Shown here: one piece after another, positions 1 to 64,000 of the stretch
Position numbering within the stretch: position 1 is the stretch's first letter
Layout of the letters: each line of letters starts with the position of its first letter
Virus record (IMG/VR): IMGVR_UViG_3300020452_000320
Span: 1,641-65,640 of that record
From: a virus
Taxonomy: Duplodnaviria > Caudoviricetes
DNA length: 64,000 bases
Reading direction: 5' to 3' (one strand)
Notes under the pieces: model-generated
Database searches by the model: none
What the model was told of the DNA's origin: nothing
What the model saw: only the letters and a program-made list of their open reading frames with translations
Made by a program: the position numbers and the translations under genes

Positions 1-75
1 TGTTCTGACAACATCATTAGTTGGGTATTCAACTACATTCCAACCAGTACCATTTTCTTGTATAAAATATTCCAC
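1..75 (-). CDS. N-terminal part of a small hypothetical protein (runs off the window)
   Basis: GTG at 73-75, 4 nt after the gp41 stop; open to the window edge (MEYFIQENGTGWNVVEYPTNDVVRT). Confidence 0.55.
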   Translation of the reverse strand, partial: MEYFIQENGTGWNVVEYPTNDVVRT

Positions 76-79
76 TTTT

Positions 80-1483
80 CTATACCTTGATGTCTGTGAA
101 TTTGTCATAGGTCTTACTCTTCCCAAGACCCAATCCGAAAGTTTTGTTATCAGAGTTCTCTTGTCCACTGTCTACTATATCCTTTTGTGCTTCTTGTTCA
201 CAATCATATAATTTCATTCTGGCTCTGTCTATACCAAGAATGAATCTTTTATTCATACTAGGATCATTATATCTATTCTTCAATTGTTTCACCATTATTT
301 GATTTAAATCTTCTAGTTCCTCTGTAGAAATGAGTGCAAACATAAGGTCAGCCGTAGCAGGCAAACCAAAACTTTCTGATGTATCTTCCAACCCAATGTC
401 GCTTGACGAAAATCCACTTCTAGTAGTTTGTGTCGCTGACATAATAGGAACAATATTTTCAACTGCAAGGCCCCTAAGTTCTTCTGCAATCGCTTTGATA
501 TAAAAGTAAGAACCAACATTTGCGTTTCCCTTAAATCTTGATGATGCACATATATTCAAATAATCAATAAAAATAATATCTGGTTTAAATGACTTCTTGA
601 GTGCAAGTTCTTTTATCAAACTACGAAAGTGTCCAGTATGGGCAGACGCAGTTGGATATTCTTTGATAATTAACTTTCCATTGGTCTTTTTTTGTATTTT
701 TGAAAGACGATCAGTAAACATTTTCTTAGGTAATTCATGCAATTCATCCATAGTTATATTCATTAGATTCGCATCAATTCTTTCTGCAATACGTTCTTCT
801 GCCATCTCCATTGTTATGTACAAAACATTTTTACCTTGCATAAGTGTAGACGCAGCCATGTGACACATGAACAACGATTTACCCACACCAGTTCCAGCAA
901 GTGCAATGTTTAGTGTTTTTTGTGGTAGTCCACCCTTAGTTATTTTGTTAAAATAATCAAGGTCAAACTCCATCCTTTCCTCTTTTTTATGGTAGAACTC
1001 AAATCGTTCTTTACCATTTTCGACATAATCATGTCCTACATTTTGGTCAAATGCAACTGCAAGTGCTTCTGTTAGAATACTTGGAATTGCTTCAGCAGTA
1101 TGTTGTTTATCTTTTCCATCAATGATTTGTATACCACTAATGATTGCATTATATACTGCCTTGTCTTTACAAAACTTTTCTGTCGTATCAACTAGCCATT
1201 GCATATCAACATCATGTTTGTTTAGAGTTTCTATAATCTCTAATACTTTATTAAACTGTTCTTGGTTTAAATCTTTTCTATTATCTAATTCAATTGATAG
1301 TGTTTGTTTAGTAGGAAGATTACCATACTTTTCTATAAACTTATTTATCTCTTCAAATATAACACGATCATGCATATCAGAGTAATACTCTGGTTTTAGA
1401 AATGGTAAAACCTTACGTGCATAAGGTTCATTAGATATTAAGTTTGATAATGTTGTTCGTTCAATGTTTTGTTGAATTGACAT
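80..1483 (-). CDS. gp41: Replicative DnaB-like helicase (T4 gp41)
   Basis: Walker A ALAGTGVGKS, IFIDYLNI, SATQTTRSG, SESFGLPATAD, KQLKNRY; T4 synteny. Confidence 0.97.
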   Translation of the reverse strand: MSIQQNIERTTLSNLISNEPYARKVLPFLKPEYYSDMHDRVIFEEINKFIEKYGNLPTKQTLSIELDNRKDLNQEQFNKVLEIIETLNKHDVDMQWLVDTTEKFCKDKAVYNAIISGIQIIDGKDKQHTAEAIPSILTEALAVAFDQNVGHDYVENGKERFEFYHKKEERMEFDLDYFNKITKGGLPQKTLNIALAGTGVGKSLFMCHMAASTLMQGKNVLYITMEMAEERIAERIDANLMNITMDELHELPKKMFTDRLSKIQKKTNGKLIIKEYPTASAHTGHFRSLIKELALKKSFKPDIIFIDYLNICASSRFKGNANVGSYFYIKAIAEELRGLAVENIVPIMSATQTTRSGFSSSDIGLEDTSESFGLPATADLMFALISTEELEDLNQIMVKQLKNRYNDPSMNKRFILGIDRARMKLYDCEQEAQKDIVDSGQENSDNKTFGLGLGKSKTYDKFTDIKV

Positions 1484-1802
1484 ATTGTAAGCTGTTATCC
1501 TCTAGTTGTTTTTCCATGATATCTATAAGTACATCACCAATTAGATTTTTAAATTCTAAATCTTCTTGTAATTCTTTTCCAGATATATCTTTTGAATATA
1601 TCAGATCATAATGAAATGTCAAGGGCATTTCACCCTTATCAGTTTCTTTCTTTGCGAATTTTACCTTACCATATTTGTATATGATATCTTTATACTTACC
1701 AGTTGATTCTAAAAGTTGTATGCCTTGCCATTTATTATTCTCTTCTTCACTGGCTACAAACTTATAACATCTTGATATATCAAGTCTGCTCAGAACTACC
1801 AT
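1461..1802 (-). CDS. Hypothetical protein, possibly T4 gp40-like (start uncertain)
   Basis: Small acidic ORF between uvsX and gp41, the position of gp40 in T4. Confidence 0.5.
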
Positions 1803-2832
1803 CTACAACTTCCTCAGCTTTATTTCCATACTTAAATTCTTTTGTTGCACACTCGTCTAACTGTTTCATAATATCTTCAGTAAAGAACCTAGTAGGATCA
1901 TTATTTATTGTCTTACCAAATGTTTTTGAACCATCTGGTAATTCTATTCTTGTAGAAACAGATTTAAATATACCATACTTGAGTGCAAGGTCAAGTAATC
2001 CATAGTGTCTATCTAAACCTTTGGTATAGGTTAATCTTACATCAACCATTTTGTTTTCTACTGTAAGTCTTGATTTTGCATTTTTACAATGCACGATACT
2101 ACCTATGACTTCAGTTCCATCTTTCTCTTTCTTCTTTGAAAGATATACAATAGATGAAGCTGCATACTTTAGTCCAGAACCACCACCCATTTCTTTTGTA
2201 GGAAACATAGAACCAACAACATCATAAGTATGATTAGTAACAACCATTGGTACTTTTGCACGACCAAGTTTCAAAGTTAATACACGAAATGCGGCTTTGA
2301 GAACTTGTGCTCGTGTCATATCTCTAGTTTCTTTTCCATCAGCAGTATCTTCTACTTCTTTCGTAGTAGATAACATACCAAGTGAATCTAAACATAACAT
2401 AATAGGTTTTCTATCTGATTCACCTTGTTCTAATAACTTATCTAGTACACGAATAGCTTGTGTTCTAAATTCTTGTACAGTTGTTACAGGAACAATTACC
2501 ATTCTGTTTGGATCAATACCTCTATCAATTACCATCTGTTTTGTAATTGCAGATTCTGATTCAAAGTATAAAACACCAGCTTCTGGATTTGCATCTAGAA
2601 AACTTTTGACCATACCCATGACAAAAAATGTTTTACCTGTTGCACTTTCACCAGCGATTGCAGTTATCTTGTTACTTGGTAATCCACCATAGATACTACC
2701 AGACAATAATGCATTAAAGATATAAGAACCAGAGTCAATAAATGAATCTACATCCCCTGCTTCTACACCATCTGAAACTAAAGCTGCATACTCATTACCA
2801 GTTGTTTTTACAATCTCTTTTAAAAAATCCAT
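1780..2832 (-). CDS. uvsX: RecA-like recombinase UvsX
   Basis: [10 protein letters not shown]-loop, [28 protein letters not shown]. Confidence 0.96.
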
Positions 2833-3249
2833 TTATATATCGTCCTTACGTCTATTTTCAGATCTAAACATTGAGAAACCGCCAGGATATCTAGACTCAA
2901 GTTTCGCAGTATTAATATCTATTAATTCTTCAATAGTTGTATCTAAAGCCAAACACCCTTGTGCTACATACCACATGATATCACCAAGTTCAGACCTAAG
3001 ATGTTTAACTACATCATCATCTATTTCTTTACCTTGAAATACTACCTTCTTTACTATATCACTAAATTCACCACTTTCACCAGACAAACCTACACTTGCA
3101 GTTAAAAGTCTTGCTGGATTAACTCCTTGTTCTTCAATCCTATCAATTTCGTCTATAAAGTTTTTAGGACTTTTTGAAGCTTGACTCGTTACCTCATTAA
3201 CGAACTCTTCATAATCTGTTAATAAATCACCTTCCATTAGAATCTCCAA
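2833..3249 (-). CDS. mazG: MazG-like nucleoside triphosphate pyrophosphohydrolase
   Basis: GLSGESGEFSDIVKK and ELGDIMWYVAQ motifs; N-x-x-KL-x-x-RYP tail. Confidence 0.88.
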   Translation of the reverse strand: MEILMEGDLLTDYEEFVNEVTSQASKSPKNFIDEIDRIEEQGVNPARLLTASVGLSGESGEFSDIVKKVVFQGKEIDDDVVKHLRSELGDIMWYVAQGCLALDTTIEELIDINTAKLESRYPGGFSMFRSENRRKDDI

Positions 3250-4402
3250 ATATTGTATTATGGGTTTTGTTTACTTTAACAAATGTTGTACACTTTGTCA
3301 AGTGTTTTATTTGTTTTGCACCAACATAAGTACAAGTAGATCTCAATCCACCAAGTATATGTTGTATGGTATCTTTAATAGGGCCTTTGTAAGGTATCAT
3401 AACTTCTTTACCTTCACTTGCACGATAATCTTTTAACCCACCAAAATGTTTATCATTTGCAATCGTAGAACTCATTCCATAAAAATGAATCATTTGTCTT
3501 TTTTCAGTTTTTCTATGTGCTTCTTGACCTTCAACAAATAAAGGTGAACTCTTTTCGCCATTACCTTTTACTTGACTAGTAATATGTTCTGTAGAAATTA
3601 TTTCTCCACCACCTTCATCATGTCCAGCTAACATACCCCCTAACATAACAAAATCTGCACCACCACCAAATGCTTTTGCAATATCACCACTTGTAGTACA
3701 ACCACCATCTGCAATTATCTGACCACCTAACCCATGAGCGGCATCTGCACATTCTATAATTGCAGATAGTTGTGGATAACCAATTCCAGTATGAACTCTT
3801 GTTGTACAAACAGAACCAGGCCCTATACCAACCTTTATTATATCTGCACCATTTAATACTAGTTCTTGTGTCATATCGGCAGTTACAACATTACCAGCAA
3901 TAATGACTAGTTCTGGATGATTAACTCTTATATTATATATAAAGTTACTAAACATTTCTGTGTAACCATTTGCAACATCAACACACAAATATTTTATTTT
4001 ACCATCAGTAAGTTCATAAACATCTCTGAACTTTAGATATTCTTCTTCAGTTGCACCAATACACATTGCAACGTGTTCGGTTCTCATTGGATATATATCA
4101 AATGCATCTTGTCCTAATACATCTGCATCAAAATATTCAACTAATTCATTTGTATTATATGTTTTAACCAAACAACTAAACATTCTTTCTGAAGCTAAAA
4201 TATCTGCAATCTCCATAGTACCTACACCATCCATATTAGATGCAATGATAGGTATTCCATAAAAACGTCTATCATGTCCTTTAGCATTTCTAAAGTCCAT
4301 AGATCTGAATAAATTTACTTCTTTTCTTGATTTAAGAGTTGATCTTTTTGGTCTGATTAATACATCAGAAAAATCTAGTTTGGTATCTTCTTCTATAATC
4401 AT
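3227..4402 (-). CDS. guaC: GMP reductase
   Basis: KLDFSDVLIRPKRSTL N-terminus, DVANGY, KVGIGPGSVCTTR, ADGGC, YRASEGK, ILGGLRSTCTYVGA. Confidence 0.93.
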   Translation of the reverse strand: MIIEEDTKLDFSDVLIRPKRSTLKSRKEVNLFRSMDFRNAKGHDRRFYGIPIIASNMDGVGTMEIADILASERMFSCLVKTYNTNELVEYFDADVLGQDAFDIYPMRTEHVAMCIGATEEEYLKFRDVYELTDGKIKYLCVDVANGYTEMFSNFIYNIRVNHPELVIIAGNVVTADMTQELVLNGADIIKVGIGPGSVCTTRVHTGIGYPQLSAIIECADAAHGLGGQIIADGGCTTSGDIAKAFGGGADFVMLGGMLAGHDEGGGEIISTEHITSQVKGNGEKSSPLFVEGQEAHRKTEKRQMIHFYGMSSTIANDKHFGGLKDYRASEGKEVMIPYKGPIKDTIQHILGGLRSTCTYVGAKQIKHLTKCTTFVKVNKTHNTIFGDSNGR

Positions 4403-4404
4403 TT

Positions 4405-5811
4405 TTACCTCATATTGTATATGTAATATTCTTTTTTATTAATTACAGTAGTATATATACCATCTATAGTTCTAAGATAATTTCTATATCTGCTAAACTC
4501 TATTTGTTTACCCCAACCAAGCCAATCTCTTATTTGTTTAGTGGAAACTTGTTTGTTCTTTTTTACATAATTTACTATGTCATTTTTTCTTTCACCTTCT
4601 TTGATAATTTTACAATTATCAAGTTGTTCTTGTAACATATTATTAAATGGTTTAATTCTATTATTCCAACTATGAACTTTTGAACAATGGTCTAAAGCAA
4701 ATTGTGATTGTTTATTTCTAAAATCATTGTCATCTAACATTTTATTTAACAAATCTAACGATTGTGAAAAATCAGAAAAACCTATTTCCATTTTGTCACC
4801 AAATAGTTCACTTGTTTCTTTTCCTATTTCAAATACATAAGGAACACCATTACATAAACCATCTTGTGATGACATAGCCCAACGAGTTCCAGCATGAAAA
4901 CCAACTCTACATTCAGAAAGTTTTTTCATATATTCATCTCTACTATCTGGGCCTTCAGTATCAAAATATGATTTATAATCTTCACCCAATTCGTGATTTA
5001 AATGTTTAAATGCATTTGCAGTTAACATAGAACAAAAAACTTTAAAGTCTTGTCTTTGAGATCTTAATTTTTTAATTACCTTTAAAAAAGGTTTCCAACC
5101 TCTATAATCATTTGGTCTATGATTAAATACTATTATTTTATCAGTATTAGTGTTTACTGTTTTAGATATTCTATCATCTTCTATACCAAGATATAAAGGT
5201 ATCATAATATTTTTGAGTTTGTCAATTGTTTTTTGAGAGTAATGTTCTTCTGCTTCTTCTAATATTGCATCAATTTGTGTTTGTGTATTTAATCCACATT
5301 TTTTTACTTGTAACATTCCAGTAATATTATTATGATACATTGAAGTAGTAAGGCCAGGATTAAATTCTTTGGATTCAATCCAGTGAGAATAACAAACTAT
5401 AGGAATATCTGTTCCATATAAATTAACTATATGGTTTCTAATATTTGATGCTTGTTCTGGTAGATGTGTCCATATTATATCTACTTCTGTTTTTCTAGTA
5501 TCTAAAAATTGATTCCATGTAAAAACATCATAGTGACAACGCATAGTATTTGGAAAACTTGGTATCTTTATAATATGTTGTTGTGTATTTTCAAAATCTA
5601 ATCTTTTTGTATAACTAGTTATTGGAATATGAAAAAATAAATCATCTCTTATTTTATTTAAAGATTTAATTACATTTTCCATAACCAATACATAAGAATC
5701 TTTATCTAAATTAGAAGCACACGTTACATTTGGTGCAACTAATATTTGATATATAGATTTACTCACTTTTGATAAATCAACATCATCATCTAAAAATTGT
5801 TGTAAACTCAA
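4405..5811 (-). CDS. GT-B (GT4-like) glycosyltransferase with a possible C-terminal HTH
   Basis: IVFNHRP...RGWKPFLKVIKKL, SRDEYMKKL, WAMSSQDGLCNGVP donor-binding-like motif, terminal SWNNRI; TTG start. Confidence 0.7.
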   Translation of the reverse strand: MSLQQFLDDDVDLSKVSKSIYQILVAPNVTCASNLDKDSYVLVMENVIKSLNKIRDDLFFHIPITSYTKRLDFENTQQHIIKIPSFPNTMRCHYDVFTWNQFLDTRKTEVDIIWTHLPEQASNIRNHIVNLYGTDIPIVCYSHWIESKEFNPGLTTSMYHNNITGMLQVKKCGLNTQTQIDAILEEAEEHYSQKTIDKLKNIMIPLYLGIEDDRISKTVNTNTDKIIVFNHRPNDYRGWKPFLKVIKKLRSQRQDFKVFCSMLTANAFKHLNHELGEDYKSYFDTEGPDSRDEYMKKLSECRVGFHAGTRWAMSSQDGLCNGVPYVFEIGKETSELFGDKMEIGFSDFSQSLDLLNKMLDDNDFRNKQSQFALDHCSKVHSWNNRIKPFNNMLQEQLDNCKIIKEGERKNDIVNYVKKNKQVSTKQIRDWLGWGKQIEFSRYRNYLRTIDGIYTTVINKKEYYIYNMR

Positions 5812-5814
5812 TTT

Positions 5815-6927
5815 CTACCTCACAATGTCAATTTTATTCATAGTATCTTTGTTCCAAACCTCAAGTTCTTTACGAACTCTACCATCTGCAACAATATTAT
5901 TATATCGTTTAGTTGCAAGTTTTTTCCACCATGTAATTACATTTTCAAGTTCAAACCTATCATAATTTTCTGCTTTTGTTAAGGTATTTGTTTTACCAAG
6001 TAATACATCTCTTGCATTTTCATATCCATATGTTGACATATAAAATCTTTTATTGGTTGTAACATCACTTGCCTTTGCAATTTCATTAGAAAAAAGTTCA
6101 AAGGCTTTAGTGTCATGTTCTTTAAGTGAAGATTTAATTATACCGACCATTTTAGTTTGCATCTTTAACTTTCTACTAGATGCACCTTTATGTATAAGTT
6201 CTTCACCACCATTCTTTTCAGTAAACCAATCTTTTAGTTCTGGATATATTTCTTCACCAAGTGTTAGTAAAAACTTGGACTCAGTATCACCCTTGTATCT
6301 TAAATACGGACGCATACCATCATACATAGATGTACCCTTGATATTACCATATAAAGATGTAGTTTCAAACAAACAAAACTCTGTATCATATTTGTTATTC
6401 AACATTCTACGAGTTGCATGGGAACAACAAATAGCTGCAAGTAGTTTACCACCCAAACAATTAAAACCAAATGGTTGTACAGGAACAATATTAAATCCCA
6501 TAATTGCACGTTTGTTAAATATGTCAAGATCTGGAACACCACCAAGATAATCATTTCTTGGTTTAGAATTTATAAGAGGTGAACCATAACGAATAAATCC
6601 AGCTACAGTATTTGTATTTGTTTCCTTAACAACTACCTTTAATGTTTTGCCAGGATTTTCGTCTGGACTAAATGATGCAGTTTTTTCAAGTAAAGTATCA
6701 AATAACTTTGTAGGTATTTGTACCACTTCAAAATTCATATCTTCTGGATGCATATCAAAGTTTTGAAATAAGTCATCTTCCAAAGCCATGCCTGGTAATG
6801 GTGATGGTATATCTTTTACTCTTTCAATCTTTCTTGCACGAAAATAATCATCAATACGATTGAAGTCTTTGAAATAATTCATCAACTTTTGTGCTACATA
6901 AATTGCATCTTTACGTTCTAATATCAA
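5815..6927 (-). CDS. DUF4338/DruA-like protein (possible GNAT/Mom-like fold)
   Basis: VPVQPFGFNCLGGKLLAAICCSH...FETTSLYG...SMYDG resembles the DruA/DUF4338 core; overlaps the gp43 stop. Confidence 0.65.
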   Translation of the reverse strand: MILERKDAIYVAQKLMNYFKDFNRIDDYFRARKIERVKDIPSPLPGMALEDDLFQNFDMHPEDMNFEVVQIPTKLFDTLLEKTASFSPDENPGKTLKVVVKETNTNTVAGFIRYGSPLINSKPRNDYLGGVPDLDIFNKRAIMGFNIVPVQPFGFNCLGGKLLAAICCSHATRRMLNNKYDTEFCLFETTSLYGNIKGTSMYDGMRPYLRYKGDTESKFLLTLGEEIYPELKDWFTEKNGGEELIHKGASSRKLKMQTKMVGIIKSSLKEHDTKAFELFSNEIAKASDVTTNKRFYMSTYGYENARDVLLGKTNTLTKAENYDRFELENVITWWKKLATKRYNNIVADGRVRKELEVWNKDTMNKIDIVR

Positions 6928-9437
6928 CTAAAGAAATCCTCAAGTGTGGTTTGCTTTCCATAAGAACGATCAATGTTCCAACCAATCTGATCCATAATAA
7001 AAGTCAGAGGTTCAACAAAGGCCTTCTCATACTGCATATCATAATCTAAATATTTGTGAATGTCAAGTTCTTTTGGTAATTTTGTAAAAAAAGATATAAC
7101 ATTAGATGACATAGGATTTGGTGTTCTTATGTTTATAAATTTAATCTTATCACCTTCTTGTATTAGAGGATATTTGTTTGTAAGTTTCTTTTGTCGTAGG
7201 AAGTGATTATATAATATTGCCCCTTTAGCATGGATTGGACAGCCCTTTTTAAATATTGCATGACCACTACTCCATTTACTCAAACCATTTACTGATCTTG
7301 GAAATGCAATCTCTTCTGGTGGAAGTTTCATAAACTCTTCACGAAACTCTTGAATAAAATCGTTTACATCTTTTTCAGTTCCACTCATAATAATCTTAAC
7401 TGCTTCTCTCATCTTCTCACGACAAGGTGCAGGCGTAGATGACTTGACCATCTCCTGGCCCATAACTTTAAGTTGTGGTTCTTGATAACGAACACCCTCA
7501 ACATCCCATGCGTTTAGAATATATCTTTTCTTTGCTGTCCAGATACCCTTGTCTGCAATCACTTCTCTTTTCATTTGCATCTTTTGGTCATATGCATTTA
7601 CATAATCTGCAAGTTCTTGATAGGACTTTTCAATAAATGGTTCTATCTTTTCACTTGCAATCTTGTCTAGAAAGTTTACAATCCTCTGTGTATCACTACA
7701 GCCTTTGAATACATGATTTACGATCTCATCAAATCTGATATAAACAGAATCTGTATCTGATGCAATTACATAATCTTTATCTTTTGTTTTGAGAACATTA
7801 TTGATGTACTCGTTTAGTTTTCTTTCGATCCATCTGATACTCAATTGACCAGAAGTTGTAATACCCTCTGCAATCATAAGTTCATAGTATCTAAACCATT
7901 CGTTACCAATCGCACCATAAGCAGAGTTTAGAGAAATCTTACGAGCCATCTGAATATTATTGAACCTAGATATATCTTTTAGATACTTTGGATCTTTTGT
8001 ATCTTCATACTTTTGTTTTGCATCTAACATTTTCTTTTTGTAGATAGTACGATCATTATACATATCTTGCATCATCTTTGCAAGAAACCCTTGTTTATCT
8101 TTTCTGAACATTGCACCATTTGGAGTCAATGCATAGTTAGTTCCTTTGAAAGAATCCAAACCAGTTTTCTTTTTAACTAAATCATCAATAGGAGTTTTAC
8201 CTAGATTGACAGTTTTGTTCACTAGTGTTTCTGGTGATATATTATACTGCATAATTAGATGTGGGTACAAACTGTTTAGGTCAAAAGATAATACCCATTT
8301 ATGTTGTCCTACTTGAGGCTCTTTCACATATGCACCAATATACTTTTCAGACTTATTCTTTGTTGATGTTTTCTGTGGTATAACAATATTACTCTTACGT
8401 AAATGATTGTATATAAGAATATCCCAATACTTAACAGAGGTAAATGAATCAGACATATTAACTTTAGCCTCATATGTCATAGTCAATATAAGATCAATCA
8501 ATTTCATCTTATCATCAATACGATCAACAAGTTCAACGTCTTGAATATTATAGTCTAAGAATGATTGATAATCTTTTGTATACCAATCACGAAATGTTTC
8601 GTATGGGTTTTCATCTTTACGTTCACCTAGTTCAACAAATGCAATATGATCTAGTCTGTATGACTCTTGTGCAGAATAAGTAAACTTACGATATAGTTGT
8701 AAATAATCTATCTCTTCAACACCAACAATATCATACACTTGATCTTTCTTACCAAAACCACTATTGACTAATCTGGAACTCACAATACCCCAAGGCGAAA
8801 GTTTACGAACTGCATCTTCACCAAGTATAGTATTAATACGATTACATATATATGGAATATCAAAAAACTCTGTGTTCCAACCAGTAATTATATCTGGATA
8901 GTCATGTTCCCACCAATTCAAAAATTGTGTAAGAAGTTCTCTTTCGTTTTGACAACGAATATACTTTACATCTTTTCTGTCATTATGATACTCATGTAAA
9001 CCCCAAACAATAATCTTGCCAGTATCATGTTTCTTTATAGTAATAGACAACATTGGTTCTGCAGCTTGATCTGCATTTGGGAATCCATTCTCACACTCAA
9101 CCTCAATATCAATCGTTACAATTCTAAGTAGAGATGTATCGTACTGTATTTGATTAGGATATGTTTCGGATATGTATGAATATGGAAACTGTGTCATACC
9201 ACAAACTAAATGTGGTTGACTTTCATACAGCTGTACAAATTCTTTTGCTTCTTTGATTGTAAGAAACTTCATTGGATTGACATTACGACCATCCAATGTT
9301 TTCCAATTAGTTTCTTTTGTTACAGGAACAAATAGTGTAGGTTCATACTTTACTTTGAAGTTTGAACGAACACCATTCTCAACTGCACGAACTAGTAGAT
9401 TGTTACCCCATTGAGCAACATGAGTATAAAATTTCAT
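6924..9437 (-). CDS. gp43: Family B DNA polymerase (T4 gp43)
   Basis: DIEVE exonuclease motif, SFDLNSLYPH, KISLNSAYG, ASDTDSVY, KKRYILN. Confidence 0.98.
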   Translation of the reverse strand: MKFYTHVAQWGNNLLVRAVENGVRSNFKVKYEPTLFVPVTKETNWKTLDGRNVNPMKFLTIKEAKEFVQLYESQPHLVCGMTQFPYSYISETYPNQIQYDTSLLRIVTIDIEVECENGFPNADQAAEPMLSITIKKHDTGKIIVWGLHEYHNDRKDVKYIRCQNERELLTQFLNWWEHDYPDIITGWNTEFFDIPYICNRINTILGEDAVRKLSPWGIVSSRLVNSGFGKKDQVYDIVGVEEIDYLQLYRKFTYSAQESYRLDHIAFVELGERKDENPYETFRDWYTKDYQSFLDYNIQDVELVDRIDDKMKLIDLILTMTYEAKVNMSDSFTSVKYWDILIYNHLRKSNIVIPQKTSTKNKSEKYIGAYVKEPQVGQHKWVLSFDLNSLYPHLIMQYNISPETLVNKTVNLGKTPIDDLVKKKTGLDSFKGTNYALTPNGAMFRKDKQGFLAKMMQDMYNDRTIYKKKMLDAKQKYEDTKDPKYLKDISRFNNIQMARKISLNSAYGAIGNEWFRYYELMIAEGITTSGQLSIRWIERKLNEYINNVLKTKDKDYVIASDTDSVYIRFDEIVNHVFKGCSDTQRIVNFLDKIASEKIEPFIEKSYQELADYVNAYDQKMQMKREVIADKGIWTAKKRYILNAWDVEGVRYQEPQLKVMGQEMVKSSTPAPCREKMREAVKIIMSGTEKDVNDFIQEFREEFMKLPPEEIAFPRSVNGLSKWSSGHAIFKKGCPIHAKGAILYNHFLRQKKLTNKYPLIQEGDKIKFINIRTPNPMSSNVISFFTKLPKELDIHKYLDYDMQYEKAFVEPLTFIMDQIGWNIDRSYGKQTTLEDFFS

Positions 9438-9443
9438 AATATA

Positions 9444-9472
9444 GTTATATCACTTTTTAGTGTAATTGTCAA
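9444..9472 (-). promoter_or_regulatory. Sigma70-type promoter for gp43
   Basis: TTGACA-17 nt-TATAAC, ending 6 nt before the gp43 ATG. Confidence 0.7.
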
Positions 9473-9720
9473 TCCATATCTTCAAATAAATTTTGTTGTG
9501 TAGATTCATCTACAAAATACTTATCTAACATTTCTATTTGATCATGGTATCTTGCAACTACATCAAGTTCTTTTTCTATCTCTTCAAGAACATCTGCATT
9601 TCCCTCACCACCAATTCCAGCTGCATTTCTAAAGTAGACTTCAACATTCATAGCGTGTTTTGCTATATGACCTTTTGCATGGTCTTTCATAGCTTTAATC
9701 ATCTTATCTCTAAATTTCAT
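9469..9720 (-). CDS. Hypothetical protein
   Basis: 83-aa ORF with AGGAG RBS between regA and gp43. Confidence 0.75.
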   Translation of the reverse strand: MKFRDKMIKAMKDHAKGHIAKHAMNVEVYFRNAAGIGGEGNADVLEEIEKELDVVARYHDQIEMLDKYFVDESTQQNLFEDMD

Positions 9721-9728
9721 AACGACTC

Positions 9729-10133
9729 CTAATCTAGTTTTTTCTTCCCTATATTATACTTTGTTTCCAATGTCCATTCATGTTTTTCTTTAAAAGAAAT
9801 AACTTTGATTTGTGACAATGGTGCTTTTGGTTCACTATCACCAATTATTTCAACCAAACCCCAATCACTTAAAAGAGATGCAATAGAGTTTCGTCTAGAT
9901 ACATCATTCTCTGAAATGTTTGTACCTTTACCATCAAGTGCAAATAGTTCTTTAAAATGCACTATAAAATATCTACCTTGTTTGTGAAGTATATGACATG
10001 ATTGATATAGTTTTCTCTCTTTACGAGATGCAACACCAATCCTAGATAATGTTTCACGAACCTTTAGAAAGTCATCTGGTTCTTTTAGTTTTACTTCTAG
10101 CATCTTATCTTGATGCCATTCAATATTGTTCAT
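9729..10133 (-). CDS. regA: Translational repressor RegA
   Basis: DDFLKVRETLSRIGVAS, LYQSCHILHKQGRYFIVHFKELFALDG. Confidence 0.96.
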   Translation of the reverse strand: MNNIEWHQDKMLEVKLKEPDDFLKVRETLSRIGVASRKERKLYQSCHILHKQGRYFIVHFKELFALDGKGTNISENDVSRRNSIASLLSDWGLVEIIGDSEPKAPLSQIKVISFKEKHEWTLETKYNIGKKKLD

Positions 10134-10519
10134 TTTCTTCCACCTTTACTCAAACTATTCTTGATAGTTTTTATCTGGTCATTACTAAGTATCTGAAGAG
10201 CAACTTTAGCCTTTTCATTACTATAACCATAATATTCTTTTATAAACTCCAAGTCTTTTATTTTACTACCTCGTACCCAAGGCGCAAACCTATTTTTAGG
10301 TCTAATAGTATTTAGTAAAAAATCATATTGTAGTTTATTTTCAAGGTGATGACGCATATTGATTTCATTCACAAACATAATTGTATCATTAAAGGGTGCA
10401 ATACACTTATTAATGATATAAGGTGAATACTTCTTTTCCCACATAGGATCATCTGAATCCATCAGATTTTCCTTTGTTTGATTAATACTTTTTAGATACT
10501 CTTTAAGTTCATAACTCAT
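10130..10519 (-). CDS. gp62: Clamp loader small subunit (T4 gp62)
   Basis: YSPYIINKC, QYDFLLNTIRPKNRF, IKEYYGYSNEKAKVALQIL; synteny. Confidence 0.9.
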   Translation of the reverse strand: MSYELKEYLKSINQTKENLMDSDDPMWEKKYSPYIINKCIAPFNDTIMFVNEINMRHHLENKLQYDFLLNTIRPKNRFAPWVRGSKIKDLEFIKEYYGYSNEKAKVALQILSNDQIKTIKNSLSKGGRK

Positions 10520-10722
10520 TCTTTTATACCCATACGTTCCAAGTATTGTGGATATAAATCTGGATTTCCAGTGCCGCCAGTACCATCTGCTCCAAAATTA
10601 CATCTTGCAACAATCAATAGAAACAGTATACTTCCATAAGCTATATATTTACTAAATTTAATAAATCCAACATACGCTTCTTCTGCTTGTTTCTGTGCAA
10701 CTTCTTTTACATCATTACTCAT
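10516..10722 (-). CDS. Small single-TM protein resembling aa3-type cytochrome c oxidase subunit IV
   Basis: QAEEAYVGFIKFSKY followed by a hydrophobic helix; ATGA overlaps with both neighbours. Confidence 0.45.
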   Translation of the reverse strand: MSNDVKEVAQKQAEEAYVGFIKFSKYIAYGSILFLLIVARCNFGADGTGGTGNPDLYPQYLERMGIKE

Positions 10723-11657
10723 TTGAACCTCACTTGTGACATTATCTCAATCATAAATGCAAGCATATTAATCTCTTGATCTGCAACAAAGGCTGACTTG
10801 TAAGAATAATCTGCAACTGCAAGAACCATATGTGGAACTGTATTGGGATCAATTTCATCATATAATGTATCATAAACTTTTCGATACATTCTTGATGGAT
10901 CATTATCCAGATTATTTGCAACCCATTTACGTATGGATTTAAAATCTTTATCTTTTAGAAAAGATACCAGATCTCTCATGTTTGTTTCTGATATGTTTAC
11001 TAGAATACCAGAATCAATTGTTCCAGATGCAGAATATCTTTGTAGTTCATTTAGAACTCTTCTCCAATCTGGAAAATATTTTTCAACAACACCAGCAACA
11101 GCCTTTGGTTCAAACTGAACATTCTCTTGTGTCAGAATAGTAGTAACTCTTTTAAAGAACTCATTAGCAAGTATTGGTTTTTGAGATTTTGGAATACGAA
11201 ATTCGATTCCAGAACATCTACTGTGTAGTGGTTCTATAATACGATTCTTAAAGTTACAAGTAAGAATAAATCCACAATTTTTATGAAACTCTTCTATAAA
11301 CCCACGTAAAGCAGGTTGAGTTGATTGTGGATTTAGATAGTCAGCCTCATCTAGAATTACGAACTTTCTTTTACCATCCATAGAAACAGTTGAGGCAAAG
11401 TTTTTGATTTTATTCCTAAGAACATCAATACCAGACTCTTCAGAACCATTTATCATCATGTAGGTTGCATCTAGTTCTTTCAACATTGCTTTTGCAATTG
11501 TTGTTTTCCCTACACCAGGCCCACCAGACAATAGTAAATTGGGAACATGACCCTCATTTACAAATGTTTGAAAAGTTGTTTTAAGATCATCTGTAAGAAT
11601 ACAATCACTTATCTTGGATGGACGATACTTCTCCACCCACAAAATCACATCATTCAT
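10719..11657 (-). CDS. gp44: Clamp loader large subunit (T4 gp44)
   Basis: LWVEKYRP, GGPGVGKTT, ILDEADYL, PLHSRC. Confidence 0.96.
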   Translation of the reverse strand: MNDVILWVEKYRPSKISDCILTDDLKTTFQTFVNEGHVPNLLLSGGPGVGKTTIAKAMLKELDATYMMINGSEESGIDVLRNKIKNFASTVSMDGKRKFVILDEADYLNPQSTQPALRGFIEEFHKNCGFILTCNFKNRIIEPLHSRCSGIEFRIPKSQKPILANEFFKRVTTILTQENVQFEPKAVAGVVEKYFPDWRRVLNELQRYSASGTIDSGILVNISETNMRDLVSFLKDKDFKSIRKWVANNLDNDPSRMYRKVYDTLYDEIDPNTVPHMVLAVADYSYKSAFVADQEINMLAFMIEIMSQVRFK

Positions 11658-11672
11658 TATATACTCCTAAAC

Positions 11673-11756
11673 TTAAAATAAACTAACAGTAACAGTTACT
11701 AATGTCAATACAATAATTGCAACTAACAATAGTATAACTGGAAATTTATTAAGCAT
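11673..11756 (-). CDS. 27-aa hydrophobic membrane micropeptide (not in the ORF track)
   Basis: MLNKFPVILLLVAIIVLTLVTVTVSLF*; TAATG coupling with the gp45 stop; fills the intergenic gap. Confidence 0.55.
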   Translation of the reverse strand: MLNKFPVILLLVAIIVLTLVTVTVSLF

Positions 11757-12415
11757 TAGGAGGCCTCAAGGGCGATAAAATATTCTACATCTTTCGATAT
11801 GTTTTTGAAATGTGATATTCCTTTGTTGGAAACTTGTACGTTATAGTCACCACTTAGAAGTTTTAGATTTTCAACTTTGAAAAAGTGTGAAAAAGTACTT
11901 GATGAATTTTCACCAACCTTCATACTAAAATCATTTGATGTATCATTCTTTCGATCTGTTACAACAAGATTAACATCACCACCAGCAGTACCTTTTACTT
12001 CAACATCTGGTGTACCAAGAACAGCTGATGCTTTCATAATTTGATTAAAAGTATCTTGTGTAAATGTAAACTCAACATCTACAGAAGGCATAGTTATATC
12101 TGTCTTTGGTGATGTAACAATAGATGGATCACTAAAGAAATAGTTAAGAGAACTTCCACCACCCTCTTCATCTAACTTTACACTTTTATCTGAAAAGTTA
12201 AGTGATGGTTTTTTAAATAAAGAAAGTGCAGATAAAAATTCATTCAAATCATATATCGCAAATTCATTTTGAAACGTGTCTGGTATTGTTGCTTTTGCAA
12301 CAATGTTTTTCATTGCAGACATTGTTCCAATCACATTACCACTATTAACCATTAGATTTTGATTAATAGAGGAGAAGTTCTTTAAAACTTCTTTTGTATC
12401 ATTACTAAGATTCAT
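11756..12415 (-). CDS. gp45: Sliding clamp (T4 gp45)
   Basis: LKNFSSINQN, FAIYDLNEFL, FKVENLKLL, YFIALE; AAGGAG 5 nt before the ATG at 12415. Confidence 0.94.
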   Translation of the reverse strand: MNLSNDTKEVLKNFSSINQNLMVNSGNVIGTMSAMKNIVAKATIPDTFQNEFAIYDLNEFLSALSLFKKPSLNFSDKSVKLDEEGGGSSLNYFFSDPSIVTSPKTDITMPSVDVEFTFTQDTFNQIMKASAVLGTPDVEVKGTAGGDVNLVVTDRKNDTSNDFSMKVGENSSSTFSHFFKVENLKLLSGDYNVQVSNKGISHFKNISKDVEYFIALEAS

Positions 12416-12417
12416 GT

Positions 12418-12693
12418 TCACTCCTTATATTTGTCATGATTATAGATTGCCATTATACCATAATGTACTATTTTAAACAAGTCATTTCTATTTCGTCCTT
12501 GTTTTTTTCCATATCGTTGTGCGTATTTCATCACATTTCCGATACAAAAACCTTCGCCATGGCCGCTGTCCATGATAAACTCTGATGCCTGAAATTTATT
12601 TTGGGAATAATGAGCTTCATATGTTTTATCTACATATGTTTTTAATTCATTAAGAATTTGTTCTTCATTATAACAATATTGTGGTTTTTTCAT
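12418..12693 (-). CDS. DUF3310-like protein (putative nucleotide kinase family)
   Basis: HYSQNKFQASEFI...GFCIGNVMKYAQRYGKK...DLFKIVHY; start placed at MKKPQY, downstream of the promoter. Confidence 0.65.
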   Translation of the reverse strand: MKKPQYCYNEEQILNELKTYVDKTYEAHYSQNKFQASEFIMDSGHGEGFCIGNVMKYAQRYGKKQGRNRNDLFKIVHYGIMAIYNHDKYKE

Positions 12694-12718
12694 AATATAA
12701 ATCTCTCCATTTTCACAT

Positions 12719-12747
12719 ACTATAACATAAAAAAGTGCCTCTGTCAA
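12719..12747 (-). promoter_or_regulatory. Sigma70-type promoter for the DUF3310-gp45 operon
   Basis: TTGACA-17 nt-TATAGT. Confidence 0.7.
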
Positions 12748-12757
12748 GAGGCACTTT
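12729..12757 (-). terminator. Intrinsic terminator after hsp20
   Basis: AAAGTGCCTC-TTGACA-GAGGCACTTT stem running into a T6 tract. Confidence 0.75.
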
Positions 12758-12767
12758 CAGATAACAA

Positions 12768-13214
12768 TTACTTGATATCAATTAAACGAGGTTTCTTTTC
12801 CTCTGGTATTACTCTTTCTAATTTAATAGAAAGCATACCATCTTTTAATGAACCACCATTTACAACAATATCATCTGCAAGAGTAAATTTTCTTGTAAAG
12901 TTTCTTGTTGCAATACCACGATAAAGTTTATCATCTTCATCTTTTGATTCTTTAATAGATTTAATTGATAAGACGCCTTCTGCAATTTCTACCTCAATAT
13001 CATCTTTACTATATCCAGCCAAGGCCATTTCAATAGTAAAGTTGTAGTCACCATCTTTTATAATATTGTAAGGTGGAAAACCTGTTGATTCTGCTTGATG
13101 ATTTGCATAATCCCACAATCTATCAAATTGTCGGTCAAATCCAACTGCATAAGGTGTTAAGTGATTTACGTCAAACGCTTGAAGTGCGTTTCTAAAAGTG
13201 CTTAAGTTTGTCAT
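12768..13214 (-). CDS. hsp20: Small heat shock protein (Hsp20/IbpA family)
   Basis: GFDRQFDRL, FPPYNI, IEMALAGY, LYRGIATRNFTRKFTLAD, DGMLSIKL, PRLIDIK. Confidence 0.95.
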   Translation of the reverse strand: MTNLSTFRNALQAFDVNHLTPYAVGFDRQFDRLWDYANHQAESTGFPPYNIIKDGDYNFTIEMALAGYSKDDIEVEIAEGVLSIKSIKESKDEDDKLYRGIATRNFTRKFTLADDIVVNGGSLKDGMLSIKLERVIPEEKKPRLIDIK

Positions 13215-13218
13215 TGCT

Positions 13219-13270
13219 ATCTCCTTTATTAAGCAAGATTAATGCGATAGACCTATAAAGCATCTATCAC
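13219..13270 (-). promoter_or_regulatory. ROSE-like RNA thermometer in the hsp20 5'UTR
   Basis: AUCUUGCUU-AAUA-AAGGAGAU hairpin: UUGCU pairs with the SD with a bulged G; upstream GAUAGA/UCUAUC hairpin. Confidence 0.7.
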
Positions 13271-13273
13271 TAT

Positions 13274-13305
13274 TATTTATATAGGGATTAACTTAGAAAA
13301 GTCAA
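13274..13305 (-). promoter_or_regulatory. hsp20 promoter: RpoH-like TTG-N17-CCTATAT overlapping a T4 late TATAAATA
   Basis: Minus strand reads GTTGACTTTTCTAAGTTAATCCCTATATAAATA. Confidence 0.6.
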
Positions 13306-13324
13306 CCCCTATACAAAACTTTTT

Positions 13325-14746
13325 TTAATTATCTAAATAGAATAACTTAGCAGTTTGGATTGAAGAAACATACTTATCCTTAAATATTGAAACTGCCTTC
13401 TTGTGCATATTAGTACCAGGCAAAACAACATTAATAGTATTTGCCTCCAATACTTCATTTTTTTCTTCATCAGTTAATGTTTTCATGTAATTTGAAAGGT
13501 CGTACTCGTACTTGTTTGCAAACTCATCTTTATCAATTCCAGTGTTTAACCTCACTAACCTCCCTAAAGTTTGAATTGCAAATTCAGTAATTGCCTCTCC
13601 TAAAGAATTTTTCTTATTTTGAGGCTTGAATGAAAACAAAGTCTTTAAAGTAAAGATGTTCATACCCATCTTTCCTTTCTGAACAACAATAACAATCTTT
13701 AAGGGGTCATTATTATCATTCAACTTCTTCTTAATTTCATCTTCATCTAACTTCTGAAAAGAATCATTTATTGAATAAACTCCAGTTTCATTCTTTTCGC
13801 CAGTCATTAATGCAATTACCATTTCATCTTCACCGACTAAAGATTGTGAATGTAGAGCATTTTTAGTAATATGCAATACATAAGATTTATCATAGCCAGT
13901 TGATGCATTGTAATTACCAACAGAAACCATCATAGTCTTTTTAATCTTGGTAGGTGCAAGAAAAGTTTTAGTAATCGTATCTTCATATAATGAGTTGATA
14001 TGAAACTTATCAGTTGAAAAATTATAATCGTAAAAAATCTCCTCGCCAAAGTAAGCAACCTTAGGCAACATAACCTTTTTAGAAGGCAACTCATTGATAA
14101 CTTCAAATGTCATATTACCAATAGTTTTAACATTCCCAAACTGTTCTGCATTAGGAGTTGCAGTTAAACCAAAGATATAAGGTGAATGGAAAGACAAAAC
14201 ATCTAAATTTTTAAACATAGTTGCTTCATAGGTAGTATTTGAAGAACCATTTACATCCTTATAATTATTTACATCAGAAACTAACCAAGTATGAGCCTCA
14301 TCAATAAAAATTGAAAAGATCTTACCAGAGTTCTTTAAATAATTAATAAACTCCTTACCCTTTTCAGAAACAATAAATGCTTGATGTGTGGTCAATAAAA
14401 CAACTTTCATACCAAGTTCAGCATCATGAAGTGCCTGCTTAACATTATCAACAACTGATACCCCCAAAACCTTGAAAGCAATCTTTTTAAAATCATCCTT
14501 ATCTAAAATTTCTGTAGTAGGAACTGAAACAACAAAGATATCAACATTTTTTTCTTTTGCAAGATAGGGAATAAAAACCTTTGCAGTAGAATAAGTCTTA
14601 CCTTGGCCAGTAACACCAGTTAAAATCTTCATCACACCAGTTGTATGAACAAAATCTTTATCATTGACCTTATTCATAAAAGGAGAAATCAAATAATCAT
14701 TTGCATTCTTCTTATATTCATTCATATTAACAACATTTTCTATCAT
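13325..14746 (-). CDS. SF2 helicase-like ATPase (ResIII/DEAH-like)
   Basis: GVTGQGKT Walker A, IFIDEAH, GLTATP motif III, QTLGRLVR motif VI. Confidence 0.75.
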   Translation of the reverse strand: MIENVVNMNEYKKNANDYLISPFMNKVNDKDFVHTTGVMKILTGVTGQGKTYSTAKVFIPYLAKEKNVDIFVVSVPTTEILDKDDFKKIAFKVLGVSVVDNVKQALHDAELGMKVVLLTTHQAFIVSEKGKEFINYLKNSGKIFSIFIDEAHTWLVSDVNNYKDVNGSSNTTYEATMFKNLDVLSFHSPYIFGLTATPNAEQFGNVKTIGNMTFEVINELPSKKVMLPKVAYFGEEIFYDYNFSTDKFHINSLYEDTITKTFLAPTKIKKTMMVSVGNYNASTGYDKSYVLHITKNALHSQSLVGEDEMVIALMTGEKNETGVYSINDSFQKLDEDEIKKKLNDNNDPLKIVIVVQKGKMGMNIFTLKTLFSFKPQNKKNSLGEAITEFAIQTLGRLVRLNTGIDKDEFANKYEYDLSNYMKTLTDEEKNEVLEANTINVVLPGTNMHKKAVSIFKDKYVSSIQTAKLFYLDN

Positions 14747-14776
14747 AACGAATCACTTTCTTTTAACTATACTATA

Positions 14777-14805
14777 ATTATAGATGTTTTCATAACAAAT
14801 GTCAA
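14777..14805 (-). promoter_or_regulatory. Consensus sigma70 (early) promoter
   Basis: TTGACA-17 nt-TATAAT, perfect consensus. Confidence 0.85.
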
Positions 14806-14816
14806 GTATTATTTTT

Positions 14817-14843
14817 AAAAAAGTGGGGGATTTCTCCCCCATT
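14817..14843 (-). terminator. Intrinsic terminator after the DUF932 gene
   Basis: TGGGGGA-GAAA-TCCCCCA stem followed by C and T6. Confidence 0.8.
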
Positions 14844-14846
14844 ATT

Positions 14847-15797
14847 TTAAACTTTTTCTGCGTACTCAAGAGCCTTATCTAGAGCCTTTAGTTTAACTTT
14901 TCTGTTTCTACCATACCATGCAGAGGTTAACCTACCATCAGTACTTCTACCTTGTAAGTGATCTGTCATATGAGTTACAGAATTAAATGCCTGCCACCAT
15001 GAACCTTCTGCAAAATTAGCACCAGGCTGTTCTTGTAAATTTTCATGAGCAATTTTTGCATTTCTAGAAGTAAATTCTTTACCATCAACTTTTGTAGGCG
15101 AACCAAATACTTCATTGAAGTAGTTTACTACATTATCTGCACTGTATCTTTTAGATCCAAGAAACTCAGCCATTGACTTATACTGTTCCATCTTTTCTCT
15201 TGCAATACCCATTTGTTCTTTAACTTCTTCTACATCAAATTCTTTTCTGTGATTAACAGTAACCATATTATCAGAATCTGTAGACAATGATAAAGTTAAA
15301 GTATTATTACAAACAACACGAATTGGTGTCATTCTAATATTGATTGCTTTTCCAAACTGATGTGGATTAGTAAACAGAAAGTAATTCTCTGTAACATCAC
15401 CCTTAAACAACTCAAAAGATTCGTTTGTTTTTGCAAGTGCCCAAACTAACTGACCATCTTTTAGTGATCCTGCTGTGTGCATTTCCATATCACCAGCCAT
15501 TACATACTCTTGGAAAAAGTCAAATGCGTCAGAGTTTTGAACTGGATTCCAACCAGAACCTACAGTATCTAAAACTTTATTATCAGATGAACGAACTAGT
15601 GCTTGTTTATTAGGCACTTTAATACCATTGACAGTAAACATATCTTGTTTTTCAACTGTCCAATCTAGTCCAGCAACTTTTTGGAATTGGTCTGGTGTAA
15701 TATCAGCTTCTACTTTAGTACCAAGACCATGCCATGGCAATTCACCAACATATGCCATTTGAGCTTTTCCATTTATCATTTCTAATTCATGAGCCAT
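14847..15797 (-). CDS. DUF932 family protein (phage/plasmid TIGR03299-like)
   Basis: MAHELE...PWHGLG, AGLDWTVEK, PVQNSDAFDFF, TAGSLKDG, TPIRVVCNNTL. Confidence 0.85.
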   Translation of the reverse strand: MAHELEMINGKAQMAYVGELPWHGLGTKVEADITPDQFQKVAGLDWTVEKQDMFTVNGIKVPNKQALVRSSDNKVLDTVGSGWNPVQNSDAFDFFQEYVMAGDMEMHTAGSLKDGQLVWALAKTNESFELFKGDVTENYFLFTNPHQFGKAINIRMTPIRVVCNNTLTLSLSTDSDNMVTVNHRKEFDVEEVKEQMGIAREKMEQYKSMAEFLGSKRYSADNVVNYFNEVFGSPTKVDGKEFTSRNAKIAHENLQEQPGANFAEGSWWQAFNSVTHMTDHLQGRSTDGRLTSAWYGRNRKVKLKALDKALEYAEKV

Positions 15798-15834
15798 TAT
15801 CTATATTTTCCTTTATTCAATTGATTATAGAATC

Positions 15835-15863
15835 ACTATATCATGTTCTAATAACATTGTCAA
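15835..15863 (-). promoter_or_regulatory. Sigma70 (early) promoter for the DUF932 gene
   Basis: TTGACA-17 nt-TATAGT. Confidence 0.8.
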
Positions 15864-15882
15864 TATGTTTTTAAAACTAATT

Positions 15883-17244
15883 TCAAGAGAAAAATTCCAT
15901 TAAAGGTGCAGTAACTTTAATTCTTGATTGTGCAATTTCAAAATACTCTTCTTCTTTTTCTATACCGATAAAATCAAAACCCTCATCTTTTGCAGCCATT
16001 CCTGTAGAACCACTTCCCATAAAAGGATCAAGAACTGTACCACCTTTTGGTGTAACTAATCGACAAAGATATTTCATCAGTTCGATTGGTTTTACTGTAG
16101 GGTGTACATTCTTTCTTTCGGTTGTAGGTTTAGTATCACCACTATCTAGTCCTTTGTTCCTTTCCTCTTTTGATACTTTTGGACAATAGAAATATCTTGA
16201 TGCAGAACCAGAATCACGATAGTCATGTGTTTCTCTACCATCACTCATACCCCATAATGGTTCACTATTACCACCTCTTTTTGGATTATTGGTATTTCCT
16301 ATTCTTGCACTAGTAGTTTCTGGAAATATATCTTGCACTACATCACTACCATCATGCATTACATTAGCAGGAAATCTACCAAAATTATTCTCTTTTATTT
16401 CTTTTCTTTCAATGGGTCTATCCCTATCTTGTCCAAAACTTAATTTGTCTAATCCACCCCTTGCAAGAGCTTCTTTTGCGACATCTCTAAATGATGGATT
16501 TGTTGGTGGTCTTTTTACTTCACCCTCTATTCTACATTCATCAATATTAATACCACCAGTTCCATGTTTTAATACATTTTCTGCAATAGATTTTTCTGAT
16601 ATCGGTTTTCTTGCCATTACGATTGGTTCGTGTGCAGGCTTAAGGTGTGTTCCCCAACCATCCCAATCTCTACCATCTTCAGTTTCAAAATCATATTCTT
16701 TTGTTTTTTTAGTTCTATAAAAAGTATCAATATCATTTCTGGTATTACCTTCAATTTTTTCTCTTTTTACACCATGCATTTCAGAAGAACTATCTTTTGT
16801 TCCATGACGAACTCCTCTATGAATTTTATCTATATTTTTTCCAATATTCATACTTTTTGGAAATCCACTTCCATATATCCACATAATCTGGTCACGAATT
16901 TCAAAACCAGCATCTTCTACAGCAACTGCCATTCTATGATACGTTCTACTACCAGAAAATGCAAGCAGATGACCACCTGGCTTTAGAAGTTTATATGCGA
17001 GTTCCCAAGTTTCTTGACGAAATGCAATATCTCCACCATCCCATTCTTTACCCATAAAACCTTTTGATGCTCTTGCAAATGCACCATCAGTTCCTTCTTG
17101 TGCTGGTGCAGAACCTTCTTTACCAAATCTTTCTACAATAGATGTAAGATGATAGGGTGGGTCTGTAACTACAGAGTCTACTTGTACACCATCATCAATT
17201 AATCTTTGCATTTCTTCAATGCAATCTCCATTAAGTAACAACAT
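15883..17244 (-). CDS. N6-adenine/N4-cytosine DNA methyltransferase (beta class)
   Basis: VTDPPY near the N-terminus; HPTVKP and VLDPFMGSGSTG near the C-terminus; likely start MLLLNGDC at 17244. Confidence 0.9.
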   Translation of the reverse strand: MLLLNGDCIEEMQRLIDDGVQVDSVVTDPPYHLTSIVERFGKEGSAPAQEGTDGAFARASKGFMGKEWDGGDIAFRQETWELAYKLLKPGGHLLAFSGSRTYHRMAVAVEDAGFEIRDQIMWIYGSGFPKSMNIGKNIDKIHRGVRHGTKDSSSEMHGVKREKIEGNTRNDIDTFYRTKKTKEYDFETEDGRDWDGWGTHLKPAHEPIVMARKPISEKSIAENVLKHGTGGINIDECRIEGEVKRPPTNPSFRDVAKEALARGGLDKLSFGQDRDRPIERKEIKENNFGRFPANVMHDGSDVVQDIFPETTSARIGNTNNPKRGGNSEPLWGMSDGRETHDYRDSGSASRYFYCPKVSKEERNKGLDSGDTKPTTERKNVHPTVKPIELMKYLCRLVTPKGGTVLDPFMGSGSTGMAAKDEGFDFIGIEKEEEYFEIAQSRIKVTAPLMEFFS

Positions 17245-18934
17245 GACTAAAATTCCTATTCTTTTCAAATTTAATTGTGCTTCTGAATTTATCGTATAAT
17301 ATATCTTGTTTATGAGATATGACAAATACATTCTGGTCACTAAATGTATTCAGTATCTTCAGAAAATCATCTGTACCAGTTGTATCTAATGAACTATCAA
17401 ATATTTCATCTAGTATAAGTAGATTAGTATTTGTAGAGTTTTTCATCTTTGCAACAGCTCTCCAAGTAAACAATAATGCAAGATCTATTCTCATCTTTTC
17501 ACCCTCTGAAAATGATGCATAAGAAAATTCATCTCTAAATCTTGACTTGATTGTTTCGTTAAAGTTTTCATCAATATTAAAGTTAACATAAAAATCCATA
17601 CTAGAAAGATAAGTATTTACCAACTTATTCATAATAGGTAAGTATTGTTTTACAATCTTTGTTTTAATACCACTATCTTGTAGTAACTCTCTTGCAACAT
17701 CAATATAAAACTTATCTTCTTTAAGTTTCATCTTTTGTTCTTCTATGTGTTCTAATCTACCTTTTAGTTTTGCAAGTTTTTCTTTATCTTCTTCTGATAT
17801 AGAACTAGAATTATAATCATTAATATCTTTTTGTAACTTCTTATTGAACTTGACTAATTCACTAATACTAGATTTTATCTTTGCAATCTCTACATCATAA
17901 GATCTAGCCTCTTCCAGTTTAGATAATATTGTATCCAGTTCACTTTGTTCTTTATTTTCTAATTTAGATATTTCTTCTATTGCTTTTGTTATCTCATCAA
18001 TCTTATCTTTTCTACTATTGATTTGATTTGTTTTCGTAACATCTGTTATTGTTTGTTCACAAGTAGGACATATATCATTTTGATTAAAAAACTCTATTTG
18101 TTTTTCATGGTCAGACTTTTTATTTGTAAGTGCAGCTTCTGTTTTACTAAGTTTCTTTAGTTTATTTTCTATAATATCTTTACCAGATAATTCTAATTGA
18201 AAAATTTTAGTATTATAAGTTTCTAAATCCACTTCTTTCATTTTTATAGATTGATTGTTAGTATCAAGTTGTTGTATGTTTTCTGATACAATATTAGATT
18301 TACTATCACTTACTTCTGTAATAAATCTTTCCTGTAATCTTATCTTTTCTTTAGTAAGTTCGTGTTCATTATCTACAGTTCTTGATTCTTCGGTCAACTC
18401 TTTATTTTTATTCTTCAATAAAAAATTCATCAAAGAGAATATTTTTATATCTAGTATATCTTCTACAACTTCTCTACGAGCCTTTGTTGATAGTTGCATA
18501 AATGGAACAAAGGTTGAACTGCCAAGTATAACAACTTGTGTAAAAGATCTATAGTTCAATCCTAGTATTTGTTGTTCTAAATGTTTCTGATAATCTCTTG
18601 CATTTGCATCTTGATTAATCATATTATCATCTATATAGACTTCAAACTTAGTAGGTTTGATACCACGAACAACACGAACACTTTTCTTACCGATACTAAA
18701 TTCTACTTGTACTTCTGTACCACCATTGTTTATAGAATTTACAAGCTGTCCTTTTGATATATTACGAAATGGTTTATTGAATAATCCAAAACATAATGCG
18801 TCAAGAATAGTAGATTTACCAGAACCATTCTCCCCAATTATAAGTGTAGAGTGATTTTCGTTTAATGTAATTTCGGTAAAGTTATTACCAGTAGATAGAA
18901 AGTTTTTCCATCTGGCCTTTTCAAATGTTATCAT
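17231..18934 (-). CDS. gp46: Rad50/SbcC-like recombination ATPase (T4 gp46)
   Basis: GENGSGKST, CPTC zinc hook, FSEGEKMRID, ILDEIFDSSLD. Confidence 0.96.
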   Translation of the reverse strand: MITFEKARWKNFLSTGNNFTEITLNENHSTLIIGENGSGKSTILDALCFGLFNKPFRNISKGQLVNSINNGGTEVQVEFSIGKKSVRVVRGIKPTKFEVYIDDNMINQDANARDYQKHLEQQILGLNYRSFTQVVILGSSTFVPFMQLSTKARREVVEDILDIKIFSLMNFLLKNKNKELTEESRTVDNEHELTKEKIRLQERFITEVSDSKSNIVSENIQQLDTNNQSIKMKEVDLETYNTKIFQLELSGKDIIENKLKKLSKTEAALTNKKSDHEKQIEFFNQNDICPTCEQTITDVTKTNQINSRKDKIDEITKAIEEISKLENKEQSELDTILSKLEEARSYDVEIAKIKSSISELVKFNKKLQKDINDYNSSSISEEDKEKLAKLKGRLEHIEEQKMKLKEDKFYIDVARELLQDSGIKTKIVKQYLPIMNKLVNTYLSSMDFYVNFNIDENFNETIKSRFRDEFSYASFSEGEKMRIDLALLFTWRAVAKMKNSTNTNLLILDEIFDSSLDTTGTDDFLKILNTFSDQNVFVISHKQDILYDKFRSTIKFEKNRNFSHVVT

Positions 18935-19995
18935 AATTCTAAATCACTTGCCTCTACATATAAAGATTTCATCATGTTTGTAAGTCTTGATTTATCTAGA
19001 TTTACATCAAGTTCATCAATGTATCTTTCTAATAAAGTCATAGTATCTTCTGCATTTTTAACAATTGCATCATCAACATTTGATGCATCTAAATCACTAA
19101 AGTCCTCAACTATTTTTACTTCATGGGCTCCAGATGATGATAATACTTTATCAATAAACCTATCAAAATTATACATATCTTTTTTATTGACAACAACAAC
19201 CTTTACATACTTCTCTGATAAAGTTGATACATCATACTGCATATAATCTGTAGTTGTGTCATCATAATATACTTTTTCAAATATATTATATGGATTAAGT
19301 ATACGTTCTAATTGTCTTGTTTCAGTATCAAATACATGAAACCCCTTTGGGCATTTGTTATCACTCCAAGTAAGTTGGTATGTAGAACCCAAATAATGTA
19401 TATGTCCATTGTCAGACTTCTTGTGAAAGTGCCCTGTAAATACTGTATCAAATTTATTGAATAAATTAGATGGGTGTCCAGACTCAGAGAAATGACCATT
19501 ATGCATTTCAAAACCACTTATCTCTAGATGACCCATAGCAATCTGTGCATTACTTTCATTGATTGCATTCATAGTATCAGAATAGTTTTCTGTATTGATC
19601 CAAGGCAGAAACATAATAGGTGTATTATCAAATGTTACTGTCGTAGCTTCTGGATATATCTTTACATTAGGATATCTTCCCTCAACCAACTCTTCAAGTG
19701 AATTTACTTCATTAGTATTCTTGTAAAATGTATCGTGATTACCCACCATCATATGAACTGTGAGATTATTATCAACAATAGGTTTCATAAATCTTTCACG
19801 AAAATCTTTTGCAATCTTATAAGAAACAAACTTACGTCTGTCCATAATATCACCAAGATGTATAATAGTATCTATTCCACTATCTTTTACATATGGAAAA
19901 AATACATCATCCCAAAACTTATAGAAATAATCGTTGAAAAATAAATTGTCGTTCCTTGCGCCGAAATGTGTATCAGTTATTAGCGCTATTTTCAT
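18931..19995 (-). CDS. gp47: Mre11/SbcD-like nuclease (T4 gp47)
   Basis: DTHFG, HLGD, GNHD, GHFH metallophosphoesterase motifs. Confidence 0.95.
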   Translation of the reverse strand: MKIALITDTHFGARNDNLFFNDYFYKFWDDVFFPYVKDSGIDTIIHLGDIMDRRKFVSYKIAKDFRERFMKPIVDNNLTVHMMVGNHDTFYKNTNEVNSLEELVEGRYPNVKIYPEATTVTFDNTPIMFLPWINTENYSDTMNAINESNAQIAMGHLEISGFEMHNGHFSESGHPSNLFNKFDTVFTGHFHKKSDNGHIHYLGSTYQLTWSDNKCPKGFHVFDTETRQLERILNPYNIFEKVYYDDTTTDYMQYDVSTLSEKYVKVVVVNKKDMYNFDRFIDKVLSSSGAHEVKIVEDFSDLDASNVDDAIVKNAEDTMTLLERYIDELDVNLDKSRLTNMMKSLYVEASDLEL

Positions 19996-20533
19996 TTATT
20001 TCACTATCCTCATTATAAAACTTTTCAAGACCTTTTAATTGTTCTTTCTTTTTCTTGGGTTTGTAAACATCTTCGTTTGGTAGAAAATTCTTTTGTAAAT
20101 AATCTACATAAGCATTCTGATCCATGTCTGTACCATCAGCCAATATATCTATATTCATATTTTCTATAATCTTATGTTTAACGTGTTGTTGTTTTTTCTC
20201 TCTTTGTATTCTACGAATAAATGCATAATAAATGATTTGTGTAAAATATGCAAAAGGGTTTTTTGATTTTTCTGGATTAAAGTTAGACGCATATTGTAGA
20301 CAGTTTTCTATACCATCAGATATCATTTCATCTCTATATGTATAGTTAATAAAATTAGGTCTGTAGGATAAATGATTTGCAATCTTTAAAAAACATTCTC
20401 CAATATAATTTGTAACTGGTGGTTGTGGATCTCCAGTTTCTTCTGCTGATGCACAACTCTTTTTCCAATCTTTCATGGCTATTAAAAATTCTGCGTTATC
20501 AACGTAATGTATACTTTTTGCTCTTTTAGGCAT
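19973..20533 (-). CDS. gp55: Late-transcription sigma factor (T4 gp55)
   Basis: HYVDNAEFL, DEMISDGIENC, NPFAYFTQIIYYAFIRRIQREKKQ. Confidence 0.95.
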   Translation of the reverse strand: MPKRAKSIHYVDNAEFLIAMKDWKKSCASAEETGDPQPPVTNYIGECFLKIANHLSYRPNFINYTYRDEMISDGIENCLQYASNFNPEKSKNPFAYFTQIIYYAFIRRIQREKKQQHVKHKIIENMNIDILADGTDMDQNAYVDYLQKNFLPNEDVYKPKKKKEQLKGLEKFYNEDSEINENSANN

Positions 20534-20562
20534 AACTCCCCATTCCTTTATCTTTAATAACT

Positions 20563-20591
20563 AATATAATATAATTATATAAATTTGTCAA
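20563..20591 (-). promoter_or_regulatory. Sigma70-type promoter for gp55
   Basis: TTGACA-17 nt-TATATT. Confidence 0.65.
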
Positions 20592-20616
20592 TAGATAATA
20601 AAATTTAAAAAATATG

Positions 20617-20645
20617 TTGACTTCCTCTTGACAATGAGTTATATT
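20617..20645 (+). promoter_or_regulatory. Divergent plus-strand sigma70-like promoter (antisense)
   Basis: TTGACT-17 nt-TATATT with a second TTGACA nested in the spacer; no plus-strand ORF follows. Confidence 0.4.
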
Positions 20646-20665
20646 GACTATGCTAGGTATCAGAA

Positions 20666-21058
20666 TCAATGCATAGTATCTGAATAGTCAAAGAAATCTT
20701 CATACTCTTCTTCAAGTTCTATTTCATCTAATTCTTCGTCAGTAGGATAAATTAGCTCTTTATCTTCTTTTTTCATTCGTTCTATGCAATAATCATAAAA
20801 TTTAATTAATCCTACAGAAGCATTTGTTATTGTTAATATTTGTGATTTAGGAACTTCAAAGTTTTCTGTATCCGAAAAATGAATCCACCTATGTAAAGAT
20901 AAACTTTCTGACATACTACCATCTACAGTAACCTTCGGTCTAGCATGAATCTTCATGGGATGAGCTACAACGATATGTGTCTTATCTGGATTATTAGACA
21001 CTGCACAAACTATTTCTTCTCCACTTGTGAGTTTTAATATTTTTGCATCTATGCTCAT
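20666..21058 (-). CDS. Hypothetical protein (possible Sm-like fold, acidic tail)
   Basis: KILKLTSGEEIVC N-terminus; located between uvsW and gp55. Confidence 0.7.
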   Translation of the reverse strand: MSIDAKILKLTSGEEIVCAVSNNPDKTHIVVAHPMKIHARPKVTVDGSMSESLSLHRWIHFSDTENFEVPKSQILTITNASVGLIKFYDYCIERMKKEDKELIYPTDEELDEIELEEEYEDFFDYSDTMH

Positions 21059-22530
21059 TTTATTTTTATCCTTCTAATTTCATAATCAAATTCTTCTTCA
21101 TTATAGATATTTATTCGTTCCATAAAGTGTGTTAGTGTATAATTTTTTCTTGTTTTGTAAGTAAAATCATCTGCAATATCAAATAACATTGCAGAGTCTT
21201 TAGTTTCACTTTTTCTTAGTCCTCTACCTATAGATTGTAAAGTTCTAATTCTAGACTTACTAGGTGAAGAAAATACAATGTTATGTAAATTTCTAATGTT
21301 AATTCCAGTAGAAAAAGTTCCATATGAAGCCACAATAATTGCATCTTTTTGACCTTCTGTTATTGATCTAATTTCTTCTCTTGTTTCTGTATCGGTGCCA
21401 CCATAAACAAAAAATACTTTTCTATTCGTTTTTTGTTTTATCATATCATAAAGAATAGAACCATGTTTTTCTACTAACTGAAACAATACTAAAGTATTTT
21501 TATTTAGATTAAGTGTTAGATCTCTAATAAATTCATTTCTTTTCTGGTGGCCTACGATAAAATCTATTTCATCTTTGTATTTCATATCTTTAACCAGTTT
21601 ACACTCATATTCTGGATAATATAATATAAGAGATTGTATTGAAAACTTTGCAAGTGTATTTTTATCTATAAGTTCTTTAGTAGATATTATTTTATTTAAC
21701 TGGCCAAATAATCCTTCTAATACTAGTCTATGAGTTTGCATACCATCTAATGTTCCTGTCAAACCAAATCTGTATTTACATAAATGAAGTTTAGTCATAA
21801 TTGATGTAAGAGATTTGGATTTAAATAAATGAGCTTCATCTCCAACTACCATACCAAACTGTTCAAAGTATTTTTTGGGAAATTTATATATTGATTGCCA
21901 TGTAGATATAACGACAGTTTTTGTCACTTGTTTATCATAACCACTATAAATTTTTTGCATAAATGTATCTAACCAACCATAGTCAATAAAGTCGGAATGC
22001 ATTTGTTCAACTAATGATGTTGTGGGAACAAGTATTAATATTTTATTAGTGGTAGTAGCTTGTAATAATAAACTATAGTATCTTACTAAGACGTAAATAA
22101 TAAGCGATTTACCAGAAGCAGTAGGACTAAGCAAAAGAGCCCTATGTTTTCCAATTGCGTGAGATATTGCGTTAATTTGATAGTCACGTATCTTGATACT
22201 TTTTCCATTAGATCTAAGTCGGAGTCCTCTAATATATCCAAGTAATATTGCTCTGTCAATTTCTTTATCATCTTTTAAATCCTCGTCTACAGAATATTCT
22301 TCATTTAAATCTTGTAAATATTTAGTTAAGTATGTTATCAACCCAAGATACAATTCTCCTGTGGCTGGTGAAAATAATCTTATTTTACCATCCCAAATAC
22401 GATTCCTAAACGCAGGCATAAAACGAGCGCCTGGAACTTCAAAAGTAAAAAAATCAGATATAGTTCTTGCGATACTTGGTTCTGCGTTTACTTTGAGATA
22501 TACTTCGTTCTTCTTAGATATTTCTATCAT
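21055..22530 (-). CDS. uvsW: DNA helicase UvsW
   Basis: SPTASGKS, GDEAHLFK, GLTGTLDG, LQSIGRGLR; start coupled to the uvsY stop (TAATG). Confidence 0.95.
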   Translation of the reverse strand: MIEISKKNEVYLKVNAEPSIARTISDFFTFEVPGARFMPAFRNRIWDGKIRLFSPATGELYLGLITYLTKYLQDLNEEYSVDEDLKDDKEIDRAILLGYIRGLRLRSNGKSIKIRDYQINAISHAIGKHRALLLSPTASGKSLIIYVLVRYYSLLLQATTTNKILILVPTTSLVEQMHSDFIDYGWLDTFMQKIYSGYDKQVTKTVVISTWQSIYKFPKKYFEQFGMVVGDEAHLFKSKSLTSIMTKLHLCKYRFGLTGTLDGMQTHRLVLEGLFGQLNKIISTKELIDKNTLAKFSIQSLILYYPEYECKLVKDMKYKDEIDFIVGHQKRNEFIRDLTLNLNKNTLVLFQLVEKHGSILYDMIKQKTNRKVFFVYGGTDTETREEIRSITEGQKDAIIVASYGTFSTGINIRNLHNIVFSSPSKSRIRTLQSIGRGLRKSETKDSAMLFDIADDFTYKTRKNYTLTHFMERINIYNEEEFDYEIRRIKIK

Positions 22531-22958
22531 TAGATAGTACCATCTACAAACTTTCTCCATTCAATCGCATTTTTAATATCCCAACCTCTACTTTGTATTT
22601 GTTTTAATATTCTTTCACATGAGTCCATACAAATCTTATTGTACTCTGTTTTTTGTTTAGCTTTGATAAGTTCTTCATCTGATTCTAAATATATGTGTAT
22701 ATCCTGTTTTAATATTTTGTGATCAAAAGGATTATCACGATATATCTGTGGATCAGCCTTACCACCATAATATTCCCATTTTTTTCTATAAAGAATACGA
22801 TATTGTGCATCAGACATTAATTGTAGTTGTCTAAAGTTATTATAGATATTTAAATATTTTTGGTGTAGGTTTGCAGTTTTTAAAGATTCATCTCCTAACT
22901 CAACGTCATCAATCTTTAAATCTTTTTCTGCCTGTTTTTGCAATTCATCTAATGTCAT
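22530..22958 (-). CDS. uvsY: Recombination mediator UvsY
   Basis: DLKIDD, KWEYYGGKA, RGWDIKNAIEWRKF. Confidence 0.92.
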   Translation of the reverse strand: MTLDELQKQAEKDLKIDDVELGDESLKTANLHQKYLNIYNNFRQLQLMSDAQYRILYRKKWEYYGGKADPQIYRDNPFDHKILKQDIHIYLESDEELIKAKQKTEYNKICMDSCERILKQIQSRGWDIKNAIEWRKFVDGTI

Positions 22959-22977
22959 AATAATCCATTCTAAAAGG

Positions 22978-23065
22978 CGAGTAGGGTGTAAAACTTACTA
23001 GGTTTTATATTATTTCTTACTATTAAGAAACTAGGATTGGTGTTAAAGTTTACCATCTCCTACTC
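22978..23065 (-). ncRNA. Putative structured leader RNA upstream of uvsY
   Basis: Nested pairings GAGUAGG/CCUACUC, AAACUU/AAGUUU, CUAG/CUAG and UUUCUUA/UAAGAAA just after a late promoter. Confidence 0.45.
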
Positions 23066-23070
23066 TAATA

Positions 23071-23078
23071 TATTTATA
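23071..23078 (-). promoter_or_regulatory. T4 late promoter
   Basis: TATAAATA. Confidence 0.7.
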
Positions 23079-23676
23079 ATACTTCAAACTCGTACAAATC
23101 AAATTGAAACTGAACATCAGCAGTTATTCCTTCTCCAGTTGCATCTTGTGTATTATATGTTACACCAGATAATGATGATGGATAAAGACCTCTAAAATTA
23201 ACTCTAATCTTTGGATTGTTTTTATTGGACAGTATATGCATTGTTGCATCACTTGTCAATACTGATGGATTTAAAACTGGTGCATTTCTTACATTAGAAG
23301 TTTGCTTAGGAATTACTGGTAATGCACCAGGCTTTGTTTGTATTTCGTTTCTTAAAGCACTATCAAATTGTTCGTTGTCTTTGGGAAATCCTATACCAGT
23401 TATCCAATCATGCAATTCACGATAATTTGCTAAATCTTCTTGGACTATAAAAGTTACATTAAGTGTTTCATAAATGAGTGTATCTCCCATAAACGGCACA
23501 CCTTTGAATCTAGTATTTAATATCGCATCTCCAGACATACTAATGCCTGGAACATTTGCAGATGTTATCGTATACTCAACATTAGGTAATTTTAGAATAT
23601 CAAACCTAAACTGTGTTGGGTGTGTATAATCTAAAGTACTAGGTTGTCTGTTTAAAGAGTTAAAATTAACTGCCAT
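23074..23676 (-). CDS. gp3: Tail completion/tube terminator protein (T4 gp3-like)
   Basis: PTQFRFDILKLPNVEY, VQEDLANYRELHDWITGIG, SDATMHILSNKNNP; AAGGAG before the ATG at 23676. Confidence 0.85.
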   Translation of the reverse strand: MAVNFNSLNRQPSTLDYTHPTQFRFDILKLPNVEYTITSANVPGISMSGDAILNTRFKGVPFMGDTLIYETLNVTFIVQEDLANYRELHDWITGIGFPKDNEQFDSALRNEIQTKPGALPVIPKQTSNVRNAPVLNPSVLTSDATMHILSNKNNPKIRVNFRGLYPSSLSGVTYNTQDATGEGITADVQFQFDLYEFEVL

Positions 23677-23694
23677 AATGATCTCCTTCACAAG

Positions 23695-23702
23695 TATTTA
23701 TA
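23695..23702 (-). promoter_or_regulatory. T4 late promoter for gp3
   Basis: TATAAATA. Confidence 0.75.
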
Positions 23703-23714
23703 ACGACTTTGTGT

Positions 23715-23803
23715 TGGCTTTGAGGGAAGGGCTCGAACCTTCACGCAAAAATATTTGCACACAATAAACAGTTGTGCGTGTCTACCAATTCCACCACCTC
23801 AAA
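23715..23803 (-). tRNA. Atypical tRNA with anticodon GTT (Asn) and a long variable arm
   Basis: TTTGAGG/CCTCAAA acceptor stem, GTG-GAATTGGTAGA-CAC D arm, CACAA-CTGTTTA-TTGTG anticodon arm, GCAAA-TATT-TTTGC variable stem, GAAGG-TTCGAGC-CCTTC T arm, G73 and encoded CCA. Confidence 0.9.
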
Positions 23804-23807
23804 CTAT

Positions 23808-24632
23808 TTAAGCAGCTAACTTAACATTTATTCTGTCCAGTGCAGAAATTATTCTTGTCATACCAATTCCACCGCCAACTCTTGGAATAAAATCATATTT
23901 CAAAAATTCATTCAACTCTTTTTGTACTCTATCTTTTCCAAATAGTTTGTATAACAATTCTGCATACTCACCATCTGATATTGTTTCAAATGTATTTCTC
24001 ATTTGTTCTTTGTCTGTACTTCTTTCAGCAGAACCTATTGTTTCCATACCATTTAAAATTACGTCAATCTTTTTACTGGTAATACCATCCAAATCTTCGT
24101 TTCTTGACATATTCCAAAATGGTGAAGTAAACTCTGGAAAGTCTGTAATCATACCCCAATCAATAATTTCTTCGTGTTCATTTTCCAATTCACTTACATT
24201 AAATTGGTCACTCCATTGATCATAAGTTTGTATTTCTAATTCTGGAAACCCCATATGTTTACATAATTCTATTTCCATATTTTTAAGATCATTGATATCG
24301 CCAGGCATTTCAAATTCAAACATTGGAAATATTGTTTCATGTCTGCCAGGAATTGCATTTGGTTCTTGTCTATAGCTAGTGGAAACACAAAAAAACCCCT
24401 TACTAGAGGGGCGTGTTAATAGTTCATGTTCTAACCACATTTGTCCAGTTTGTGGCAGGGGCCATATATTCCCCATGTAATTATATGTTGCGACATTTTC
24501 TGGATCTTCGCAAGCCGCTAATATTGATAGTCGATTTTGTGTATGTACTTCTTCAAAACCTTTGGATAAAAAAAATGACCTCAAAAGGCCAACTGCGTGT
24601 GTAAATTTCTTAGGTGATATAAGTTGTGTCAT
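23808..24632 (-). CDS. Class IIb aminoacyl-tRNA synthetase-like protein, catalytic domain only (AsnRS/AspRS-like)
   Basis: Motif 1 LRSFFLSKGFEEVHT, LPQTGQMWLE, motif 2 SYRQE...RH...FPMFEFE, ETIGSAERS, motif 3 PRVGGGIGMTRI; 274 aa, no N-terminal OB-fold. Confidence 0.85.
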   Translation of the reverse strand: MTQLISPKKFTHAVGLLRSFFLSKGFEEVHTQNRLSILAACEDPENVATYNYMGNIWPLPQTGQMWLEHELLTRPSSKGFFCVSTSYRQEPNAIPGRHETIFPMFEFEMPGDINDLKNMEIELCKHMGFPELEIQTYDQWSDQFNVSELENEHEEIIDWGMITDFPEFTSPFWNMSRNEDLDGITSKKIDVILNGMETIGSAERSTDKEQMRNTFETISDGEYAELLYKLFGKDRVQKELNEFLKYDFIPRVGGGIGMTRIISALDRINVKLAA

Positions 24633-24649
24633 AATTTCCTCTTTTGTTT

Positions 24650-24674
24650 AAAAAAAGGGGGATAAAAATCCCCC
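24650..24674 (-). terminator. Intrinsic terminator after gp23
   Basis: GGGGGAT-TTTT-ATCCCCC followed by T7. Confidence 0.8.
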
Positions 24675-24707
24675 TAAAGTTATTATAGTATTTTTTACTA
24701 CATGAGA

Positions 24708-26009
24708 TTACATTAAGTTTGTTACCTGTACTCTTCTGTAGTATGTGTTTGCGTTTGCAGTAAGAGCACCACCACCAGCAGTTGCACCTTCAGCGAATGG
24801 GTTTGCTGTCATTCCATATCTGGTTTTGAAACCGATTTTTGGTTGAAATGATTGCTCACCTACTGCACGAACCATTTGTAATGGTACATATGGGCAGTAA
24901 AAGATACCAGCATCAAATGGTGATGCACCCTTATATCCAGATACAAAGTACTGTTTAGCAGAACCAGAATTTGCAGAATATGGATCAATGTAAACTTTAT
25001 GTCTACCATTGAGAACACCAGCAAATGTATTTCCAGTATCGTCTACAGTTAGGTTATTATTAAGAGCAGGAGTATAGTCTAATACACCAGCCATTTGAAG
25101 TGCAGAAGCAACGTCAGCAGAACAGATAATCATGTTACCTTTTCCTCTACGTGTTTCTTGTGCAATATGATTTGCTTCTCTTTCAAGTTGGAACATAAGT
25201 CCTTTGAACTTCTCAACTGACCAACGACCATTTGAGTCAACGTCCATATCAAATATTCCAGCATTTGCAGTTGTACCAGCAGCTGCACCAGCTTTAGCAG
25301 TTTTATATACTGTTCTTACAACTTCTCTATTGATTTCTGAAAGAATTTCAGAAGAAAGAATATTTGACAATTCTGTTTCTGCATCAAGACCATGAATTGC
25401 TTTTAAGTCTTGTGCAAGTTCCATTGAATATTCTGCTTTTAGTGCTCTTGATCTTGCAGTAACACTATGCTTTTCAATTGAGAATGCCATCTCTGAAAAA
25501 TTAGAAGATCCATCACCTAATTCTTCAGCAGCTGCAGTTGTCATAGCAACACCAGATACATATGTTCCTGGCGAACTATCGTTAAGAACAGCAGGGTTAG
25601 TACCTTGCATTTGAGTTGCACCACCTGAGAAGTCATTATCTGCTTCGTTATAGAATGCTTCTGTACCAGTTTGATTGGTGAAACGTGATCTCATTGCAAA
25701 AATAAGACCAGTTGGCCCTGTCATTGGTTGAACACCAGCAATATCATAAGCGATAAGATTTGGCATTGATCTTCGTACTAATGAAATTAGTATTGGATCA
25801 TAACCTTGAACATTCCCACTAGATGGGGCATATCCAGAGTTAGTAGGTGCGGCTTCTGATAAAAATTTATTATCTTCTTGAATAGCCTTTTCTTGATTTT
25901 CTAGAATAAGTGAGGTAACAGCCCTACGATAAGCATCATCAATCTTTGGAAGATTTTTGTGCTCAAGAACTGGTTGCCACTTTTCCTGTAGTTGTTCTGT
26001 ATTGAACAT
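24708..26009 (-). CDS. gp23: Major capsid protein (T4 gp23)
   Basis: EKWQPVLEH, GVQPMTGPTGLIFAMRS, RALKAEYSMELAQDLKAIHGLDAE, QPKIGFKTRYG. Confidence 0.98.
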   Translation of the reverse strand: MFNTEQLQEKWQPVLEHKNLPKIDDAYRRAVTSLILENQEKAIQEDNKFLSEAAPTNSGYAPSSGNVQGYDPILISLVRRSMPNLIAYDIAGVQPMTGPTGLIFAMRSRFTNQTGTEAFYNEADNDFSGGATQMQGTNPAVLNDSSPGTYVSGVAMTTAAAEELGDGSSNFSEMAFSIEKHSVTARSRALKAEYSMELAQDLKAIHGLDAETELSNILSSEILSEINREVVRTVYKTAKAGAAAGTTANAGIFDMDVDSNGRWSVEKFKGLMFQLEREANHIAQETRRGKGNMIICSADVASALQMAGVLDYTPALNNNLTVDDTGNTFAGVLNGRHKVYIDPYSANSGSAKQYFVSGYKGASPFDAGIFYCPYVPLQMVRAVGEQSFQPKIGFKTRYGMTANPFAEGATAGGGALTANANTYYRRVQVTNLM

Positions 26010-26041
26010 CCGTATTCTCCTTATTTGAGTTTTCTAAACAT

Positions 26042-26049
26042 TATTTATT
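26042..26049 (-). promoter_or_regulatory. Late promoter variant for gp23
   Basis: AATAAATA upstream of the AAGGAG RBS. Confidence 0.55.
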
Positions 26050-26055
26050 AATCTA

Positions 26056-27258
26056 CTATTTTTCAACGGCATTCGCTGGTACATTTCTACTGATTGCATC
26101 CATGTAAGCGGCCATTGCACCAGTTTCGTAAGACTCAGAACCAGTATTGGTTTCAGAATCCACAGATTCAGCGACAGTTTTTGCTTTTGGAAAATAACTT
26201 TCCTTAAGCGTATCGAGTTTTTCTTTGAAGGAATCTTCATCAGTAAACTCAACATCTTCTACAAGACCTTTAAACTTTTCTGCCTCTGTATCTGTCAGAT
26301 CAGAACAGGCTTGTGAAAATACTGATTCACGAACTAACTTTGAATTGTTTGACTTCATAGAAGCATTCTTTTCAATTTGTTCATTGAGTTTCTTTTCTAG
26401 TTCATCAATTTTTTCAGATTGTTGACCTAGTATATCATACTTCTCGTCTGGAACATCAATGTAATGCTCTTCAAACAATGCTTTAAGACCAGAAATAAAG
26501 TCCTCTGAAATTTCACCTTTAAGTCCTCTTTCAAGTGCAATTTCATTTTCCTTCATCCACTCTTCTACAACATAGTTCATATATGCGTCAACTTTTTCAG
26601 TTAACTCTACTTTGATGGTTTCGACTTCTTCAGTAATTGACTTGGACTTTTCTTCTTCCATTCTTACAATCTCTGAACGTAGTTTTGATTTAATTGCTGC
26701 TTCAAAAACAGTTTTTGCTTTGTTTTTGAACTCTTCAGATAAATCTTCATTTGAAGTTAAAGCATCTACATCATCAGAAACATCTACAGATGCAAGACGA
26801 TCTTCGATAGTTGATTCATCAACTTCTTCTTTATCATCTTCGTCATCAGCACCATTCATTTTTTCCATTTTATTATAAGCGGCTTTAAGATCTTTCTTTT
26901 CCATTTTTTTCATCATGGAAGTCATAGCCTTTATCATTTCACCATCAGACATTTCTTTTTCGTCATCATCTTCTTTTTCTTCTTCGATCTTATCTTGATC
27001 TGCTTGAGCTTCAGTATCTTCAGACTTTGTTGCCTTTGCTTTAGGTTCGGCTGCTTTTTTCATCTTGTCATCTGCTTTAGATGGCCCAGAGTCTTTTTCA
27101 TCAGGCTTTACCACGGCAGGCCCCAAGTCTTGAACTTCACCTTTTGGTTTTTCCATTGCGTCACTTTTAGCGGCACTTTTTTTCAGATCTGCTTTTTCTT
27201 CCAGTTCTGATTTTACTTCCGCTTCAAGCTCTTCAATTGTCTTGTCTAAATCTGACAT
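26056..27258 (-). CDS. gp22: Prohead core scaffold protein (T4 gp22)
   Basis: LSEEFKNKAKTVFEAA, YVVEEWMKENEIA, LFEEHYIDVP, KESYF; synteny. Confidence 0.92.
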   Translation of the reverse strand: MSDLDKTIEELEAEVKSELEEKADLKKSAAKSDAMEKPKGEVQDLGPAVVKPDEKDSGPSKADDKMKKAAEPKAKATKSEDTEAQADQDKIEEEKEDDDEKEMSDGEMIKAMTSMMKKMEKKDLKAAYNKMEKMNGADDEDDKEEVDESTIEDRLASVDVSDDVDALTSNEDLSEEFKNKAKTVFEAAIKSKLRSEIVRMEEEKSKSITEEVETIKVELTEKVDAYMNYVVEEWMKENEIALERGLKGEISEDFISGLKALFEEHYIDVPDEKYDILGQQSEKIDELEKKLNEQIEKNASMKSNNSKLVRESVFSQACSDLTDTEAEKFKGLVEDVEFTDEDSFKEKLDTLKESYFPKAKTVAESVDSETNTGSESYETGAMAAYMDAISRNVPANAVEK

Positions 27259-27291
27259 TGGACAGTTCTCCTTGACTTTGATTTCTACACA

Positions 27292-27299
27292 TATTTATA
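27292..27299 (-). promoter_or_regulatory. T4 late promoter for gp22
   Basis: TATAAATA. Confidence 0.75.
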
Positions 27300-27302
27300 A
27301 TA

Positions 27303-27950
27303 TTACAAACTTTTAAAAAATTTCGCTAACGCAAGAGCGTCTACATTTGCCCTTCGTGAACGAGTATCTCTTTCGATTCCTTCTTTTATTTCCGCTATCT
27401 CAACTTCTTTGAGTATGCCATTTGACCATACCCATTCTTTGCCTTCCATAATACCTTCAACAAAGGCTTGAGGCGCAGATGGGTCTGCAACTATATCGGC
27501 TGCAGTAGCCAAGTAGAAGTCATCTTTCACATAATTCGCACCACCTTTAGACTCTAGAGAACCCATGCCTCTTGAAGAAACACCAAGTTTCCCCCCATCT
27601 TTAATAAGTGCTTTCGCAATTTCCCCCATTGGTGTTCCAAGCAATTTTGCTTCACCAACAAAGTTCTTTCCATCAGCTTCAAGTTTAGTTATCATGTGCG
27701 AAACTCTGTCCAAGTTGACAGTTGGGCCCTCTGGGTGTCCGAGCTCACCAAACGCACGACCTTCAGCAACAAATTCTTTGTTATAGCGTTTTACTTCTTT
27801 TTGTAAAACAGGCAGAGGATATACTCTACCATTTCTATTCTTCATATCTGCTTGCATAAAGATTCCACGAATCTTCATGTTTGTTTTTCCGTCCTCTTTC
27901 TCTTCTACAATATACTCTACTTCTTGGATTGATTCTGCAATAAGTTTCAT
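27303..27950 (-). CDS. gp21: Prohead protease (T4 gp21)
   Basis: NRNGRVYP, GELGHP, GVSSRGMGSL, ADIVADPSAP. Confidence 0.96.
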   Translation of the reverse strand: MKLIAESIQEVEYIVEEKEDGKTNMKIRGIFMQADMKNRNGRVYPLPVLQKEVKRYNKEFVAEGRAFGELGHPEGPTVNLDRVSHMITKLEADGKNFVGEAKLLGTPMGEIAKALIKDGGKLGVSSRGMGSLESKGGANYVKDDFYLATAADIVADPSAPQAFVEGIMEGKEWVWSNGILKEVEIAEIKEGIERDTRSRRANVDALALAKFFKSL

Positions 27951-27959
27951 GTTTATCTC

Positions 27960-28199
27960 CTAAAACCCAGAAGCGACTACAGGTGTTCCTTCACCAGAAC
28001 CAGCACGCAATCCTTCACCAACACCTAAAGTAATTATTCTTCCACCAGCTGGAAGTTTTATTACTCCAACATCTCCATCATCAGCTGCATTACGAACTGT
28101 TACTGTTACTGCACTTGTATGATATACCCAAACCGCTCCGACAGTTTTGAATTTTGTAGTCGATCCATTTAAACTTTCTGTGGCTCCAATTACTCTCAT
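27960..28199 (-). CDS. Hypothetical protein in the head module
   Basis: 79-aa ORF, in-operon spacing. Confidence 0.65.
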   Translation of the reverse strand: MRVIGATESLNGSTTKFKTVGAVWVYHTSAVTVTVRNAADDGDVGVIKLPAGGRIITLGVGEGLRAGSGEGTPVVASGF

Positions 28200-28211
28200 T
28201 GTTCTATATCC

Positions 28212-28463
28212 CTATACTGTCAAAACTTCTGATTCAAAATAGTCCATTAGTTTCTTCTCTGGTACTTTGAATTTTTTTGCGACATTTGTTATTGTTTTCT
28301 CAAAAGTATTTAGGAAATTTGAAGGTTTTACTTCCATTTCCTTAAAAATTGCGTCAACAGCTTCCTTAACTTTCGGAGAAAGTTTTTTATACTGTTTTGA
28401 CGTTTTGTATTCGTCTTTTTCAGGCAAATTTAACCTAAAATTTTCAAAAGATCTACTCACCAT
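28212..28463 (-). CDS. Hypothetical protein (position of prohead core genes)
   Basis: 83-aa ORF between portal and protease. Confidence 0.65.
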   Translation of the reverse strand: MVSRSFENFRLNLPEKDEYKTSKQYKKLSPKVKEAVDAIFKEMEVKPSNFLNTFEKTITNVAKKFKVPEKKLMDYFESEVLTV

Positions 28464-28629
28464 TTTCTTCTGTATCTGATATGTGATGTTTTACAAATGT
28501 TTTTGCAACATCTTTTCTTTTAGTTTCTAGTGCATCACCAACCTTTGCAGATAAAGCACTTGTAAAGTGTGTTTCTGCTGATAGGTTATCACCACTTGAA
28601 ATTGAATCTACGAAATCTCTTACGCTCAT
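28453..28629 (-). CDS. Small prohead-core-like protein (gp67 position; not in the ORF track)
   Basis: 58 aa MSVRDFVDSISSGDNLSAETHF...KRKDVAKTF...; TAATG overlap with the portal stop. Confidence 0.7.
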   Translation of the reverse strand: MSVRDFVDSISSGDNLSAETHFTSALSAKVGDALETKRKDVAKTFVKHHISDTEENGE

Positions 28630-30152
28630 TATTTTTCTCCTTCTGATGGTTCATTGGTTGCAAACATACCATCTGTGTCTGGATCACCATTTTCTCCACC
28701 TTCTTCATCTTTAATTTGATCTTCTATTTCTTGTATTTCATCATCACTCATTCTAAGTATATGTTTTCTTACATATTCTTTAGAAAAATATGTACCTACA
28801 TATGATTCTATTGTACCTAACATATCTAAACGATTTTGCATAAGTTCTGCATTTTTAAGTTCTGTAAAGTGACCATCTTGTAAGTAATCAAATTGTAATA
28901 ACTCTTTTATTAAAGGCCATTCTTCAACTGCAATTACACCTTTGAGTACAAGTTGTGTTTTTAACATATCATTAAATAAATTAGAAAACTTTTTACGCAA
29001 TCTTTGTACAAACTTTGTAAATTTAAGTTCATCTCTTGTTATGTTATCAGAACGTCCTATTTGAAATCCTGTTTCTTCTGCAAGTCTTGATACAGGCACA
29101 TTTAATGAACGATATAATTTCTTTTGAAAATACTGTATATCATCTATTTCACCAAGATTAGATCCGCCTGGAAGTGTAGTAATCTCTGTACCTCTTCCAC
29201 CTTCTCTTCTTGGTAACCAAAAATCTTCTAACATTGACATATGATTTCTATCGTCACGAATTTCACCAGTTTTTGCGTCATATACTAGTTTGTTTCTATA
29301 ACGATTCATTACGTCTTTTAGATAAGCTTCTGCTTTTACTTTAGGAAGATTTCCTACATCAATGTAAAATATTCTTCTTTCTGGAGCTCTTGATATACGA
29401 TAGATTACTAATGCGTCCTCTATCATACGTAACTGATTTACTGGTTTAATTGCTTTATTTAAATGTGATAATACATTTCCTCTCGTCATATCAATAAGTC
29501 CAGATGGACAATATGATATAGAGTCAGCTGTAAGTTTTACACCAGTAGAAGTACCAGTTGATTGATCTAGTCCTTTATCATTATACAAATAAAAATCTTC
29601 TATTTGTCTAATAACATCTAATCCAGTTCTTTGATCTTTTTCTACTTTTTTATTACGAACTTTTTTAATTTTTCTTGGATCAATATAACGTACTTCTTGA
29701 ATACCTTTTTTCGTATTTTTAGAGTCTATAATTTTATGATAGTATAGTCTACCATCAATATACCATCTTCTGAAGATATCATGTCCTTTTTCGTTAAAAT
29801 CTAAAAGACGTAATACTTCATCAAACTCTTCACGAATTTTATTTTTAATTGTTTGAGAAAGGTTAAGTCTATCTAATGAAAGAGAAACAGATTGTCCTTT
29901 TTCATCAGACACAATAGACTCGTTCACTATATCCTCAATTGCACTATCACATTCTGGTTGTTGTGCAATTGAACGATATCTATTGATTAAATCAAGATCA
30001 CTACGATCTCTCCCAGCTATATCCAAAATAGAAGAATAAAATCCACCACCAGATATATCATAGGAGCCATCATCTGGAGAAGGAGTCGTTATTGAATCCT
30101 TCCCCAAATCTTGTTTCGCTCTTGTTATTCTGAAACCGAAAAGTTCAGCCAT
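28629..30152 (-). CDS. gp20: Portal protein (T4 gp20)
   Basis: FRRWYIDGR, YRISRAPERRIFYIDVGNLPK, MLEDFWLPRREGGRGTEI. Confidence 0.97.
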   Translation of the reverse strand: MAELFGFRITRAKQDLGKDSITTPSPDDGSYDISGGGFYSSILDIAGRDRSDLDLINRYRSIAQQPECDSAIEDIVNESIVSDEKGQSVSLSLDRLNLSQTIKNKIREEFDEVLRLLDFNEKGHDIFRRWYIDGRLYYHKIIDSKNTKKGIQEVRYIDPRKIKKVRNKKVEKDQRTGLDVIRQIEDFYLYNDKGLDQSTGTSTGVKLTADSISYCPSGLIDMTRGNVLSHLNKAIKPVNQLRMIEDALVIYRISRAPERRIFYIDVGNLPKVKAEAYLKDVMNRYRNKLVYDAKTGEIRDDRNHMSMLEDFWLPRREGGRGTEITTLPGGSNLGEIDDIQYFQKKLYRSLNVPVSRLAEETGFQIGRSDNITRDELKFTKFVQRLRKKFSNLFNDMLKTQLVLKGVIAVEEWPLIKELLQFDYLQDGHFTELKNAELMQNRLDMLGTIESYVGTYFSKEYVRKHILRMSDDEIQEIEDQIKDEEGGENGDPDTDGMFATNEPSEGEK

Positions 30153-30200
30153 ACTATAATTCTCCTAGTTAATACCCAACTATTTAGTCGGATAAATTAA

Positions 30201-30725
30201 CTAGATATCACTTGCAGTAAATGAAGTATATCTCCATGTTACATCAAAGGTTTCAATATCACTTACTGTGTCGTATGATAATTCTACTGGTGCAAGAATT
30301 GTTGGCCAACAGTTTCTGATAATATATCTTTTCAGAATATTATCTGCTCTGTCTAACTGTTCAACTCTTAAATCAGCAGTATAATCGGAAACATTTACTA
30401 ATCCAGTATTTGTTTCAAGATCATTTATACCATTCATCCATCTTTCCATTGCATTTCTTACCATAAAATCAGTATCGTTAATGATTGTGGTAGTCCATGT
30501 TTCAAAAGTTCTATCACCAGCAAGAAATAACTGTCTACCTCTAAAGTTTACCGCTACTTCTGGTATCGTTTGTCCAGGCAAAGATGTTGCCTTGACTAAA
30601 AATTGTGTTCTAACTGCATCCAATCCAGTTGTGATAGTTGTGGGCGTTGTCATTACAACTCTGTATTGATTTGCTCTTGCACCACCACCGATAAGGTTGG
30701 ATTTAAAATCGTCTATACTAGCCAT
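30201..30725 (-). CDS. gp19: Tail tube protein (T4 gp19)
   Basis: GGGARANQY, FRGRQLFLAGDRTFETW, VEQLDR. Confidence 0.94.
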   Translation of the reverse strand: MASIDDFKSNLIGGGARANQYRVVMTTPTTITTGLDAVRTQFLVKATSLPGQTIPEVAVNFRGRQLFLAGDRTFETWTTTIINDTDFMVRNAMERWMNGINDLETNTGLVNVSDYTADLRVEQLDRADNILKRYIIRNCWPTILAPVELSYDTVSDIETFDVTWRYTSFTASDI

Positions 30726-30737
30726 CTTTTATCTCCC

Positions 30738-32708
30738 TTATCCGCCTATCTCGCTGAAAGCGACACCAGTTCGCACAGCGATGAAGTTAAGTTGAACAAA
30801 GTTAATTGACCTTGATGGTTTGACAAAGATATCTCCGACAAACTCATTTCTGTCAATCACTTCTCCAGTATTATTTGTTTCGTCTGCGATTACAGAGAAA
30901 TCACTAATACCTCTTCTTCCTTGTACATCTCTCAAGAAAGGTTCTACTAAGTTAACAAACTGAGCTCTTGTGAACGCATCATTGAACTCAAACATTTGAA
31001 ACTTAGCGGCATTTGAAATTGCTTTCTCAAGTACAAGAAACAATCTTCGTACATTAATTCTGTCAAATGCACTAGGTCTTGTTAGAGCAGTTTTATCTCC
31101 AAAAAGAACTGTGCCTTGGCCTGGGAATGTACATACAGGATTTATTCTGTTTTGATAAAGTAAATCTCTTTCTGCTTTTGATGGGTTAAACGCAAGTTTG
31201 GTTGTACCACGAACTCCACCTCTGTTATAACCAGCAGGAGAGAACCATGCGTCAGCAACAAGATCAGTATTTGCAGTAATTCCAGCAATGTCACCATTGA
31301 GTGGAACATATCTGTAAACATCATTATACTTGTCAAACATATACTTGTATCCACTATCGAATACACAGTAAGATGAACTGTTTAGATTACCAAAGAATGT
31401 AGTTACTGCTGTTGTTTTTGCAGAGTTACTTGCACCACCAACAACATCACCACTTCTTGGTGAAATAAACGCAACTGCATCTTTTCTTGATTCTGCAAGT
31501 GCAACCACATTTTGTCCATGAGTAATACCATCTGCACCAGAACCACAAGCACCAGACATGATTAAATCTACTTCGGTTGTATCGTTGTCGAGTAAATCTA
31601 AACTGGTTTTCTTTTCACCTACTGATGGAGTAGCATCTACACCATTGGTTAAAGCAGTATCAATTACTTGTGCGTTATCAGTTGGTTGTACATAAGTAGT
31701 ACCATCAGTTGGTGTACTCTTACCACCATCAGTATTAATAGAACTATGATGACTACCCCAATATACATGCTTAGAAGTATCATTTAATACATTTACATAA
31801 TAATTAGAACCACCTTGTGGTGTTTTTGCAATTCCACCCTGTGATACAAATCCAAATGTTTCTAATACAGCGGCAGTTCTTTGTCCAGCTGCATCAGCAT
31901 CAAAACCAGTAATTGCACCAGTATGATCATATACAACAATATGCATTTCGTCATTTACATAACCTTTATCTGCAGCCCATGTTGATGTTGCAGGAGCAGA
32001 GTCAAATAAGTCATGAAATTTCCAACGTCTTGTTATTTCTTCATTATCAAGAACAGCTGATGTTAATCCACCACCATTTACTTGATCTGATTGTCTAATA
32101 GTAAGAACATGAGTAGCAATATTTGTTACTTCATATTTTGTAGAGTGACCAGTATCAGCACCAGTAGTTCCATCAAAAGTAATAATATCACCTACGTTGA
32201 ATTTAGTACCATCATCTACTGTAACTGAGGTGTCACCAGCAGATTTTGCACCATTAACACCACCTGTATTAGCAGCATATTTTTGTGAAAACCCATTAGC
32301 GCCTGCACATATTGATACTTTTAATGCATTACCATGAGCACCCATTGTTTTTGCTGTCCAGACACTACCAGCTGCACCAATAGTATCATAGTCTGCTCTA
32401 TTTTTTATATCTAATGCAGATCCAGCGCCTACTGCATTTTTAGCGAGGGCTGCGTCTGCACGAATTACTCTAAGATTACTAGAGTATTGTAAAAAGTTTG
32501 CGGCTGTAAACCAATCTTCATAATTAGTACCATTTGGTTTACCAAAAGTGTTAACCAGCTCTTCCTCTGAATTTATTATAGTAATTTCTTCTACAGGGCC
32601 TTTGGAAAAATGTCCAACCATGACACCTATACCAGAACTTACTGGAGGAACAACATTAGTTTTGTCAACTTCTTTTGTGACCACACCAGGCGAAACTTGA
32701 AAAGCCAT
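30738..32708 (-). CDS. gp18: Tail sheath protein (T4 gp18)
   Basis: SPGVVTKEVD, WFSPAGYNRG, FDRINVRRLF, KPSRSINFVQLNF. Confidence 0.97.
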   Translation of the reverse strand: MAFQVSPGVVTKEVDKTNVVPPVSSGIGVMVGHFSKGPVEEITIINSEEELVNTFGKPNGTNYEDWFTAANFLQYSSNLRVIRADAALAKNAVGAGSALDIKNRADYDTIGAAGSVWTAKTMGAHGNALKVSICAGANGFSQKYAANTGGVNGAKSAGDTSVTVDDGTKFNVGDIITFDGTTGADTGHSTKYEVTNIATHVLTIRQSDQVNGGGLTSAVLDNEEITRRWKFHDLFDSAPATSTWAADKGYVNDEMHIVVYDHTGAITGFDADAAGQRTAAVLETFGFVSQGGIAKTPQGGSNYYVNVLNDTSKHVYWGSHHSSINTDGGKSTPTDGTTYVQPTDNAQVIDTALTNGVDATPSVGEKKTSLDLLDNDTTEVDLIMSGACGSGADGITHGQNVVALAESRKDAVAFISPRSGDVVGGASNSAKTTAVTTFFGNLNSSSYCVFDSGYKYMFDKYNDVYRYVPLNGDIAGITANTDLVADAWFSPAGYNRGGVRGTTKLAFNPSKAERDLLYQNRINPVCTFPGQGTVLFGDKTALTRPSAFDRINVRRLFLVLEKAISNAAKFQMFEFNDAFTRAQFVNLVEPFLRDVQGRRGISDFSVIADETNNTGEVIDRNEFVGDIFVKPSRSINFVQLNFIAVRTGVAFSEIGG

Positions 32709-32752
32709 ATTTTTTTCTCCTTATGATCCATAAAGTTTTAAACTTACAACTA

Positions 32753-32760
32753 TATTTATA
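32753..32760 (-). promoter_or_regulatory. T4 late promoter for gp18
   Basis: TATAAATA. Confidence 0.75.
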
Positions 32761-32815
32761 AAATAAACCTTCTTGACATTATGTTTTATAGGTTAGACTA
32801 CACATAAATAATTAC

Positions 32816-33115
32816 ATGAGTACATTTTATGAAAAATATAAAAAGACTATTAGACAGGTTTCTCAACGAAATTATAGAGCAAGAATAATATGGGTGCATG
32901 AATATCTTGCAGATAAATGTTGTAAATACTGTGGTGAGCCTGAAACTGCGTGTTTAAAGTTCTATCCATTTGATATGCACATTAGACGATTAACCAAAAG
33001 AAAAGGATTAAATCCAAACTCCAGAAGTGAAGTCATGGATCTTATCAAAGAAAGTGAAATTGTTTGTGCAAACTGTTATCTTAAATTAGAAAATGATCTA
33101 ATAGATATTATGTAA
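32816..33115 (+). CDS. Degenerate HNH-like zinc-binding protein
   Basis: CKYCGE...LKFYP...VCANCY; fills the gp17-gp18 gap and abuts the gp17 stop. Confidence 0.7.
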   Translation: MSTFYEKYKKTIRQVSQRNYRARIIWVHEYLADKCCKYCGEPETACLKFYPFDMHIRRLTKRKGLNPNSRSEVMDLIKESEIVCANCYLKLENDLIDIM

Positions 33116-34753
33116 TTACCAATCTGATTCATATGTTCTAACTACAGGTGTCCATCTTGTTCCATATTCGTCAATTTCAACATCATTATTTACACCATCT
33201 AATATAAACCCAAATGGAGCCATATCCTGTTCTAATTGGTTTTGTTGTTCCTTATACATTCTTTCACGAATATCATCATCTGTTAGTTCCTTAAAGTAGG
33301 TTTGTTGTACTAACCAACCAAATAAAACACAACACATAACTAAATCGTCTGTATGTCCATCTTCTGCTTCATATGATTGTCCTTTAAGTATAAATGTAGA
33401 AAACTCTTTTATCAACTCGTAATCATTAATAATAATCTTATCAGTTTCTACTATTTGTTTTAGATTAGAACAACCCATCTTTTTTACTGCCTTAGTTGTT
33501 CTCACACCAAGTTGTGCCTTTCCACCAGAAAATCCACCCCCAACTATTTGGCCAGCTCTACCTCTCATAGATGCCATAATAAGATTTTCATATTCTAAAT
33601 CAAACTGTAGTGCAGTTGCAACTTGTTCTCCTATATCATTTACTTCTACTAACGTATAGGCTTGATTATATGCAAGTGCAACCTCATGTATAATGTTAGG
33701 AAAAAGTAATGGTTTTATCTCATTGTTTCTATACTTTGCAACTATCTTATAGGGTACAGTAGATACATCAAAAACCACAAACGCAGAATAATCATTGTTT
33801 GTTCCTCTAGAAACGTCTGCAATTAAAATATAAGTACTTCCTTTGTTTGGTTTTTCATACATATCTAATCCAGCATTTGTTTTTATAGCATTATGAAACG
33901 CCATTGATTTTATCTTTGCTGGTGCAATAAGTGTATTTGCAGAACCTAAAAACTCACATTCAAACTCTCTACGAAATTGTTCTTCTGAAGTGTTTGCAAT
34001 AGTTTCTTCTCTCCACTTTGCATCACGGCCTGGAACTTCACTCCAATGAACATCTATAATATTATAGGAGTTTCTTTTGTTTTCTGCGTCTACCCAAAGT
34101 TTATAAAATAAATTCATACCATTTGGTGTAGATACGATAATAACTTTAGTTGATTTACCAGATGAAATTGTAGGATAAACAGAACTAAAAAAGTCCTCTG
34201 CAACTGTATTCGGAACAAATGCAAATTCGTCTAGGAATATCATGTTATATGAACCACCACGAACTGCACTAGATGATGTAGATGATGCAACAACTCTAGA
34301 ACCATTCTCTAAATCAAGAGAACCTTTATTCCAAGACATTACACCTTGTTGTAACCATTTTGGTAAATTTTCATATGCGAGTTGCAATCGACCAAGAATA
34401 TCTCTTGCAGTTGAAGCTTTGTTTGCAAGTATCGCTACATTCATATTTGAGTTAAATAAAACATAATATAAAATATAAGAAACAAGTGTTGTAGATTTAC
34501 CACTTTGTCTAGGCATTTTACATATTGTAAAACGATTATTGTGAACTGTGCCAACCATCTCTTTTTGAAATGGAAACATCTTAAAAGGAACTAAACCTTC
34601 ATCTAGCGATACAATTTTAATATAATTACTTATAAAATATAGTGGATCTTTCATACACTTTTGGTATTCAAGAATCTGATCTTTTGTCCATTCTACAGAA
34701 ACATTAGATTTTTTTAATAGAGGATTTCCTAGATAATGATCAAGTTGTGACAT
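33116..34753 (-). CDS. gp17: Terminase large subunit (T4 gp17)
   Basis: PRQSGKST, FLDEFAFV, VSTPNG, ADVSRG, HTDDLVM. Confidence 0.97.
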   Translation of the reverse strand: MSQLDHYLGNPLLKKSNVSVEWTKDQILEYQKCMKDPLYFISNYIKIVSLDEGLVPFKMFPFQKEMVGTVHNNRFTICKMPRQSGKSTTLVSYILYYVLFNSNMNVAILANKASTARDILGRLQLAYENLPKWLQQGVMSWNKGSLDLENGSRVVASSTSSSAVRGGSYNMIFLDEFAFVPNTVAEDFFSSVYPTISSGKSTKVIIVSTPNGMNLFYKLWVDAENKRNSYNIIDVHWSEVPGRDAKWREETIANTSEEQFRREFECEFLGSANTLIAPAKIKSMAFHNAIKTNAGLDMYEKPNKGSTYILIADVSRGTNNDYSAFVVFDVSTVPYKIVAKYRNNEIKPLLFPNIIHEVALAYNQAYTLVEVNDIGEQVATALQFDLEYENLIMASMRGRAGQIVGGGFSGGKAQLGVRTTKAVKKMGCSNLKQIVETDKIIINDYELIKEFSTFILKGQSYEAEDGHTDDLVMCCVLFGWLVQQTYFKELTDDDIRERMYKEQQNQLEQDMAPFGFILDGVNNDVEIDEYGTRWTPVVRTYESDW

Positions 34754-34756
34754 AAG

Positions 34757-35179
34757 TTATCTCTTGTCACCCTTTAACATTTTTTGTAACTCAGCTGTAC
34801 TTCCTACAAATAGTGCGTTAGTTACATTTTTGGGTGCATTACTTGGAATTTCTTTTAACTTTTGCATTTTTAATTGCAAGTCTACAAGTTTTTCATTTAC
34901 TTCTGCAACTTGTTTTATTAAATTACCAGCGACCTCATATGATCTTGGTGTTTCACTTTCTCTTGCAAGATCAAGAATACCTGTAATTGCATCTTGACCT
35001 CTTTCTATTAAATTATAAAAGTTTTCTCTTTGATACTTATAGTCATTATCAATATCTTCATCATTTAGTTTTGTTTCTGGAACAACTATATCTTTTGGTG
35101 GAGTTACATCTTTTGTTGAGTTTTCAACAACGTCTGTTATTCCTAAAACATTATCTAGAATATCGGATTGTGTTTTCAT
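34757..35179 (-). CDS. gp16: Terminase small subunit (T4 gp16)
   Basis: PRSYEVAGNLIK, NALFVGSTAELQKML. Confidence 0.9.
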   Translation of the reverse strand: MKTQSDILDNVLGITDVVENSTKDVTPPKDIVVPETKLNDEDIDNDYKYQRENFYNLIERGQDAITGILDLARESETPRSYEVAGNLIKQVAEVNEKLVDLQLKMQKLKEIPSNAPKNVTNALFVGSTAELQKMLKGDKR

Positions 35180-35181
35180 AA

Positions 35182-36015
35182 CTATGCATCATCAGTATCT
35201 GTACCACTTTTCTCATCATAATTCTTTGCGTCTTGGAAAAATGATGTTACTTCATTAAATCCAAAGTTATCCTCATCTGATGGATCAAAAGATGTAGGAG
35301 CTACATTTGATGGATTTGGTGTTACAGAATACCTCTGTTCTCTTTTTGGTGAATTTACTGGAAGGTCTGCATATTGATCTACTTGAACTTTTCTAATAAT
35401 ATTAGATGCAGTTACTGGGCCGTACATATAGTATTTTGCAGTAAATGATAAAGTATAGATAATAGATCTTCTAGATGTAAAAGTACCTTCGTAATCATCT
35501 TCATAACCAACACTATTTAAAATAATTGGTACATCACGAATTATATCCAACTCTGGAACTTCTTTCATAGTTACTGTATAATCTGGTTGAAAGAATGGTA
35601 GTATTTGTTCTACTATCTGTAGTGCGTCATCAGAGTTTTTAGACAAAACATATAGTTCAAAATTTATATTATAAGGTACAGGCATAAAACCAGATTTTAC
35701 TTGATTAGTATCTGTACCATCTGCAACCTTTTTAACTTTAACTGTTTTTTGTAATTTTCTTGCTGGATCATATGCAATACCAGAAATTTCAAAACCAATT
35801 CTTGGTAATGTTACTGCAACTTTTTTATTTAAGTTTGGATCTTCAGTAAGTCTTGATAACCATTTTTGTTTAGGGCCATATGCAAGAGGAACTTTCATAG
35901 ATTGTACTATATTCCCACTTCCATCTTTTTTATGGAGCTGTATAGTATTAAATATTGTTCCGAATGCAACTACCACATTTCGTGTTGAATTATTATAAAA
36001 GTATTGTCCTATCAT
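35182..36015 (-). CDS. gp15: Tail sheath stabilizer/terminator (T4 gp15)
   Basis: VPLAYGPKQKW, LPRIGFE, QIVEQILPFFQP. Confidence 0.93.
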   Translation of the reverse strand: MIGQYFYNNSTRNVVVAFGTIFNTIQLHKKDGSGNIVQSMKVPLAYGPKQKWLSRLTEDPNLNKKVAVTLPRIGFEISGIAYDPARKLQKTVKVKKVADGTDTNQVKSGFMPVPYNINFELYVLSKNSDDALQIVEQILPFFQPDYTVTMKEVPELDIIRDVPIILNSVGYEDDYEGTFTSRRSIIYTLSFTAKYYMYGPVTASNIIRKVQVDQYADLPVNSPKREQRYSVTPNPSNVAPTSFDPSDEDNFGFNEVTSFFQDAKNYDEKSGTDTDDA

Positions 36016-36016
36016 A

Positions 36017-36799
36017 TTATCTCATCCCAGCATCACCAAAAGGATTTCCTTCTGTGAAGTCTAATATATTATCATCTAAAGTTTCAAAAATATCGTTTTG
36101 TGAATTTTCGTCTATTATTGTTAAGTTAAATTCTTCTTGTATTATATAGGAAGGTGATGCACCCTCAACTTCACTTTCCATAATTATAGAACCTGTACCA
36201 GTTGTTGAAGGAAAAAGACGAATTGTTTCTTCTTCTAATGTTATTTGATATGCAAGTTGATCTAAACTATTATCTTTGTCTATATTATCAAGTTCTACAA
36301 TACCAGTATCAATCTTTTCAGAGCCATACTCAAAAGATTTGCATTTTAATTTATATGTGGGTAAATTGTTTACTTGATAGAATGGATCATCATGGTCTAC
36401 AAATGTAATTTCAAATAACTTATTACCTCTTGCCCAATAAATTAAATCGCCCTCATTAGGTCTTAAATTTGTAACCAAGTTATTATCAATCGCAACAAAT
36501 TGTTCCCATCTTCTTCTTGCAACAACAAATGTTGCATCATCTTGAATATCTAAACCAAATTTAGACATGAGTTCTTTTTCTCCCTCATATCCATCATTTG
36601 TTTCTAAATACATTTCAATAACATAAGAAGTTTCAAAAGAAGAACTTAAATCTTCTTCAAAAACAGTATTTGTACCAGCCATTTTTCTTGGAATATAGTA
36701 AACATCTTGACCATAGATTTTTAATTGTTCTATGATAAGATCTTCGTATAGATCTCTTTCTGGTCTTGTTCCTGTATCGAAATATACATTAGTAGGCAT
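36017..36799 (-). CDS. gp14: Neck protein (T4 gp14)
   Basis: GQDVYYIPR, SKFGL, RPNEGDLIY, DFTEGNPFG. Confidence 0.92.
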   Translation of the reverse strand: MPTNVYFDTGTRPERDLYEDLIIEQLKIYGQDVYYIPRKMAGTNTVFEEDLSSSFETSYVIEMYLETNDGYEGEKELMSKFGLDIQDDATFVVARRRWEQFVAIDNNLVTNLRPNEGDLIYWARGNKLFEITFVDHDDPFYQVNNLPTYKLKCKSFEYGSEKIDTGIVELDNIDKDNSLDQLAYQITLEEETIRLFPSTTGTGSIIMESEVEGASPSYIIQEEFNLTIIDENSQNDIFETLDDNILDFTEGNPFGDAGMR

Positions 36800-36802
36800 A
36801 AT

Positions 36803-37618
36803 CTATCCTACCATATATGTTGGGGGTAATTCAAATGCAAGTTGTATTTGTTCTTCTAACTTATTTAATTCTTCTTGTGCTTGTGTATATATTTGTTCAC
36901 CATTCATAGTTACACCACCCAACATTTGCACGCCTTGAAACTTAGATAAGTTTGCACCCCATTGTCTTTTAATTAATTGTGTTGCATATTTTTTTAAAAA
37001 TATATCATTCCATATATCTGAATATGTTGCTGGATCTAATTTACGATAACATTCTATAATGATATGTTCATCAGCAGAAATATCTGTTTGAAAGTCCATA
37101 TCCAAATATAATCTATTTTGATGTTGATTGTGTCTTATAGGAACTTCACCTATTAAAACATGATCTAAAAAATCTAAATGTTTCATTGTCATTTCATAGT
37201 GTATAATAGATGTAGAACTAAAATCATATAAATCATTAAGTCTAAGTTGATATTTTAAATCAAACATATTTAAAGCGTGTTTATCTGTCATTGGAAAAAC
37301 TTGTATAATTGACATAATACTAGAAGGAACTGGAATGTAATTTTTTTGTTCTTTCCAAGTCGCAGTTGTTGAGCCATCAATATCTGTTACTTGTGTTAAA
37401 GAATTATCACTTCTTGCTCTTGTTATATCAGCTTCTGTAACTTGATATTTAAGATACATTCTTTCAACACCATCATAGTGATATTGAGAGAAGTATTGTA
37501 ATGCTTCATCTATTCTATCATCTACTTGATCTGGATCAACATTAATTTCAATTACAGGTTTTCCTAGACTTCTAAGACAATAATCTTTAAATGTTGTTCT
37601 TGTTGTTGGTGTTGCCAT
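36803..37618 (-). CDS. gp13: Neck protein (T4 gp13)
   Basis: LGKPVIEINV, IKRQWGANLSKF, GGVTMNG. Confidence 0.93.
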   Translation of the reverse strand: MATPTTRTTFKDYCLRSLGKPVIEINVDPDQVDDRIDEALQYFSQYHYDGVERMYLKYQVTEADITRARSDNSLTQVTDIDGSTTATWKEQKNYIPVPSSIMSIIQVFPMTDKHALNMFDLKYQLRLNDLYDFSSTSIIHYEMTMKHLDFLDHVLIGEVPIRHNQHQNRLYLDMDFQTDISADEHIIIECYRKLDPATYSDIWNDIFLKKYATQLIKRQWGANLSKFQGVQMLGGVTMNGEQIYTQAQEELNKLEEQIQLAFELPPTYMVG

Positions 37619-37635
37619 TTTCTTTCCTCTCTATA

Positions 37636-40600
37636 TTAATACGGCAAAAACTTAGTAGCGATTGGATCTCCTACTCCAGTTAATATATGATTATTTCCAG
37701 AGATATCAGTAAACGAATTACTTGTAATTGCTGTAAGAACTGAACACTGACCACTAGGAATAGATGTATTAACATTAGTTGTACTAGAATACGTTCCACC
37801 AGTTGGTGTTAAATTTCCTGTCGGTACTGCAAAATTACCAGTATAAACAGCCGTACCTTTGATTACTCTGAAGTTGCTAAGATAAAAATTAGGTGTTTGA
37901 TCAGGGCCGTACATAGCACCTAGTCCTAAATAATCACCAGTACTATAGTTTGTAGTATCGCTTCTAGTATATATTTGAGTTCCATCTTTATATACATATA
38001 TATTACTTGAAGTTTTTGTCATAGCGTAATGCACCCAAGTATCAGCAACCGCTGCATTTGCAACCCCAAATGCATATTCACCACCTGCTCCATAAAGCTT
38101 TAATGTAGTTGCACTAGCTAAACCAAGACTCACAGAGGTAGTATAATTAGCTCCAAACCCAAGAGCATGATTTCCACCAACTTGCCAAAACCCATTATTA
38201 TTAGAGCCGCCTCCTAAATAGTAAACCCACCCTTCAATAGTCCAATCGCCTGTACCTAACGTAAAATCAGCGTTTTGTTGTGCTTTCACTACGTTATTAC
38301 TATTACCAGAAAAATAAAATGATCCACCAGGCAAACTCTCAAAAGGTGTTGCATAATGAAATGCTGTATTTCCATTAAGAGTTAACGCATGAGTTCCAGA
38401 ACTTTCGTCAGTTGTGGCAATTTCAACTTTTCTTGAGTCTGCTGTCACAGTTCCTTGAGGCATTGTAATAGTTTTACTAGTACCACTATTATCAGTTAAG
38501 ACATTAGAATCGCCTTGTGCTGTTAATAATACTGTACCACTTACGGCTGTCGCTGGAGTTGTCGGTACAGCAAATTTAGCAGCAGAAGTTTGTAATGCTG
38601 TACCTTTAATAACTCTAAAGTCACTTATCAATATTCCATTATCCCAACCATAATTACCACTCATTTCTCCACCAATACGTAATTGTGATGTTGAAGGAGC
38701 ATGAGTATAACTTCTTGTCCAACTTTGGCCTGTCGTAATTATACTACCAGAAGAATTTGTAGTATTACCATTGAGAGATATGTAATGATTATTTCCATGT
38801 CTACAAAATCTTACATAATACCATTGACCAGTTTCTGATCCAAAATCAGTTAGATTTATTTGACCAGAACCTGTTCCTGCTACATCCCAAAAGTTTAATC
38901 TATTACTACTTTGTGTATAATATATTTGAATAGCATCAGAATTAGCTGTGCCTGCACCAAAAAACCAATTGTTACTACTAGGAGTTGCTAATAAGTAAAA
39001 CCAAAAATCTATAGTCCAACTACCAGAACCCATAGACATATCAGCATGGGTTACTAATAAATTTTCAGCATTTGCATTAAATAAATAAGATCCAGATGAA
39101 GCATAAACAGGCGTAGGATTTCTACCAATTAACAGTTTTGTGTTAGCTACACCAGGCGATGATGGTGAACTTGGTACAGGTATTGAACTAACAAAAGGTG
39201 AGGCCGCATTTGCAACTGCATCTCCTCTTGCAGTTAAAGATACACTTGATGCACTATCATCATTAATTCCGCCAGATTCATTTGCAGTTAAAAGTTTAGT
39301 GTGACCAGAGGGTATTGATGTATTAACATTTGTAGTGGAATAATAAGTTCCACCAGTTAATGTTAGTGGGCCAGTGGGTGGAGTAAAAGCACTACTATAA
39401 ACTCCAGTTCCAACAACATATCTTACGTTTGAGATTTTGCCAGGAATTAAATAGCTATTACTATAGTAACCACCAATATTAATTTTTGTTACAGTATAAT
39501 TTTTTGCATCAGATACAGATATAACCTCTACGCCATCAACATAAAGTTTTGTAACATTGCTTATTCTAACATAAGCAATGTGATGCCATGTGTTCACAGT
39601 TGGCATAAGACCTGTAGTAGAATTTTGGTGAGTATCATTGTAGTATATTTGATAATTACCACTAGCATTATATGCAAAACCAATACCATTATATTGATTA
39701 GTACCAGAGAGTTCATTAGTGTGAATACCAATAATACCCTCTTGGGTCGCTACACTAGTAGTATTAAAAAAACATTCTAAAGTAAAATCACTAGTACCAG
39801 CTGCTGTTACTGTACCAGTTACCCAATCACCAGATCCATCAAGAAGAAAAGAACCATTTGCAGGAGCAGCTGTTACAGAATAAGCAGCAGACCCTTTTAT
39901 AATTCTTGCATTTGAAATATAACCATCAAAATATTGACTAGGACTACCAGCATTTGTTTGTGCCCCAATAGCTAATGGTTCTGTTCCATTGTGAATAGTA
40001 CCTTGAGTTCCAGTAGAAGCTTGTTGACTGCCGTTAACGAATAATTTTATAGTATCGCTAACACCCATTGCAACTACATGATACCAAGTATGATTAGATA
40101 TTGGTTTATCACCTGTTACAATTATATTGGTACTGCCATCATTCGTGTAAAGAAGTTGTAGTTTATTACCAGTGCTTTCACCTATTCTTAATATGTAGTC
40201 TTTTCCTGTTCCAGTACTACTCCATTTATTGATAATGTGGTGAGAGTCAGAAGCAGCAGAGTTTTGTTGCCATATCCATGCGTCTAATGTAAAATCCCCA
40301 GTTCCTAGATCAAAATCATCATGGTCTGCTAATTGTATATAATCGCCCGTACCATCAAAATAAAGTGAGCCTGAAACTGAGAATGCTAAACCAAAATTTT
40401 GTAAAGTTGTTGCGGCATTCGTACCATCAGATATTGAAAAATTAAGCGAAAAATCACCAGCATAGCTTGCGTTTGTACTAGGCGTTATTTTAATAAATCT
40501 ATTTGTTGTATTAGTACTAGCAGCTAACGCAGAATAAGTTCCACCAGATGTTGCACTACTTGTTACTGTTGCTGTTGTGCCACCCCCATTTGTAAGTGAC

Positions 40601-41127
40601 CCAGCAGTTACAGCATATGAATATTGTAGAGTAGTGCCTTCATCTACATCCGTACCTACAAGCTCTATAGTTGTAGCCGTACCTTCTGAACTCAACGTAA
40701 CATCTGTGCCAGATGCAGGGCTTACAAGTGTAGGGCTTGTATTTACTGTGGCTACTTTGTACCATCCAGACCCATTAAAAATGTAAAGGCCTGAATTTGC
40801 AGTAACTAGAGCTTGATCCCCAGCATTAGGAGAAGTAGCTGTCATTGCCGCAATATTTGCAAATACAGTAGTTCCACCACCAGCATTTGAATCTGCAGCT
40901 GATCCACCAGAAGCTTGTGTTTGAAATTGTACTTTGTTATCACTTCCCTTTTTTATAATAACTTTATTACTAGAATCGCCTATATGAACTTCATCTGCTA
41001 TAATTTTTTTAAGATTATTAGAAGTGTCAGTTACTTTTAAATCACCAGAATCAGTATTTAACTGGGTAGTGCCAATTTTAATGGGTGATGTTCCACCTCT
41101 GTCTGCTCTATCTCTAGCCCTTGTCAT
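37636..41127 (-). CDS. Fibre/receptor-binding protein with several LamG/ConA-like domains
   Basis: Four repeats of the SLYFDGTGDY...DFT(L/I)(D/E)xW...ISNxR pattern. Confidence 0.8.
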   Translation of the reverse strand: MTRARDRADRGGTSPIKIGTTQLNTDSGDLKVTDTSNNLKKIIADEVHIGDSSNKVIIKKGSDNKVQFQTQASGGSAADSNAGGGTTVFANIAAMTATSPNAGDQALVTANSGLYIFNGSGWYKVATVNTSPTLVSPASGTDVTLSSEGTATTIELVGTDVDEGTTLQYSYAVTAGSLTNGGGTTATVTSSATSGGTYSALAASTNTTNRFIKITPSTNASYAGDFSLNFSISDGTNAATTLQNFGLAFSVSGSLYFDGTGDYIQLADHDDFDLGTGDFTLDAWIWQQNSAASDSHHIINKWSSTGTGKDYILRIGESTGNKLQLLYTNDGSTNIIVTGDKPISNHTWYHVVAMGVSDTIKLFVNGSQQASTGTQGTIHNGTEPLAIGAQTNAGSPSQYFDGYISNARIIKGSAAYSVTAAPANGSFLLDGSGDWVTGTVTAAGTSDFTLECFFNTTSVATQEGIIGIHTNELSGTNQYNGIGFAYNASGNYQIYYNDTHQNSTTGLMPTVNTWHHIAYVRISNVTKLYVDGVEVISVSDAKNYTVTKINIGGYYSNSYLIPGKISNVRYVVGTGVYSSAFTPPTGPLTLTGGTYYSTTNVNTSIPSGHTKLLTANESGGINDDSASSVSLTARGDAVANAASPFVSSIPVPSSPSSPGVANTKLLIGRNPTPVYASSGSYLFNANAENLLVTHADMSMGSGSWTIDFWFYLLATPSSNNWFFGAGTANSDAIQIYYTQSSNRLNFWDVAGTGSGQINLTDFGSETGQWYYVRFCRHGNNHYISLNGNTTNSSGSIITTGQSWTRSYTHAPSTSQLRIGGEMSGNYGWDNGILISDFRVIKGTALQTSAAKFAVPTTPATAVSGTVLLTAQGDSNVLTDNSGTSKTITMPQGTVTADSRKVEIATTDESSGTHALTLNGNTAFHYATPFESLPGGSFYFSGNSNNVVKAQQNADFTLGTGDWTIEGWVYYLGGGSNNNGFWQVGGNHALGFGANYTTSVSLGLASATTLKLYGAGGEYAFGVANAAVADTWVHYAMTKTSSNIYVYKDGTQIYTRSDTTNYSTGDYLGLGAMYGPDQTPNFYLSNFRVIKGTAVYTGNFAVPTGNLTPTGGTYSSTTNVNTSIPSGQCSVLTAITSNSFTDISGNNHILTGVGDPIATKFLPY

Positions 41128-41152
41128 CTATTTTATCCCTTTTAACTACAAC

Positions 41153-41160
41153 TATTTATA
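41153..41160 (-). promoter_or_regulatory. T4 late promoter
   Basis: TATAAATA. Confidence 0.7.
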
Positions 41161-41162
41161 AC

Positions 41163-42215
41163 TTATGATATAGAAAAATAAACTAAACCATTTCCAGCTG
41201 GAACAACATCAGTGCCTTGAGTGCTTAATTGTCCTTGTGCGTATTTAACATGACTATTACCAGCCCAATTTGAATTTGCAAGTAAAGTATTTACATCTGG
41301 TGCATTATTTAATGAACTTTGTGTATTATTATTGCCAGGATTAGAAGATACTTTAGTATAAGTTTGACTAGTTGTCAATGATGTATTATAATAACTTGAG
41401 CCACCACCAGCAGGTTTGCCGTCACCACTACCAGCACCACCACCATAATATCCACCACCGCCTCCAGAAGAATCATTAGAATTAGATACAGTTTGACTTC
41501 CACCAGTTGGACTTCCACCTTGTAGTTTTGCACCATTTGATGCACCACCAGCACTTTGACTTCCACCTACACCACTTGATGCTGTTGTTGCTGAAGCAGA
41601 ATCACCAGTTGCTCCACCACCAGACCCACCATGTCCAGCATATCCACAAGTTCCACCGCCTCCAGCTGCAATCATTAATATATCACTATCACTCATACCT
41701 GTAGCAAAAGTTGCTTTAGATAACATAGTCATTCCACCACCACCAGCACCAGAAGCGTCACCTTTTACTCCAAAACCACCATTAGGCCAACCAGCATCTC
41801 CACCATTACCATTACCAGCATTAGTGCCTCCACCAGCTTCCCCAATATAAAGATAATATGTTGTTCCAGTTTGTAATGTAGTAGTTGCATAACACAAAGC
41901 ACCATTACCAGAATGATAACCAGCAGTATATTTTCCAACACCACCAGCTGCACCCCATAGATAAAAAGTAACAGTTACATTAGTTGCTCCAACTGTAATA
42001 GAGTGAGCCCACTCTCCGCCATGTCTTACATAACCAGTATTGCCTGGAAAAAATGTATTAATTGATCCATTTGAATTTATTTTAAAAGAATGGGGAGCTG
42101 GAAACCCACCATCACGATTTAATGCAGTTATAAAATTAGGTTTAAATATACCAGAAGCTTCTGTTCCAGACACAGTTCTAAAATTTGATATTAATCCACC
42201 TCTAGCCTTTGCCAT
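41163..42215 (-). CDS. Glycine-rich virion protein (polyglycine II bundle type)
   Basis: LWGAAGG, GAGGGG, AAGGGG, GGGGGYYGGG, GGGSSY. Confidence 0.7.
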   Translation of the reverse strand: MAKARGGLISNFRTVSGTEASGIFKPNFITALNRDGGFPAPHSFKINSNGSINTFFPGNTGYVRHGGEWAHSITVGATNVTVTFYLWGAAGGVGKYTAGYHSGNGALCYATTTLQTGTTYYLYIGEAGGGTNAGNGNGGDAGWPNGGFGVKGDASGAGGGGMTMLSKATFATGMSDSDILMIAAGGGGTCGYAGHGGSGGGATGDSASATTASSGVGGSQSAGGASNGAKLQGGSPTGGSQTVSNSNDSSGGGGGYYGGGAGSGDGKPAGGGSSYYNTSLTTSQTYTKVSSNPGNNNTQSSLNNAPDVNTLLANSNWAGNSHVKYAQGQLSTQGTDVVPAGNGLVYFSIS

Positions 42216-42217
42216 TT

Positions 42218-42571
42218 TTAACTAATTTCCTCGTAACTACAAACTGCTTCAACATCTGAGGCTGCACTTGCTGTAAGTCTTAATGCATCTCCTTCTTCAA
42301 GATATATTGCTTTTGAAAGAACATCTATTGTAGAATCAGCAGGAACTGAAACTGTTTTCATAATATGATATGCAGTACTACTTCTAAAAATATCTATGTT
42401 TATTGTAGCAAGATTTACTCCATCAACATTTGATATGTATAAAGCATTTACTTTAAAAACTTTTCCAGATGAGCCTGCATTAGTTACGATTGCAGTTGCA
42501 GAAGTTCCAACAGCCTGAACGGCTGTTTTTCCTGTAATTGTTGCTACATTTACTATATTTGGTGCCGCCAT
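42218..42571 (-). CDS. 117-aa virion connector-like protein (paralogue 1)
   Basis: IMKTVSVPADSTIDV...YLEEGDALR pattern shared with 61174 and 62998. Confidence 0.7.
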   Translation of the reverse strand: MAAPNIVNVATITGKTAVQAVGTSATAIVTNAGSSGKVFKVNALYISNVDGVNLATINIDIFRSSTAYHIMKTVSVPADSTIDVLSKAIYLEEGDALRLTASAASDVEAVCSYEEIS

Positions 42572-42587
42572 TTTTATCCCCTATATT

Positions 42588-44528
42588 TTATCCACCGAAA
42601 ACGATTGACATTGCGATTGCTTTTCCAGTAGAAGCACCCCCTAAATTATTTAGAGCTGTTGTTGCATTGTTAACATCAGATAAATTACTACTTATTTTTA
42701 GTGCGTTTGCAACTGAATAACTTTCAAAAACAAGGATTTCTAATATATCACTTGTAGCTGCTCCAGATGCTAGAGTTACAGTAGTACCACCAGATACAGT
42801 AAAATCGCCTTGTTGTTTATTTAATTTAGAACCATTTAAAAATACTTCTACATTATCTGCAAGAAAAGAAAGAGTTTGTGAAGCTGCATCTGCACCAGTA
42901 AATGCAGTTTGATTGTTAGTTGCAACATAAGTGTATCTATTTCCTACTACTGCATTATTTTCAGTAACGCCTCTTACATTAATCTCGTCATTATTTGCTG
43001 GTGTATAAGTGAATGTTAAAACACTTGTTCCAGTATTAAATGTATAGTCAGTAGCTGGTACTAGTAAACTACCATTTACAAATACCATAAATTGATCTAT
43101 ATTTACATAAGAATTTGTTAATGTAAATGTAGTTGCAGATCCATTTGCAGTAAATTTATCTAATTTTATTCTACCAACACCTATACTTCTTACAACAATT
43201 TCTGAAGAATTAACAGGTGTAAATGTAAATGTTAATGTTTGACCACTTATAGCATAATCTGTAGTTGGTGTTAAATGTTGACCATTATAAAATACAACAG
43301 CACCATCAGTTGTAAAAAGATTTGATAATGTAAATGTAGTTGTAGATCCATTGCCTGTAAATGTTTCTCTAACAGTATTTGTAACTTGATAAGTAGGATC
43401 AGTAATAGTAATTGTTTTATCTACACCAGTTCCAGATGCAGTTACAGAACTACCTACAAAGTTTAAAGAACTTGCAGCTGTAGATAATGCACTACCTTCG
43501 TCTTTTACTGTTATTGCACTTCCACCACCACCACCAGATGATGCGATTGTAATTGCATCAGTACCAGCATTCGTAGTAAGTGTAATATTAGAACCAGCAA
43601 CTAATGTTAAAGTATCAGTAGCACTATCTGCTACTACATCACTTTGACCAGAAACTGAAATTGTTTTAAAAGTATTACTTGCACCACCAGAAGCTGCAGA
43701 TTCTAAACCAATAGTTCCTGCTGAGTGGTCATATGTCATTACATAGTTATCTTGTCCAGAACCTACAGTTTGATCTGCATCAAATGTAAGATTTCCTAAT
43801 AATACATTACCAGTTCCATGTGGTTCTATATCAATATTTCCATTTGATGTGGAAATAATTTTATGTGTTACTACGTCAAGACTACCGCCTAATTGTGGAG
43901 TAGAATCTTCTGCAACATTATTAATAGAAACTGCTTGAGCTCTTGCATCTGTATAGTATAAATTAGTTGAACCTTCGGTTATTGTATCTGTAGTACCTAT
44001 TGTACTAGTACTTGCAGCCCAACCCATATATCCATGTGCAGAACATTGATAATACAAAACAGAAGGAGCATTTTCGGCAACTACAATTTGTGTATATGCA
44101 CCAGCATTTCCTGGCGTACCATTTGTTGTAACACCTGTAGTATATGCAGTAGTTTTAGCTGCATCTAGATAAAATCTAAAAGGATGACCAGAGTTACTTG
44201 AATCAGTTTGATGAAATGTATAAGTATTTTTTGGAATTAATTTTAAAAATGGAGAAAATACTCCATTAATCTTATACTTACTACTAGAACCAGTTCCATG
44301 ATATGGGTGTGCAACTGTAGAAGATGCAACTGTTACATAAAAGTTTTGTGCTGATCCATCAAATGCTGTTGCATAATGATCTGAAATAGTAACAACATTA
44401 TTACTACCATCTCGCATATACATTTTTCTGTCATGCGTATTAAATGCAACCTCACCCTCAACCAAATTACTTGTTGTTGGTATGGTTGAGTGGGTATGTG
44501 ACCTTTTTAGTTTTACATCAATAGCCAT
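42588..44528 (-). CDS. Tail fibre-like virion protein
   Basis: N-terminal KLKRS...GEVAFN; FTGNGSTTTFTL repeats; C-terminal GKAIAMSIVFGG. Confidence 0.7.
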   Translation of the reverse strand: MAIDVKLKRSHTHSTIPTTSNLVEGEVAFNTHDRKMYMRDGSNNVVTISDHYATAFDGSAQNFYVTVASSTVAHPYHGTGSSSKYKINGVFSPFLKLIPKNTYTFHQTDSSNSGHPFRFYLDAAKTTAYTTGVTTNGTPGNAGAYTQIVVAENAPSVLYYQCSAHGYMGWAASTSTIGTTDTITEGSTNLYYTDARAQAVSINNVAEDSTPQLGGSLDVVTHKIISTSNGNIDIEPHGTGNVLLGNLTFDADQTVGSGQDNYVMTYDHSAGTIGLESAASGGASNTFKTISVSGQSDVVADSATDTLTLVAGSNITLTTNAGTDAITIASSGGGGGSAITVKDEGSALSTAASSLNFVGSSVTASGTGVDKTITITDPTYQVTNTVRETFTGNGSTTTFTLSNLFTTDGAVVFYNGQHLTPTTDYAISGQTLTFTFTPVNSSEIVVRSIGVGRIKLDKFTANGSATTFTLTNSYVNIDQFMVFVNGSLLVPATDYTFNTGTSVLTFTYTPANNDEINVRGVTENNAVVGNRYTYVATNNQTAFTGADAASQTLSFLADNVEVFLNGSKLNKQQGDFTVSGGTTVTLASGAATSDILEILVFESYSVANALKISSNLSDVNNATTALNNLGGASTGKAIAMSIVFGG

Positions 44529-44552
44529 CAGGCATATCTCCTATATGACTAT

Positions 44553-45968
44553 TTAGAATGTTCCACCATCAAGGGAATTAGAAACTCCCCATGTATCAGT
44601 ACTAGTGTTATATAGAGCAAATTTATCTAATGTTCCCCCTCCAGTAGCACCATCTAATGCAGTTATAGTATTTAATGTATTTGCAACCAAAAGAGAACCT
44701 TTTGCAATTGTAGTTAATCCTGTACCACCAGCTGTGGCTGCAATTGCAGTTCCATTCCAAGTACCAGTTCCAATTGTTCCTAAAGTTGTAATGGATGTTT
44801 GACCAACATAAGTTGTAGCAATATTAATTGAATCAGCAGCTACAGTAATCCTATCAGCAGTTCCTACAACATCAAGTGTTGATCCACTTTTAGTAAGACC
44901 AGCACCACCAACAACATTACCAGCACCAGAAAATTGTGTAAACGCTATTGCAGTAGAACCAGGCGTAATAGCACCATTTGTTGTTACAACAAATCCATTA
45001 TCAGCATTAGCTGTACCTTCTTCAACAAATACAAATGCACCAGAAGAAACATCGGCTGCACTATCAAAATCAGTTGCTCTTGTTGGAGCACCACTTGCAT
45101 TTACTGTATAGATACCATTTTCTGATCCAGTTGATTGATTTTTTAAAAGTATTCTATTTCCAGTTGCAAGGGTAATACCATCAACTGTTTGCCCATTTGC
45201 AAATGCACTTGATAAAGTTCCATTAGCTGTTGTTGCAACTCTTACAGATTCTTTAATATCTAACCCTTGAAGTTGCCCGTCAACATAACCTTTATTAGCT
45301 GCATGATGAGATGCAGAAGGAGTACCAACATTTTTAATTACGTTACTAGATGCATCTATACTTCCAGCTGCATCTAATTTTAAATCTCCACTAGAAGTTG
45401 ATATTGTCTGTGCATCTGCATCACCTAGTTTTATATTATCTACAGTTATAGCAGTAAATGCACTTGGATTTGTTTTAAGTTCTATCGTACTACCATTGAT
45501 TGTGAAATCATTTGCATCAAAACCCATGAAAGATAATGCACCAGATCCATTAGTTGTCATAACATTATTCGCACTTCCATCAGCAGAAGGCAAGGTAAAT
45601 GTTATATTAGAACCTAATGCATTAGGCCCTTTAAGTTCAAGATAATGATTACCATTATTAGTGCCTTCATTTAACTTAATTGAACCACCATTTGTAGCGT
45701 TAGTACCAACTAATAAATCATCTATTCTTTTATTACTATCAACAATAATAGCAGATGCTGCTGTTAATGTTCCATGAGCATGATCCATCATGTCTGTAAA
45801 GTATTGACCACCAATAACTGTTACAGAGTTTGATGAGTCACCTACAAAAAACCTTTTTCCATTATTTGATTGTGTTCCAGATCCATGTGTGTACGCTAAT
45901 TCACCATCTTGTAGTGTTCCTGGCGCCGTGGAAGCTGTTGATCTTTTTATTTGTAATGTAATTGCCAT
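44553..45968 (-). CDS. Tail fibre-like virion protein
   Basis: QIKRS...GELAY N-terminus, AANKGYVD, KESVRVATT, ENGIY, terminal DGGTF. Confidence 0.7.
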   Translation of the reverse strand: MAITLQIKRSTASTAPGTLQDGELAYTHGSGTQSNNGKRFFVGDSSNSVTVIGGQYFTDMMDHAHGTLTAASAIIVDSNKRIDDLLVGTNATNGGSIKLNEGTNNGNHYLELKGPNALGSNITFTLPSADGSANNVMTTNGSGALSFMGFDANDFTINGSTIELKTNPSAFTAITVDNIKLGDADAQTISTSSGDLKLDAAGSIDASSNVIKNVGTPSASHHAANKGYVDGQLQGLDIKESVRVATTANGTLSSAFANGQTVDGITLATGNRILLKNQSTGSENGIYTVNASGAPTRATDFDSAADVSSGAFVFVEEGTANADNGFVVTTNGAITPGSTAIAFTQFSGAGNVVGGAGLTKSGSTLDVVGTADRITVAADSINIATTYVGQTSITTLGTIGTGTWNGTAIAATAGGTGLTTIAKGSLLVANTLNTITALDGATGGGTLDKFALYNTSTDTWGVSNSLDGGTF

Positions 45969-45983
45969 TTTTTATATCCCTCT

Positions 45984-46226
45984 TTAAAAACTTCCAGAAT
46001 TTAGCGTAATGTCCGCTGTTGTATCTAGTTCATTTCGTGCTGTCCATTTCTGTGTAGTTGAATTGTATTGTAATATTGCACCATTTTGTAGTCCAACACT
46101 TATTACGTCAACATTACTAATATCATTTAAACTAATAGTGGCAGCAGCTGCTGGGCCACCAGATGGGCCCTGTGGGCCTGGAACTGTAACACGAATTACT
46201 TGTGGTTGATTTGTAACGATTGCCAT
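45984..46226 (-). CDS. Small virion protein with a short collagen-like motif
   Basis: GPQGPSGGP, LNDISNVD, NGAILQYNSTTQKW. Confidence 0.65.
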   Translation of the reverse strand: MAIVTNQPQVIRVTVPGPQGPSGGPAAAATISLNDISNVDVISVGLQNGAILQYNSTTQKWTARNELDTTADITLNSGSF

Positions 46227-46238
46227 CTTTAACTCCTA

Positions 46239-46580
46239 TTATGCCCTTGATACACTTGGATTGACAGTTGCAATCCCTTCTACTACTCTTGTTTTTGTTG
46301 CACCACCAGGCAGTGTCAAATTAACATCATAAACATATTTACCAGATTCAAGTGCAGATGTTTGTGCATCAGTTAACGAAATTGTTATTTGTCCATTTGT
46401 TGTTGGTGTTTCAAATACTACACTAAAACCTACTGAAGTTATTGACTCATACGTTTTTCGTAATTGAGCAATTCCAGAATATCCTGTTATATCCAAAGCT
46501 GCTCCATTACTATCTGCAATACTTATTGTTGTTGTAAATGTTGTGCCTTGATCTATAAATATATTTGATACTGTCGCCAT
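46239..46580 (-). CDS. Ig-like (BppU N-terminal-like) virion adaptor protein
   Basis: IDQGTTF, GQITISLT, GKYVYDV, RVVEG. Confidence 0.65.
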   Translation of the reverse strand: MATVSNIFIDQGTTFTTTISIADSNGAALDITGYSGIAQLRKTYESITSVGFSVVFETPTTNGQITISLTDAQTSALESGKYVYDVNLTLPGGATKTRVVEGIATVNPSVSRA

Positions 46581-46605
46581 AAAACAAAAAGACTCCTTCT
46601 TTGTC

Positions 46606-46613
46606 TATTTATA
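46606..46613 (-). promoter_or_regulatory. T4 late promoter
   Basis: TATAAATA. Confidence 0.7.
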
Positions 46614-46626
46614 ATGTTTAAACCCT

Positions 46627-49600
46627 CTATGCAATCGCAAGAAAAATATATCTTGCACCATTTACATTAATTGGAGCTGCAGCTACTGAAGAACTATATT
46701 GATTAGTACCATTGGTATAAGAATTTGCTGGAACAGCAAACCCTTGTGAATATGGATCAATCACATCTACACCTGTTTTATGTGCATGATCTTGATTTAA
46801 AACTGTAAACATATCATTTCCAGTTGCAATACCTTCAGTTCCATATCCGCCTGCATTTCCAGCATCAAACATATACCAATTACCAGCTGCATCTTCTCTT
46901 TTTATTATTATAAATCTTGCACCACCACTAAATCCACAGTTAACATTTACAGTTGTAGTACCAGTACCCAAATAATAACCAACCTTACTAACACCAGCTA
47001 AAGTTGCAAACATTATTCTTTGTACATAAAAGTTTGTTTGATTAGTAGGTTTTGGTATATTACCAGATGTTCCATCAACTCCTGTATATACAAGGTCTGA
47101 ATTAGATGCAGTAACAGTTCCTATAGTATGAGATCCATGTGCAACAGTACCATAATTATCAGTAGTAATAGTATTATTTGAACTTTGTGATGAGTCAGCA
47201 TAATAACCACCATAGTTATAAGTACTATTACCATTAATATTCATAGATTTATCCCACGCACCCCAACCAGCATTAATCATCATTCTATCATTTAATCCAT
47301 TAGTCATATCTTTATGTCTAACATCAAACCCTAACCATCTTTTATCTGGATGACCACCGCCTACAGCGTTTTGAACATACTGACTATCAATAGTAGGTCT
47401 AAAAACTTTTGAAATGATCATTTCTGGAACAACTCCAAGATTATGCTTTGTTGTTAAAACATCACTAGAACTATTCAAAGTTCCAGATTGACCAGTAATT
47501 TTATCTACAGTTACATCCATAAATCCAGGCGCTCTTTGAAACATCATTGCATAGTTTTGTGCTTCAGATTGATTTGTACCACTTTGTTGAAAACTACCAC
47601 TTGGATTTGGATTGGTTGTCCATTTTGCATAAAAACTTTGCAAAGATCCACTCCCAGCAGTTCCAATTTCTCCAAAACCATTACCATCAAATGGATTATA
47701 TAAATCTCCTTGATTTGAACCATTATTTAAATATTGAGGATTAGAATCTAATCTACCAAGTTCATGTCCTATTTTACCTGTAAGTCTTGTGTATATATGA
47801 TGATGACTAGCATTATTAGCTGGGTGATTAACATTAGAAAGTATTACAACATCTGGTTTAAATGTAATAGGAACTAAATGATTATTTTCGTGTGGTTTAA
47901 AAGCAGTTGTTCCCATCCACTTTCCATTATCTTGAACACCACTATTATAACTATCACGTTGTTTATCACTTTGAACAAAATCTTTATATTCTCCTTTAGA
48001 ACTGTAAATTGAAGCTGTGTTATGTGGATCAGCAGAACCTCTTGCAGTAGCAAAAACTTCATTTCCAGCTGTCGGTACTTTTCTAGGTCTGCGAACTGCA
48101 AAATATAAATATCTTTCTCCAGATTTATTCCAGTTTCTTGACCATTCTTGTGTTTCACCACTCCAACTTCTATAGTCACTATTAAGGCCTGTTCCTCTTA
48201 CTTCAAATCCTCTTGCGTGAGGAAATCCTACCATTCCATGAGTATGTGTAAATTCTCTGTCAAAGTAATGGCCTATGTTACCATTAGTATTTCTTCGACT
48301 TAAAGATAAAACATTTCCTTCATTTCTATCCCAACCTCTTGTTGTATCTAACATAATCCATTCACCACTAGTAGTCATTGCCTTAATCATTACAAATTGA
48401 GGCTCCCAACCTAAATCTACATTTACTCCAGATGTTTCTGTTCCATAGTGTTGTGTCGCATTATTATCATCAATATTTGATTGTGACCCAATGGTTGGAT
48501 AATTAGTGAGTCCAGCTCCATTTCCAATATATGATCCAGTTGCAATATTTCCTGTATTTGGTTGGTCTGCAAAAAGATATACTTCATATATAACACCATT
48601 TACATTCATACCAGAAGCAGAAGCTGCAGATTGTGAATTATTAGTCCAATCGCCATTTATAACAATATAATCTTCGGTAGGAGTGCCAAGACTACTACTT
48701 GTTCCACCAAATATTTCGTTACCATATAGTTGATTACCACTGCCTGGATTTTGAAAGTTTGGTGTTTGAAATGAAGACTCATGATCCACAGTTGCAAAAT
48801 GGTTGGGCATATCTTTATGCCACATGAATGTTGGAGCTGTCACATTATTAGTGTGATGTCTTATCCATATCATCGCTGGCGTAACGCCTAAATTATGAGA
48901 GATTTGTCGATTAAAATTATTAGAACCATTTCCAGTATATTTAAACGCATCAAAAAACTTATGCGACTTTTTTATCGTAACTGCAACGAATCTACCATCT
49001 TTAGTTGTTTGTATTTGATCACCAAGACCCATACCAGTTTTATCAATATATTGAATCCCATCACTCTCACCACCACTACTACCATATAGTGAAGCACTGC
49101 CAGAAGATACAGTAGTAAAACTTCTATAATTACCTAAAGCACAGTATTGTTTCCTAGAACTATCTCTTCTAGTATCTAAGGTACTAAATATTCTGGTGTC
49201 ATTCCACTTGTACGCATTATTAGTTAATTGGTTTGCTCCTGATGGTAAACCAGTTCCTAAATGATTATGCCTTCTACGATTTGATATGAAAATTAATCCA
49301 GCATTATCATTTGCATTATCATATGTATTTTTTGGATCTAAAACAAGTATCTGTGCTAATTGTTCACCACTACCACCACCAATAGGATTTGCTGATGTTA
49401 CAGCATATGTTGTGCCACCATCAGTTCCTAAACCAACTCCAGTTGAATTACGATCAACAAAAGATAACATATTTACAGTATTTCCATGATAAGTAACCTT
49501 ACCATTTTCCATATTTTCTGCACCTTGTATATATCTTGTTGAGTTAGTCATTCCCATTTTTTTATCTAAAATAGTACTGCTTCTACCCCAAGAACTAGTG

Positions 49601-50688
49601 TTCGTTGAAGTACCAGTTGGAACGAGAAACAAAAATTGTGGCGTACCATCAGATGTACTACCGCTTGATGGCATTGAATTTACAAATACTTTTTGTATAC
49701 TTGAACTACTATCATCATTTCCCCAAAGATAAGCAACATAATTTTTTCCATTTCCATTTGTTAACAATTCTTGAGCATTTCCATTACTGCCTGATTGATT
49801 ACTTGCATCTCCTACAGTAAAATGAGTAGTTGTAGGAGCAATCAGTGTAGATCCATTTCCAAGATTAACATATGCATCTGCTGTGCCACCACCAGTACAT
49901 ACAGGATATCTACCAAATTTTGCATTAACATTCATACTTGCAGGCCAAGTACTCATTGTAGTAGTTTGATTTCCTACATTCCAATGAATAGCATCTTTAT
50001 TATCAGATAAATTTTTTATGAACATGAAAAGTGGTTGTGATCCTAGTCCATGAGCAATTTGTCTATTTAAATTTCCATCGCCTGTGTATGTGACAATATC
50101 AAAAAAGTGCTGTTTGACTCTCCATGTCCATGCCATATATTCAACACCTCTGGTATTAAAACAACCAGCTGATGTACTACCAGTACCATATCCTTCGGAA
50201 ATACCAATTCTAAAACCATTAGTTGTATATTGAAACCAGTTGGAATCATTATTTGGTTGTACTTCGGGGTGTGCATTATTTAACTGCCAAAATTTAGAAT
50301 TGCCCCTTACAGAATCAAACATTCCGCCTCTCATCTCATTACCACCAGTTGTTCCTAAAAACCCCCTAATCCAAGTCATAGAATTATTATTTGCTAAATC
50401 TATACCCAGATCAAACTCTCTAGGATAACCAGAACCAGTGTATCTTGTTGATGCCCAATATTGATCAGTGTCTAAACTAGAAGAACCTCGTAGATCAACT
50501 CCAGTTTCTAATCTTTTATGTTGTCCAACTGCAAATGTATTTATTAAATGACCACCAGTAGTATAATTATAATTACCTTCTGCGGCATCATTAGTGTAAC
50601 TGGTTACATTAAAAATATTATCAACATTATTTTCTGCTTGATCTTGATTAGCACTAGCAGAAGAAAGTAATTTTTTAACTCCACTCAC
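46627..50688 (-). CDS. Large repeat-containing receptor-binding protein (RBP3)
   Basis: Repeated FFDxxxYTGxG...I(A/S)HxLGxxP...YVAYLW units; terminal YIFLAIA. Confidence 0.75.
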   Translation of the reverse strand: MSGVKKLLSSASANQDQAENNVDNIFNVTSYTNDAAEGNYNYTTGGHLINTFAVGQHKRLETGVDLRGSSSLDTDQYWASTRYTGSGYPREFDLGIDLANNNSMTWIRGFLGTTGGNEMRGGMFDSVRGNSKFWQLNNAHPEVQPNNDSNWFQYTTNGFRIGISEGYGTGSTSAGCFNTRGVEYMAWTWRVKQHFFDIVTYTGDGNLNRQIAHGLGSQPLFMFIKNLSDNKDAIHWNVGNQTTTMSTWPASMNVNAKFGRYPVCTGGGTADAYVNLGNGSTLIAPTTTHFTVGDASNQSGSNGNAQELLTNGNGKNYVAYLWGNDDSSSSIQKVFVNSMPSSGSTSDGTPQFLFLVPTGTSTNTSSWGRSSTILDKKMGMTNSTRYIQGAENMENGKVTYHGNTVNMLSFVDRNSTGVGLGTDGGTTYAVTSANPIGGGSGEQLAQILVLDPKNTYDNANDNAGLIFISNRRRHNHLGTGLPSGANQLTNNAYKWNDTRIFSTLDTRRDSSRKQYCALGNYRSFTTVSSGSASLYGSSGGESDGIQYIDKTGMGLGDQIQTTKDGRFVAVTIKKSHKFFDAFKYTGNGSNNFNRQISHNLGVTPAMIWIRHHTNNVTAPTFMWHKDMPNHFATVDHESSFQTPNFQNPGSGNQLYGNEIFGGTSSSLGTPTEDYIVINGDWTNNSQSAASASGMNVNGVIYEVYLFADQPNTGNIATGSYIGNGAGLTNYPTIGSQSNIDDNNATQHYGTETSGVNVDLGWEPQFVMIKAMTTSGEWIMLDTTRGWDRNEGNVLSLSRRNTNGNIGHYFDREFTHTHGMVGFPHARGFEVRGTGLNSDYRSWSGETQEWSRNWNKSGERYLYFAVRRPRKVPTAGNEVFATARGSADPHNTASIYSSKGEYKDFVQSDKQRDSYNSGVQDNGKWMGTTAFKPHENNHLVPITFKPDVVILSNVNHPANNASHHHIYTRLTGKIGHELGRLDSNPQYLNNGSNQGDLYNPFDGNGFGEIGTAGSGSLQSFYAKWTTNPNPSGSFQQSGTNQSEAQNYAMMFQRAPGFMDVTVDKITGQSGTLNSSSDVLTTKHNLGVVPEMIISKVFRPTIDSQYVQNAVGGGHPDKRWLGFDVRHKDMTNGLNDRMMINAGWGAWDKSMNINGNSTYNYGGYYADSSQSSNNTITTDNYGTVAHGSHTIGTVTASNSDLVYTGVDGTSGNIPKPTNQTNFYVQRIMFATLAGVSKVGYYLGTGTTTVNVNCGFSGGARFIIIKREDAAGNWYMFDAGNAGGYGTEGIATGNDMFTVLNQDHAHKTGVDVIDPYSQGFAVPANSYTNGTNQYSSSVAAAPINVNGARYIFLAIA

Positions 50689-51242
50689 GTTTTTAAATCC
50701 TGTCCTAATGTAAATGCATAAATTGTTGCTCCACCATCATGAGTATAAAATCCAAAAATATCATGAGCTCCATTTAAAGAAGTTACTGATGGTGCATTTA
50801 CTGTACCCCCTGCCCATTTGAACACATGACTTCCAGAGTTTGGCCAGTTAATGGAATATGGTGTTCCAGTTGCTGGTTGATGTAATTTTAAGGTAAAATA
50901 AAATGAAGTTCCATCTCCAGTATTTGGAGTATTATCTGGTGCAGGCACATTAGATAAACTAACTCCAGTAACATTACTAGCTAATGTATAATAAAAATTA
51001 TTACCTTTATCGAAATCTAAATTTAAAGTTGAGCCTGATAAGGTTGCAGTTTGATAGTTTTCTACAATACCACCACTTCCTTTTAAATCATTTGCAAAAT
51101 CAAACGCAGTTGATAATGCAAGTTTTGCTGGTGTTACATTTCCATCTTGTATTTCAGCAGTTGTAATTGCATTTGCAGCTACATCTTCTGCAACAATAAC
51201 ATTTGCACCGATTGCTCTTGAGTTAATTTTTCTAATAGGCAT
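50685..51242 (-). CDS. Fibre adaptor protein A3
   Basis: AITTAEIQDGNVT repeats; C-terminal domain LDFDKGNNF...DIFGFYTHDGG...GQD. Confidence 0.65.
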   Translation of the reverse strand: MPIRKINSRAIGANVIVAEDVAANAITTAEIQDGNVTPAKLALSTAFDFANDLKGSGGIVENYQTATLSGSTLNLDFDKGNNFYYTLASNVTGVSLSNVPAPDNTPNTGDGTSFYFTLKLHQPATGTPYSINWPNSGSHVFKWAGGTVNAPSVTSLNGAHDIFGFYTHDGGATIYAFTLGQDLKT

Positions 51243-51280
51243 TTTCTTTTATCCTGTTTTTATCTATTTATTCAATAGTT

Positions 51281-51748
51281 TTAACTTGGGTATGTTGGCC
51301 AATCTTCATCTTTTAAATTAGGCCAATTTTTATGTTTTGGAATATCTCTTAAAGTTTGACGATATGTTTTCATATCATCTGACATAGTTAAATCAGAAGC
51401 AGAAGTCCAATCAGTTTCTGATAATCTTTTATTTCTTTTATTTCTTAAAGCTTTTGCTGTTTCTTCATCTAATGTTTTTAGATATTCAGTTTCGTCTGCT
51501 TTTTTAGAAAATTTATTTACTTCTGTCCATGAATAAGAATATGTTCCATCTTTATTTTTAGAAAGACTTCCTTGTTTTGCAACTTTTAAATTACTGGAAG
51601 GAGTAGGTTCTGTCGGATTTGTAATCAAACTCCAACCAAGATTATTTGCAATTTCAATGTTTTCAGAACTAGGCATAATTCTTCCTTCATGTATTGATCT
51701 TATTTCATTCCAGTTTTTAATTTCTTTTGTTTTTTCGTTGTAAAACAT
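51281..51748 (-). CDS. Tail fibre assembly chaperone-like protein
   Basis: RNKRLSETDWT...YRQTLRDIP...WPT. Confidence 0.75.
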   Translation of the reverse strand: MFYNEKTKEIKNWNEIRSIHEGRIMPSSENIEIANNLGWSLITNPTEPTPSSNLKVAKQGSLSKNKDGTYSYSWTEVNKFSKKADETEYLKTLDEETAKALRNKRNKRLSETDWTSASDLTMSDDMKTYRQTLRDIPKHKNWPNLKDEDWPTYPS

Positions 51749-51757
51749 TACTTTCTC

Positions 51758-54175
51758 CTATGCCCAAGCTGCAAATATATAATGGTCACTTGTTCTATTT
51801 ATTTTGTCATCTGAACTTTTTATTTGAAACCCAGTAGTAGTTTGATCTATTATATCTGCATTATTATAATTAGTTGAACCTACAGAGTCATTCCATTTGG
51901 TTTTGTTTATACCACTAGATGAACTATCAGTTCCAGTTGAACCAACATAAACTCCAGCTGCAGCTGCAGTTGGGTTTATTCCTGTGGCAGCACTATAAGA
52001 AGTTTCTGCAAAATCGTCATTACCACCAGTAGTAGAATTTACACTAATCCAAAGCCAAGGTGATGTTCTAGAACAGTTTTTAATCATTACCATTCTTGCA
52101 CCATTAGTAAAACCACAATCAATATTTTTTGTAGATTGTCCATCTCCTGTATAAACACCTATTTTACTAAGTCCAGGCACAGTTGCCCAACTCCACGCAA
52201 TATATCCACCACCACTTTCATTTGGACTAAACCCATTATCATTATTATATGGGCCATCATGAAGAACATTTCCAATGTAAAAATACGATATACCTGATGA
52301 ATTTGGATTGGTAGGAGCTCCCCAATTTGCCCATTCACTTGTTCCCCAAAAATTATCTTCTCTTAATCTTGGAGCGTTATTTCCAAGATTAAGTAAATAA
52401 TCATTTGTTCCATAGGATTGACCATATGCAATATCTTTATGAAACATAAGTGTGTGTGAAAAGTGATTAGTACCACTTGCATGATTTTTTATTTGTTTTA
52501 CAATTACCATTTCTGGTTTTACACCTAAACTTGTTGCAATACTACGATTACTTACACCATTACCACGATAATGTTCAAAAGAGTGATAACCAAACTTTTT
52601 TGTCCACATACCAAGTGAAAATTGATTTCTAGCTGTTTGACCAGCAGTATTATCAAAATGCCAATTTGTAGGCCAATAACCTGGCCTTCCAACCCATTCG
52701 TCCGAATGATTAGTATTCCAATGATAACCTGTAAATGGATAATCATATAAGCTTGTTGCATTATATTGATTATTATAATTTATGACAGCTCCATTCCATG
52801 ACATAAATTGAGAACTGAAAAGTAAATCTCTGTAACCACCAGTATTAGGAAAATTACTATAATTAAGTTGTTGTGTTGGTTTAATATGTAATGCAGTATC
52901 TACTCTGTTAGTTGTACTAAATCCAGAAGTTGAATTTGCTCCTGTTGAAAAAACGGCAGATTTATTTTCTGGTAGTTTTGTACCCTCATCATCACGAACC
53001 ATTAAATGCATTATAGTTTGACCACTACCACCTACAGTTTTTTGCATAGTTCCGCTATGAAACAATTGTAATTGAGTTGCAGCTGTCATTTCTAAAAATT
53101 TAACATCACCAAATTCATCTTTTCTACCAGTTCTTGAATGAAAAATTTTTACACGATCATCAACTGATGCTCCATTATGAGCACCATGATTAGATACAGT
53201 ATGCATTCCATTAAATTTATCAGTTTGACAAAAATAACCATCATCATTATAATTTTTCCAAGCAATATATTGAGATCTCCATGGCGTGTTTATTGCATCT
53301 CCATTTGTAGGATTGCTACCACTACCACTTGCAGTATGATATCCACATTGAATTTTAGAAATATGATCACCACCTATACCAGTATCGTGACCCCAAAGAT
53401 AAGCAATATATTCTATACCATTATCATTTAGAGTAGTTTCATTAGCAGATGGTACTGCTCCACCAACACTAAAGTTTGAAGCAGTTGGTGCAGTTTGAGC
53501 CCAAGCACCTGTACTTGACCAAGACGTATTTTTTAAATGATGGCCATAAAGATGAGGATTAACTCCACCAGCAGATCCTCTATGATAACACATAAATTCA
53601 GAATTAGTTGAAATAGCTTTGCACCATATCATACCAGGCGCAGATCCTAGTCCATGAGCAATTTGTCTACTTGATGCTCCATTGCCAGTATATTTTACAA
53701 CATCAAAAAAATGTTTTGCCCTTCTCCAAGAATATGCTGTATAAATGTGTTGCATATTGGCAGTGCTGTTGCCTTGATAGACTTCATTTATATTTCCAGA
53801 ATTACCAAGAGTAAATCCATAATGACCACTTTGTGTTACAAATCCTGTTAAAGAATTTGTTACTTGTGTAGATATATTTTCTGTGCCTGTATATGCATTA
53901 CTTGTATATCCAGAACCAGCAGAAGTTCCTAGAATATCACCCTTTCCATTAGATATTTCGTATGTTGCACCTCTTTCAGTATCATAGTAATACCACATAC
54001 CATCTTCTATAGCATTTGTGATTTGAACCATTCCGCCATGTGTTCCAATATCTACACCAGTACTGACAAAGTTAATTCCACCACGATAGTTGGTGATATT
54101 AAAAACATCACTTACTTCTCCATCTTGCAAAACACCAGAATGTGCTTGTTGCATTCTTCTTGCGATTGTACTCAT
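51758..54175 (-). CDS. Repeat-containing receptor-binding protein (RBP2), paralogue of RBP3
   Basis: FFDVVKYTGNG...IAHGLGSAP...YIAYLW; SKIGVYTGDG...IDCGFTNGAR; terminal YIFAAWA. Confidence 0.75.
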   Translation of the reverse strand: MSTIARRMQQAHSGVLQDGEVSDVFNITNYRGGINFVSTGVDIGTHGGMVQITNAIEDGMWYYYDTERGATYEISNGKGDILGTSAGSGYTSNAYTGTENISTQVTNSLTGFVTQSGHYGFTLGNSGNINEVYQGNSTANMQHIYTAYSWRRAKHFFDVVKYTGNGASSRQIAHGLGSAPGMIWCKAISTNSEFMCYHRGSAGGVNPHLYGHHLKNTSWSSTGAWAQTAPTASNFSVGGAVPSANETTLNDNGIEYIAYLWGHDTGIGGDHISKIQCGYHTASGSGSNPTNGDAINTPWRSQYIAWKNYNDDGYFCQTDKFNGMHTVSNHGAHNGASVDDRVKIFHSRTGRKDEFGDVKFLEMTAATQLQLFHSGTMQKTVGGSGQTIMHLMVRDDEGTKLPENKSAVFSTGANSTSGFSTTNRVDTALHIKPTQQLNYSNFPNTGGYRDLLFSSQFMSWNGAVINYNNQYNATSLYDYPFTGYHWNTNHSDEWVGRPGYWPTNWHFDNTAGQTARNQFSLGMWTKKFGYHSFEHYRGNGVSNRSIATSLGVKPEMVIVKQIKNHASGTNHFSHTLMFHKDIAYGQSYGTNDYLLNLGNNAPRLREDNFWGTSEWANWGAPTNPNSSGISYFYIGNVLHDGPYNNDNGFSPNESGGGYIAWSWATVPGLSKIGVYTGDGQSTKNIDCGFTNGARMVMIKNCSRTSPWLWISVNSTTGGNDDFAETSYSAATGINPTAAAAGVYVGSTGTDSSSSGINKTKWNDSVGSTNYNNADIIDQTTTGFQIKSSDDKINRTSDHYIFAAWA

Positions 54176-54193
54176 GTATTAGTCCTATCATAA

Positions 54194-54607
54194 CTATGCA
54201 ACAGCATTGACAGCCAAAGCACCATAGAAAATTGTATTACTTACTTCATCTTTATAAAAAGTATAAATGTCTGTTTCACCATTTGCCATAATTGTAGGAT
54301 TATCACCATCTGCAAACTTTACAGTAAATGCACTATTATTTGTAAAATCTATGTTAAAGGCTCCATTGGAATTGTTTCTTGTAATTCTCATAGTAAATCC
54401 CATTGCTTTTCCAGAGGGTATATTTTGAAAATTAAATCTAGTTTCATTCTGTGTTGCCGTAACATGAAATACATTTCCAGCTGATAAGTCAACATTTATG
54501 GTATCTGGACTACTACCACCAGCAGTAAGTGCAACTGACTTTTCTACTATTGAATCATCATGTACAATATCTAATGATACGGCTGGTTCTGTTCCTATAA
54601 ATGGCAT
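54194..54607 (-). CDS. Fibre adaptor protein A2
   Basis: MPFIGTEP N-terminus; VDLSAGNVF...DIYTFY domain. Confidence 0.65.
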   Translation of the reverse strand: MPFIGTEPAVSLDIVHDDSIVEKSVALTAGGSSPDTINVDLSAGNVFHVTATQNETRFNFQNIPSGKAMGFTMRITRNNSNGAFNIDFTNNSAFTVKFADGDNPTIMANGETDIYTFYKDEVSNTIFYGALAVNAVA

Positions 54608-54616
54608 TTTATCTTC

Positions 54617-54916
54617 CTAACTAGGTTTAGTTGGCCAATCAGAAGATTCTAAATTAGGCCAGTTTTTATGTGTTGGTAAATCTCTTAGAGCTTTTCTATA
54701 CGTTTTCATTTTTGCAGACATGGTAACATCTGAATTTGCTGTCCAATCAGTTTCTTGTAAGAGTTTATTTCTTTCTGCTCTCATTTCTGATTTTTGCATT
54801 TCTAGTATTTCAGCATCTATTTTTGATTGTGAAGGACGATATTGACTTGAATGCCTTGGATCATTTTCATAAACTTCCATAATTTCGCCGTCTACAATAA
54901 TTTTTTCTGTAGCCAT
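54617..54916 (-). CDS. Tail fibre assembly chaperone-like protein
   Basis: RAERNKLLQETDWT...YRKALRDLP...WPTKP. Confidence 0.75.
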   Translation of the reverse strand: MATEKIIVDGEIMEVYENDPRHSSQYRPSQSKIDAEILEMQKSEMRAERNKLLQETDWTANSDVTMSAKMKTYRKALRDLPTHKNWPNLESSDWPTKPS

Positions 54917-55875
54917 TATGTCGCTCCTATTCTTAATACTCTATAAGTTCCAGAAAATGTATTACTTGTTAAATTATTATCTATAATTTTAAATGATGTT
55001 ATGTCATTATAAGAACCTGTGGAACTATGAACGGCGCCTTGTGTTTCAGTATATCTTGAATATGAGGATGTACTATTACCATCCCAAAAACCCCATGCTC
55101 TAGACCAATATCGTACTCTTTTCCAAATATGAGTGCCTGTGCCTACTTTTGGTTGTGTAATATAAACATCAAATGTCGTACTAGTTTGGTTACTAGTATT
55201 ACCAACTTGACTTACTGGCATAGAGTGAGCAAGAGCACCACGATCCACATTATTATAATTATTAATTACCCAAGTAGTAGAATTACCATCAATTTGCCTT
55301 CTATAGTGAACAACTGGATTTTCTACTGTGCCAGCTCCAGCACCATAATAAAATTGAATTGCTGGAGTTATAGTAAGATTCGTTGAACCTTCTGTTCTTA
55401 AATTAAATAATAAAAGTCTATACAAATAATTTTGATCAAATGATTGAGTAATAGAAGTTACACTAGAAAAATTACCACCAGCTACCTCTTCCCATGCTCC
55501 ACTTCCAGGCAAACTACTAAGTTGTGACCAAATTAATCCACCAGGCTGACCAGAGTCAGCTGACAAAACATAGTTATTTGTTGGAGCATTACCAGCGTGT
55601 AATTTTGCTTCACTTACTGCTTCGCTTGCAAGTTTTCCTTGTGTAACAGCTAAATTATTAATTTTATTTGTAGTAACTGCATCATTATTTAATTTTGCAT
55701 CTGTAACTGCACTAGCATTTATCTTTGCAGTATGCACAGAGTTATCTACAAGTTCAGTGGTATTGATTGCATTGGGTGCCAATTTTGCATTAGTAACGGC
55801 ATCATCTACAAGGTTATCTGTACTTACTGCATTATTTTTTATTACATTTACTGGTTGTTTTCCTAAATAAGGCAT
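54916..55875 (-). CDS. Short fibre protein with 10-residue AVTxAK repeats
   Basis: MPYLGKQP N-terminus; DAVTNAKLA/SAVTDAKLN/DAVTTNKIN repeats. Confidence 0.65.
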   Translation of the reverse strand: MPYLGKQPVNVIKNNAVSTDNLVDDAVTNAKLAPNAINTTELVDNSVHTAKINASAVTDAKLNNDAVTTNKINNLAVTQGKLASEAVSEAKLHAGNAPTNNYVLSADSGQPGGLIWSQLSSLPGSGAWEEVAGGNFSSVTSITQSFDQNYLYRLLLFNLRTEGSTNLTITPAIQFYYGAGAGTVENPVVHYRRQIDGNSTTWVINNYNNVDRGALAHSMPVSQVGNTSNQTSTTFDVYITQPKVGTGTHIWKRVRYWSRAWGFWDGNSTSSYSRYTETQGAVHSSTGSYNDITSFKIIDNNLTSNTFSGTYRVLRIGAT

Positions 55876-55884
55876 CTTAATTTC

Positions 55885-56394
55885 CTATGAAAGAGTGGGC
55901 CAATCTGATTCTTTTAAATCAGGCCAATTTGAGTGTGTCGGTAAATCTCTTAAAGCTTGTCGATATGTTTTTACTTTTGCACTCATTGTTATGTCTGATA
56001 GTCCATAATGATCTGTTTGTCTTAATAACAAATCTCTTTTTGCTCTATTTGGAACTTCAAACTTATCAGTAAGACTTTTTATATATGCATCATCTTGAGA
56101 TTTTTTTGTTACTGTTTTTCCGTCTGCATCTTTATATGATTTATGCCTATTAACAATTAACCACTTTTTTACCCATTGGTTTTGGTCATTTTTTTCTATT
56201 CCTTCAAAAGAAAGAACTTTTAAATTATCAAAAGAAGGCTGTGGCACCTCTCCATTATATAAAACTTCCCAACCAAAATGCTTTGCAATATCATCTGATG
56301 GAGTTTTTGGAAAACTTGTAGTTGGATTCTGATTTACAATATCAGACCAATTTGCAGTTATCTTTGTTTTTTCATTATAGTATTCTACCATCAA
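55885..56394 (-). CDS. Tail fibre assembly chaperone-like protein
   Basis: RAKRDLLLRQTD...YRQALRDLP...WPT. Confidence 0.75.
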   Translation of the reverse strand: MMVEYYNEKTKITANWSDIVNQNPTTSFPKTPSDDIAKHFGWEVLYNGEVPQPSFDNLKVLSFEGIEKNDQNQWVKKWLIVNRHKSYKDADGKTVTKKSQDDAYIKSLTDKFEVPNRAKRDLLLRQTDHYGLSDITMSAKVKTYRQALRDLPTHSNWPDLKESDWPTLS

Positions 56395-56411
56395 TTTCTC
56401 CTAATCTATTC

Positions 56412-56419
56412 TATTTATA
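56412..56419 (-). promoter_or_regulatory. T4 late promoter
   Basis: TATAAATA overlapping the RBP1 stop. Confidence 0.6.
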
Positions 56420-59400
56420 CTGCATCCCATTCCATTTTGGATTGAGGCATATTTCCACAGACAGTTCTATAAAATTTTACATGACCAGAATTTGAATTAC
56501 TTGCTTGTGAAGTGTAAAGACCACCACTCCAAGTAGCACTTGAATAATTTGAATTGAAAACAACTTGTAAAATTCTAAACTGAAGAGTTGATGCACTAGC
56601 ATTTTCATAGTCCAGTATGGCCCATATCTTTCCAGTAGAAGTTACAACCATTTGTTTTATCTGTTTGTTATTTGGATTTACACTTGAAGGAGCTTCAAAA
56701 GGCTGACCACTTCCAGAAGATGTATTAAGAATAGTTTTTGTTCCTAAGTTAATTCCAAGAAATCCTGCTTTAGCATAACCACTATCTTGTTTTGGTAAAC
56801 AAAGTATTCCGCCTGGAGCAACACAGGCAGCCCAATCTGAATTTTTACAACCTTCTGCTGTTCCTATTTTTGTATTACTTCCACCTATAACATTATTATA
56901 ACTGTTTTGTCCAGACTCACATTGACTTACATAATGAGTTACAGTATTTGTATTATCATTTGCAGTAGTGTGTTCTGGTTCAGGCATATAAACATATGTT
57001 CCTTCATTATATGTTGTTACACCATGAAATGCACCTTTATAATACCAAACACATCTAATACCCTCTTCATTGTTATCTGAACTTACTGTTACTGTTTGAC
57101 TAGTTTTTAATTTTACTTGAGCATGATATAAACGATCAGCTTTGGCTGAAGGGGGAATACTAGTATGGTGATTTGTATTAGAATCCCCATAGCCTGGACT
57201 ATCATACTGAGCAACATTATAACCGAAAGAACTTCCAAGACCTGTTCCCCAAGAGGGTAACGCACCTATTCTATTTTGACCATGAGGATAACCACCATGA
57301 TTTTGCCTATATCCACCATTACTATTGTCATATGGGTGTGTATTACCATCAATAGTCATACCAGAAAAATATACTTGAGAACCTCTATTTGGTAATGTAG
57401 GATCAGCTATATCTTGATTAACTGAAGTACTTTTTCCATTTAAAGTAACATTTCTTACTTCACCAGCTAAAATTCCATGTTTTTCCTGTCCATTAGGTCT
57501 ACTACTATTAAAACTACTACACCAAGGAATTAAATATACATTATTAGCTTCATTAACTGCTGATTCCCAATTGCCTGAACCACCATATATTGCCCCATAA
57601 TTTTCATCTTGAGCACATCTAGGAGTACTGTTAGCACCAGTAGAGCTAGGTAGACTATAATCAGTTCCAGGCCAAGCACTGCCACTATGCATATTTCCTA
57701 CTCTCAAGGAGCTCATGCTATTAGCTGGTACTGCTACTACTCTTGAAAAAATCGCATTTGGAGTGGCAGTATTAGTAACTTGTTGAAAATTATAAGAATC
57801 TCCACTATTAAAATCTCTTCTTCCTACACAAATAACATTATCTCTTTTATTATCATAAACTAAATTTACCTCACTCCAAAATCCAGTATCACCAGCATTA
57901 TTAACGGCGGTATAACCAGCATAATTATTACCGCCCCAGCCACCACTGTCAACATTAGTATGACCACTAAAAAGACCATACCAATACATTTCTCTATGTT
58001 GTGGATAAGTGTAGTTTGGATTAGCACCAGCACTATCTGCTAATTTCATATCATTAATTTTATGTGGGTGGGGCCCTGTTACTCCAGCAACTAATTCAGT
58101 TCCATCTGTTCCAGTATGAAATCTAATTAAAGTATGACAAGACGCTAAAGTATGGTAACTTCCATTGTAAACTGTGGCCTTTAATGCTAAATATACTCTA
58201 CTGTCATCACCATAAATCATGTCAAAAGTAGTATCTCCCACACGATCATATCCTACATCATGGGAAATTGGTGAAGAGTTTGTCACAATACTTGTATTTG
58301 CTCCCTCACTAAAAGTTATAGATGGAAAGAACTTTCTTTTATCTACGCTACCGCCGCCCGATACACCAGTTTGAGCAGTAAGGTTAGCATTCGGATTTAT
58401 TAAAGAATGACCAGTATTAAGTGCATGAGCTCCTTGATTTGCAAAATCGTTTGATGTTATATTACTTCTAGTATTTGGATTAATTGCATATATAGTCGTA
58501 TTTTCTCTAAGATAAATGGTATCTGCTGGAACATCTTGCATATAAGAATGTCCTTGATCTAACCATCTAGTTTTTCCTAGAGCTCTAGAGTCATTAAAAG
58601 TTTTATCATTTAAACTAATATTGCCTGTAATACCACCAGTTTGATAGTATATTCCAGTTCCACTATTTAATGATCCAGGCACAATTATACTATCACCCCA
58701 AGAAATAGATCTTCTATCAAAATTATTTGCATCTGGTTGACCAATATAAAGTTCATGCATTCTAAACCCACCATGAGGCGATATTTGAGTAGTAGATTCA
58801 TTCTCTGTAATACCAAATATTCTTCCACTTTTTGTTTGAACAAAGGTTTCAAGATGTTTATTATTCGGATTATTTGCTAGTGGTAAAAGTTCACAAACTG
58901 CATCTGCTGAAAGAGCTGCTTGTGCTTGTGATCCAAGATTGTTATAATAATCCGCTGCTCCTGTATGCTTTGACACATAATGATTTGGGTTTCTTCTATC
59001 TATATCTAATATCTGTACTCCAGCACCACTATGAGTGCTTGTAAAATCTGGAAATGCAGTATTGTTACGATCATAGGTATTACTAAAATTTGGGGAGCCC
59101 AAATATCTAGTTATTAAAATACCAGAGTGTTCGCCTGAAAGCATTGTTCTGTTTATAGAACCACCACCGCCAGCATATCCTTTACCATACTGAACTGGTT
59201 TATGACCATCTTCTGGTAATATATGAAAATAACCATCACCAGCGACAATAATAAACTGCCCAGGCGTATTATTACTTGTATTACCAGGCCTGTAATACAT
59301 ATCTCTAATACCACCTATAGTACCAGAAGTATATGTAGCTTTCCAACTGGTCACATTGCTTGTAACACCATGTGGGTAATTTTGACCTCTCATTTCAGTA

Positions 59401-60254
59401 AATGGATCTGGTGATGGTAAAGTTGCATTTGTTGTTGTTGTATATGAATAAGTTGGTTTGTAAGGCGTAGATTTTTTAAAGACGAGTTTACTTTCACTTT
59501 CGTTTGCACCATAATTGCCAAATGCAATTTTATCTGTTCCATTTGTTTCTACTCTTGCTGAGTTGGAGCCAATTGACATTCCACCAATATTTTGAATGTA
59601 TGTTTTCACAGCTGTGCTATTTCCAGTTTCGGTAGTTATCGCTCCATATATACGACCATTGGGATTTGAAGAACTATGATAATATCCACTGGCTGATGCA
59701 TCAATTGCTGTAGAAGGCCATGGATCAATTTTTATTGTTTGGGATGCCATCACATCATGGGTGGTAACAGTTGGAATACTTCCACCAGCAACAACTATAG
59801 AACCAGATGGTGGATGAAAACAAAAATCATTAGCTATGGCTGATGAATTTCCATTAGGCAAACCACTTTGAGTAAGCATATTATAAAAAAATCCAGGCTC
59901 TGGTGCTAAAGTTCTAGAATTAAATCTCATTAATATATCAGTTTTGTTTGTGCCTGTATTAGAATGAGTACTAGTTAAATCTGTCTGACCTACAAGATAA
60001 ACAAAACCATCATCCCCTAAGGCTACTGATGTTACGCCTTGTGGATAACCAATAGTATATCCTAAACCATTTGTTTCAGCTGCATCAAAATAAACCCCAG
60101 TACTTGCAAAATTTGTGCCGTGTTTTATTTCGCCACTATTCATATCTACAGAACTTAATCTTGCATAGTTATTAGCAGAATGAGTAAAGAAATATGTTAG
60201 ATCACCAACATTCTGTCCAGCGGCAGCATTTATTAATTTCATCATCATACTCAT
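56415..60254 (-). CDS. Large putative receptor-binding protein (RBP1, possible beta-propellers)
   Basis: 1279 aa, G/S/N/T-rich; N-terminal MMKLINAAAG; lies between an adaptor and a chaperone. Confidence 0.65.
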   Translation of the reverse strand: MSMMMKLINAAAGQNVGDLTYFFTHSANNYARLSSVDMNSGEIKHGTNFASTGVYFDAAETNGLGYTIGYPQGVTSVALGDDGFVYLVGQTDLTSTHSNTGTNKTDILMRFNSRTLAPEPGFFYNMLTQSGLPNGNSSAIANDFCFHPPSGSIVVAGGSIPTVTTHDVMASQTIKIDPWPSTAIDASASGYYHSSSNPNGRIYGAITTETGNSTAVKTYIQNIGGMSIGSNSARVETNGTDKIAFGNYGANESESKLVFKKSTPYKPTYSYTTTTNATLPSPDPFTEMRGQNYPHGVTSNVTSWKATYTSGTIGGIRDMYYRPGNTSNNTPGQFIIVAGDGYFHILPEDGHKPVQYGKGYAGGGGSINRTMLSGEHSGILITRYLGSPNFSNTYDRNNTAFPDFTSTHSGAGVQILDIDRRNPNHYVSKHTGAADYYNNLGSQAQAALSADAVCELLPLANNPNNKHLETFVQTKSGRIFGITENESTTQISPHGGFRMHELYIGQPDANNFDRRSISWGDSIIVPGSLNSGTGIYYQTGGITGNISLNDKTFNDSRALGKTRWLDQGHSYMQDVPADTIYLRENTTIYAINPNTRSNITSNDFANQGAHALNTGHSLINPNANLTAQTGVSGGGSVDKRKFFPSITFSEGANTSIVTNSSPISHDVGYDRVGDTTFDMIYGDDSRVYLALKATVYNGSYHTLASCHTLIRFHTGTDGTELVAGVTGPHPHKINDMKLADSAGANPNYTYPQHREMYWYGLFSGHTNVDSGGWGGNNYAGYTAVNNAGDTGFWSEVNLVYDNKRDNVICVGRRDFNSGDSYNFQQVTNTATPNAIFSRVVAVPANSMSSLRVGNMHSGSAWPGTDYSLPSSTGANSTPRCAQDENYGAIYGGSGNWESAVNEANNVYLIPWCSSFNSSRPNGQEKHGILAGEVRNVTLNGKSTSVNQDIADPTLPNRGSQVYFSGMTIDGNTHPYDNSNGGYRQNHGGYPHGQNRIGALPSWGTGLGSSFGYNVAQYDSPGYGDSNTNHHTSIPPSAKADRLYHAQVKLKTSQTVTVSSDNNEEGIRCVWYYKGAFHGVTTYNEGTYVYMPEPEHTTANDNTNTVTHYVSQCESGQNSYNNVIGGSNTKIGTAEGCKNSDWAACVAPGGILCLPKQDSGYAKAGFLGINLGTKTILNTSSGSGQPFEAPSSVNPNNKQIKQMVVTSTGKIWAILDYENASASTLQFRILQVVFNSNYSSATWSGGLYTSQASNSNSGHVKFYRTVCGNMPQSKMEWDAV

Positions 60255-60264
60255 AGAGCTACTC

Positions 60265-61170
60265 CTATGGTGATGCTGGTGCTTTAATGTCTTGACCTAC
60301 AGTAAATCCGTATATGTTGGAAGAACCACCTGTTTTCATAAAGACAAATTGATCTATAGCTCCATTCGTAGATGAAAGAGTTGGTTTTTGTCCACCAGGC
60401 CAATGAACATTAGTTGGATAAACTACTGATTTTGCAGCACCAGAAGCAATTTGTTGTATTGTAAGTGTCCATATCATTGTTTCGGTTGCAGAAGAAGGAA
60501 CATTAGAAAATAAAATATCAGAATTTTGTGTTAATGTAACTTTGAAACTATTAGAGGTTGATAGATCTAAACTAAAATCATTTGTACCACCAGTATAAGA
60601 AACTGGAGCATGAACATCAACATATGATTTTGCCTTTACTTGTGATTGAAAATTATAATCAGTTGTCAAATCTAAAGATAAAGTTGGAGTTGCATTTTCT
60701 GGGCCTGCACCACCACTTTTAGTTATTGGACTATTAACAGCTAAACTTCCTACATACTGTCCAGTAGTATGAGTTCCCATAGTAATAGAATCGTTTGTAG
60801 GTGAATATGATATAGTTGCAGTAGATGCTTCTGATTGTGTATGAGATATACTAATACCAGAACCAGCAGCAACATTTACCATATAGTTACCAGTAGTATG
60901 AGTTCCTAATGTTATTGAATCATCTACAATTTGATCTGTACCTACAGAGTTATTTGCAAGTTTATCAATAGTTACACAATCATTTGCAAGGTCAGCAGTT
61001 AAGATTGTACCATCTAATATTTTATCTGTGGTTACAGCATTATTTGCAAGTTCATTTACTGTAACTGCATTGTTAGCAATATCCTCTGCGAGTACAATAT
61101 CCTGTGCAATCTTTGAAGATATAATTGCATTATCAGCAATACCACTTGTGTTAATTCTTGAAATTGGCAT
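60265..61170 (-). CDS. Fibre adaptor protein A1
   Basis: IAxNAVT repeats, ITLGTHTTG repeats, C-terminal LDLSTSNSF...WPGG...YGFTVGQD. Confidence 0.65.
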   Translation of the reverse strand: MPISRINTSGIADNAIISSKIAQDIVLAEDIANNAVTVNELANNAVTTDKILDGTILTADLANDCVTIDKLANNSVGTDQIVDDSITLGTHTTGNYMVNVAAGSGISISHTQSEASTATISYSPTNDSITMGTHTTGQYVGSLAVNSPITKSGGAGPENATPTLSLDLTTDYNFQSQVKAKSYVDVHAPVSYTGGTNDFSLDLSTSNSFKVTLTQNSDILFSNVPSSATETMIWTLTIQQIASGAAKSVVYPTNVHWPGGQKPTLSSTNGAIDQFVFMKTGGSSNIYGFTVGQDIKAPASP

Positions 61171-61173
61171 TTA

Positions 61174-61527
61174 TTATGTCCTCTCCATTACTCCTAGAAA
61201 TGCATCTATGGCAGTTCCAGTTCCAGCTCTTACCTTTAATATATCTCCTGCCTCCAACACATATTTTTGTCCACCTAAAACTTCTAATGTAGTATTTGCT
61301 GGAATACTTACATCTTCTAAAAGTTGTATTGTACCAGATGCACCACTATCAGAAACATCATCTATTTGAACTTTTACTGTAACAGCAGATGTTGTTTTGT
61401 TTGCAAGAGCAAGACCAAGAATAATCGCAGTATTACCAGAACTACTTGGTGCAGTATATAAACTATCATAATTACTACCTGTAGTAGTTACATCTTTTTT
61501 TATTGCATTTTTAAATGTGTTTGCCAT
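61174..61527 (-). CDS. 117-aa virion connector-like protein (paralogue 2)
   Basis: MANTFKN...IPANTTLEVLGGQKYVLEAGDILKV. Confidence 0.7.
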   Translation of the reverse strand: MANTFKNAIKKDVTTTGSNYDSLYTAPSSSGNTAIILGLALANKTTSAVTVKVQIDDVSDSGASGTIQLLEDVSIPANTTLEVLGGQKYVLEAGDILKVRAGTGTAIDAFLGVMERT

Positions 61528-61541
61528 TTTATTTTCCTATT

Positions 61542-62180
61542 TTATCCTAATGCTAGTGCTAAAGCTGTAGCTTCATCATCTGGATCAAATGCAAGGTCTG
61601 TTTTTGCAACAGTTCCATCTTGAATTTTTACTGATGTAATTGATCCGTCTGCAACTGTATTTATTACATTTGTCATAGCAACATCAAGTTGTAATACTTG
61701 AATATTATTTGTTCCAGTTGGTGGAGCACTTGTAAATGTAATAGTAGAACCACTTATTGCGTATGCATATGAAGCTCCATATCTTTGATAAACATTATCT
61801 ACGAAAACAATAAACCTACTTGCAGATGGAGCTCCTATTGGAGTTTTAGTTAAAGTAAATGCAGTTGCTGTTCCATCACCATTAAATTCGTCTATGTGTG
61901 GTGTTATTTCTCTTTGCGTTAATAATTGTTTACCCATGTAAACGATAAAAATTCTATGACTATTTCCAGGCGCTGAAGTAAAAGAAATACTTGATACTCC
62001 ACTAGCCGAACCTACTGTATAACCTACATCTGGTTCTAGTATAACTCCATTTACACTTACTAAAAGAGAGGCTGCAGAATTTACGACATGATCTAAATTG
62101 TATATACTATTAGTTCCATCACCAGTAAAAAACTGTTTTTCAAATGCACCATAGGAAGGTTGTGATCCGATATATGACAT
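61542..62180 (-). CDS. Virion structural protein with FxGDGT repeats
   Basis: MSYIGSQP N-terminus; FTGDGT/FNGDGT...FTSAP repeats; C-terminal EATALALALG. Confidence 0.7.
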   Translation of the reverse strand: MSYIGSQPSYGAFEKQFFTGDGTNSIYNLDHVVNSAASLLVSVNGVILEPDVGYTVGSASGVSSISFTSAPGNSHRIFIVYMGKQLLTQREITPHIDEFNGDGTATAFTLTKTPIGAPSASRFIVFVDNVYQRYGASYAYAISGSTITFTSAPPTGTNNIQVLQLDVAMTNVINTVADGSITSVKIQDGTVAKTDLAFDPDDEATALALALG

Positions 62181-62194
62181 TAAATTCTACCTCA

Positions 62195-62998
62195 CTATAT
62201 TTGATATCTTACTAATATTACTGCACTATTAGCTGGTGCAGAAGTAAAAGTTAATACATTACCACTAATTGCATAATCTGTGGTTGGTTTCATTGCATTT
62301 CCATTTACAAAAACAAATGCACTATTTGTTGGAACTCCAGAATTTGCTAATGTAAAAGTTGTATCAGTTCCATCTCCAGTAAAAGTATCTAATTGAAAAT
62401 CTGGTGCTCTGCGAATGATTGAACGAATTGCAAGATGTTTAATTTCTATTTCTGCACTATTATCTGGAGCTCCAGTAAATGTTAATGTATTTCCAGAAAG
62501 AGTAAAGTTTGTTGTTACTTTTTGCAAAATACCATCTACAAAAACTAAAATTGAATTTGCATTAGGTGGTGTTTCTGAAAGAGTATATGCAGTAGTTGAA
62601 CCATTGCCTGTAAATGTATCTGTAGTAAAAGATGTTAAGTTTGTTGCAAGTTCATTCGCACCTACAGATCCAGTTGGTGGTTTCATTGAAAATCCACCTA
62701 TTCCTCTATGAATTACATAAATTGCAGCTGCAGAGGCAACAGTTCCTTGAAAATTTAATATTTTAGGTTCATTAGATGCATTTGTTCTGATAACATATGC
62801 AACGTCTGGTTGTTGTATAACATGATCTAAAACAACCATAAGATTTTCTGCATTAGCGCCAGGAACTTCAGTAGTTAATTCATAAGAGTTTGCATGACCA
62901 TTTACTGTAGAAAGATTCGATCCACTAAAATCTTCTTTTAAAAAGTTTGGCGAAACTCTATTTACAAATGGAACTCCAATGTAAGAACTATCCGACAT
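62195..62998 (-). CDS. Virion structural protein with FTGxG repeats
   Basis: SYIGVP N-terminus; FTGNGSTTAYTL / FTGDGTDTTFTL...FTSAP. Confidence 0.7.
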   Translation of the reverse strand: MSDSSYIGVPFVNRVSPNFLKEDFSGSNLSTVNGHANSYELTTEVPGANAENLMVVLDHVIQQPDVAYVIRTNASNEPKILNFQGTVASAAAIYVIHRGIGGFSMKPPTGSVGANELATNLTSFTTDTFTGNGSTTAYTLSETPPNANSILVFVDGILQKVTTNFTLSGNTLTFTGAPDNSAEIEIKHLAIRSIIRRAPDFQLDTFTGDGTDTTFTLANSGVPTNSAFVFVNGNAMKPTTDYAISGNVLTFTSAPANSAVILVRYQI

Positions 62999-63351
62999 TA
63001 TGTAACACCCTCTAGTATTGATGCAACAACATCTATCGTATTAGCTGTTGCATACACTTTTATTTTATCTGCCTGATCTAAAACAATTTTTTGTCCAGAA
63101 ACAACCTTTAATGTTGATCCCACTGGTATTGGTGCATTCTTTACAATATGATATGATGGAGTACCAGATCCATTACTGTCCTCAATAAGAACTGTAGCAC
63201 TAACTGCACTAGCACCTGTGTTTGCAATATCAAGTTCTATTAAAATAGATTTAACATCACTGCTTCCATCATTAGAATTATACACAAGTGTAGGAGATGA
63301 ACTATTAGTGCTTACATTTGTTGCAAAAGCGTTTTTAAAATTATTTGCCAT
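62998..63351 (-). CDS. 117-aa virion connector-like protein (paralogue 3)
   Basis: MANNFKN...IVKNAPIPVGSTLKVVSGQKIVLDQADKIKV. Confidence 0.7.
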   Translation of the reverse strand: MANNFKNAFATNVSTNSSSPTLVYNSNDGSSDVKSILIELDIANTGASAVSATVLIEDSNGSGTPSYHIVKNAPIPVGSTLKVVSGQKIVLDQADKIKVYATANTIDVVASILEGVT

Positions 63352-63372
63352 AGTTTTTCGTTCCTTTTATCC

Positions 63373-63380
63373 TATTTATA
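63373..63380 (-). promoter_or_regulatory. T4 late promoter
   Basis: TATAAATA. Confidence 0.7.
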
Positions 63381-63384
63381 TTCA

Positions 63385-63774
63385 CTAACCAAGTGCAATA
63401 GACATTGCAATTGCAAACCCTTGATCTGCAACACCAGTACCGCTTATATTTCCATTTACTGTTAAGTTACCACTTACTGTTACATCATTAGGAAGTCCTA
63501 TCGTTAGAGTATCAGTTGCAGAAACAGTTGCTTCTATTTCATTTGCAGTTCCATTTACTGTAAGAGTAGTACCAGATTGAAGTGCTTGTGTGTTTGATCC
63601 ATCTGAAAGAGTAATTCCAGAATTTAATTGTGTTAATGCCTCAATAATATCTGTAGGACTATTACCACCTACATTTGGAAGATTAGCAATATCACCTACA
63701 TCAGTTGCAAGTTGATTAAATTCTACTCTCCATTCTTCAAAGGTAAATGAGGCTGGTGCGTTACGATCTGCCAT
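63385..63774 (-). CDS. Virion fibre-anchor-like protein
   Basis: TFEEWRVEFN N-terminus; C-terminal GFAIAMSIALG. Confidence 0.65.
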   Translation of the reverse strand: MADRNAPASFTFEEWRVEFNQLATDVGDIANLPNVGGNSPTDIIEALTQLNSGITLSDGSNTQALQSGTTLTVNGTANEIEATVSATDTLTIGLPNDVTVSGNLTVNGNISGTGVADQGFAIAMSIALG

Positions 63775-63998
63775 TATTCTTTATCCACTAATTTTAATAT
63801 GAGAGATTTGATTTCATGCATTTCACTTTTTAATGTATTAATTTCTCTTACTGCATCTCTCAATTGATCTTTTTCCATTTTCTTATTCTTCATAGTTTTC
63901 ATATAAGTATGATATGATGAACGACTTGTATTAATGATTGCACCACTAGATGTTTCTCTTACAAGTTCTCCATATCCTTCTACTTTAATTTTATCCAT
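63774..63998 (-). CDS. Small coiled-coil hypothetical protein
   Basis: KVEGYGELVRETSSGAIIN...EINTLKSEMHEIKSLI; TAATG coupling to the next gene. Confidence 0.7.
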   Translation of the reverse strand: MDKIKVEGYGELVRETSSGAIINTSRSSYHTYMKTMKNKKMEKDQLRDAVREINTLKSEMHEIKSLILKLVDKE

Positions 63999-64000
63999 TT

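Follow-up and report, generated by a model that had tools for sequence, protein, structure and literature searches.

Bacterial elongator tRNA-Asn is a class I molecule with a G/QUU anticodon and t6A37, and the phage tRNA described here, a chimera of tRNA-Asn and tRNA-Leu features, has GUU, G73 and U1:A72 in common with it. In place of the 4-5-nt variable loop of tRNA-Asn, however, the chimeric tRNA has a long variable arm, together with a Leu-type D arm, and it differs further in carrying U37 (rarely C) and sometimes C33, and in being fixed behind an enzyme gene. The sole canonical tRNA-Asn among the loci examined (L170, 74 nt) has U33 and A37. Bacterial tRNA-Leu has the 3-bp D stem, the G13.A22 mismatch, A15:U48, the placement of G18G19 and the long variable arm that are all present in the chimeric tRNA, which departs from it in having G73, U1:A72 and an Asn anticodon.

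Archaeal AsnRS2/AS-AR and bacterial AsnA descend from class IIb synthetases and make asparagine independently of tRNA. Like the enzyme encoded next to the chimeric tRNA, they consist of a lone class IIb core without an anticodon-binding domain, but sequence membership is not shared, and to our knowledge they have neither a dedicated tRNA nor an association with pyrimidine genes. GluQRS/YadB, EpmA/PoxA, HisZ and the amino acid:carrier-protein ligases are synthetase paralogues that also lack this domain, and the non-canonical use of a truncated synthetase core is their likeness to the phage enzyme; we know of none with its own dedicated deviant tRNA gene.

In the indirect pathway to Asn-tRNA (non-discriminating AspRS plus GatCAB, the transamidosome), the amino acid is made on tRNA-Asn, and the same determinants, U1:A72 and the anticodon together with G73, are kept in the phage tRNA. 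That pathway uses a normal decoding tRNA-Asn, whereas the phage has a separate tRNA with a non-canonical loop beside an AsnRS-like enzyme. In PylRS-tRNAPyl, the ProRSx-tRNAProX pair of Streptomyces and the allo-tRNAs, an odd tRNA is genetically linked to a special charging enzyme or relies on one, and the tRNAs decode. Body and anticodon belong to different identity classes in these systems, as they do in the phage tRNA; in the latter, however, the identity elements match the anticodon (Asn) on a Leu-type body, position 37 lacks its purine, and the family of the enzyme is associated with pyrimidine genes.

A tRNA-Leu scaffold with asparagine identity elements

The window, by which we mean the whole 64-kb stretch of phage DNA that was analysed, contains a single ARAGORN tRNA, a tRNA-Asn(gtt) of 89 nt with encoded CCA at 23715..23803 on the minus strand. 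In a 301-nt search RF00005 matches 23718..23803 with 46 bits (E 6e-9), and it does so again in the whole record; the score lies above the gathering score of 29 bits, and the match is a cloverleaf with 7/3-4/5/5-bp stems. The Rfam search of the whole window at the gathering threshold returned 0 matches, and the tRNA was missed owing to a filter effect. A covariance model of the family (R1) scores the tRNA at 91.6 bits.

The acceptor stem (UUUGAGG/CCUCAAA) opens with U1:A72 and is followed by G73 and the encoded CCA. U8 and G9 are present, the D stem (GUG/CAC) has 3 bp and a G13.A22 mismatch, and the D loop, AAUUGGUAG, has A rather than U after U20, that is, no U20a in our own numbering. The anticodon stem (CACAA/UUGUG) carries the loop C32 U33 G34 U35 U36 U37 A38 at 23765..23771 on the minus strand, with the anticodon at 23769..23767 and U37 at 23766. 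The variable region of 17 nt (U-GCAAA-UAUU-UUUGC-GU) forms a 5-bp stem, and the T arm reads GAAGG-UUCGAGC-CCUUC. Each of the tRNA features listed in the earlier note is present in this minus-strand reading. A stretch of 25 nt (positions 4-28 of the tRNA) is 100% identical to a Salmonella tRNA-Leu gene; a blastn search of the tRNA against phage records gave just one 25-nt identical stretch, in two records, one of them annotated as tRNA-Leu; and the top cross-matches of the family covariance model in five other genomes were all tRNA-Leu genes. The joining of a Leu-type scaffold to an Asn identity set, as that note had proposed, is visible in the sequence and in the 25-mer shared with tRNA-Leu. 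Folded alone, the sequence does not adopt a cloverleaf at minimum free energy (z -0.87; 32/200 shuffles fold equally well), and the case for more than chance therefore rests on the comparison of relatives.

Among 52 distinct copies of the chimeric tRNA, both partners vary in 17 of the 20 stem pairs (258 cells). Of the stem cells, 99.9% are paired, a percentage that is partly built in because the parser accepted only copies with completely paired acceptor and T stems; the two-sided changes and the D stem are free of this bias. Covariation scores 0.689, whereas shuffles give 0.198, with 0/500 reaching the observed value, and slid partners give no more than 0.152; all four helices are supported by covariation. 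U1:A72, G73, U8 and G9 are constant in 52/52 copies, the alignment columns A14, A15, G18, G19 and U48 are invariant, and the T loop reads TTCGA in 51/52 and TTCAA in the remaining copy. The GUU anticodon occurs in 52/52, and every element found via the acceptor and T arm has a 5-bp anticodon stem and a 7-nt loop; pair 2:71, by contrast with this constancy, varies (C:G 28, G:C 17, U:A 7). To judge from these alignments, the gene is under clear purifying selection. The tRNA had been described as intact and not obviously decayed, and the unchanged GUU and compensated stems of its 52 relatives bear this out; the random drift of the anticodon loop that would mark a pseudo-tRNA is not seen among them.

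It is very unlikely, given this pattern, that the element does not work as a tRNA and instead aids 3' processing or stability of the enzyme mRNA, marks a recombination hotspot of the cassette or is a pseudo-tRNA in slow decay. Such roles would fit with its constant position at the enzyme gene's 3' end and with the differing genome positions of the cassette among phages, as they would with the association of tRNA genes with non-syntenic regions noted by Sullivan et al. 2010. A processing element, however, needs no constant GUU, G73, U1:A72, A15:U48, G18G19 and T loop across clades with stem turnover, and the 99.9% of paired stem cells excludes decay.

The anticodon loop is where the copies depart from ordinary tRNAs. 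Position 37 is U in 46 copies, A in 5 and C in 1, which makes it a pyrimidine in 47/52, and position 33 is U in 47 and C in 5; in the 86 other distinct tRNAs of the same loci, position 37 is a purine in 86/86 and U33 is found in 85/86. Set against the combination of U33, a purine at 37 and a 7-nt loop in elongator decoding, the window copy has U33 and lacks the purine. On the enzyme tree U37 is ancestral, position 37 changed at least 5 times and position 33 at least 4 times. Because A37 arose at least 4 times, U37 would be preferred rather than required. The status of the encoded CCA changed once on the tree, with a 20-row clade that includes Prochlorococcus phages lacking it.

According to PMC9976931, transplanting the anticodon and G73 gives a different tRNA body Asn identity, U1-A72 is the determinant for GatCAB, and G73 acts as an antideterminant against LeuRS and TyrRS. 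With GUU and G73 in 52/52 copies, U1:A72 likewise in 52/52, and no U20a in the window copy, the chimeric tRNA bears, as far as its sequence can tell, all that a host AsnRS, or a non-discriminating AspRS with GatCAB, is known to read. Its body is not that of tRNA-Asn, since the variable region has 17 nt and U37 takes the place of the t6A-capable A37 of a class I body. According to the same review, t6A37 prevents aspartylation of yeast tRNA-Asn; t6A cannot form on a U at this position. The A15:U48, G18G19, A20a and long variable arm of tRNA-Leu are present, whereas A73, which PMC9976931 gives as essential for tRNA-Leu, is replaced by G73 in 52/52 copies.

The earlier note had also raised Ser-for-Asn mistranslation. 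A host SerRS (or LeuRS) would then charge the Leu-type class II body with G73, and Ser or Leu would be inserted at Asn codons. The window copy does combine a long variable arm with G73, and PMC9976931 places serine identity mainly in the variable arm and describes a human tRNA-Leu in which A73 to G alone confers serine acceptance. The same review, however, has most bacterial tRNA-Ser retaining G1-C72 and G2-C71, against the invariant U1:A72 and variable 2:71 found here, and it lists C2-G71 as an antideterminant for SerRS beside the G73 that repels LeuRS. The variable region spans 6 to 44 nt across the family, one copy being class-I-like, and its length class switched at least 13 times on the tree. 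Since the AsnRS-like partner would also be left unexplained, we regard mistranslation as the least probable of the readings weighed here, and the suggestion does not hold up against these comparisons.

A synthetase-like enzyme and its cassette

The stop codon of the adjoining gene lies 4 nt before the tRNA. The gene (23808..24632, minus strand) encodes 274 aa, identified by PF00152, PDB profile and structure prediction as an AsnRS-like class IIb aminoacyl-tRNA-synthetase catalytic core. PF00152 matches with 4.3e-15 over profile positions 27-292 of 308, with no other Pfam domain in the protein; the best PDB-profile match is AsnRS 2xti (9e-13); and the AF2 model (pLDDT 94.8) has AsnRS 1x54 and AspRS 1eov as its top Foldseek matches (E about 1e-16 to 1e-17). 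The enzyme retains class II motifs 2 and 3, with R88/E90, R97/H98/F102 and R251/G253/G257/R260 invariant, and lacks the anticodon-binding domain, an N-terminal OB-fold. The enzyme scores 17.2 bits with the AsnRS equivalog TIGR00457 (cut-off 342.6) and 16.2 bits with the asparagine synthetase A model NF005055 (cut-off 389). In the protein atlas, it finds matches solely within the same viral family.

The tRNA stands behind the enzyme stop codon in 77/86 loci, at 4-11 nt in 73 and at 132-161 nt in 4, which substantiates the tie to the neighbouring enzyme that had been suggested from the window. In one further locus (L012) it lies 306 nt downstream, and in two others (L077, L086) its 5' part is visible at the contig end. 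In two T4-like loci (L051, L081) the enzyme is present and the tRNA was not found, two huge phages likewise have no such tRNA, and none of 70 loci of cellular enzyme relatives has a tRNA of the chimeric type beside the enzyme; the genome scan used a 14-sequence alignment (A3). The enzyme can thus exist without a dedicated tRNA. Across 63 phage and 69 cellular enzymes, 95 positions conserved to at least 95% carry the same residue, and one position is group-specific. A full-length AsnRS accompanies the enzyme in two genomes (G032 and G006), and two other enzyme-bearing genomes (G001 and G003) have no AsnRS above the cut-off. The enzyme is not merely a spare AsnRS.

Enzyme and tRNA are a mobile two-gene cassette inserted between the capsid and gp3-like genes of a marine T4-like phage. 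The upstream boundary is a gp23-like major capsid protein gene (24708..26009, minus strand), recognised by synteny: in the annotated records of Melnitz and Mosig, the capsid gene comes immediately before the gp3-like gene. Between the capsid and enzyme genes, the scan and the sequence give a terminator-like hairpin followed by a T run (24656..24675, minus strand). The downstream boundary, seen in the ORF list, the translation and the synteny, is the gp3-like tail gene (23074..23691, minus strand), labelled as tail completion or tail tube protein depending on the relative; its true start is probably the ATG at 23676, and its product has no Pfam match. A T4-type late-promoter-like box, TATAAATA (23695..23702, minus strand), found by a motif search of the window, lies 12 nt past the tRNA and before the ribosome-binding site of the next gene; the motif is that of T4 late promoters, but the window as a whole is not enriched in such boxes (11 against an expected 12.25), so the location of this one is no more than suggestive.

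Phage tRNAs can dodge anticodon nucleases through changes in the loop. The chimeric tRNA might accordingly replace the host tRNA-Asn or act as a decoy for it, spared by nucleases that cut tRNAs with GUN anticodons because its loop (U37, sometimes C33) and its body are unusual. Evasion of anticodon nucleases was also considered in the earlier note, and the loop does differ from the host type at precisely the positions flanking the anticodon. We think this unlikely: a replacement tRNA must decode well, contrary to U37, no defence or anti-defence gene lies beside the cassette in the annotated phages, and the obligate AsnRS-like partner and the pyrimidine associations would be left unexplained.

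Pyrimidine genes and the role of the tRNA

Fusions with PyrD (P0126) and with PyrF (P0155) occur among relatives of the enzyme, and some relatives adjoin PyrD and a PyrE-PyrF fusion; the protein clusters of the fused and longer forms bear neither names nor taxonomy. PyrB is above the cut-off in 0/12 enzyme-bearing genomes, against 69/78 enzyme-free genomes of one order, all of them MAGs, so that an apparent absence may be incompleteness. PyrD occurs in just 1/5 small enzyme-bearing genomes. In five Bacteroidota, PyrC (TIGR00857) is above the cut-off in 0/5 and scores 204-256 bits in 4/5. CarB is above the cut-off in 2 of 5 genomes and so shows no consistent loss. Among five module-bearing phage genomes, the PF00156 phosphoribosyltransferase is above the cut-off in none, with three weak matches of 19-21 bits, and a phage pyrE link has no backing from this. 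Gene neighbourhoods and fusions suggest a tie between the enzyme family and cellular pyrimidine synthesis, a link that is genomic only. Dus-family flavoenzymes adjoin the enzyme in Patescibacteria.

Our preferred reading, to which we assign a probability of about 0.5, is that the chimeric tRNA is an asparagine-identity acceptor serving the adjoining enzyme, with decoding secondary. It would be a functional non-canonical tRNA built on a tRNA-Leu scaffold, of which A15:U48, G18G19 and the 3-bp D stem are kept. G34 U35 U36 and G73 would be read by AsnRS and by a non-discriminating AspRS, U1:A72 by GatCAB, and G73 would also exclude LeuRS and TyrRS. Because the full Asn identity set is present, the tRNA should carry Asn, or Asp amidated to Asn, at its 3' end. 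Charging may fall to the adjoining enzyme, able to read the acceptor end only, or to host enzymes, and the adjoining enzyme would then make use of the charged acceptor end. Given the tie of this enzyme family to pyrimidine synthesis, the aminoacyl-tRNA may feed a pyrimidine-linked reaction or be its product. Neither U33 nor a purine at 37 is upheld across the family, which should leave decoding on the ribosome a secondary role at most. Counterpoints are that a decoding tRNA would also show the constant GUU, the 7-nt loop, the 5-bp stem and the ordinary 32/38 combinations, and that a variable arm of such changeable length (6-44 nt) cannot offer the enzyme a fixed handle. The relaxed U33/purine 37 and the link between enzyme and pyrimidine genes are consistent with a role outside the ribosome, which was among the options in the earlier note. 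If the tRNA does feed pyrimidine synthesis, it would add both a novel type of tRNA-dependent metabolism and a novel auxiliary metabolic function of phages.

A bolder form of the acceptor reading, which we consider doubtful, has the tRNA as a metabolic carrier and not a decoder, with the enzyme turning a tRNA-bound or tRNA-derived residue into an early pyrimidine precursor. Asp or Asn would be loaded by a host non-discriminating AspRS or AsnRS, with GatCAB, or by the phage enzyme, and one speculative chemistry would take asparagine and CO2 to dihydroorotate, bypassing carbamoyl-phosphate synthase and aspartate carbamoyltransferase. The Dus-family flavoenzymes of Patescibacteria might use the same substrate. 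If correct, this would be a tRNA-dependent route into nucleotide synthesis in abundant ocean phages.

A private translational pair is somewhat easier to credit than such a carrier, though less likely than the acceptor reading. The enzyme, as a minimal AsnRS, would read U1:A72 and G73 only and charge the tRNA with Asn, and the tRNA would decode AAU/AAC for an AT-rich phage independently of the host supply of Asn-tRNA. The constancy of GUU in 52 copies, the normal 7-nt loop and 5-bp stem, and the conserved T loop and elbow nucleotides agree with decoding, against which stand the pyrimidine at 37 (47/52, compared with 0/86 in other tRNAs) and C33 (5/52, compared with 1/86). The enzyme keeps its class II motifs and is closest to AsnRS, yet its relatives are fused to or adjoin pyrimidine genes and are complementary to PyrB. 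G001 and G003 carry the enzyme and have no AsnRS scoring above the cut-off, but G032 and G006 encode a full-length AsnRS besides it; and phage and cellular enzymes share their conserved residues, with one exception, although the cells are without the special tRNA. The single CCA switch on the tree, in the CCA-less clade of Prochlorococcus phages, looks like an adaptation to host tRNA maturation, as expected of a translational pair. Left unexplained by it is why the chimeric tRNA should be the sole tRNA of the 252-kb phage P-SSM2; it is likewise the sole tRNA in two further phage records, G091 and G092 (95%- and 100%-complete). A second, canonical tRNA-Asn was found in 0 of five phage genomes searched. 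Were the private pair correct, it would be a naturally compact synthetase/tRNA pair.

In the tRNA itself, two near-universal rules are broken together, the purine at 37 and the confinement of long variable arms to Leu, Ser, Tyr and Sec tRNAs, and the gene shows which parts of a tRNA are retained when identity is selected for and decoding perhaps is not. The enzyme gene is merely listed as 'tRNA ligase' (T4-GC 194) in Sullivan et al. 2010, and our literature search, with supplementary gene tables outside its scope, returned no account of the chimeric tRNA or of the function of the enzyme. The database labels 'tRNA-Asn' and 'tRNA ligase' for the two genes of the cassette mislead studies of codon usage and tRNAs in cyanophages.

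In an RNA library of one sample (X4, X7), one 168-nt contig from a relative covers the tRNA together with the 3' end of the enzyme gene, which does not show transcription, ends or processing; all sequencing runs contained small shares of the sampled words, and the contigs come from relatives that are 90-99% alike. The partner enzyme is encoded in at least 597 IMG/VR stretches and in at least 8000 protein clusters (90% identity), and the rule-breaking tRNA gene is very common in the ocean.

A chimeric tRNA in an inserted gene pair

The window encodes a single tRNA, a minus-strand gene at 23715..23803 that ARAGORN types as tRNA-Asn(gtt). Against the Rfam tRNA model it scores 46 bits (gathering score 29) both in a search of its surroundings and in a search of the entire record; an Rfam run over the whole window with fast filters missed it. 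The acceptor stem (UUUGAGG/CCUCAAA) closes with U1:A72, and the gene itself encodes the CCA that comes after G73. Nucleotides 8 and 9 are U and G, the D arm consists of a 3-bp stem (GUG/CAC) flanked by G13.A22 and bearing the loop AAUUGGUAG, and the anticodon arm joins a CACAA/UUGUG stem to the loop CUGUUUA, giving G34, U35 and U36 followed by U37 (window 23766). The 17-nt variable region includes a 5-bp stem, and the T arm is normal. The earlier note had described Asn identity elements on a Leu-type body with a pyrimidine at position 37, and on direct reading of the RNA its full list of features is present. Energy folding of this single sequence is uninformative (z -0.87).

The source IMG/VR record (65.6 kb, estimated completeness 31%) includes this window as part of a marine T4-like phage, which among named phages is closest to Methylophilales phage Melnitz (73.5% identity across 73% of a 6-kb query) and to Pelagibacter phages Mosig and HTVC008M. 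In Melnitz and Mosig a gp3-like tail gene directly follows the major capsid gene. Two additional genes lie between these in the window, an 825-nt ORF (23808..24632, minus strand) and the tRNA, which starts 4 nt past the stop codon of the ORF; because the junction is uninterrupted in both relatives, the pair is an inserted cassette. Downstream of the capsid gene lies a terminator-like hairpin, and downstream of the tRNA a TATAAATA box, a motif that is not enriched across the whole window. Nine of the 11 TATAAATA boxes, and nearly all long ORFs of the 15-33 kb region, are on the minus strand, a bias that fits a single long T4-like late-gene block.

Linkage of the tRNA to the neighbouring gene

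Relatives of the ORF product, hereafter the enzyme, are detected by tblastn in Prochlorococcus phages P-SSM7, P-SSM2 and P-SSM5 (72-74% identity, annotated "tRNA ligase") and in three records of huge uncultured phages (45-48% identity). All three Prochlorococcus phages carry a long tRNA-Asn directly after the enzyme gene. Sullivan et al. (2010) place this gene with host-like genes of sporadic occurrence, under the name "tRNA ligase" only, and a search of article texts found no study of the chimeric tRNA or the enzyme. At least 597 of 598 matched IMG/VR stretches encode a relative, at least 8000 matches occur in a large protein collection, and 667 clusters of a 50%-identity protein library match at E <= 1e-3.

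Eighty IMG/VR loci were taken for comparison, and a parser located elements by three parts: the T arm, an acceptor stem of 7 bp, and an anticodon arm of 5-bp stem and 7-nt loop with GUU. The element is found in 77 of 86 enzyme-bearing sources, 73 times at 4-11 nt past the stop codon and four times at 132-161 nt. One further locus (L012) has it 306 nt downstream, in two (L077, L086) the contig breaks off after the first 48-55 nt of the element, and two contigs among the 86 (L018, L060) stop too early for its presence to be judged. No element was found after the enzyme gene in L051 or L081 with the parser and the family covariance model, nor in either huge-phage locus among the 86. RNA-library contigs of relatives span the tRNA, such contigs being of a kind that cannot show transcription or ends. 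Functionally, the tRNA is probably a partner of the neighbouring enzyme.

Automatic annotation of the family is unreliable. ARAGORN alone missed long-armed copies or miscalled them as tRNA-Ile(aat), Glu(ctc), Arg(acg), Asp(atc) or Lys(ttt) of 98-101 nt, and the same GUU loop is present in all of the loci affected (L014, L015, L017, L033, L039, L058, L062, L083, L084). In P-SSM2 (L004, NC_006883.2), the RefSeq tRNA-Asn feature PSSM2_199 lies inside a CDS at locus 5325..5410, about 2 kb away from the real tRNA, which ARAGORN and Rfam place directly after the "tRNA ligase" gene (locus 3313..3400, record 162083-162168); the coordinates of the RefSeq feature appear to be shifted. Several related phage contigs also carry tmRNA genes 0.1-1.6 kb from the enzyme gene (L017 2014..2351, L042 1097..1478, L060 2511..2905, L065 993..1375, L066 992..1374), with tag peptides that end in AA.

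The chimera is the only Rfam-detected tRNA in P-SSM2 (252 kb) and in three other phage genomes, G091 (95% complete), G092 (100%) and G093 (59%); P-SSM7 has three further tRNAs. No canonical tRNA-Asn was found in these five genomes, and the chimera does not belong to a codon-supply set. That enzyme and tRNA form a plain private AsnRS/tRNA pair serving translation is, in our estimate, unlikely.

Conserved identity and relaxed decoding positions

Among the 52 distinct chimeric tRNAs aligned, two-sided changes occur in 17 of 20 stem pairs (258 cells), and the covariation score is 0.689; shuffled alignments give 0.198, with none of 500 reaching the real score, and sliding the partners gives no more than 0.152. 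The 99.9% stem pairing is partly built in, since pairing of the acceptor and T stems was a condition of the parser, whereas compensatory changes and the D stem were not built in. Invariant positions are U1:A72, G73, U8, G9, A14, A15, G18, G19 and U48, which pairs with A15. G34, U35 and U36 are likewise invariant; the parser required GUU, yet no element located by its arms failed that requirement. The chimeric RNA appears to be a working tRNA-shaped molecule in which Asn identity and the 3' end are probably what matters, and a non-tRNA role seems improbable to us.

Position 37 is U in 46 copies, A in five and C in one; at position 33, 47 copies have U and five have C; positions 32/38 are C/A in 42, U/C in seven and C/C in three; and the variable region spans 6-44 nt. 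By comparison, 86 other distinct tRNAs found by ARAGORN in all loci have a purine at position 37 in every case and U33 in 85. In a quick IQ-TREE phylogeny of the enzyme (63 phage rows, 6 cellular outgroups), U37 is found in all four major phage clades, with at least five changes at position 37 (four to A, one to C), at least four at position 33 and at least 13 in variable-arm length class. Nuclease evasion by a tRNA with such a loop seems improbable to us. The encoded CCA changed only once, being absent from a 20-row clade that includes the Prochlorococcus phages, an absence that looks like adaptation to the host's style of tRNA maturation. Many long variable arms (alignment columns 46-95) carry, on a stem of 7 bp, a common loop motif around CUGCAAUAUAU; arms of the cyanophage clade have a 5-bp stem and a UGGC loop instead, and arm length switches frequently among close relatives.

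The body is of tRNA-Leu type: positions 4-28 of the window tRNA are identical to a Salmonella tRNA-Leu gene. Members score 91.6 bits with the family covariance model, which gives 48-63 bits to its best matches in three cellular genomes and two huge phages; these top outside matches are tRNA-Leu in every case checked with ARAGORN. According to the tRNA identity review PMC9976931, bacterial Asn identity consists of the anticodon and G73 and can be transplanted into a different tRNA body, and U1-A72 specifies the amidation of Asp-tRNA-Asn, which G1-C72 and U20a prevent. The review also states that E. coli LeuRS requires A73, list G73 as a LeuRS and TyrRS antideterminant, and note that most bacterial tRNA-Ser keep G1-C72 and G2-C71, that C2-G71 of tRNA-Leu blocks SerRS and that t6A37 prevents aspartylation of yeast tRNA-Asn. 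By these rules, the chimera retains exactly the Asn determinants and has lost the Leu determinant, with neither the Ser acceptor pairs nor a possible t6A37; Ser or Leu mischarging is accordingly a reading of long odds. The conserved positions are those that the charging or amidating proteins of tRNA-Asn recognise, and positions serving mostly the ribosome are relaxed.

The partner enzyme and candidate roles

The sole Pfam domain of the 274-aa enzyme is a class II (D, K, N) synthetase core (4.3e-15, profile positions 27-292 of 308), and Pfam finds no anticodon-binding domain. Matches to the NCBIfam equivalogs for AspRS, AsnRS and asparagine synthetase A are weak (16-28 bits vs cut-offs of 343-443). 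A profile of 34 family members ranks AsnRS 2xti first among solved structures (9e-13) and AspRS next, and Foldseek places AsnRS 1x54 and AspRS 1eov at the top for a confident AlphaFold model (pLDDT 94.8). R88, E90, R97, H98 and F102 of motif 2 and R251, G253, G257 and R260 of motif 3 are invariant in a 14-member alignment, and a profile search aligns Q61-T-G-Q64-M-x-L67-E68 to the QSSQLYLE stretch of Brugia AsnRS. As general background, AspRS has a lysine in the corresponding stretch. Given the core domain, fold and invariant motifs and the missing anticodon-binding domain, the enzyme looks fully capable of activating an Asn- or Asp-like amino acid and has no means of reading an anticodon. The reading we prefer, at about even odds (0.5), is that the chimeric tRNA would act as an acceptor or carrier, with decoding secondary.

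A genome scan for the enzyme returned 409 stretches. Ten loci at 60-74% identity resemble phage contigs in MAG bins, seven of them with the tRNA. Seventy others, at 54-64%, are from Patescibacteria, Aureispira, Saprospiraceae, Chitinophagales, Weeksellaceae, Dependentiae, Rickettsiales and others, and none has the element within +-6 kb.

The boldest surviving form of the carrier role, that the tRNA would serve a step into pyrimidine synthesis, strikes us as quite unlikely. A pyrimidine association of the enzyme itself shows in fusions, neighbours and gene content. Two proteins from metagenomic contigs of unknown taxonomy are natural fusions, P0126 (661 aa) of dihydroorotate dehydrogenase with a core 57% identical to the window enzyme and P0155 (588 aa) of the core with OMP decarboxylase. 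Across 50 cellular loci with enough flank (two ORFs per side), PyrD is upstream of the enzyme homologue in four Bacteroidota loci, and a PyrE-PyrF fusion is near it in two, or three with the shorter 208-aa cluster member in L121. A Dus-family gene (dihydrouridine synthase, PF01207) is immediately upstream on the same strand in eight Patescibacteria loci (L101, L110, L116, L128, L133, L134, L136, L150); two genomes with such an upstream Dus gene, G001 and G003, give no DHO_dh match. Neighbours in the remaining loci are housekeeping genes and lineage-specific.

None of 12 genomes with the enzyme, all MAGs, has PyrB above the cut-off, and all 14 controls have PyrB; within one order PyrB passes the cut-off in 69 of 78 enzyme-free genomes vs 0 of 3 with the enzyme (by our own arithmetic, C(12,3)/C(81,3) = 0.003). 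Other pyrimidine genes give a weaker picture in these MAGs: PyrD is present in only one of five small genomes, CarB is over the cut-off in two of five, and PyrC-like genes are just under it in four of five Bacteroidota. Full-length AsnRS accompanies the enzyme in genomes G032 and G006, and no AsnRS over the cut-off was found in G001 or G003.

Because 95 positions are at least 95% conserved with an identical residue in both 63 phage and 69 cellular enzymes, and only one is group-specific, the alignment suggests that the two groups perform the same chemistry. C41 (window about 24510..24512, motif LSILAACEDP) is at least 95% conserved among phage and cellular members alike and adjoins a glutamate aligned to the class IIb synthetase EGG motif; the residue in Brugia AsnRS is valine, and C41 might be a family-specific catalytic residue.
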